Assembly (NCBI GenBank): GCA_024278985.1
Contig: JAJRSC010000006.1
Coordinates: forward strand, 1-28,374
Length of the DNA: 28,374 bases
Origin: an archaeon
GTDB lineage: Archaea; AGJL01; Methanococci; Methanococcales; Methanocaldococcaceae
Direction of reading: 5' to 3'
The translations under genes and the position numbers were made by a program. Positions within the stretch are counted from its first letter, which is position 1; each line of letters begins with the position of its first letter. This document shows, piece by piece, positions 1 to 28,374 of the stretch. The notes under the pieces were generated by a model. The model did no database searches. It saw nothing but the letters and a program-made list of their open reading frames with translations, and was not told the origin of the DNA.

Positions 1-102
1 GGTTTATAAATAAAAGCTATTACCTACCCCTTGACAAATTACATAATAGAAAAGGTTATATATTAGAAGAGATATTATACTAAATACGTAAAATTGCCTC
101 TT
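1..102 (+). promoter_or_regulatory. CRISPR leader (3' part, cut by window start) with BRE/TATA
   Basis: AT-rich non-coding sequence abutting repeat 1; GAAAAGG-TTATATA at 49-62. The degenerate repeats are at the opposite end of the array, fixing + orientation. Confidence 0.85.
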
Positions 103-1408
103 GTTAAAATCAGACCGTTGCGGTATGGAAACTTTTTTCTAATTGGGATAACATCAAGCTGATTCATTAGTTAAAATCAGACCGTTGCGGTATGGAAACG
201 CATTCTACATAGTAAATCAATAATCTCTGTAATTTGTTAAAATCAGACCGTTGCGGTATGGAAACATAACACTTCTTAATTCATGGGCTATAATATCTTC
301 AGTTAAAATCAGACCGTTGCGGTATGGAAACTTATATTGTATTTTTCTATGTATTTATCCAGTATTTTAGTAACTTGTTAAAATCAGACCGTTGCGGTAT
401 GGAAACTTATTACAAGGGTTTGGACAAGTTGATAACCAGATTTCTGGTTAAAATCAGACCGTTGCGGTATGGAAACACATATGGTATATCATTTGAGTAC
501 TTCAATCTCATGTTAAAATCAGACCGTTGCGGTATGGAAACCAAGACATTTTCTTTTTTATGCCCTGCATTCTACATAGTAAAGTTAAAATCAGACCGTT
601 GCGGTATGGAAACAAATCAAAAAAAAACGGGGGTGGAGACATGGCAAAAATGTTAAAATCAGACCGTTGCGGTATGGAAACATATATATTTCTTGTGTAA
701 TAGTTTTTAAATTTCTCCGTTAAAATCAGACCGTTGCGGTATGGAAACGTTTTTTTAACCAGTTTTTCAAATATTCTTTTACTGCCTCAATATCAATAGT
801 TAAAATCAGACCGTTGCGGTATGGAAACTGCACTACTTAGAAAAGTTTTTATATAAGTTTTAATGTTAAAATCAGACCGTTGCGGTATGGAAACAAATTT
901 TTAATAATTCTTGTGGGTCTTTTATGTTTTTCAAATCGTTAAAATCAGACCGTTGCGGTATGGAAACTGAATACATTTCAAATGCTGATAATATATTATT
1001 AAAGTTAAAATCAGACCGTTGCGGTATGGAAACTAATATGGTGATGAGATGGCAAAGGAGGAGCTTGAGTTAAAATCAGACCGTTGCGGTATGGAAACCA
1101 TGTATGTGGATTAACAGCATTAATGATTCAGGCATGTTAAAATCAGACCGTTGCGGTATGGAAACAATATACTGGTAAAGTCAGTTTTTTCAAGTGGTTT
1201 GATGTTAAAATCAGACCGTTGCGGTATGGAAACTGCTCAAGTAGATAATCTCTTATAAATTCCCCGTTAAAATCAGACCGTTGCGGTATGGAAACATCTC
1301 AGGTGTCATTACTAAGTACCCAGAAGGTGGCAAGTTGGTTAAAATCAGACCGTTACGGTATGGAAACTCTTTTTCCAATACCTTAATAATTTTCTAAAGT
1401 TAAAATCA
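103..1408 (+). CRISPR. CRISPR array: 19 full repeats GTTAAAATCAGACCGTTGCGGTATGGAAAC, a truncated 20th repeat and 19 spacers of 31-50 bp
   Basis: Repeats start at 103,170,236,302,377,447,512,584,652,719,799,865,938,1004,1069,1136,1204,1266,1338. Repeat 19 has G>A in the loop of the ACCG-TTG-CGGT hairpin. Only GTTAAAATCA remains at 1399-1408. The 3' ATGGAAAC is a typical Cas6 8-nt handle. No cas genes in the window. Confidence 0.99.
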
Positions 1409-1642
1409 TCAAAATTTTACAGTAATCTTACTTTTAGTTATAAAATATTTATATAAATTTAACTTAATTAAAAAATATTTAAATATACTGTAAAAAATAG
1501 AATAAGTAAAGTATATAAATAATACCCTGCTTTTATATTATTTAACTTCCTTAGTATTATTTTATAGATATAAACAAATCTATTTTCCAAAAAATATATA
1601 TAATTAAATGACAATACCTTAAAAAACTTTTATAAAATAAAA

Positions 1643-1666
1643 TTTTTACTCCCTCCGGAGTAAAAA
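1643..1666 (+). promoter_or_regulatory. 10-bp inverted repeat just upstream of the rpl30e ribosome-binding site
   Basis: TTTTTACTCC-CTCC-GGAGTAAAAA, followed by SD AGGAGGT at 1673-1679. Function unknown. Confidence 0.5.
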
Positions 1667-1686
1667 ATGAGAAGGAGGTTAAGAAT

Positions 1687-1992
1687 ATGGATATAAACAA
1701 AGCTATAAGAACTGCAGTAGATACTGGAAAAGTAATCTTGGGAAGTAAAAGAACAATAAAATTTGTTAAACACGGTGAGGGGAAGTTAGTTATCTTGGCT
1801 GATAAAATTCCTAAAGATATAGAGGAAGATATTGAATATTATGCAAAGTTATCAAATATTCCAGTATATAAACATAATATAACATCTTTAGAATTAGGGG
1901 CTGTCTGTGGAAAACCTTTCCCTGTAGCAGCTCTTTTAATAGTTGATGAAGGTCTCTCCAACATTATGGATATATTAAAAGGTGATAAGTAA
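1687..1992 (+). CDS. rpl30e: 50S ribosomal protein L30e
   Basis: [14 protein letters not shown]...[15 protein letters not shown]30e motifs; strong SD; first gene of the L30e-nusA-S12-S7-EF2 cluster. Confidence 0.97.
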
Positions 1993-2525
1993 TGAGTAAG
2001 TTAAGACTATCAACTGAGCAGATTATGAAAATGGGAATGTTTGAAAAAATTTCCAATGTACAACCTATTGACTGTATAATTTCTGAAGATAGAATTGCCT
2101 TTATTATCAAAGAGGGAGAAATAGGGGCTGCTATAGGGAAAGGAGGAGAACATGTAAAAGAAGCTGAGGAAAAATTTGGTAAAAAAATTGATATCATTGA
2201 ATACTCAAATGACTGGAGAAAATTTGTAAGAAATGTTTTTGCTCCTATAAAGTTAGAAGATGTTTGGATAAAAAGAATGGGAAAGGATGTTATTGCTTTT
2301 GTAAAAGTTAATCCAAAAATTAAAAGAATTGTATTAAAAAATGTTAATAGAGCTTTAGAAATATTAAAAAGACATACAAAAATAACAAAAATACAAGTAG
2401 TTACTCAACAACAAAGAAAACCAAGAAGACCAATACAAAAAAATGAAAATAATAAAAATAATAAGGAGAATTTAAGTTCTAATAGTTCTAATGAAAATTC
2501 TAATGAACAAAAAGAGAGTGAATAA
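1992..2525 (+). CDS. nusA: Archaeal NusA-like KH-domain transcription factor
   Basis: GAAIGKGG KH motif and KKIDIIEYS; TAATG coupling with rpl30e; conserved position; Asn/Glu/Ser-rich C-tail. Confidence 0.93.
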   Translation: MSKLRLSTEQIMKMGMFEKISNVQPIDCIISEDRIAFIIKEGEIGAAIGKGGEHVKEAEEKFGKKIDIIEYSNDWRKFVRNVFAPIKLEDVWIKRMGKDVIAFVKVNPKIKRIVLKNVNRALEILKRHTKITKIQVVTQQQRKPRRPIQKNENNKNNKENLSSNSSNENSNEQKESE

Positions 2526-2588
2526 AATATAAATAGTAAAATTTAAAGTTATTTAAATAAAAAAGGATGATATATTTAGGTGAAAAAT

Positions 2589-3035
2589 ATGAGTGGTAGT
2601 AAATCACCAAGAGGAGAATTTGCTGGAAGAAAATTAAGATTAAAAAGAAAATGGTGCAGATGGCACGATTATAGATATGTAAAAAGAGTTTTAAGATTAA
2701 AAGAGAAGTATGACCCATTAGAAGGAGCTCCAATGGCAAGAGGTATTGTTATTGAAAAGGTTGGTTTAGAAGCAAAGCAGCCAAACTCTGGAATTAGAAA
2801 GTGTGTAAGAGTTCAACTTATAAAAAATGGTAGAGTTGTTACAGCATTCTGTCCTGGAAATGGAGCTATAAACTTTATCGATGAACACGATGAGGTTATT
2901 ATTGAAGGTATTGGAGGACCAAAAGGTCCAAGAGCTAAAGGGGACATTCCTGGAGTTAAGTATAAAGTTATTATGGTTGGTAGAAATTCATTAAAAGAAT
3001 TAGTAAGAGGAAGACAAGAAAAAATCAAGAGATAA
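2589..3035 (+). CDS. rps12: 30S ribosomal protein S12 (uS12)
   Basis: [20 protein letters not shown] and [10 protein letters not shown] motifs. Start set at ATG 2589 after GGTGA (track uses GTG 2580). Confidence 0.98.
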
Positions 3036-3048
3036 GAATGGTGGAAAC

Positions 3049-3624
3049 ATGGAGTTGGATGAAATTAAAATTTTTGGAAAATGGAGCACAAAGGATGTTG
3101 TTGTTAAAGACCCTGGATTAAGAAATTATATAAACTTAACTCCTATATATGTTCCACATACTGCTGGAAGATTCACTAAAAGACAATTTGAAAAAGCAAA
3201 AATGAATATTGTTGAAAGATTAGTTAATAAAGTTATGAGAAGGGAAGAAAACACAGGAAAAAAATTAAAAGCTTTAAAAATTGTTGAAAAAGCTTTTGAT
3301 ATTATTGAGAAAAAAACAAAACAAAATCCTATACAAGTCTTAGTTGATGCTATTGAAAATGCTGGACCAAGAGAAGATACTACAAGAATACAATATGGAG
3401 GTATTATTTATTTACAATCTGTTGATTGTTCTTCTTTAAGAAGAATTGATATTGCTTTAAGAAATATTGCCATTGGAGCATATAATGCAGCTCATAAAAG
3501 TAAAAAACCTATTGAGGAAGCATTAGCAGATGAAATTATTGCTGCTGCAAGAGGAGACATACAAAAAAGTTATGCTGTTAGGAAGAAAGAAGAAACTGAA
3601 AGAGTTGCTGAGTCAGCAAGATAA
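3049..3624 (+). CDS. rps7: 30S ribosomal protein S7 (uS7)
   Basis: [22 protein letters not shown] and [13 protein letters not shown] motifs. Confidence 0.98.
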
Positions 3625-3703
3625 TTTATATAAACCTCTTTTTTATTTTAATTATAATATAATGTAAAAGATAATGACATAAAATTCATAAAAGGTGAAA
3701 TTT

Positions 3704-5884
3704 ATGGGAAAAAGAGCAAAAATGATTGCAAAGGTTAAGGAGTTAATGGAGAAGTATGATAGAATAAGAAATATTGGAATTTGTGCCCACATTGACCATG
3801 GAAAAACAACATTATCAGATAACTTATTAGCTGGAGCTGGAATGATTTCTAAAGAATTAGCTGGAGAACAGTTAGCTCTTGATTTTGATGAAGAGGAAGC
3901 TCAAAGAGGAATTACTATTTTCGCAGCTAACGTTTCTATGGTACATAACTATGAAGGTAAGGATTATTTAATCAACCTAATCGACACACCTGGACACGTT
4001 GATTTTGGAGGAGACGTTACAAGAGCTATGAGAGCAATTGATGGAGCTATTGTTGTTGTTTGTGCTGTAGAGGGAGTTATGCCACAAACAGAAACCGTAT
4101 TAAGACAAGCATTAAGAGAAAGAGTAAAACCTGTTTTATTTATAAATAAAGTAGATAGATTAATTAATGAATTAAAATTAACTCCTGAAGAATTACAAAA
4201 CAGATTTATTAAAATAATTTCTGAAATTAACAATTTAATAAGAAAAATGGCTCCAGAAGAGTTTAAAGATAAATGGTTAGTTAGAGTAGAGGATGGAAGT
4301 GTTGCATTTGGTTCAGCTTATCACAACTGGGCTATATCTGTTCCATTTATGCAAAAAAGTAAAATTACTTTCAAAGATATTATAAAATATTGTGAAGAAG
4401 ATAAACAAAAAGAACTTGCTGAAAAAGCTCCTTTACATGAGGTAGTTTTAGATATGGTTATTAAACATCTTCCAAGCCCTCCAGAAGCTCAAAAGTATAG
4501 AATTCCTCACTTATGGAAAGGAGATTTAAATTCTGAAGTTGGTAAGGCAATGCTTAACTGTGACCCTAATGGTCCATTAGCAGGGGTAATTACCAAAATT
4601 ATAATGGATAAACATGCTGGAGCTGTTTCAGTTTGTAGATTATTTAGTGGTAGAGTTAAACAGGGTAGTGAAGTTTACATGGTAAATGCCCAACAAAAGG
4701 CAAAAGTTCAGCAAGTAGCAGTATTTATGGGACCTGAAAGAATTCCAGTTGAAAGTATATCTGCTGGAAACATTTGTGCTATTGTAGGATTAAAAGAAGC
4801 TTCAGCTGGAGAAACAATTTGTTCTCCAAACCATATAATTGAACCATTTGAAGCTTTAACTCACATTAGTGAGCCAGTTATTACAGTAGCTATTGAAGCT
4901 AAAAACACAAAAGATTTACCAAAATTAATTGAAGTATTAAGACAAATAGCAAGAGAAGACCCTACTGCAAGAGTTGAAATTAATGAAGAAACTGGAGAAC
5001 ACTTATTAAGTGGTATGGGAGAGTTACATATAGAAATATTAACAAAATTAAAAATAGAAAGAGATGCAGGAATTCCTGTAGTTGTTGGGCAACCAATAGT
5101 AGTTTATAGGGAAACAGTTACAGATAAATCACCAATAATTGAAAGTAAATCTCCTAACAAACATAACAAACTCTATATTATGGTTGAACCATTAGAAGAA
5201 GGGGTTTTACAAGCATATAAAGAAGGTAAAATCCCAGATGTTGATAGTAAAAGAAAATTAGATGATAAGATAGTCCAAGAATTAATTAAGGCAGGAATGG
5301 ACCCAGAAGAAGCCAAAAGAGTTATGTGTATATATGAAGGAAATGTCTTAGTAAATATGACAAGAGGGATTGTTCATTTAGATGAAATTAAAGAATTATT
5401 AATTCAAGGATTTAAAGAAGCTATGAGAAATGGTCCATTAGCTGCAGAAAAATGTCAAGGAGTTAAAGTTAAGTTAATGGATGCAGTATTACACGAAGAT
5501 GCAATTCACAGAGGTCCAGCTCAAATAATTCCAGCTATGAGATTTGGAATTAGAGATGCCATGATGCAAGCAAAACCTGTACTATTAGAGCCAGTTCAAT
5601 TAGTATTTATAAATACTCCTCAAGATTATATGGGAGCTGCAATGAGAGAAATTAGTAACAGAAGAGGACAAATATTAGATATGGAACAAGAAGGAGATAT
5701 GGCAATTATAAAAGCAAAATGTCCAATTGCTGAAATGTTTGGATTTGCAGGAGCAATAAGAGGAGCAACACAGGGAAGATGTTTATGGAGTACTGAATTT
5801 GCAGGATATGAAAGAGTTCCAAAAGAACTTCAAGAGAAATTAATAAAAGAGATTAGAGAAAGAAAAGGTTTAAAAACTGAATAA
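3704..5884 (+). CDS. fusA: Elongation factor 2 (aEF-2)
   Basis: [23 protein letters not shown] GTPase motifs; diphthamide loop HEDAIHRG. Start set at ATG 3704 after AGGTGA. Confidence 0.99.
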
Positions 5885-5894
5885 TTTATTTTTT

Positions 5895-6593
5895 TTATTT
5901 TAAATATTTTGTATCATCTTTAATTTTGGCATTAATAAATGCCCTTTTTCTTCTTACACAACTTTCACATTCTCCACAATGTAAAAGATCTTCTCCATTA
6001 TCTTTATAACATGAATAACTATATTTTAATATTTCAACATTTAATTTTTCTTCTAATTCTTTACCTAATTTAACAATCTCCTCCTTAGTTTTATCATAAA
6101 GAGGGGCTTCAATTTTAATTTTATTTAATGTTCCTAATTCTAAAACTTTATTATAGGCATTAATAAAATCTATTGTATTATCTGGGAAAGTTGTACCTTC
6201 TTCTTTATTAATTCCAATAAATATTTTTTCAGCATCTCTATCTTCACCAAATCCTGCAGCTATTGCTAAGAATATAACATTTCTTGCAGGGACCCATACT
6301 GCTCTCATTGTATCATAAACTATATCACTATCTAAATCCTCAATTGATAACTTAGGAATCTCTTGGTTAGTTATTAAAGCACTTTTTTTAAAATACTTTG
6401 TAAAATCTAATTTTATAACAATATGCTCAATATCTAAAATTTTAGCAATTTTTTTAGCAGAATTAATTTCTCTTTTAGCAGATTTTTGACCATAATCAAA
6501 AGTTAATGCTAATATATCATAACCAAGAGTTTTAGCATACATAGTAGCAACTGTAGAATCTAATCCTCCACTTAAAATAGAGATTGCTTTCAT
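5895..6593 (-). CDS. queC: 7-cyano-7-deazaguanine (preQ0) synthase, archaeosine pathway
   Basis: PP-loop SGGLDS, FDYGQ, VPARN and zinc motif SCY...CGECESC. Confidence 0.93.
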   Translation of the reverse strand: MKAISILSGGLDSTVATMYAKTLGYDILALTFDYGQKSAKREINSAKKIAKILDIEHIVIKLDFTKYFKKSALITNQEIPKLSIEDLDSDIVYDTMRAVWVPARNVIFLAIAAGFGEDRDAEKIFIGINKEEGTTFPDNTIDFINAYNKVLELGTLNKIKIEAPLYDKTKEEIVKLGKELEEKLNVEILKYSYSCYKDNGEDLLHCGECESCVRRKRAFINAKIKDDTKYLK

Positions 6594-6640
6594 ATTTTCA
6601 CTGGTTAAAATTTTAATAAAAAAAATAAAATTTAATAGAT

Positions 6641-7987
6641 TTAATAGATTAAGTATTTTTTAACTTCCCAATCAGTAACTGCAGTTCTAAATTCATCCCA
6701 TTCTTTTCTTTTAATTTCCATCCAATTTTCATATATGTGCTTACCTAATGCTTTTTGTAAGACGTCATCACATTCTAACATATCCAATGCTTCTTTTAAG
6801 TTTGCTGGAACTGATTCAATTCCTAACTGTCTTTTTTCTTCTTCACTCATCTTAAATATATTTTTCTCAACGGGTTCAGGTGGTGTTAATTTTCTTTTAA
6901 TTCCATCTAAACCTGCAGCTAACATACATGCAAATGCTAAATATGGGTTACATGATGGGTCTGGAGCTCTAAATTCTATTCTTGTTGCTTTTCCTCTTGG
7001 TGCAGGAACTCTAATTATAGCACTTCTATTTTTGTTAGCCCATGCAATATTTACAGGAGCTTCATATCCAGGAACTAATCTTTTGTATGAATTAACTAAT
7101 GGGTTAGTTATAGCGACTAATGCTTTAGCGTGTTCTAATATTCCAGCTATATAGCTTAAACATATTTCACTTAATCCATTGTATGGTCCATTTTCATCAT
7201 AAAATGAAGGTTCTCCATTAAACCAAACACTTTGGTGGCAGTGCATTCCATTACCATTCATTCCATAAAATGGTTTTGGCATAAATGTAGCTTTTAATCC
7301 ATGTTTTTTAGCTATATTTTTAATAGTCATCTTAAATGTTACAACACTATCAGCAGTTTTTAATGCATTGTCAAATTTGAAGTCAACTTCATGTTGTCCT
7401 GGGGCAACTTCATGGTGAGATGCCTCAACATGGAAGCCAAGGTTTTCCAAAGCTAAAACAATATCTCTTCTTATATCAGGAGCATCATCTAATGGTTCAA
7501 CATCAAAGTATCCTCCATCATCTGCTGGAATCCATTTATGTGGATTGTGAGGGTCTCTTTTTAATAAAAAGAACTCTGGTTCTGGTCCAACAAAGAACTC
7601 TCCTTTTTTCTCTTCTTTTAATTCATTTAAAATAGAAATTAATCTACTTCTTGGGTCTCCTTCAAATGGAGTTTTCTCATCTTTGTATACACTACATATA
7701 ACTCTTGCTACACTTTTCTCTTCAGGTCTCCATGGTAAAACAGAAAGAGTTGATAAGTCAGGTTTTAATAACATATCTGATTCTTCAATTCCAACAAAAC
7801 CAGTTATAGAAGACCCATCAAACCAAACTCCAGTTTCTAATATCTCTCTTAATTCTTCTTCTCCTTTTGCTCCAGTTTTTACAGGATATGCAACATTTTT
7901 TGGAAATCCTAAGATATCAACAAATTGGAATCTTATAAATTTAACATTATTATCTTTTATGTACTTTATTGCTTCTTCAACATTCAT
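6641..7987 (-). CDS. glnA: Glutamine synthetase type I
   Basis: FDGSSI, GPEPEFF, HHEVAPGQHE, ATFMPKP, NSYKRLVPGYEAP, RIEFRAPD. Start set at 7987 after GGTGAG (track start 7999). Confidence 0.98.
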   Translation of the reverse strand: MNVEEAIKYIKDNNVKFIRFQFVDILGFPKNVAYPVKTGAKGEEELREILETGVWFDGSSITGFVGIEESDMLLKPDLSTLSVLPWRPEEKSVARVICSVYKDEKTPFEGDPRSRLISILNELKEEKKGEFFVGPEPEFFLLKRDPHNPHKWIPADDGGYFDVEPLDDAPDIRRDIVLALENLGFHVEASHHEVAPGQHEVDFKFDNALKTADSVVTFKMTIKNIAKKHGLKATFMPKPFYGMNGNGMHCHQSVWFNGEPSFYDENGPYNGLSEICLSYIAGILEHAKALVAITNPLVNSYKRLVPGYEAPVNIAWANKNRSAIIRVPAPRGKATRIEFRAPDPSCNPYLAFACMLAAGLDGIKRKLTPPEPVEKNIFKMSEEEKRQLGIESVPANLKEALDMLECDDVLQKALGKHIYENWMEIKRKEWDEFRTAVTDWEVKKYLIY

Positions 7988-8010
7988 AACCCTCACCATA
8001 AAAATTCTTT

Positions 8011-8024
8011 GGAAATAAGTTTCC
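8011..8024. promoter_or_regulatory. NrpR-type nitrogen operator downstream of the glnA TATA box
   Basis: GGAA-ATAAGT-TTCC matches GGAA-N6-TTCC; minus-strand TTTATATA at 8035-8042. Confidence 0.85.
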
Positions 8025-8083
8025 TACTACCAAATATATAAAATTTACTATCATTAATAAATATGAAATCATTAATCTACAAC

Positions 8084-8107
8084 ATTAAGGAATTGCTTTT
8101 CCTTAAT
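8084..8107. promoter_or_regulatory. NrpR-type nitrogen operator (extended palindrome) upstream of the amt TATA box
   Basis: ATTAA-GGAA-TTGCTT-TTCC-TTAAT, core 8089-8102; TTAAATAT at 8113-8120. Confidence 0.85.
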
Positions 8108-8140
8108 AAAGCTTAAATATTTTTTTTTAATATGTCTATG

Positions 8141-8158
8141 TAGGTAATAAATTACCTA
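8141..8158. promoter_or_regulatory. Variant operator GGTA-N6-TACC near the expected amt transcription start
   Basis: TAGGTAAT-AA-ATTACCTA perfect inverted repeat with NrpR-box spacing. Confidence 0.55.
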
Positions 8159-8171
8159 TTGGTGGTTAAAA

Positions 8172-9323
8172 ATGTTGTCTGGGATTGATGTATTTTTCTT
8201 CTTATGGGCTGCATCGTTAATATTTTTTATGAAGGCGGGATTTATAGCGTTAGAAATTGGTCAGTTTAGAGCAAAGAATGCTGCTTATCATTGTGTTTTA
8301 AAATTGTTAGATTTAGCAGCTGTGTTTATAGCATATTTATTTATTGGTTATGGTATTTCTTATGGTTTAAATAATATACTCCCTCTAATAACTGGTAATT
8401 TTGATGCTGATTTAGGAGCTTGGTTTATGAAGATGGTTATGTTTGCAGCTGCAGCAGTGACAATTATAACTGGAGGAGTTGCTGAAAGAATAAGAATTCT
8501 TCCATACTTTATAGGAGCTTTAATTGTTGGAGGTATTTTATATCCAATTATTGAGCATTTGGTTTGGGGAGGAGGATTTTCAAGTTTGGGAATAAACTTC
8601 CATGACTATGCTGGAAGTGGAGCAGTTCATTTATTTGGGGGGTTAGTTGGTTTAATGGCAGCTTATGTTTTAGGTCCAAGAGTTGATAAATATATTAATG
8701 GGATTCCCCAAGCTATTCCTGGACATAACATTCCAATAGCTGTTTTAGGGGCATTTATTTTAGCATTTGGATGGTATGGTTTTAATATAGGTAGTGCAGC
8801 AAATGTAGGGGATGGATTAGAGTTGGTTAGGGTAGCAATTGCAACAACTATGGCAATGACTGGAGGAATCATAGGAGGAGCTTTAAGTTCAAGATGTGAT
8901 CCTCTATATACTGCTAATGGTATGTGTGCAGGATTAGTTGCTGTATGTAGTGGAGTAGATTTATTTACACCAATAGGTGCATTAATAGTTGGTTTATTAG
9001 CTGGAATTCAACAACCATTTACTTATAAATTTATTGAAGAGAAGTTAAAAATTGATGATGTTTGTGCAATAGGCCCAGTTCATGCTATGAGTGGTTTTAT
9101 AGGAGTAGTATGTGCAGGAATTCCATTTTTATTAAGAGAGGTAAAAACATCATTAGTTGATCAAATAATTGGAGGAATAATAATTTCAATAATTGCAATT
9201 GTTGGAGGGTTAATTATTTATAAGGGATTAGATATTATTCTTGGTTTAAGAGTTAAAGAAAAAGAAGAGAAAGATGGTTTAGATGTTTCAATTCTTAAAA
9301 TTCAAGCTTATTCTGATGAATAA
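8172..9323 (+). CDS. amt: Ammonium transporter (Amt/Mep family)
   Basis: GGVAER, DYAGSGAVH, FGWYGFN, IDDVCAIGPVH (twin His); multiple TM helices. Confidence 0.95.
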   Translation: MLSGIDVFFFLWAASLIFFMKAGFIALEIGQFRAKNAAYHCVLKLLDLAAVFIAYLFIGYGISYGLNNILPLITGNFDADLGAWFMKMVMFAAAAVTIITGGVAERIRILPYFIGALIVGGILYPIIEHLVWGGGFSSLGINFHDYAGSGAVHLFGGLVGLMAAYVLGPRVDKYINGIPQAIPGHNIPIAVLGAFILAFGWYGFNIGSAANVGDGLELVRVAIATTMAMTGGIIGGALSSRCDPLYTANGMCAGLVAVCSGVDLFTPIGALIVGLLAGIQQPFTYKFIEEKLKIDDVCAIGPVHAMSGFIGVVCAGIPFLLREVKTSLVDQIIGGIIISIIAIVGGLIIYKGLDIILGLRVKEKEEKDGLDVSILKIQAYSDE

Positions 9324-9388
9324 ACTTAAATGCTTTAATATAAATTATTTTTTATTTTTTTATATGTTTTTGATAAAAAGGTGAAAAT

Positions 9389-10645
9389 ATGGATGTTGTT
9401 ATCTATATTGGATATTTAGGATTAGTTCTATTATTAGGTTCAATTGTTGCAAAAATTTCAGAATCTTTAACAATTCCTGATATTCCTCTTCTCTTAATTT
9501 TAGGATTATTGTTAGGACCAGGTCTTAATATAATATCTCCAGAATTGGCTCAGGAAATGTTTGAATATATTGGTCCAATAGGGTTAATTTTTATTTTGTT
9601 GGGTGGATCTTTTACCATGAGAATATCTCATTTATCTAAAGTAATTGATAATATTATAAGATTAGATACAATCACTTTAATAATAACTCTTCTAATCTCT
9701 GGATTAGTTTTTAATTTAGTTTTTGGGTTAAATATTCTTAATCCAGCAGGTTATTTATTTGGTGCAGTTACATGTGCAACAGACCCTGCAACATTGATTC
9801 CAGTCTTTTCAAGAGTAAAAATTAATCCAAATATTGCAATTATATTAGAAGCAGAAAGTGTTTTTAATGACCCTCTTGGAATTGTAGCAACAACATTAAT
9901 TTTAGGAATTTTAGGATTAACAATAATGTTAAATCCAATATTGAATTTATTATCTTTAGCTGTTGGTGCTATTGTTGTTGGGTATATAATGGCTAGGATA
10001 TATAAGGTTATTATTGTTCATTATGAATTTCATGAATATGTTGCTCCTTTAGTATTAGGAGGTGCTATGTTATTAGTATATCTTGGGGAATATCTATTAC
10101 CTCATTATATAAAATATGGAATTTCTGGATATATGGCTGTTGCAATAATGGCTATATTTTTAGGAGATTATTTACATAAATTAGGAGAAAAAGAAGAGGA
10201 TTATCAATATATTGTAAGATTTTCTGATGATTTGTCATTATTATCAAGAATATTTATTTTTGTATTTTTAGGGGCATGTATTAGATTATCTTATTTAGAA
10301 AAATTCTTTGTTCCAGGGTTGATATTAGCATTAGCTTCAATATTTATAGCAAGACCATTAGGAACATTTATAGGGCTTATAAAAACAAAACACACATTTG
10401 GAGAAAAATTATATATTGCCTTAGAAGGTCCAAGAGGAGTAGTTCCAGCAGCATTAGCTGTTACTGTTAGTATATTAATATTAAAACATGCTGATAAACT
10501 TACTAAATTTGTTCCTAATCCAAAAAATTATGCCATTGCCATATTAGTAGGTACATTTATGACAATACTTATAAGTGTTATTTTAGAGGCATCTTGGGCA
10601 GGATTTTTAGCAAAAAAATTATTAAATAAGGGAAAAAATTATTAA
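9389..10645 (+). CDS. nhaP: Na+/H+ antiporter, CPA1/NhaP1 type
   Basis: ATDPAT, EAESVFNDP and GPRGVV motifs characteristic of archaeal NhaP1. Confidence 0.92.
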   Translation: MDVVIYIGYLGLVLLLGSIVAKISESLTIPDIPLLLILGLLLGPGLNIISPELAQEMFEYIGPIGLIFILLGGSFTMRISHLSKVIDNIIRLDTITLIITLLISGLVFNLVFGLNILNPAGYLFGAVTCATDPATLIPVFSRVKINPNIAIILEAESVFNDPLGIVATTLILGILGLTIMLNPILNLLSLAVGAIVVGYIMARIYKVIIVHYEFHEYVAPLVLGGAMLLVYLGEYLLPHYIKYGISGYMAVAIMAIFLGDYLHKLGEKEEDYQYIVRFSDDLSLLSRIFIFVFLGACIRLSYLEKFFVPGLILALASIFIARPLGTFIGLIKTKHTFGEKLYIALEGPRGVVPAALAVTVSILILKHADKLTKFVPNPKNYAIAILVGTFMTILISVILEASWAGFLAKKLLNKGKNY

Positions 10646-10763
10646 ATAAATTTTTAATTTATATATTTACTATTTTAAATAAATATATTAATCTCTACAA
10701 AGTTTATTATATGAGTTATGTGTTAATAATCAGTATAGCATTATTTTATATTGGTGATTATTA

Positions 10764-11726
10764 ATGGATGATTTAACTGAACTTCCTGGTGTTGGGCCAT
10801 CTACTGCTGAAAGATTAAAAGAAGCTGGATTTACAGATTTTATGAAAATTGCAACAGCAACAGTTAAAGAATTATGTGAAGTTGAAGGAATAAGTGAAAA
10901 AGCAGCTCATAAAATTATTGAAGCTGCTAAACAAATGTGTAATCTTGGATTTAAAAAAGGTTCTGAAATTTTATAACAGAGAAAATATATATGGCATTTA
11001 TCAACAGGTAGTACAAATTTAGATAACATCCTTGGGGGAGGATTAGAGAGTCAGTCAGTTATTGAATTTGCAGGAGCATTTGGTTCAGGAAAAACTCAAA
11101 TTGCACATCAGGCATGTGTTAATTTACAATGTCCAGATAAGATTATAGCCAATGAAGAAATAAAGGAGAAGTATTTACAACAACCTGAAGCTGTATATAT
11201 TGATACTGAAGGAACATTTAGACCTGAGAGAATAATCCAAATGGCAGAAGCCTTAGGATTAGATGGAAAAAAGGTATTAGATAGTATTCATTATGCAAGA
11301 GCATATAACTCAGATATGCAAATATTATTTACTGAAAATGTTGAAGACTTAATAAATGAAGGTCATAATATTAAGTTAATAGTTATTGACTCTCTAACAA
11401 GTACATTCAGAACAGAATACACTGGAATGGGAAGACTTGCAGAAAGACAGCAAAAACTTGGAAAACACTTAGCCACATTAAATAGATTGGCAGATATCTA
11501 CAACTGTGTAGTTTTGGTAACTAACCAAGTTGCTGCAAGACCTGATGCCTTTTTTGGACCTGCAGAGCAGGCAATAGGTGGGCATATTGTTGGGCATGCA
11601 GCAACATATAGAATATTTTTAAGAAAGGCAAAAGGAGATAAAAGAATTGCTAAACTTTATGATTCTCCACATCTTCCAGATGCAGAGGCAACATTTAAGA
11701 TTACTGAGAAAGGAGTTCATGACTAA
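10764..11726 (+). pseudogene. radA: RadA recombinase, full-length 320-codon frame with one in-frame TAA at codon 71 (10974-10976)
   Basis: The two track ORFs share a frame. The gap reads [41 protein letters not shown]...[13 protein letters not shown] with no other stop. HhH, Walker A and Walker B (LIVIDS) are intact. Whether it is truly inactive is unresolved. Confidence 0.93.
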
Positions 11727-12804
11727 AAAATTTTTTTATTTCACAAATTATTTTTTTAGTGTATGCCTTAGAAAACTCTTCTAAAACCTTTTCAGGATTT
11801 TTATTATTCTTTATCATATTCTTAGCTTTTTTAACTTCATTTATTCTAATTTCTTCAATTACTTTATTTAGATCTTTTAATTTCTCTTCAATAATTAAAT
11901 TTTTTAACTGTTGTTTCAAGTTTTTTATTTCTTCTTCTATTATTTTCTCAACTTTAGGGATTTCTTTTTCTCTTCTCTTTAAATTTTCTTTGGCAATATC
12001 TTTTAAATCATCTATTGTAAATAACTTAATATTAGGAAGTGTTCTTATATCATCTGTTGTATCTCTTGGTAGGGCAATATCAACAATAATAGTATTTCCA
12101 ATATTATATACTCTATCTCTTGTTAAAATTGGGTGAGGGGCAGAGGTAGCTGAAATAACAATATCTGCATATCTTAAAGCTTCATTTAATTTATCAAATT
12201 TTATAGCAATTCCATTTAATTCTTTGGCTAATTGAACAGCTTTTTCATATGTTCTATTTGCAACTATTATTGCTTTAATATTTTTTTCTTTTAAGGCTTT
12301 AATAACAGTTTTAGCCATTTCTCCAGCTCCTATTAGTAAAATATTCTTCCCTTCTAATCCTGTAAGTTTTTCAATTAATTCAACAGCAGCAGAACCAATA
12401 GAAACTGCACCTTTTCCAATATTTGTCTCATTTCTAACTCTTTGACCAGTATGAATTGCCTTTAAAATAATTTTTTCCAATTTTTTACTAACTTTATGGT
12501 ATTCCTTTGCTTTTAGATAGGCCTTTTTTAGTTGTCCCAATATTTGATATTCTCCAACAATCATAGACTCTAATCCAGATGCTAATCTAAATAAATGATA
12601 TATTGCCTCATCATCTACCAATAAATCAAATTTATCAAAATTTTTAATATTTAAATCTTCTAAACTCTCTGCAATAATTTCCACTCTATTGCATGTTTGG
12701 AGTAAAATACCTCTATTATTTTTGTAAAATTCTTCTTCATCAAATCTTAATTTTTCTAATTCATCAATAGAGTATTTTTTATGGTCTGCTTTTAAAATTA
12801 TCAT
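11701..12804 (-). CDS. hemA: Glutamyl-tRNA reductase
   Basis: LQTCNRVE catalytic Cys, [28 protein letters not shown]. Its 3' end overlaps radA by 26 bp. Confidence 0.96.
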
Positions 12805-13411
12805 TTTTTAACCTTTTATAATATTTTTCTATAAGGGAGTTAAGTTCTTTTTTAAAATTATCATTTGTGAATAACTCTTCTAAAATCCTTTTTCTATATT
12901 TTTGATTTTTTATATTATCCTTTAAAAATATTCTAAATTTATCAATAAATTCAATATCATTTTTATCAAGATAGTTCTCAACTATTTTTCTAATATTTTT
13001 AGCTAATAATGGAGATTTTCCTCCAGTATATATAAAAAATATGATTCCATTTTTCTCAACATAGGCAGGGATTATAAAATTACTTTCTTCTATTGATGTA
13101 GAAGAATTAACATACTTATTTAATTCTTTTGCAATATTAACAATTTTTTTATTTATTTCCTTATTAACAGCAGCTATTATAATATCATACTTTTTAATAA
13201 TATTTTTGAGGGTTTTATCATCAACATTATTTAAATCTATTTTTATCTTCTTAATATCATTTATTTTAACAATATCATTATCAAAATTTTTAGAATATAT
13301 ATCTACTAATGCACCATCTTTATATAATTTTAAAGCTCTTCTTTTTCCAACTTCTCCACAGCCAAAAACTACAATTTTCTTATTTTTAAAGGATAAAAGT
13401 ATTGGAATCAT
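12779..13411 (-). CDS. sirC: Precorrin-2 dehydrogenase / siroheme synthase N-terminal-like (SirC/Met8 family)
   Basis: VVFGCGEVGKRR Rossmann motif, NFIIPA, TGGKSPLLAK; overlaps the hemA start. Confidence 0.88.
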   Translation of the reverse strand: MIPILLSFKNKKIVVFGCGEVGKRRALKLYKDGALVDIYSKNFDNDIVKINDIKKIKIDLNNVDDKTLKNIIKKYDIIIAAVNKEINKKIVNIAKELNKYVNSSTSIEESNFIIPAYVEKNGIIFFIYTGGKSPLLAKNIRKIVENYLDKNDIEFIDKFRIFLKDNIKNQKYRKRILEELFTNDNFKKELNSLIEKYYKRLKNDNFKSRP

Positions 13412-13487
13412 TTTTATCCTAACAAAAAACTTAATATATACAAAAGAAATATATTATTTATTCAATAAAAAATTTTTTGGTGAAAAT

Positions 13488-13907
13488 ATGGATGTAGGTA
13501 ATGATGTTAGACAAAAAGCTATTGCTTTAGAAATGTATAACCAACAATTACAAATGTTACATGCGTAAATTGCATCAATTAATAATTTAAAGGGAGATAT
13601 AGAAAAAACTATAGCAACTCTTGAGAATATTAAAGTTGATGATGAAACCTTAATTCCTATAGGGCCTGGAGTATTTTTAAAAGCAAAAATTATAGATGAG
13701 AATGTCCTTTATGGTGTAAAATCAGATATCTACATAGAGAAAAATAAAAATGAGGTAATTGAAAAATTAAAAAAGACTCTTGAAGATTTAGATAAAGCAG
13801 AAAAAGAAGGTTTAAAAAAAATAAATGAGTTATCTATGTTAATTTCAAAATTAAAAGAAGAAGTTCAAAAAGAATTAGAGAAACTACAAAAAGAACAGCA
13901 AAAATAA
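13488..13907 (+). pseudogene. pfdA: Prefoldin alpha subunit, full-length 139-codon frame with one in-frame TAA at codon 27 (13566-13568)
   Basis: GGTGA SD then MDVGNDVRQKAIALEMYNQQLQMLHA*IASINNLKGDIEKTIATLENIKVDDETLIPIGPGVFLKAKI...GVKSDIYIEK, then coiled coil to TAA 13905-13907. Mostly missed by the ORF track. Confidence 0.9.
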
Positions 13908-13914
13908 AATTTAG

Positions 13915-13988
13915 TGGGCCCAGCCGGATTCGAACCGGCGACCTTCGCCTTGTAAGGGCGACGTCATAGCCAGCTAGACCATGGGCCC
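13915..13988 (-). tRNA. tRNA-Val (anticodon UAC), no intron, CCA not encoded
   Basis: Reverse complement GGGCCCATGGTCTAGCTGGCTATGACGTCGCCCTTACAAGGCGAAGGTCGCCGGTTCGAATCCGGCTGGGCCCA forms a cloverleaf with TTCGAAT T-loop and CTTACAA anticodon loop. Confidence 0.97.
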
Positions 13989-14020
13989 TAAGTAAGCATT
14001 ATTTTATAATCTATTTTTCA

Positions 14021-14036
14021 TATATAAAGTTTTCTA
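14021..14036 (-). promoter_or_regulatory. BRE/TATA promoter of tRNA-Val
   Basis: Minus strand TAGAAAAC-TTTATATA, about 32 bp upstream of the mature 5' end. Confidence 0.7.
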
Positions 14037-14050
14037 TTATTGGTGTAATT

Positions 14051-15079
14051 ATGGATTTAAAACTATTTTTAAAAGATAGGGAGGAGATTATAAAAGATGC
14101 TAAAAGAAAGAAAAAAGATTTTAAAATTATAAAAAAAATTTTAAACTTAGATAAACCAATAGTTGCAGATTTTACAGAATATAATCCATTACATAAGGGA
14201 CATAAGTATTGTTTAGATAAGGGAAAAGAGAAAGGAATATTTATCTCTGTCTTACCTGGACCTTTAGAGAGGAGTGGAAGAGGAGTACCTTATTTTATAG
14301 ACAGATATGTTAGAGCTGAATTAGCAATAAAAGCAGGGGCTGATTTAGTTGTTGAAGGTCCTGCTATGGGAATACTTGGCTCTGGTCAATATATGAGATG
14401 TTTAATAAAACAGTTCTATTTTTTAAATGCTCAAATAATCCCAAGGGGTTATATTCCTGAGAATACTATGGATAGAATTATAGAACTTATAAAGGAGGGT
14501 TATCACATTGGAGTTAAACCATATAAAATTTACTGTATAGAAACAGGTGAAATTTTAGGAGAAAAATTGGAGATAGATAACTATGTTATTGCTTCAATGT
14601 CTCAGACGTTGTATAAACTTAAGAAGGAGGGTATAAATTATAATCCTAAATTTTTATTTGTTAAAAGACTTGAAGGAATTAGTGGGACTAAAATAAGAGA
14701 ATTAATAAAAAGAGGAAAATTTGAAGAAGCTAAAAAATACCTACCTGAAACAACTATTAAAATCTTAGAAGAAAAATATAAAAAAGGAGAACTTAAATTT
14801 TTACATAGATTTGAAGATAGAATTTTAGAAACAGTAAATAATTATGATTTATACAAATATCTACCTGAAAAAGTAGCTCAAATTTTAGAAAAAAATAGAC
14901 CTTATGAAAGTATTGATGAAATTAATATTCCTTTTGGATTTTCAAGGCATTTTAAGGAGAGAGTTTTATCAATTCTTGAGGCAAGAATTGAAAGAGATAT
15001 TATAAAAAAATATGTTGATAACTATCCTTCAAAAATTAAGATTTTAGGAATTTCTGATAAACTGAAAGAACTTCTTTAG
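14051..15079 (+). CDS. HIGH-motif nucleotidyltransferase, UPF0348/TmcAL-like
   Basis: EYNPLHKGH, RSGRGVP, RAELAIKAGADLVVE, ISGTKIR motifs. Confidence 0.8.
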   Translation: MDLKLFLKDREEIIKDAKRKKKDFKIIKKILNLDKPIVADFTEYNPLHKGHKYCLDKGKEKGIFISVLPGPLERSGRGVPYFIDRYVRAELAIKAGADLVVEGPAMGILGSGQYMRCLIKQFYFLNAQIIPRGYIPENTMDRIIELIKEGYHIGVKPYKIYCIETGEILGEKLEIDNYVIASMSQTLYKLKKEGINYNPKFLFVKRLEGISGTKIRELIKRGKFEEAKKYLPETTIKILEEKYKKGELKFLHRFEDRILETVNNYDLYKYLPEKVAQILEKNRPYESIDEINIPFGFSRHFKERVLSILEARIERDIIKKYVDNYPSKIKILGISDKLKELL

Positions 15080-16046
15080 CCATATTCTTCCATGAAAATT
15101 TTTTAGAAAATTCTTTTGCATTCTTACCTAACTTTTCTCTAAGTTGTTTATTTTCTATAAGAGTTATTATATTTTCTCTTAGTTCTTCTTTATTGTTTGA
15201 TAGTAGTCCATTATATTTATCAATGACAATCTCCTTTAAACCACCAACATTATTGGCTACAACTGGTTTAGAGCAAGAAAATGCTTCCAAGGCAACTAAT
15301 CCCAAACCTTCTACTCTTGAGGGAACTACTAAAAAAGAGCATCTACTAATATAATCAATAACTTCATTATGGTCTTTTTTACCTAATAGTATGACATTAT
15401 CTTTTGTAATCTTCTTAACCTTATTAAATAGAGGACCATCTCCAATAAATATAAATTTATAATTTATATCTCTACTAACTTCTGCTAATATATCCACACC
15501 CTTCTGTGGAACAAATGAACCAACAAATAAAATAAAACCTTCATCTCCTTTATTATAGTAGTTATCAACACCATTATAAATAACTCTCCCTCTACCAACC
15601 ATATTTTTTATTTCTCTACTAACACAGATAATTTCATCAGCAGAATTTATAGAATAGTTAAAAAAATAACTTCCTAAAAAAGAATTTTTTAATTTAAATA
15701 CATCACTTCCATGTAATGTTAAAATAAATGGAATATTATATTTATCTTTTAAAATAGCTCCTAAATATCCCTGTGGAAAGGCATAATGTGAATGAATTAT
15801 ATCAATTTCTTCCTTTTCAATAATTTTTTTTGCTATTTTATAACCATTTAATAAATAACTTATTCCTCTAAATTTTTTAATATGTGGAACTTCATGAACC
15901 ACTATATTTTTATATTTTGGTTCTGAGTAATTGTAAGTTAATATATGAAATTCTACATTTTTCAAATGTTTGATTAAATTATCAACATGAACTGTTATTC
16001 CACCAATATATGGGTAGTAGATAGTAGGCATTAAAACCTTTATCAT
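15036..16046 (-). CDS. GT4 (GT-B) glycosyltransferase
   Basis: PYIGG, HSH, TLHGSD, QKG, PSRVEGLGLVALEA (EX7E), GGLKE. Start 16046 or 16055. Confidence 0.9.
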   Translation of the reverse strand: MIKVLMPTIYYPYIGGITVHVDNLIKHLKNVEFHILTYNYSEPKYKNIVVHEVPHIKKFRGISYLLNGYKIAKKIIEKEEIDIIHSHYAFPQGYLGAILKDKYNIPFILTLHGSDVFKLKNSFLGSYFFNYSINSADEIICVSREIKNMVGRGRVIYNGVDNYYNKGDEGFILFVGSFVPQKGVDILAEVSRDINYKFIFIGDGPLFNKVKKITKDNVILLGKKDHNEVIDYISRCSFLVVPSRVEGLGLVALEAFSCSKPVVANNVGGLKEIVIDKYNGLLSNNKEELRENIITLIENKQLREKLGKNAKEFSKKFSWKNMAKEVLSVYQKFLKS

Positions 16047-16067
16047 AATTCTCATCTTGGGATATAT

Positions 16068-17072
16068 ATGGATGAATTTAGAATTATTAGAAAATTAATT
16101 ATAATTGGAATATTTTCTACATTTATCTATCTAATTTTTCCATTTTTAGATTGTGTTGCCTATGCTACAGCTTTATCCTATATGGCTTTACCCATATTTA
16201 ATTTTTTTAATAGATATATGGGAAGAACTTTATCTGCTTTATTGGCTATAGCTTTTTATATTGTTCCAATAATTGCTATATTCATATATTTCTTAATTAC
16301 TTTAATTAATATAGTATTAGAGCTAAATCCTGAGAAATTAACAAATATGTTATATAGTTTTTATCATAATTATTATAATTTTATTTTATTAAATTCTTCA
16401 AATTTTATAAATGAAAAGGTTGTTATGTCATATATTGATAAATTTGTAGGATATATAATAAATCTTATATCATCAAAAATTTTAGACTTTGGAGTTTTAG
16501 GTATTAAAATTTTATTAATTATTTTTTTTACATTTTACTTTTTAAGGGATGGATATTATCTAAAGAATATTATTTATGATATGACTCCAGAGTACTATAA
16601 AGAAAAAATAAAAATATATCTTTATTATCTCCATGAATCTTATAAAAATCTATTTATAAGTAATGTAAATATATCTGTTATAATTGGAGTACTTTCTTAT
16701 ATAGGATATAAAATATTTGGAATTCCTTATGCTGAATTATTAGCTATTTTAACTGGTATTTTTGCATTTCTTCCTATTGTTGGAGGATGGACTATATATG
16801 TTCCTTTAGCTGTATATATTGCTCTAACAGGAAATTTATATAAGGGAATTGCCCTTTTAATTTATGGGCAAATATTTTTATCATTTGCTCCTGACTTTAT
16901 CATAAGGCCATATTTAGTTAATAAAGATACAGATATTCATCCTGCTTTAGTTATTATCGCATTTTTGATATCCCCTTTAACTATTGGATTTGTTGGTTTT
17001 GCCTTAGGCCCTATTGTTGTAGGAGCATTACATGCATTTTATTTAGCCAAGTATAAATATAAAAAAATATAA
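16068..17072 (+). CDS. AI-2E family (UPF0118) permease
   Basis: FYFLRDG, LPIVG, IRPYL...IHPALV, GPIV motifs; hydrophobic helices. Confidence 0.85.
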   Translation: MDEFRIIRKLIIIGIFSTFIYLIFPFLDCVAYATALSYMALPIFNFFNRYMGRTLSALLAIAFYIVPIIAIFIYFLITLINIVLELNPEKLTNMLYSFYHNYYNFILLNSSNFINEKVVMSYIDKFVGYIINLISSKILDFGVLGIKILLIIFFTFYFLRDGYYLKNIIYDMTPEYYKEKIKIYLYYLHESYKNLFISNVNISVIIGVLSYIGYKIFGIPYAELLAILTGIFAFLPIVGGWTIYVPLAVYIALTGNLYKGIALLIYGQIFLSFAPDFIIRPYLVNKDTDIHPALVIIAFLISPLTIGFVGFALGPIVVGALHAFYLAKYKYKKI

Positions 17073-17077
17073 TTATA

Positions 17078-17533
17078 ATGATAACTATGAAAGTTTTAGC
17101 TGCTGGGACTTTTGATATTCTACATCCAGGACATTATGAATTTTTAAAATATGCAAAGAGTTTAGGAGATGAGTTAGTTGTTGTTGTGGCAAGGGATAAA
17201 ACAGTAGAGAAATTAAAGGGGAGAAAACCAATAATTCCAGAAGAACAGAGGAGAGTTATGGTTGAAGCATTAAAACCAGTAGATAGGGCAATTTTAGGAA
17301 GTATAAATAATATGTTTGAGCCAATACTTAAAGAAAAGCCTGATATTATTGTTTTAGGTCCTGACCAAACAACATTTAATGAGGAAGATTTAGAAAAAAA
17401 ATTAAGAGATTTAGGATTAAAAACAAAGGTTGTAAGATTTAAAAATTATGTTAAATGTCCTTTTCATAGCTCATATGATATAGTTATGGAGATAGTTAGG
17501 AGATATAGATGCTCCCAAGAGAAGAGGCATTAA
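17078..17533 (+). CDS. ribL: Archaeal FAD synthase (FMN adenylyltransferase)
   Basis: AGTFDILHPGH, VARD, KPDIIVLGPDQ and C-terminal Cys residues (CPFHSS...C). Start may be 17087. Confidence 0.87.
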   Translation: MITMKVLAAGTFDILHPGHYEFLKYAKSLGDELVVVVARDKTVEKLKGRKPIIPEEQRRVMVEALKPVDRAILGSINNMFEPILKEKPDIIVLGPDQTTFNEEDLEKKLRDLGLKTKVVRFKNYVKCPFHSSYDIVMEIVRRYRCSQEKRH

Positions 17534-18546
17534 TGATTATTAGGAGATATATAGATAGATATAATCTAAAAAATGAAAATGAAATTAAGAAATCTCTTTT
17601 AAAAGAGTTATTAAATAAAAATCTTCTTATAAAAACTGATGATTCTACTTATACTCTACCCTCCTATGGAGAACTTATGCATTCCAAGGTGGGAGCATTA
17701 ACAGAAGCAATATATAAATTTGCTATACCAAGTGAGATAGATAAATATAAAAAACCTAAAGTTTTAGATTTATGCTCAGGATTATGTTATAATGCTGTTG
17801 CTGCTTTACATTACAATGAAATGGCAATTATTGATTTAGTAGAGATTTGTGAAGAAGTTTTATTTTTGTCTATTTTTTTGGATATTCCTCTTAAAGAGCA
17901 TGAAATTGTTAAAGATAAGTTAAGAGAATATTTTTTAAATAAAAAAGGAATTGAGTATATCTCCCCATATGACAATCTTACCATAAATGTTATTGATGCA
18001 AAAAAATTTATTGAAAGGACTAATAAGAAGTATGATATAGTTTTTCATGATGCTTTTTCTCCAAGAAGAGATAACTCTCTATATAGATATGAGTTTTTAA
18101 AAGGACTTTATAGAGTTATGAATAAAAATTCTAAAATTCTTTCTTATTCTTCCTCTATTCCTTTTAGGAGTGGGTTAATTGAGGCAGGTTTTAATATAGA
18201 TGAAAAAGAGAGTATAGGTAGAAAAAGAGGAATCACTTTAGCATATAAAAATAAGGTAGGAAAAATAAATGATGTTGATGAGAGAGTTATAGCATTATCT
18301 ATAAATTCAATTCCATATATTGATAATAGAGAGTTTATAAAAGAAAAACTTAGAGAAAAACTAAAAAAAGAGAATAAATATATATCAACAAAAAAAATTA
18401 AATTAGCTAAAATTCCTAATTATCTTTTAGAATTTCAAAAATTAGAGGATAGTTATACAGTTATTAAAGAAATGAGAAAACATTACTTTGGAGAAGAAAA
18501 AATTTTAAATTTGGTGAAAGAATGGATAAATATGAAAAAGTTATAG
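17509..18546 (+). CDS. SAM-dependent methyltransferase, MnmC-N/DUF752-like
   Basis: MHSKVGALTEAIYKF, VLDLCSGLCYN, FHDAFSP, GRKR motifs. Confidence 0.8.
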   Translation: MLPREEALMIIRRYIDRYNLKNENEIKKSLLKELLNKNLLIKTDDSTYTLPSYGELMHSKVGALTEAIYKFAIPSEIDKYKKPKVLDLCSGLCYNAVAALHYNEMAIIDLVEICEEVLFLSIFLDIPLKEHEIVKDKLREYFLNKKGIEYISPYDNLTINVIDAKKFIERTNKKYDIVFHDAFSPRRDNSLYRYEFLKGLYRVMNKNSKILSYSSSIPFRSGLIEAGFNIDEKESIGRKRGITLAYKNKVGKINDVDERVIALSINSIPYIDNREFIKEKLREKLKKENKYISTKKIKLAKIPNYLLEFQKLEDSYTVIKEMRKHYFGEEKILNLVKEWINMKKL

Positions 18547-20225
18547 ATTTGGCAAAAAGAAGAGGATTTTTATGGAATTCTTTTGAAATTTATGGAGGTA
18601 TTGCAGGGTTTTATGATTATGGTCCTTTAGGATGTTTATTAAAGAACAATATCATAAATAAATTTAGAGAGGAATTTTTAATAAAAGAAGGATTTTATGA
18701 AATAGAAAGTCCTACAATTATGCCATATGAAGTTTTAAAAGCTTCTGGGCATGTTGATAACTTTACAGACCCTATTGTTGAGTGTAAAAATTGTTTAGAA
18801 TCCTTTAGAGCAGACCATTTAATTGAAGAAAGTATAAATATAGATACTGAAGGTTTATCATTAAAAAAGTTAGATGAAATTATAAAGAAAGAAAATATTA
18901 GATGTCCAAAATGTGGAGGAGAGTTAGGAGAAGTTAAAAGATTTAATTTAATGTTTGTTACTAACATTGGCCCAGGAGGAAAGAGGACAGGATATTTAAG
19001 ACCTGAAACAGCTCAGGGAATTTTTATACTATTTAAAAGATTATCTCAATTTTTTAGGAATAAATTACCTTTTGGTGTTATACAGATAGGGAAAAGTTAT
19101 AGAAATGAAATTTCTCCAAGGCAAGGGGTTATAAGGCTAAGAGAATTTACACAGGCAGAAATTGAATATTTTGTGAATCCAAAAGAAAAAAGACATGAAA
19201 AATTTAAGAATATAGAGGATGAAATAGTTAGATTACTTCCAGCAGAAAATCAAATTAATGGATTGGGAGAGGTAGAGATTACTTTAAAAGAGGCTGTAAA
19301 GAAAGAAATTATAAAACATGAGGTTATTGGATATTTTATATACAAAACAAAGAAATTTTTAATTGATATTGGAATAGATGAAAAAAAATTAAGATTTAGA
19401 CAACATCTACCAGATGAAATAGCACATTATGCAATTGACTGTTGGGATGCAGAAATATATACTGAAAGATTTGGATGGATTGAGTGTGTAGGAATAGCTG
19501 ATAGAACTGACTATGATTTAAAAAGTCATTCTTTACATAGTGGGGAACAGTTAGATATATTTGTTGAAGGAGAAGAGAAAGAAGTAGAATGTTATGAAAT
19601 TGAACTAAATTATAAAATAGTTGGGAAGATATTTAAAAAAGACACTAAGATGATTGAAAACTATATAAAAAAGTTATCTGAAGAAGATAAGGAAAATTTA
19701 ATAAATAAATTAGAGAATGAAGAGAAAATAATTTTAGAAATTGATGGCAAGAAATTTGAAATTTTAAAAGACTACTTAAAAATAAAAAAAGTTAAAAAAG
19801 TTATTAAAGGAGAAAAAGTTATTCCTCATGTTATTGAGCCATCTTTTGGTATTGATAGAATAATATACTGTTTATTAGAGCATAACTTTGTTGAAGAAGA
19901 GGACAGAGTTTATTTAAACTTAAAACCATACTTAGCTCCAATAAAAGTTTATGTTTTCCCATTAGTAAATAGAGAAAATATGCCTGAAATAGCTAAAAAT
20001 ATAACAAAAATGTTAAGAGAAAATAATATTATCGCTGAATATGATGATAGTGGAGCAATAGGTAGGAGATATTATAGAGCTGATGAAATAGGGGTGCCTT
20101 TTTGTATAACTGTTGATGGTCAGACATTGAAAGATAATACAGTAACTGTTAGAGAAAGAAATACAAAAAAACAGGAGAGAGTAAAAATAGAGAATATTAT
20201 AGATTATTTAAAAGAAAAATTATAA
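18522..20225 (+). CDS. glyS: Glycine--tRNA ligase (alpha2 type)
   Basis: YDYGPLG, LRPETAQG, RNEISPRQGVIRLREFTQAE, IEPSFGIDR and anticodon domain IGRRYYRADEIG. Confidence 0.98.
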   Translation: MDKYEKVIDLAKRRGFLWNSFEIYGGIAGFYDYGPLGCLLKNNIINKFREEFLIKEGFYEIESPTIMPYEVLKASGHVDNFTDPIVECKNCLESFRADHLIEESINIDTEGLSLKKLDEIIKKENIRCPKCGGELGEVKRFNLMFVTNIGPGGKRTGYLRPETAQGIFILFKRLSQFFRNKLPFGVIQIGKSYRNEISPRQGVIRLREFTQAEIEYFVNPKEKRHEKFKNIEDEIVRLLPAENQINGLGEVEITLKEAVKKEIIKHEVIGYFIYKTKKFLIDIGIDEKKLRFRQHLPDEIAHYAIDCWDAEIYTERFGWIECVGIADRTDYDLKSHSLHSGEQLDIFVEGEEKEVECYEIELNYKIVGKIFKKDTKMIENYIKKLSEEDKENLINKLENEEKIILEIDGKKFEILKDYLKIKKVKKVIKGEKVIPHVIEPSFGIDRIIYCLLEHNFVEEEDRVYLNLKPYLAPIKVYVFPLVNRENMPEIAKNITKMLRENNIIAEYDDSGAIGRRYYRADEIGVPFCITVDGQTLKDNTVTVRERNTKKQERVKIENIIDYLKEKL

Positions 20226-20356
20226 ATATTTATTTTTATTAGCACATATTTAAATATTTAGATATACGTAAAAATTATAAGATATCTATATATATAATGC
20301 CTCAATAATATTATATATAAAAAAATATATAAAAATAAAAAATATTAGGTGATAAT

Positions 20357-20929
20357 GTGAATATTGCAAAAAAAGTTTATGAGGAAGGAGTATTAAAGTT
20401 AAAGGAAAATGCTCCACAAATAATTGTTAGTTTGATAGTTGCAGCTTTAATATGGTTATTTGGTGTTCTTGTTTTTATTCCTTTAGCAGATATGTTAGGT
20501 AATCCTTATGTTTTTGGTTTAACAGCCTTAAAACCAATTATTTCAGCAATAATTGGTATTGCCTTAATTATACTCTTTCTAAGAATAGCTAAAGACTTTG
20601 GAGAATTGATGGATGGAGTTGCAGATATATTAGTATCTATAATTGCAAAAGATAGAATAACAGAGGAAAAATTGGAGAAATATAGAAGAGGATTTAGAGG
20701 ATTAGCTTATTTAATTGTTGTTATAATTGCATATTTATTTGCTATCCCAATATTAGCAGGAATTTCTCCAGTTATTGCAGGAATAGTTTTAATATTAATT
20801 GTTATTTGGGCTGTATTTGTATTATTAACATTAGGTAACTTATTCCACAAAGAGATTGAAGAAGGTGTTAGATTAGCTATTAAAAAGTTAGAAGAAAAAG
20901 CAAAATCTGAAGAAGAAGGTAATCAATAA
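20357..20929 (+). CDS. Hypothetical membrane protein (about 4 TM helices)
   Basis: 190-aa ORF, GGTGA SD before GTG, host-like codon usage, four hydrophobic segments. Confidence 0.85.
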   Translation: MNIAKKVYEEGVLKLKENAPQIIVSLIVAALIWLFGVLVFIPLADMLGNPYVFGLTALKPIISAIIGIALIILFLRIAKDFGELMDGVADILVSIIAKDRITEEKLEKYRRGFRGLAYLIVVIIAYLFAIPILAGISPVIAGIVLILIVIWAVFVLLTLGNLFHKEIEEGVRLAIKKLEEKAKSEEEGNQ

Positions 20930-20982
20930 TTATTATTTGTACTATCCTTTTTAATTTTTTTATAATTTAAACAAGTGATAAT

Positions 20983-21837
20983 ATGAAAATAAGATATCCT
21001 GCAGTTGCTGGAATGTTTTACCCTTCTGACCCTGAGGAACTTTTAGATTTAATAGAGCAGTGCTATCTTCATAAGTTAGGACCTAAGGCCTTACCAACTA
21101 AAGGAATATATAAAGTATCTGGATATGTATGTCCTCATGCAGGTTATATATATTCAGGACCTATTGCTGCTCATTCATATTATGAACTATCAAAGAGAGC
21201 AGATTTTGATGAAATAACTGTTGTTATTCTTGGACCAAATCATACAGGGTTAGGTTCTGGAGTTAGCGTTTCAGAGGCAGTATGGAAAACTCCACTTGGA
21301 GATTTTGAACCAGATTATGATTTTGTTGAATTGTTATGGAAAGAATGTGAAATAATAGATTTAGATGAACTGTCTCACTTAAAGGAGCATAGTATTGAGG
21401 TACAACTTCCTTTTTTAAAGCATCTTGAATATTTAGAGGTTGCTAAATTTAAAATAGTTCCTATATCTATGATGTTCCAGGATTATGAGACATCTATAGA
21501 AGTAGGTTATTTTATTGCTAAAATTGCCAAAGAACTTGGTAAAAAGGTTATTATTATTGCATCATCAGATTTTTCACATTATGAGCCCCAAGAAATAGCT
21601 ACACAAAAAGATAGATTGGTAATAAAAGATATATTGGAAATGGATGAAAAAAAGATATATGAAGATGTTAATAAATATAATATTTCAATGTGTGGGTATG
21701 GGCCAGTTATGGCAATGATTAGAGCAATGAAATTATTAGGAGCTAAAGATGCTAAATTATTGGCATATGCAACTTCTGGAGATATAACAGGAGATTATTC
21801 TGCTGTTGTTGGATATGCATCAATAGTAATTGAGTAA
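20983..21837 (+). CDS. MEMO1 / AmmeMemoRadiSam system protein B family
   Basis: [51 protein letters not shown]. Confidence 0.92.
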
Positions 21838-21843
21838 TTAATT

Positions 21844-24081
21844 ATGATGACAAAAAAAATTATTGTTAAGGGAATTGTTCAAGGAGTTGGATTTAGGCCA
21901 TTTATTTATAAATTGGCTAAAAAATACAATTTAAAGGGCTATGTTAAAAATTTGGGTAATGTTGTTGAGATAGTTGTAGAAGGAGAAAATATTGACAAAT
22001 TTATAGAAGATATAAAAACTAAAAAACCAAAATTAGCCAAAATATATTCTATAGAATCATTTTTTATAGAAAGACAGAATTTTAAAGACTTTTCTATTTT
22101 AAAAAGTGATGATTTTAAAGATGAGGGAATTATTCCAGCAGATATTTCTATTTGTGAAGATTGTTTAAAAGAAATTTTTAATAAAAATGATAGGAGATAT
22201 AGATATCCTTTTAATTCTTGTATAAATTGTGGTCCAAGATTTACAATAATCTATAATTTACCTTATGATAGAGAAAACACATCTATGAAAGACTTCCCTT
22301 TATGTAGAGATTGTTTAGAAGAGTATAATAATCCATATGATGATAGAAGATTCCATGCACAAACTATTTGCTGTCCTAACTGTGGCCCAAATGTTTTTTT
22401 AACTGATGGAGAAAATATTTTAGAAAAAAATGATAAATCTATTTTATTGGCAAAAAAATTATTAAATGAAGGTCATATTATTGCTATTAAAGGAATTGGT
22501 GGAATACATTTAGCTTGTAAAGTAGATGATGATGAAGTAGTTTTAAGATTAAGAGAAAAACTAAATAGAAAGAGCCAACCCTTTGCAGTAATGACACTTT
22601 TTGAGAATATTAAATTATTTGCTGAATATGATGATATAGAAAAAAAGGCACTTTTATCAAAAGAGAGGCCAATAGTTGTATTAAAGAAAGGTGAAAACTA
22701 TAATAATTATTTTTCAAAATATGTTTCAAATCTTGATACAATTGGAGTATTTTTACCCTATTCAGGATTACATTACTTATTATTGGAGGATGAATTTGCC
22801 TATATTATGACCTCTGCAAATCTTCCAGGCTTACCAATGATTAAGGATAATGAGGAAATTAAAAAACTTAGAAAAATTGCTGATTATTTCCTTTTACATA
22901 ATAGAAAAATTGTAAATAGATGTGATGATAGTGTTGTTAAAAAAATAGCCAATAGACTAATATTTTTAAGAAGAAGCAGGGGATATGCTCCTGAACCTAT
23001 AGAGGTTAATATTGATAACAATAAAACAATTTTATGTGTTGGAGCAGAATTAAATTCAACAGCATGTTTAATTAAAAATAATAAGTTTTATTTAACTCAA
23101 TATATAGGAAATACTTCAAAATATGAGACATTTAACTATTTAAAGGAAGCAATAAATACCTTACTAAAATTAACAAAAACTGACAAAATTGATATTGTTG
23201 TTTCTGATTTACATCCTCTTTATAATTCATCAAAGTTGGCCATAGAATTATCTAAAAAATATAACTCAGAACTTATTAAAATTCAACATCATTATGCACA
23301 TGGATTTAGTGTTTTGGGAGATAATAACTTTTTTGATAATGTAAAGATTCTTGCTTTAGATGGAGTAGGGTATGGATTAGATGGAAACCTCTGGGGTGGT
23401 GAAGTTTTAGAATATTATAATAACAAAATAAAAAGAATTGCCCATTTAGAAGAACAGTATCAATTAGGTGGAGACTTAGCAGTTAAATATCCCTTAAGAA
23501 TGTTGTTTTCAATACTATACAAGGCAATTGGTGAAGAAGCAAAAAAATTTTTAAGTAGATATATAAAAGAAAAGGAACTTAATATTTTAGAATTTCAACT
23601 AAAAAAGAAAATTAATTGTCCTATTACAACATCTGCAGGTAGGGTATTAGATGCTGTTTCAGCACTTTTAAATGTATGTCATGAAAAAACATATGATGGA
23701 GAACCTGCAATAAGATTAGAAAGTGTTGTTAAAAAATGTAGTAATATAGAAGTTAATCCAAAGATAAAAAATAATGTTTTATTAACAACTCCACTTATTG
23801 AAGATTGTTATTATATGTTATTAGAGGGTAGAGATATTGGTGAAATAGCATATTATGCTCATATGTATCTTGCTGAGGGATTATTTGAGATTGCCAAAAA
23901 AACTGATAACTTAGCTATAACTGGAGGAGTTAGTTATAATAGATATATAACTGAAAGAATAAAAGAATTATGTAAGGAGGAAAATATTAGGTTTATTTAT
24001 CATAATAAAATCCCTCCTGGAGATGGAGGAATTAGTTTTGGGCAGGGTATAGCATGTTTATCACAACTCCAAGATATATAA
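21844..24081 (+). CDS. hypF: [NiFe]-hydrogenase maturation carbamoyltransferase
   Basis: [11 protein letters not shown] acylphosphatase domain, two Zn fingers, [28 protein letters not shown]. Confidence 0.97.
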
Positions 24082-25037
24082 TAATTGAAGATAATGCCAT
24101 TTTTAAGCTTCCAGATATATTAAAAAGATTAAACTTTAAGAGTCCTATTGTAGTAACAGGAAAGAATACTAAAAAGTACAATATTTTTGGCTATGATTAT
24201 ATCTATTACTCAGAATTAGAGGATGAAAAGATTCAAGGATATGATGTAGTTATAGGGTTAGGTGGAGGAATAGCTATAGATTTTGGGAAATTATTAGCAT
24301 ATAAATTAGGAATTCATTTTATTAGTGTTCCAACAACAGCCTCAAATGATGGTATTGCCTCTCCAATAGTTTCAATAAATCAGCCATCTTTTATGACAGA
24401 GTCCCCTATTGCCATACTGGCAGATACTGAGATTATAAAAAAATCTCCTAAGAGATTGATACTTTCAGGAGTTGGAGATATAGTAGCAAATATAACAGCT
24501 GTTTTAGATTGGAAACTTGCATATAAAGAAAAAAAGGAGCAATATAGTGAAAGTTCTGCAATATTTTCCTGGACAATTGCTGAGGAATTGATAAACTACA
24601 TATTAAACTCAGATAACAATTTAAAATTGTTAGTTCCTAAGTTAGTTAAGGCACTAATTGGTAGTGGCATAACTATTGCTATAGCCAATTCATCACGCCC
24701 AGCTTCTGGAAGTGAGCATCTTTTTTCTCATGCTTTAGATATACTAAAAGAAAAATATAATTTTAATAGCCTACATGGAGAACAGTGTGGTATTGGTAGT
24801 ATAATAATGAGTTACCTACATGAAAAAGAAAATCCAAATTTAAATATTCATAAAAAAATAAGAGATACTTTAAATAAAATAAATGCTCCAACTAAATTAA
24901 AAGATATTGGGATAGATGAAGATATAGCTATAGAGGCATTAATGTTAGCTCCAAAAGTTAGAAATAGATGGACAATATTAAGAAATGGATTAAGCAAAGA
25001 AAAAGCTAAGGAAATTATAGAAAAAACAGTTTTATAA
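24054..25037 (+). CDS. egsA: sn-glycerol-1-phosphate dehydrogenase [NAD(P)+]
   Basis: [43 protein letters not shown]. Confidence 0.95.
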
Positions 25038-25056
25038 TTTTTTTGTGGTGTTATTT

Positions 25057-25782
25057 ATGCTGAAAATTTTAATTGGCTTTGCTTTTGTTATTCTTTCAAT
25101 TATTATAAGTTATATAACCAAACTTAAATATGAGTTTAAAATTTTATATGTATCAATATTGGCATTAGTTCAATTATTTTTATTAGGCTATATATTAACA
25201 TTTATTTTTTCTTTGGAAGATATTGGGATTATTATAATGTTATTATTAATGACTATTACAGCCATTATTATAGTTGGAAGAAATATAAAATAGATATCAA
25301 AAAAGAAATTATATATCTCTCTATTTATAACTTTTTTAGTAACTACTTTTTTAACATTATCAATTCTTATTTTTGGGATTATTGAGCCAAAACCTATATA
25401 TGTTATTCCTCTCTCAGGAATGGTTATTGGAAATACTATGAATACAGTCCATCAAACTCTTGATTATATAACAGATAATATTAAAAAAGAGAAAGATATT
25501 TTACTTGGATATTTTGCTTTAGGAGCTACTGAACTTATTGCAATAATGCCATTTATAAAAAAAGCTGTAAAATTCTCTATAACTCCACTTATTAATAGAA
25601 CAAAAACTGTTGGAATTATATTTATTCCTGGAGCTATGGTAGGAATGTTATTAGCTGGAGCAAATCCTATAAATGCTGCTGAAATACAAATTATTATTAT
25701 GTGGATGATACTCTTCTCTTCAATATTTTCAAGTTTTTTTATATGTTATTTACTAAAAAAAGAATTAGTTAAAATTGGCTAA
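25057..25782 (+). pseudogene. UPF0014/FetB(YbbM)-like ABC permease, full-length 241-codon frame with one in-frame TAG at codon 79 (25291-25293)
   Basis: Track ORFs 25045..25293 and 25420..25782 share a frame. The linker reads [42 protein letters not shown]. Motifs [34 protein letters not shown] are present. Confidence 0.85.
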
Positions 25783-27017
25783 GATTTAATTTTTTTATAC
25801 CTATATCCAGATGACAATAAAGCTGCCCCTACAGCCCCAATTAATTGAGAATATCTTGGAACTATAATTTCTCTTCCTAAAACCTCCTCCATAGCCATAA
25901 CTAAACCTTTTAATAAACTACTTCCTCCAACTAAAATTACTGGTTCTCTAACATCAATTTCTTGCAACTGTTGTTCATAAACCTGCTCAGCAACAGAATG
26001 TGCAGCTGCAGCTGCAACATCTTCCGGCTTAGCACCTTCTGCCAAGGCAGTAACTAAATCCTGAATACCAAAGACAATACAATAACTGTTCATTCTAATT
26101 TTTCTCCAATCTCCTTTTGCTGCTAATTCTCCTAACTCTTTTAATGATACCCCTAACCTTCTTGCTGTTAATTCAAAGAACCTACCACTTGCTCCAGCAC
26201 AAATACCTCCCATGGTAAAGTTATCAGGAATAGCATCATATAATGATATTGCCTTATTATCCATTCCTCCAATATCTATAACAGTTGCCTCTCCTTCCTG
26301 CTTATCAGCAAGATATGCTGCTCCTTTTGAATTTACTGTTATCTCTTCCTGAATTAAATCAGCATTGTAATATCTCCCAACTGTATATCTACCATATCCA
26401 GTAGTTCCAATTGTTTCAATTTGGTCAAAGCTAATATTTGCCTCTTTTAATGCATTTTCAACTGCTTCTTTAGCAGATTCTATAACATCCTTTGTATAAA
26501 CCCAACCAGTACCAACAACTTCATTATCTATCATAATAACTGCTTTTGTTGTAGTTGAACCACTGTCTATTCCTAAACTTATTCCTTCTTGTTTTTTTCT
26601 TGCTAATAAAGCTTTTTTCTCTACTATTGTAGCAAGGGCTTCCATTCTTGTTAATAATTCTGATGCTTTAGTTCTTTCAGTAAATGAATACATAACAACT
26701 GGAAGATTTGTATTTTCCTGAATAAGTTTTCTAACTTCATTTCTTACTAATGCCCCCTCTGCACATCTAAAACATGTACAAACAAAAACAGCCTCTGCAT
26801 CTGAATTTCCTTCAATTATAGACATGGCTCTTGCAAACATTAATTTTAAATTGGATGAACCAACTTTAAAACCTAATCTTTCCTCAACTTCCTCAATATA
26901 ATCCAAATCTACTTCAGGAAAAACTAACTCTCCTCCTACAGATTTAGCAGCTTTTTCAATTTCTTTATAAACTCCACTCCACTCTGCTCCACATGTTAAT
27001 AAAGCAATTTTAACCAT
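25779..27017 (-). CDS. Methanogenesis marker protein 15 (CoA-substrate activase-like ASKHA ATPase with Fe-S Cys residues)
   Basis: [53 protein letters not shown]. Confidence 0.88.
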
Positions 27018-27125
27018 TATAATACACCCTAATTAATGTTATCATTATTCTAATTTTTTTATCTTTAGGGCTATATATGTATTTATGCTTAAACAAAAAA
27101 TTATTATCTATAAAAAAATTTAAAA

Positions 27126-27893
<768 letters not shown>

Positions 27894-27952
27894 TTAATCA
27901 CCATATCCTTAAATTCAAATAAATTAATAAAATTTTTTAAAAAAATAAAATT

Positions 27953-28050
27953 GTTGGAGGGTCCTCTTAACGAGGTTCCCCTCCAACTCCTGCAACATAT
28001 TAGCAGGATTCAGGATACCCCAAAGATGGTTAGCGTTGCGCCCACCCCGT
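27953..28050 (-). ncRNA. Putative ~100-nt structured non-coding RNA (family not identified)
   Basis: About 55% GC (53/97 by hand count) in very AT-rich flanks; several helices; TTTATATA 24 bp upstream on the minus strand; U-tract immediately downstream; no ORF. Confidence 0.75.
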
Positions 28051-28073
28051 ATATAATTTAATTGTATATTCCC

Positions 28074-28081
28074 TATATAAA
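28074..28081 (-). promoter_or_regulatory. TATA box of the putative ncRNA
   Basis: Minus-strand TTTATATA at canonical archaeal spacing from position 28050. Confidence 0.65.
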
Positions 28082-28174
28082 AATATCTATTTGATTAATG
28101 TAAATATTTTATAGTCAAATTTTTAGAAAAATTAAAATTGTTATGTCTTTACTTTCTATTAAATATATTTGGAT

Positions 28175-28374
28175 AACATTTATCACGCTAAAAATTTTTT
28201 ATTTTTAGTTTAGAAGAATTTAATCGGTTATTTTTTAATTTTAAGGATTTTTATCAATTTTCTAAGGGTCGCGTATTTTAATTATTTTAAATATTTAGAT
28301 GTAGTGAATTATCGAGATTTTTAAAAGATTTTTGACAGTTAATTTTAAATTAAAATTTCCCCAATAAAAAAAAC
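28175..28374 (+). repeat. Probable 5' part of another CRISPR leader (Methanocaldococcus long-repeat element), cut by window end
   Basis: Non-coding. TTTCTAAGGG...ATTATTT.AAATATTTAGA..TAGTGAATTATC.AGATTTTTAAAA resembles, from recollection only, the long leader preceding M. jannaschii arrays. Boundaries approximate. Confidence 0.45.

Follow-up and report, generated by a model that had tools for sequence, protein, structure and literature searches.

The window, by which we mean the whole analysed stretch of 28,374 nt, belongs to a 1.1-Mb archaeal genome that is 86% complete; this genome is referred to as G000, and the compared genomes are numbered from G001 onward. Close to the end of the window lies an island of GC-rich DNA, with a GC fraction of 0.53 in positions 27950-28049 and of 0.13-0.18 in the flanking 100-nt windows. 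The first-pass annotation had placed a structured GC-rich RNA on the minus strand here (the sequence that it quoted is that of 27953-28050), and the GC contrast and the fold energy both bear this out. Its hand-drawn fold proved to be identical to the minimum-free-energy fold of 27945-28055 of the minus strand at 37 °C, with -43.7 kcal/mol, a z score of -3.90 and none of 200 shuffled sequences as good; the plus strand folds with -36.1 kcal/mol (z -3.87, equalled by 2 of 200 shuffles). Downstream on the same strand, starting 59 nt past the element, is the ORF 27893-27126, which the annotation had correctly named thi4 (Thi4, PF01946, E 2.4e-89).

Promoter and terminator signals, and a transcript in a relative

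The TATA box noted earlier is present as a perfect TTTATATA on the minus strand (28081-28074), with an A-rich BRE-like stretch just upstream, and it stands 25 nt ahead of the first G of the RNA (28048, in GGGGUGG). With a TATA-like 8-mer defined by at least 6/8 matches and at least 7/8 A/T, 14 of the 15 copies of the element have one whose 3' edge lies 22-25 nt ahead of the first G, the exception being G004. This spacing fits the rule of 23 ± 2 nt that holds for 126 of 134 mapped promoters of M. jannaschii (PMC2699501). Ten presumptive ncRNA promoters of the same organism are given in Tables S1/S2 of PMC2602779, and the promoter of the present RNA may be among them. At the other end, a U-tract terminator, UUUUAUUUUUUU, follows directly after the last hairpin (27939-27950, minus strand). 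The island is best read as the gene of a small RNA, about 100 nt long, which would run roughly from 28048 to 27940 on the minus strand with a TATA promoter and a U-tract terminator of its own.

The transcript itself was seen in a relative. Reads of the RNA run X22 cover the homologous locus, L005, with a depth of 158-509 over L005:1502-1611, of 0-2 across the last 330 nt of the preceding gene, fwuB, and of 0-1.3 past the element. The step in depth puts the 5' limit near L005:1501, at the homologous first G, despite the fact that no clustered read starts are listed for X22 at this locus; adapter-bearing read ends cluster at L005:1600-1608, in the homologous U tract, and coverage climbs along the RNA from 158 at the 5' side to 509 at the 3' side. 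The relative thus contains a discrete RNA, some 100-108 nt long, that may be either a primary transcript or a processed 3'UTR, since the library looks size-selected and does not separate the two; the strand was assigned from how the TATA box and U tract are laid out. Logan contigs of the RNA runs X1, X2 and X5 either span the whole stretch or break uninformatively, and no transcript ends are visible in them. The earlier suggestion of a stand-alone sRNA is supported by the promoter-like and terminator-like signals, by the discrete RNA of the relative and by the genome G002, in which the element is flanked on both sides by genes of the opposite strand.

The 3' hairpin and its genomic surroundings

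The hairpin that closes the RNA, GUUGGAGGG-GAA-CCUC-GUUAA-GAGG-A-CCCUCCAAC (27953-27987, minus strand), was identified by a pattern scan and by a covariance model. In the pattern scan it has the layout 9 bp / GAA / 4 bp / 5-nt loop / A / 9 bp, and a methanogen SECIS motif with the same architecture is described in PMC11881835. The covariance model, R2, was built with a stated structure from 26 SECIS hairpins of the genus and scores the hairpin at 36.5 bits (E 9e-8). Applied to G000, where 34 candidates were scored, R2 returns exactly six matches at E<=10: they lie after vhuD, vhuU, fruA and selD, at the end of a HesB-like selenoprotein gene, and in the present element. Changes on both sides of a pair, that is compensatory ones, are seen in 6 of the 13 hairpin pairs among 15 homologues (RNAalifold). 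Judged by its layout, score and covariation, the hairpin is a canonical methanococcal SECIS, and we infer that it would direct Sec insertion at UGA. A pattern scan of genome contigs matched 12 stretches, two of which are chance matches in bacteria; in the record titled M. indicus SL43 the two 20-mer matches are about 880 kb distant from each other.

The first-pass annotation had missed the SECIS identity of the 3' hairpin as well as the antisense matches of the 5' half. Among the Rfam families that it listed for checking, the archaeal SECIS turned out to be the right one for the 3' hairpin, and the Hgc and TPP families went unmatched. No Rfam family reaches its gathering score anywhere in the window, none matches five related loci, and at E<=10 the region 27850-28200 yields four matches at chance level (mir-2818, a trypanosome rRNA, rli43 and ARRPOF). 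As for the Hgc RNAs of M. jannaschii, neither at the gathering score nor at E<=10 is there a match to HgcC, HgcE, HgcF or HgcG of Rfam; HgcA, HgcB and HgcD are not known to be in Rfam, and the present RNA could be identical to one of them.

By blastn, the element is found in 14 of 16 same-genus relatives, the two genomes without a match being assemblies of about 86% completeness, and in none of 24 genomes of other families. In 11 of these 14 relatives the element is located 3' of fwuB, a Sec gene which encodes subunit B of formylmethanofuran dehydrogenase (435 aa, one in-frame TGA; TIGR03129, 632 bits) and closes the cluster hdrA-vhuDGAUB-fwuB. The distance between fwuB and the element is 50-70 nt in ten of them and about 210 nt in G004. 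The hairpin of these 11 relatives has the usual cis location, in the UTR of the selenoprotein mRNA that it serves, and the hairpin of G000 is its orthologue.

This cis location is absent in four genomes, G000, G002, G008 and G013, in which the element is found away from fwuB: upstream of thi4 in G000, between two opposite-strand genes in G002, before a PII-like gene in G008 and after a ksgA-like gene in G013. The separation in G013 amounts to 3.9 kb and one convergent gene, which abuts fwuB. In G000 the element, hdrA and fwuB are distributed over three separate contigs (C6, C12 and C16, respectively), and fwuB is fully assembled at C16:13551-14855, within a contig of 78 kb.

Antisense segments and their predicted targets

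A search of the element against its own genome gave a second match, 31 nt long at 94%, which is located on contig C12 inside hdrA and runs antisense to the coding sequence, at the Sec codon in the context ...DDCAL-TGA-ILAPKMVSVANHP.... The core of this first antisense segment, guide 1, is CGCAACGCUAACCAUCUUUGGGG (28018-28040, minus strand), a perfect complement of 23 nt to hdrA mRNA at G000:C12:5557-5579; the duplex begins at +10 from the U of UGA and leaves a spacer of 7 nt. Beyond it come a small internal loop and then seven further pairs with hdrA mRNA, GGGGUGG/CCACCCC, formed by the 5' helix of guide 1 (28042-28048, minus strand), which is also the 5' end of the RNA predicted from the reads of the relative. 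A second segment, guide 2, GGGGUAUCCUGAAUCCUGC (28003-28021, minus strand), has its GGGG in common with guide 1 and came to light when fwuB was searched for duplexes; it is a perfect complement of 19 nt to fwuB mRNA at G000:C16:13937-13955, starting at +26 from the U of UGA, about 23 nt after the codon. When both strands of G000 are searched for exact complements, 14 nt or longer, of the RNA's first 60 nt, only those in hdrA (23 nt) and fwuB (19 nt) and one AT-rich 14-mer are found, and the hdrA and fwuB complements both lie just 3' of in-frame TGA codons.

As the strands pair in antiparallel fashion, both duplexes carry the SECIS at their UGA-proximal end, an arrangement also seen in the cis cases of selD and fwuB. 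The linker between guide 2 and the SECIS (27988-28002, minus strand) is conserved neither in sequence nor in length among the 15 copies; its 3' part in G000 can pair back onto guide 2 (UCCUGC/GCAGGA). Nearest-neighbour energies at 80-85 °C are -27/-23 kcal/mol for the duplex of guide 1, -16/-13 kcal/mol for that of guide 2 and -0.4 to 0 kcal/mol for the self-fold of the 5' half, and the SECIS is predicted to persist at these temperatures.

The covariation of guide 1 with hdrA was followed through 14 genomes. Out of 23 columns of the core, 17 are invariant and four show compensatory change on both sides, and non-canonical cells make up 4 of 322, all of them at helix ends. A change of C to U in the element of G010 stands opposite AGC to AAC in hdrA (Ser to Asn), and a change of U to C in G000 and G008 stands opposite GCA to GCG. 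For G013, three changes in hdrA were foretold from the element before this hdrA was retrieved, and all three were then found (CCG, GTC and CCA): two of them fall in the core of guide 1 and one in the 7-bp helix (U for G opposite CCC to CCA), for which the row of G013 was read by eye.

Guide 2, compared in 15 genomes, covaries with fwuB at columns 11, 12, 13, 16 and 1. The pairs are UGA/UCA in G000 and G008 versus UAC/GUA elsewhere, corresponding to a Ser versus a Val codon; G/C, independently of each other, in G008 and G013; U/A in G002; and U/A in G012 and G016. Some mismatches are left uncompensated: in G010 they affect 3 of 19 columns, one of them as A.C, and G001 and G014 have one end mismatch. 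The mean number of mismatches is 0.07 for cognate versus 0.41 for non-cognate combinations of guide 1 and target, and 0.73 versus 1.76 for those of guide 2. Since related genomes are not independent, lineages were counted instead of cells, which gives at least three covarying lineages for guide 1 and at least four for guide 2. To judge from these alignments of 14-15 genomes, compensatory changes have preserved both duplexes.

Synonymous sites of the targets are only modestly more conserved than those of the flanks, the number of distinct codons per column being 1.64 versus 2.29 in one comparison and 2.00 versus 2.83 in the other, and this test was given only a minor place in the argument. In another family these hdrA codons are free to vary synonymously, and an antisense copy of them was looked for there and none was found. 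In every genome guide 1 and hdrA still differ at the internal loop, which makes gene conversion an unlikely origin of the match between guide and target.

The two targets are also the genes that appear to be in need of a SECIS. In G000, 37 AT-rich nt are all that separates fwuB from the gene after it, and contig C16 contains no SECIS either by pattern or by R2. The pattern finds no SECIS-like hairpin in the scanned flanks of fwuB of G000, G002 and G008, and R2 at E<=1 gives no match adjoining fwuB in G002, G008 and G013; the sole SECIS in the scanned stretch of G013 is the element itself, 3.9 kb from fwuB. The 3'UTR of hdrA in G000 is 67 nt long and holds only a short K-turn-like hairpin. A short hairpin is likewise all that hdrA has in G008, G013, G002, G014 and G003; a canonical SECIS of its own is present in G011, G005, G015, G016 and G012, and variants occur in G009 and G001. 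Guide 1 is therefore not always the sole route to hdrA, given the canonical SECIS in five relatives. The flanks of the other SECIS elements of G000 have no complementarity to hdrA or fwuB, all runs being of 10 nt or less. G000 thus has two Sec genes with no SECIS beside them, and these are exactly the two to which the orphan RNA is complementary. Perhaps hdrA of G000 could use the SECIS of vhuD about 490 nt downstream, if the genes are co-transcribed, and in a genome 86% complete a SECIS may also lie on unassembled DNA.

A probable guided SECIS, rival readings and known systems

The targets in G000 have no SECIS of their own and are located on other contigs, hence the RNA must work in trans if it serves them. 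We consider it probable, to a degree of about two chances in three, that the element is a SECIS RNA in its own right, guided by antisense pairing and acting in trans on hdrA and fwuB. Guide 1 would pair with hdrA mRNA from 7 nt past the UGA(Sec) and guide 2 with fwuB mRNA from about 23 nt past the UGA, so that the RNA would park its SECIS, together with a possible ribosome-pausing helix, right behind the codon to be recoded. From what is generally known of recoding signals, a helix that begins 7 nt past the UGA would meet the mRNA entrance of the ribosome while the UGA occupies the A site. Matters of observation are the shape and orthology of the SECIS, the covarying complementarity, the separation of the genes and the discrete transcript of the relative. 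The pairing would presumably take place in the cell, and it would be the pairing that permits Sec insertion.

One could argue that complementarity and covariation suit any function that depends on pairing, and that the RNA could be an antisense regulator, which pairs with the hdrA and fwuB mRNAs to arrest translation at the UGA or make it pause there, to trigger cleavage or to stabilise the mRNA; its SECIS would then be a sensor or decoy for Sec-decoding factors, for example coupling these mRNAs to the selenium supply. This is unlikely, in our estimate. In its favour, hdrA has its own SECIS in several relatives, complementary flanks cut a reporter mRNA about 3-fold (PMC11881835), and the rise in X22 coverage from 158 to 509 looks like trimming of the guide part. 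However, such a regulator leaves unexplained how fwuB, which has an in-frame TGA and is otherwise intact, is decoded in the four genomes in which it has no transcript-linked SECIS. It also does not account for the orthology of the element to the only SECIS of fwuB in 11 relatives, nor for a SECIS that is always placed at the UGA-proximal side, as it is in cis at selD and fwuB.

It is very unlikely that the hairpin is an ordinary cis SECIS, located in the 3' or 5' UTR of an adjacent selenoprotein gene which the fragmented assembly lacks, and that the antisense matches are functionless. The contig does end 324 nt upstream of the element in a genome 86% complete, but these 324 AT-rich nt contain no minus-strand ORF of at least 30 aa; the element does lie directly 3' of fwuB in 11 relatives, but fwuB of G000 is assembled elsewhere (C16) and the neighbours in G002 are on the opposite strand. 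Moreover, at least nine compensatory columns cannot be accidental relics, and simple gene conversion fits poorly with the lasting difference of guide 1 from hdrA at the internal loop.

That the 5' half acts through its own three-way junction, by binding a ligand or a protein and independently of hdrA and fwuB, is scarcely probable. The 37 °C minimum-free-energy fold reproduces the junction with a z score of -3.9 and the 5' half is nearly invariant in 15 copies, but RNAalifold of the 15 homologues finds six compensatory pairs in the 3' hairpin and none in the predicted pairs of the 5' half, and the three-way junction is not part of the consensus. The UCCUGC/GCAGGA hairpin exists in G000 only, and the CCA/UGG hairpin of the junction is broken in G013 by a change of U to C that nevertheless keeps the pair with hdrA. 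The self-fold is predicted to retain about 0 kcal/mol at 80-85 °C, and no Rfam family matches. Lacking covariation in its predicted pairs, the intramolecular 5' structure was rejected. Hardly credible at all, and rejected as well, is the proposal of the first-pass annotation that the element is a thi4 leader or a thiamine- or sulfide-responsive attenuator: it does precede thi4 by 59 nt on the same strand in G000, but thi4 is adjacent in one of 15 genomes (fwuB precedes the element in 11, and three have other contexts), neither TPP nor another riboswitch is matched in Rfam, the U-tract terminator and a further TATA-like TTTATTAA lie between the element and thi4, and the annotation itself had named homologues unlinked to thiamine genes as what refutes such a cis-regulatory model.

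The guided SECIS has counterparts in cis. At its stop codon, selD of G000 carries an 18-nt segment that perfectly complements the selD mRNA at +12 from the U of UGA; this segment is followed by a linker of 33 nt and then by the SECIS. A selD guide of 17-22 nt is perfect in 11 of 11 parsed genomes of the genus, with many compensatory changes; it is also found in G019, from another family, and is absent in G020. Guides to hdrA are present in its own 3'UTR in G015 (28 nt), G019 and G028 (20-25 nt) and G033 and G036 (21 nt). The 3'UTRs of fwuB in the other family hold 9-17 nt of a homologue of guide 2, the shortest of which are within chance length: complementary runs arising by chance are typically of 7-10 nt, with a maximum of 13 in 300 windows. 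Runs of 9-11 nt in the fwuB and hdrA UTRs of the other family thus belong to the chance range and are counted only since they target the same codons. The fwuB SECIS of M. jannaschii was reportedly described in a study of 1997, which PMC11881835 cites as its ref. 11.

With the methanococcal SECIS elements, which were defined in vivo (PMC9622424, PMC11881835), the present hairpin shares the GC-rich basal helix, the GAA opposite an A flanked by G-C pairs, the short upper helix and the free loop; it differs from them in that it stands, in G000, off any selenoprotein mRNA and has promoter and terminator signals of its own. The accessible text of these two papers makes no mention of antisense guides preceding the SECIS of fwuB or hdrA. 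The nearest precedent, and in the accessible literature the only case of ORF-complementary SECIS guides that we found, is a cis one: the 5'UTR SECIS of fdhA1 has flanks complementary to its own ORF, which are conserved in Methanococcales and longer in thermophiles (PMC11881835, 2025). It is similar in that a SECIS is joined to the complement of an ORF shortly 3' of the UGA, which embodies the same idea of positioning. However, the fdhA1 flanks are of 7 and 10 nt, on both sides of the SECIS and in the same mRNA, with the SECIS 43 nt from the UGA, whereas the present guides are of 30 and 19 nt, both 5' of the SECIS, directed to two mRNAs and, in four genomes, part of a separate molecule.

Reporter data from M. 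maripaludis bear on this idea. There, according to the accessible part of PMC9622424, a SECIS works at 520-679 nt from the UGA without positioning. Addition of ORF-complementary flanks did not significantly change the activity (405 ± 75 versus 385 ± 77 mU/mg); in the same reporter the mRNA went down about 3-fold and the activity per mRNA went up about 2-fold (PMC11881835). These results, obtained in a mesophile, count against a necessity of positioning.

Further from the present case, the bacterial SECIS is a coding-region hairpin immediately 3' of the UGA (PMC1802603). The paired RNA would similarly place a factor-recruiting structure directly behind the UGA, but it consists of two molecules and an archaeal-type hairpin, and membership in the bacterial class is not claimed. 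The 'antisense tethering' hypothesis, a speculative one for viral and host eukaryotic mRNAs, also has a SECIS borrowed through an antisense interaction (PMC4997913), but captured from another mRNA, whereas here we deal with an apparently dedicated archaeal gene and with the support of covariation.

Trans-encoded base-pairing sRNAs and guide RNAs such as the box C/D RNAs form an established class. The present RNA resembles them in being short and seemingly stable, in probably having a gene of its own, and in having 19-30 nt of complementarity that covaries with its two targets; it differs in its cargo, which would be a translational recoding signal and not a means of silencing, modifying or cleaving. 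We found no published small RNA that carries such a signal as its cargo.

SECIS elements are defined as cis-acting. We hold it to be slightly better than an even chance that with the present RNA we have, for the first time, a natural recoding signal that works in trans, namely a guide RNA dedicated to hdrA and fwuB which tethers a SECIS by antisense pairing and so programmes the decoding of their UGA as selenocysteine, and at the same time the extreme of a general and hitherto unrecognised rule in Methanococcales, by which guide sequences bring the SECIS next to the UGA, in cis at selD, hdrA and fwuB. The question addressed in this way is how a SECIS in an archaeal UTR reaches the ribosome at a distant UGA. 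If the reading is true, it is the tethering next to the UGA, and not the covalent linkage, that counts. Archaeal SECIS elements have no known binding partner according to the accessible text of PMC11881835, and an RNA of about 100 nt would be a compact bait for the missing SECIS-binding factor. A programmable way of directing Sec insertion to chosen codons would be suggested as well, and gene callers would gain a rule for handling Sec genes without a SECIS. For the organisms themselves, action in trans would explain how Sec genes can do without a SECIS of their own, as fwuB does in four Methanocaldococcus genomes and hdrA in six.

Predicted guides carried on the SECIS-bearing mRNAs

The mRNA of selD (source genome, contig C30, 28830-29935; locus L068/L112) carries a predicted cis guide, i.e., a stretch on the SECIS-bearing mRNA itself that is complementary to its own ORF. 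At the selD stop codon of the source genome 18 nt form a perfect complement of the selD mRNA with the target located 12 nt past the U of UGA, and this guide is followed by a 33-nt linker and then by the SECIS. Guides of 17-22 nt with many compensatory changes were found in all 11 parsed Methanocaldococcus genomes as well as in G019, a genome of the other family; no selD guide was found in G020.

The 3'UTR of hdrA harbors such guides as well. In the relative G015 (locus L105) a 28-nt cis guide lies upstream of the hdrA SECIS and its target, at +38 from UGA, adjoins the target of the small RNA, the guide-linker-SECIS element. In the other family the hdrA cis guides, also upstream of SECIS, span 20-25 nt in G019 and G028 (L048/L049) and 21 nt in G036 and G033 (L061/L062). 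The fwuB 3'UTRs of this family contain homologues of guide 2 upstream of SECIS (L072, L076, L079, L083, L084, L088, L089); the same codons are targeted and the homologues are 9-17 nt long, the length of the shorter ones being within the chance range.

Hairpins of hdrA and the HesB-like gene

A K-turn-like hairpin (AGAUGA-stem-loop-stem-CUGAUGA) was located in the hdrA 3'UTR of the source genome (C12, ~6985-7015; L066 ~2985-3015) and at loci L105, L106 and L102. It is present without the SECIS core in G000 (the source genome), G008, G013, G002, G014 and G003, and the same flanks enclose a full SECIS in G015, G016 and G011. This hairpin may be a site for an L7Ae-type protein.

The SECIS of a HesB-like selenoprotein gene (95 aa, TIGR01911; C2 of the source genome, 61887-62208; L067:1388-1709) overlaps the end of its ORF. 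The divergent ORF upstream is, judged by sequence alone, putatively SepSecS-like.

The small RNA, its surroundings and thi4

The copy of the element in G004 (L014, 810-880) lies ~210 nt past fwuB and lacks the TATA box; a GC-rich stretch of ~60 nt is found upstream and the 5' helix is changed to AACGGUGG. The window also holds a CRISPR array of 20 repeats (103-1367, plus strand) matching Rfam CRISPR-DR13, and a tRNA gene (13915-13988, minus strand; 69.8 bits).

The TATA-like TTTATTAA (27924-27932, minus strand) is situated between the U tract of the small RNA and thi4, and GGTGA is found 6 nt upstream of the thi4 ATG. The first-pass annotation proposed that this site may be thi4's own promoter. 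Transcription of thi4 probably does start from a separate promoter, with only a very short leader ahead of the gene.
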